This document shows positions 1 through 8,240 of a stretch of 8,240 bases of DNA, piece by piece. The stretch lies in IMG/VR virus record IMGVR_UViG_2693429529_000001. The stretch is one strand, 5' to 3'. The stretch is from a virus. Lineage: Duplodnaviria; Heunggongvirae; Uroviricota; Caudoviricetes. The notes below the pieces were generated by a model. That model was not told the DNA's origin and searched no databases. It saw nothing but the letters and a program-made list of their open reading frames with translations. Numbering within the stretch: the stretch's first letter is position 1; every line of letters starts with the position of its first letter. The translations under genes were made by a program, and so were the position numbers.

Positions 1-266
1 ATCACCGGATAAATCCGGGACTCCATCCACGCATCCAGCTCTGAATCCGGCACCTGAGCAGGCAGGAAAACTTCGATATGCAGCTCCGCCTGCCAGGTAT
101 CGCTGTCCAGCTCTTCGCCCGTGTATTCAGCGCCGGTGAGATAAACGGCAACTGCCGGAAAATCCGCCTCATCAAAAACAGCGGGGCGACCATCAAAAAA
201 CGTCGCCCCGGTGTCATGCTTCTCCAGTGCATCCAGTACGGCTGCACGGAGTTCAGTATGTTTCAT
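1..266 (-). CDS. U: Tail terminator protein gpU, N-terminal part (about 88 codons; continues past window position 1)
   Basis: Hand translation from ATG at 266..264 gives MKHTELRAAVLD, matching my recollection of the lambda gpU N-terminus. The start overlaps the Z stop as ATGA (263..266), as in lambda. This frame is not in the ORF track because no stop falls inside the window. Confidence 0.8.
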   Translation of the reverse strand, partial: MKHTELRAAVLDALEKHDTGATFFDGRPAVFDEADFPAVAVYLTGAEYTGEELDSDTWQAELHIEVFLPAQVPDSELDAWMESRIYPV

Positions 267-841
267 CGCTTTATTACCATCCTCAGTTGATGCTGCAGCG
301 CATAGCCCAGCTCTTTCGGAAGACGTTCACGCCGTATCCGCTCAATATTTTGTTTAAACGCCGTGGTCAGCGGCACCGCCATCGGGATTTTCACCACATC
401 AATGGGGTAACGGTTTTTCCCGGCCACACGCTGCATGACATGCCACCGGCCATTTTTCAGTTGCTGAATAAACGCGCCGGGAATACGACGGTTACCCACC
501 ACAAGCACGCTGCCGCCACCTTTCAGGGATGAACGCTGCCCCTTTTTACGACGCCTGCGGCGCGAAAGGACAACCCGCGCATTACCCAGCCTGATTACGG
601 GCAAATCCCCCCGGTTAACCTTGATTCTGGCCTGCGGATTTTTGACCGTGGCCCTTTTCAGCCTGGCCCTTTCCTTTACCAGTTTCCGGCGTACCTTTGT
701 CTCACGGGCAACCTGTGACACCGACTGCGATATCGCGGATGAAGCAACGCGGTTAATGGCCATTGCGGCGGCACCGGGCACCGCCGTTCTGCTGATACGG
801 CTGAGGTTTTCAACGGCCTGCTCAAGACCTTTTATGGCCAT
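263..841 (-). CDS. Z: Tail assembly/completion protein gpZ (192 aa)
   Basis: The 192-aa ORF (MAIKGLEQAVENLSRISRTAVPG...) has the length expected for lambda gpZ (579 bp with stop), an ATG start at 841..839, and sits between FII and U with the Z/U ATGA overlap. Confidence 0.85.
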   Translation of the reverse strand: MAIKGLEQAVENLSRISRTAVPGAAAMAINRVASSAISQSVSQVARETKVRRKLVKERARLKRATVKNPQARIKVNRGDLPVIRLGNARVVLSRRRRRKKGQRSSLKGGGSVLVVGNRRIPGAFIQQLKNGRWHVMQRVAGKNRYPIDVVKIPMAVPLTTAFKQNIERIRRERLPKELGYALQHQLRMVIKR

Positions 842-1206
842 ACATCCCCCTTCCAGCGGCGACGGTTAACGGCAGGCGGTACGCCCCGCCCAAGCCAGAG
901 ATGACAGCTTCCGCCATCATCCGGCGAAATCCGGTCTATCCAGAAGTTTTCCTCACCGATGGTCAGCGTGTCGCCGCGCCGCAGCTGCCGCACATCATCA
1001 GTCCGGACAAACAGGGACGGGCTGGAGCCTTCAACGCGCACGCCCTGTCCGGCATAGCTGATATTTTCAGGGTCATCAAAAACACCACGTATCACAGCAC
1101 CGGACTGCTCACCGGATGTCATGGTGGCTGACGTTCCCATGTACCCGCGTATCGTTTCATCGGCGCAGGCAATGGCAGCATCGAACAGGTTATCGAAATC
1201 AGCCAC
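832..1206 (-). CDS. FII: Head-tail joining protein gpFII, here 124 codons with a 7-aa C-terminal extension relative to the 117 aa I recall for lambda
   Basis: ORF begins MADFDNLFDAAIACADETIRGYMGTSAT..., which I recognise as gpFII. The start codon is GTG (1206..1204), preceded by GGGAGG 11 nt after the FI stop. The ORF ends ...AVNRRRWKGDVWP with TAA at 834..832, overlapping the Z start by 10 nt. Confidence 0.8.
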   Translation of the reverse strand: MADFDNLFDAAIACADETIRGYMGTSATMTSGEQSGAVIRGVFDDPENISYAGQGVRVEGSSPSLFVRTDDVRQLRRGDTLTIGEENFWIDRISPDDGGSCHLWLGRGVPPAVNRRRWKGDVWP

Positions 1207-1217
1207 AGCGCCTCCCG

Positions 1218-1613
1218 TTATTGCATTCTGGCCAGGCCGCGCTCTGTCATTTCAGCTGCCACACCGGCAGAGACACGGAACGCCGTTCCCGGCAGCACAA
1301 ATGCCACAGCCTCATCCCGCGTGGCGTGAAGTGCATCAGTATGCAGCGTCACCAGTGCCACAACCGTGACCAGATCAGCCGTATCAGTCACGGTATCCGG
1401 CTGCGCTGATACAACCTCATTTTCATGTCCGGTCAGCGCATTTTCCGGGCTGACAGATGTGTCCTGACCGGCAGCGTCATCCGTGTCATCAAGCTCCTCT
1501 TCCAGCTCTGCCACACGGAGTGCCAGTTCTTCTTTCGTCCCCGTCAGGCTGACATCACGGTTCAGTTGCTCACCCAGCACCTGAAGACGGGCAATCAGTT
1601 CATCTTTCGTCAT
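1218..1613 (-). CDS. FI: DNA-packaging protein gpFI (131 aa here)
   Basis: From ATG at 1613..1611 the ORF reads MTKDELIARLQVLGEQLNRDVSLTGTKEELALRVAELEEELDD... and ends ...AAEMTERGLARMQ, matching lambda gpFI as I recall it. A GGAGGAG Shine-Dalgarno lies at 1617..1623 (minus strand). The 41-nt gap to the E stop matches the lambda map. Confidence 0.85.
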   Translation of the reverse strand: MTKDELIARLQVLGEQLNRDVSLTGTKEELALRVAELEEELDDTDDAAGQDTSVSPENALTGHENEVVSAQPDTVTDTADLVTVVALVTLHTDALHATRDEAVAFVLPGTAFRVSAGVAAEMTERGLARMQ

Positions 1614-1625
1614 GGACTCCTCCAC

Positions 1626-1650
1626 AGAGAGAAAATGGCCCCGAAGGGCC
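1626..1650 (-). terminator. Intergenic stem-loop between E and FI: GGCCC-UUCG-GGGCC followed by a U-rich run (AUUUUCUCUCU)
   Basis: Seen directly: the minus-strand reading of 1650..1626 is GGCCCTTCGGGGCC ATTTTCTCTCT, a 5-bp all-GC stem with a UUCG tetraloop and a partially U-rich tail, 4 nt after the E stop. Its function as terminator, attenuator or mRNA-stability element is inferred, not shown. Confidence 0.35.
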
Positions 1651-1654
1651 ATGA

Positions 1655-2680
1655 TTACGCCAGTTGTACGGACACGAACGCATCAGGGTCAGCCAGCAGC
1701 ATCAGCGGTGCTGACTGAATCATGGTGAACTCACGCGCCGGATCGCCGGTGGTCACCCAGTTTTTCGGGTAGCGGGCAGAGGCGTTAATACCTTCGCGCT
1801 GTGCGTCCGCATCCTGAATGCAGCCATAGGTGCGCAGACCGCGTGCCTGAGTGTTCCCCAGCACCATCGTGTTGTCCGGAAGGAAGTTCTTTTTGACGTC
1901 GTTTTCCACGTACTGTCCGGAATACACGACGATCGCCGTATCGCCATACATACCCTTATAGGACACCGCTTCGCCCAGGTCTTTTACCGCTGTCTCCAGC
2001 TCGGAATGAGAGCCGCGACGGGTATCCAGCTTCTCCTTGACGGCTTTGAAGGAACGGAACAGCGCCCAGCCTTTCGGATCAAACACGATGATATTCACCA
2101 CACCGCTGGCGTTCAGCGCGTAGGCTTCGATATCGTCGGTCGGGTCATACGTGGACTTGTCACGCTTGCTCCACTCCGTACCGCCGGACTGCGTGATGTT
2201 GTTCGCCACACTGCGGCCCATATCCACTTCAACCGGATCGAAGGCTTCACCGGTCATGGTGTATTTGCCCTTAAGCACGGCAGAAACTGCCTGCATCTCT
2301 TCGACCTGAGCAATGGCCAGCTCTTCGTCTCGCATGTTCTGCAGGATGATGCGACGGCGGCGGTAAGCCGGGTCCGCCAGATTCTGTGGATCTTCATCCG
2401 GCAGGCGACGCAGGGTCATCTGCGGATTCACTTCATGCTTGGGTTTGACATATCCCGGCGTAAATTCAGAGGTGGAGCCGCCACGGGAGCGGATAACCTC
2501 ACCGGAAACAATCGGCGAAACGTACAGCGCCATGTTTACCAGTCCCGGAATTTGTGAGAGATAGACTTTCTCCGTGGTGAAGGGATAGCTCTCACGGAAA
2601 AAGAGACGCAGAAACAGCGGATCAAACTTAAATTTCTGCTCATTTGCCGCCAGCAGCTGGGCGGTTGTGTACATCGACAT
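1655..2680 (-). CDS. E: Major capsid protein gpE (341 aa)
   Basis: From ATG at 2680..2678 the ORF reads MSMYTTAQLLAANEQKFKFDPLFLRLFFRESYPFTTEKVYLSQIPGLVNMALYVSPIVSGE... and ends ...DAFVSVQLA, at 1026 bp with stop, exactly the lambda E length. The ORF-track start at 2707 is an upstream in-frame extension that lies inside the D-E hairpin. Confidence 0.93.
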   Translation of the reverse strand: MSMYTTAQLLAANEQKFKFDPLFLRLFFRESYPFTTEKVYLSQIPGLVNMALYVSPIVSGEVIRSRGGSTSEFTPGYVKPKHEVNPQMTLRRLPDEDPQNLADPAYRRRRIILQNMRDEELAIAQVEEMQAVSAVLKGKYTMTGEAFDPVEVDMGRSVANNITQSGGTEWSKRDKSTYDPTDDIEAYALNASGVVNIIVFDPKGWALFRSFKAVKEKLDTRRGSHSELETAVKDLGEAVSYKGMYGDTAIVVYSGQYVENDVKKNFLPDNTMVLGNTQARGLRTYGCIQDADAQREGINASARYPKNWVTTGDPAREFTMIQSAPLMLLADPDAFVSVQLA

Positions 2681-2693
2681 AAAAAAATCCCGT

Positions 2694-2717
2694 AAAAAAA
2701 GCCGCACAGGCGGCCTT
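2694..2717 (-). terminator. Intrinsic-terminator-like hairpin between D and E: AAAG-GCCGC-CUGU-GCGGC followed by U7
   Basis: Seen directly: + strand 2694..2714 is aaaaaaa gccgcacaggcggc, so the minus-strand RNA is GCCGCCUGUGCGGC UUUUUUU. It sits about 19 nt after the D stop and immediately before the U-rich E leader. Late lambda transcription is Q-antiterminated, so the role is more likely attenuation or RNA stability than full termination (inference). Confidence 0.45.
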
Positions 2718-2735
2718 TAGTGATGAAGGGTAAGG

Positions 2736-3068
2736 TTAAACGATGCTGATTGCCGTTCCGGCAAACGCGGTCCGTTTTTTCGTCTCATCGCTGGCAGCCT
2801 CCGGCCAGAGCACATCCTCATAACGGAACGTGCCGGACTTGTAGAACGTCAGCGTGGTGCTGGTCTGGTCAGCAGCAACCGCCAGAATGCCAACGGCAGC
2901 ACCGTCGGTGGTGCCATCCCACGCAACCAGCTTACGGGTGGCGGTGTCCAGCATCAGAGGGGTCATTGCAGGCGCTTTCGCACTCAATCCGCCGGGCGCG
3001 GTTGCGGTATGAGCCGGGTCACTGTTGCCCAGCGGCTGGTAATGGGTAAAGGTTTCTTTGCTCGTCAT
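2736..3068 (-). CDS. D: Head decoration protein gpD (110 aa)
   Basis: From ATG at 3068..3066 the ORF reads [42 protein letters not shown]...[11 protein letters not shown], 333 bp with stop, 9 nt after the C/nu3 stop as in lambda. Confidence 0.93.
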
Positions 3069-3077
3069 AAACATCCC

Positions 3078-3683
3078 TTACACTGGTGTGTTCAGCAAAT
3101 CGTTAACGGCATCAGATGCCGGGTTACCTGCAGCCAGCGGTGCCGGGGCACCCTGCATCAGACGATCCAGCGCAGTGTCACTGCGCGCCTGTGCACTCTG
3201 TGGTGCTGCGGCCAGAATGCGGCGGGCCGTTTCCACGGTCATACCGGGGGTTTCTGCCAGCACGCGTGCCTGTTCTTCGCGTCCGTGAGCCTCCTCACAG
3301 TTGAGGATCCCCATAATGCGGCTGTTTTCTGCCGCAACCGCTGCGGTGATCTGCGCGTTCACGTCCGGCTGCGCCGCGCTGGCGTTTTCGCCCTCCGTCG
3401 CTGGCACCACGTCAGTAACGTCAGCCTGCGAAGCAGTGGCTGAAACAGTTGTTGATTGAGTCTCTTTGGTCATTCGCCCTCCTGAGAGACGGGATTTACG
3501 TGCATCCAGTGCATCACGCATGACGGTGATCGCATCGGTGCTGTTAACAAGTTCATCAGCCAGTCCGGCATCAATGGCCTCCTGACCGCTGTACACTGCA
3601 GCCTCGGTATCCAGCACAGCCTGCACGGACAGGCCGGTATATGCCGACACCTTCTGCGCAAACATCTGGCGGGTTGCGTCCAT
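3078..3683 (-). CDS. nu3: Scaffolding protein gpNu3 (201 aa), translated in-frame from an internal start within C
   Basis: The internal ATG at 3683..3681 (MDATRQMFAQKVSAYTGLSVQ...) gives 606 bp to the shared stop, the length I recall for lambda nu3 nested in the 3' third of C. Assignment rests on established lambda biology plus the matching length. Confidence 0.75.
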   Translation of the reverse strand: MDATRQMFAQKVSAYTGLSVQAVLDTEAAVYSGQEAIDAGLADELVNSTDAITVMRDALDARKSRLSGGRMTKETQSTTVSATASQADVTDVVPATEGENASAAQPDVNAQITAAVAAENSRIMGILNCEEAHGREEQARVLAETPGMTVETARRILAAAPQSAQARSDTALDRLMQGAPAPLAAGNPASDAVNDLLNTPV

Positions 3684-4377
3684 CCGGTACTGCAGTGTCT
3701 CCCGGACGTCATCCGGAAGATGGCTGTAGGGGTTGCCATCCACCTTATGGCTGCCGCTGTAAATCAGCGTGATTTCCACACCCTGTTTCTCCAGCGCAGC
3801 ACCGTAATTACTGTGAGCCATCATGACGCCGATGGAGCCTGTCCGGGCGGTCTGCGTGACCAGACGCCGGGAGGCGGCACTGGCAAGCAACTGACCTGCA
3901 CTGCAGTTCATGTCGTTGGCAAGCGCCCATACCGGTTTTATGTCACGCACACGGGCGATGATGTCAGCGCAGTCAAATGCCCCCGCCACCATCCCGCCGG
4001 GCGTGTCCATATCGAGCAGAATGCCGTCCACCATCGGATCGCTGGCAGCCTGTTGCAGACGGGCGATAATGCCGTTGTAACCGGTCATCCCCGAGTACGG
4101 CTGCAGCGCCCGCGTCCGGCTGACCAGCGTGCCGGACACCGGCAGCACGGCGATGCCGTTCATGACCTGATAACTGCGGGCCTGTCGTGGTCCGTCATCA
4201 TCACCGGATAATGCCAGCGTCGCGAGTGCCTCCTGGGCAGTCAGGCTGTCGCCGGACACCGCATCCGTCAGGCGGCTGATCCCAAGCTGGCCTGCAAGCG
4301 CACAAAAGAAAACCCGCGCATAGGCGGGTTCAAGCATCAGCGGCTCATTAAAAGCCATGCTGGCAATATGCGGGAGA

Positions 4378-4397
<20 letters not shown>
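3078..4397 (-). CDS. C: Prohead protease / scaffold-processing protein gpC (439 aa, peptidase S49-like)
   Basis: The ORF contains VTAELRNLPHIASMAFNEPLMLEPAYARVFFCALAGQLGIS..., which I recognise as gpC. The GTG at 4397..4395 gives exactly 1320 bp to the stop at 3078 and a 20-nt overlap with the B 3' end, both matching the lambda map. A GAGGAGGAG Shine-Dalgarno lies just upstream, inside B. The ORF-track start at 4532 is an upstream extension. Confidence 0.88.
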
Positions 4398-7994
<3,597 letters not shown>

Positions 7995-8020
<26 letters not shown>

Positions 8021-8240
8021 TCAGCAACCCCGGTATCAGTTCATCCAGCGCGGCTGCTTTGTTCATGGCTTTGATGATATCCCGTTTCAGGAAATCAACA
8101 TGTCGGTTTTCCAGTTCCGGAAAACGCCGCTGCACCGACAGGGGGATCCCGTCGAGAATACTGGCAATTTCACCTGCGATCCGCGACAGCACGAAAGTAC
8201 AGAATGCGGTTTCCACCACTTCAGCGGAGTCTCTGGCATT
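7995..8240 (-). CDS. nu1: Terminase small subunit gpNu1, C-terminal 81 codons (start lies beyond window position 8240)
   Basis: The in-window translation ...VETAFCTFVLSRIAGEIASILDGIPLSVQRRFPELENRHVDFLKRDIIKAMNKAAALDELIPGLLSEYIEQSG matches my recollection of the lambda gpNu1 C-terminus. The TAA stop at 7997..7995 lies 26 nt inside A. Confidence 0.85.

Follow-up and report, generated by a model that had tools for sequence, protein, structure and literature searches.

In phage lambda the head-tail joining protein gpFII is a chain of 117 residues (UniProt FII_LAMBD; PDB entries 1K0H, 2KX4, 8K37, 8XOW, 8XPM and 8XQB). Its gene (7612..7965 in NC_001416) ends on a TGA stop codon and is separated by a gap of 11 nt from the start of Z at 7977; the junction reads cgccgcTGAaagggggatgtATGgcc. 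Other neighbors in the late operon (Z-U with its ATGA, W-B, A-W) form overlapping, coupled pairs, in which the stop codon lies a few bases past the next ATG. The cryo-EM structure of lambda resolves residues 4-117 of gpFII, ordered to the last residue, and places the C-terminal loop (residues 108-117) in electrostatic contact with the O-loop (residues 25-37) of the adjacent gpU (PMC10721106).

The stretch of DNA analyzed here, referred to as the window, comprises 8240 nt and was identified by an exact-protein look-up as the entire contig CYEK01000061.1 of the draft assembly GCA_001286265.2. It holds a lambda-type late-gene block on the minus strand, with nu1 (partial), A, W, B, C/nu3, D, E, FI, FII, Z and U (partial) in an order collinear with lambda positions 1-9000. 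The two ends of the contig (1..8240) fall inside nu1 and U. Breaks of this kind are characteristic of short-read assemblies when the genome contains several near-identical lambdoid prophages, and the contig could thus be a collapse of more than one copy.

The FII-Z junction

The features at and around the junction are the following:

1..266, minus strand: U (tail terminator), first 88 codons including the O-loop, cut by the contig end (88/88 residues identical to lambda gpU)
263..841, minus strand: Z (tail completion protein), coding sequence of 192 aa with its ATG at 841..839 (ORF list; PF06763, 274 bits; 189/192 residues identical to lambda gpZ)
832..1206, minus strand: FII (head-tail joining or stopper protein), coding sequence of 124 aa including the 7-residue extension (ORF list; PF05354; alignment to lambda gpFII)
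835..855, minus strand: the seven added codons, WKGDVWP, from the old FII-Z spacer and the first bases of Z (direct reading, ORF list, protein alignment)
846..852, minus strand: putative Z Shine-Dalgarno core AAGGGGG, here inside the FII coding sequence (identical in lambda and in the window)
853..855, minus strand: TGG codon (Trp118) at the place of the lambda TGA stop, the changed base being 853 (direct reading against lambda)
1218..1613, minus strand: FI (DNA packaging chaperone), coding sequence within the shared FI-FII-Z-U haplotype block (gene call; contig 6628..7023, reversed)

FII sits between FI and Z, as in the lambda late operon. The likeness to lambda includes the order FI-FII-Z-U, the Shine-Dalgarno sequence and ATG of Z, and the sequences of gpW and of the first 88 residues of gpU, which are identical. 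The gene product matches the Phage_attach family PF05354 with 70.1 bits (E=2.6e-19, cut-off 26), and its residues 1-117 align with residues 1-117 of the lambda gpFII chains 1K0H and 8K37 (E=1.6e-74), to which they are 96% identical. The canonical gpFII has 117 residues and ends in RRR, whereas the window protein has 124, with WKGDVWP following the RRR. This departure in length is an allele difference and not a family difference.

Read directly, the minus strand runs ...gtt aac cgt cgc cgc TGG aag ggg gat gta tgg cca TAA, with the TGG at 855..853, the TAA at 834..832 and NRRRWKGDVWP as the end of the protein. The sole difference from lambda at the junction is an A to G change in the third base of the stop codon (position 853 of the plus strand). 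The new stop codon of FII is formed by codons 2-4 of Z (gCC ATA Aaa), 7 nt downstream of the Z ATG, and in place of the 11-nt gap of lambda the two genes overlap by 10 nt (832..841). In agreement with the original prediction, FII has thus lost its TGA stop to TGG, has gained seven residues and overlaps Z by 10 nt; the lambda map given there for comparison, with an FII of 117 aa ending 11 nt before Z, matches NC_001416.

Translation of FII would run seven codons on, through the ribosome-binding site and the ATG of Z, before reaching the TAA. The motif AAGGGGG probably represents the Z Shine-Dalgarno sequence, judging from its match to the consensus AAGGAGG and from its spacing to the ATG. Its conversion into FII coding sequence had also been proposed from the outset and is borne out, and the same holds for the first codons of Z. 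As the tail is read from pre-existing Z signals, the length and the sequence of WKGDVWP are a by-product and do not represent a designed peptide. The stop loss is a deterministic single-base difference. Chance is therefore not at issue; what matters is whether the difference reflects an error or natural variation.

Occurrence and spread of the TGG allele

Allele counts were obtained with two 57-mers differing only at the stop-codon base, and with a 29-mer for IMG/VR. Among complete E. coli genome records, in which STEC genomes are over-represented, 196 contain the exact TGG 57-mer and 1855 the exact TGA 57-mer; TGG accounts for about 10% of the junctions in chromosomes. The 84 isolated-phage records that hold the junction, a small and redundant sample, gave 62 exact matches to TGA and none to TGG, and in the IMG/VR viral contigs the exact 29-mer was found with TGG twice and with TGA at least 120 times. 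At least 40 complete E. coli chromosomes match the window at 100% over the 601 nt that surround the site; their source isolates come from pigs, cattle, humans, an otter and a fish.

At the protein level, the exact 124-aa sequence is present on at least 1000 contigs, under the name MULTISPECIES head-tail joining protein [Enterobacteriaceae]. In complete genomes PGAP annotates it as an ordinary CDS of 375 nt that overlaps Z (WP_000752961.1). The window FII is identical to this RefSeq protein and to UniRef A0A0F3VHN9, a 124-aa E. coli prophage head-tail joining protein, and the overlap with Z is the same as in the window in every annotated genome examined. The search for natural gpFII homologues of about 124 aa, which had been proposed as a check, was thus positive (196 complete-genome records, at least 1000 contigs, one RefSeq protein). 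The accompanying caveat, that TGG and a 124-aa FII might simply be the normal state, applies to many close relatives, where they are the annotated norm, but not to lambda itself with its TGA and 117 aa. Hence, the window FII is an already catalogued, natural stop-loss polymorphism of a prophage lineage and is not peculiar to the window. Our literature searches returned structural papers on gpFII and no functional study of the TGG allele.

Equally abundant is a 117-aa form that agrees with the window FII in residues 1-117. This parent allele (UniRef A0A0G9FQJ4) shares all 117 residues with the window, including C14, M29, D71, I90 and I93, which set both apart from lambda. It keeps the TGA and is the form found in isolated plaque-forming phages. 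The lambdoid phages Perceval and Lambda_2E9, which carry it, are 99.2-99.5% identical to the window over 601 nt. TGG is the derived state, since a length of 117 aa prevails overwhelmingly among the FII homologues of Salmonella, Citrobacter, Klebsiella and others. One record, MW057783.1 ('Campylobacter phage CJLB-4', 48,361 nt), has the lambda FII-Z junction, with one mismatch to the TGG 57-mer, and annotated FII and Z genes; despite the Campylobacter name, the genome appears to be of lambda type.

Over the 1390 nt of the FI-FII-Z region, each of seven TGG copies shows 0-2 differences from the window. Among the TGA copies, the closest have 3 differences and those that follow at least 14. The TGG copies examined represent one near-identical haplotype, so the allele probably arose once and recently. 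The carriers differ by only 0-4 mismatches in the 1743 nt of the FI-FII-Z-U block, and by 1-5% in adjacent late segments: in A15 the identity drops to 97.2% in V-G-T and to 94.7% in J, and in EC01307 to 96.8% in H. The prophages themselves are also diverse. Six of the sampled carriers are integrated at argU-ompT (DLP12) and one, EC01307, at ydfJ (Qin), where it has Qin-type early and lysis genes; a restriction of the allele to the argU prophage was rejected on the basis of this carrier. The argU carriers comprise at least two early regions, a lambda-like one with exo/bet/gam (STEC1585) and a yfd-type one (KV7, A15), which brings the TGG carriers overall to three kinds of early region and two integration sites. 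A near-identical block within diverged backbones, three early regions and two sites points to spread by homologous recombination. The pattern is that of the usual lambdoid mosaic, in which a short TGG-bearing block has been moved around.

A second, independent loss of the FII stop codon was found in Logan contig SRR16828820 (1501-1875), in an FII that is 63% identical to that of the window. CAG takes the place of the stop codon, and the gene ends cgg CAG gga gga atg tta tgt cca TAA. The resulting tail, QGGMLCP, also has seven residues, because the FII-Z spacing and the ATAAAA in Z are conserved; the case is represented by a single contig. A natural extension of another kind is seen in a Salmonella lineage, whose FII ends in RRRRG and is 2 residues longer (112 contigs).

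Translation of Z and the contact with gpU

The AAGGGGG core, its spacing and the ATG of Z are identical in the window and in lambda. The changed base adjoins the AAGGGGG on its upstream side and, as judged from the anti-Shine-Dalgarno sequence, neither of its two forms would pair with the 16S rRNA 3' end. The predicted mRNA fold of the 101 nt around the junction is identical for both alleles (-36.4 kcal/mol), again with the changed base unpaired; the idea that TGG remodels an RNA element was dropped, as both alleles share this minimum-energy fold. Compared with shuffled sequences, neither fold stands out in stability (z-scores of -0.09 and -0.42). The suggestion that translation of Z is altered therefore received no support from these calculations.

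Ribosomes translating FII would nevertheless cross the start of Z and terminate 7 nt downstream of its ATG rather than 11 nt upstream. Both distances are within the range of common termination-reinitiation. Z would probably still be made: ribosomes could initiate at its Shine-Dalgarno sequence and ATG, both unchanged, or re-initiate once FII has terminated. Ribosomes reading across the Z start may affect Z output. In its geometry the FII-Z pair of the window resembles the coupled pairs of the lambda late operon, and the Z-U junction of the window is an overlap as well (cgATGAaa). Compared with such coupled phage pairs, however, the FII-Z overlap is a recent by-product of a point mutation and not a conserved arrangement. 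Two general properties of translation bear on the extended protein. A C-terminal proline before a stop codon slows termination. Wild-type tRNA-Trp reads UGA at a low rate, and lambda itself should thus make traces of exactly this 124-aa protein.

In the assembled particle, where a gpFII is expected to form a hexameric ring between gpW and gpU and to let tails join, the seven-residue tail would hang from the C-terminal loop of gpFII that touches gpU. At this interface it could interfere with tail joining. The partner proteins were compared with lambda for compensatory changes, and none was found in gpU residues 1-88 or in gpW, both of which are 100% identical; gpZ is identical at 189 of 192 residues (98%). 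An AlphaFold2 monomer model of the 124-aa FII was of poor quality, with a mean pLDDT of 52.6 and values below 50 for the tail.

Tolerance, decay or adaptation

The state of the surrounding genes ranges from intact to degraded among the carriers. In KV7, A15 and EC01307 all head, tail-shaft and tail-tip genes are annotated as intact, with the gene for tail fibre assembly as the only partial one in EC01307. Relatives from STEC O26/O103, by contrast, have ISCro1 (IS66 family) inside the protease gene C (NZ_CP028112.1, 23304-27970, and O26 records). A rearrangement has split the prophage of RM8385, whose K and tfa genes are also interrupted by internal stops; this clearly defective copy still carries TGG. 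In STEC1585 the tape-measure gene H is frameshifted (NZ_CP129252.1, 30049-32611), whereas it is intact in KV7, whose late region is otherwise almost identical; the frameshift is a recent lesion or else stems from missequencing of a homopolymer. The protein P0134 (EPV4417063.1) is a 124-aa variant ending in WKGDVRP. Judging from the protein, the Trp to Arg exchange changes base 840, the T of the Z ATG (codon TGG, 840..838), and the start of Z would be lost.

The window has a lesion of its own in gene A. At 7640/7641 on the minus strand, an in-frame deletion of 84 nt removes gpA residues 128-155 (SLLALAPWYGKKHRDNTLTMKRFTNGRG), that is, 28 codons within the terminase ATPase domain. No obvious direct repeat flanks the deletion. 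The closest complete genomes all retain the 84 nt, and an exact-protein look-up found the resulting 613-aa gpA only on the window contig, which is recorded in 2 samples. For a 70-mer across the deletion junction, the matches listed among complete genomes were two-piece matches of 154 nt, with a scoring that cannot tell a single piece from two halves. The deletion may be an inactivating mutation private to the window, or else it was introduced by the assembly.

Taken together, we consider it probable that TGG is a stop-loss allele of a lambda-type FII with a single origin, tolerated, that is, nearly neutral or mildly harmful, and spread by recombination among E. coli lambdoid prophages. That it is tolerated is supported by the three carriers with genes annotated as intact, by the presence of the block in several backbones and by the naturally extended RRRRG form in Salmonella.

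It is possible, though we regard it as the less likely course of events, that the stop loss is a decay mutation, which harms head-tail joining or Z expression, mildly or to the point of disabling them, and is kept only because the resident prophages are no longer required to form virions. The allele would then have travelled passively with its host clones, the STEC O26/O103/O111 lineages being sampled heavily, and resident prophages would have exchanged it by recombination. Such a history would fit the contact of the gpFII C-terminal loop with gpU, the lesions in many carriers (ISCro1 in C, the stops in K and tfa, the frameshifted H and the gene A deletion of the window) and the P0134 variant, whose implied loss of the Z ATG would reflect ongoing decay in the lineage. 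It would also account for the occurrence of TGG in none of the 84 isolated-phage records, given its share of about 10% of the chromosomal junctions. This absence is suggestive but not decisive, as the phage isolates are few, redundant and non-random, with only about a dozen independent phages among the closest haplotypes. Conversely, the three carriers with head, tail-shaft and tail-tip genes annotated as intact speak against decay, although annotated intactness is no proof of inducibility. The presence of the block in diverged late regions, with three early types and at two sites, is likewise easier to explain if particles or recombinants are viable.

An adaptive role, with selection favoring the spread of the block because the tail or the new overlap adjusts head-tail joining or the FII:Z expression ratio, seems very unlikely to us. 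A young haplotype in many unrelated strains and prophage backbones would fit selection, and so would the independent stop loss of the same length in a 63%-identical FII. The latter is known from one contig, however, and its equal length follows from the conserved spacing and the ATAAAA in Z. The TGG allele is moreover in the minority everywhere and absent from isolated phages, and the tail was dictated by the ribosome-binding site and start of Z and was never free for optimization. In gpW, in the first 88 residues of gpU and in the Z signals there is no change to match. We give correspondingly little credence to the more specific proposal that the tail at the gpFII-gpU interface, or the reading across the Z start, measurably alters joining specificity or the FII:Z ratio and so aided the spread of the block. 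The possibility that base 853 was missequenced or misassembled was rejected as having a negligible probability: the short draft contig also bears the otherwise unseen 84-nt deletion, but 196 complete genomes share this base and at least 1000 contigs encode the identical protein.

The 124-aa FII is therefore best treated as a widespread natural allele, which annotators should not call an error or a pseudogene. Beyond such annotation housekeeping its importance is slight. The allele is a handy marker for one recombining late-gene block in E. coli prophages, including those of STEC O26, O103 and O111, and it represents a small natural experiment, in which gpFII is lengthened at its C-terminus, at a head-tail interface of solved structure, and a new gene overlap arises.
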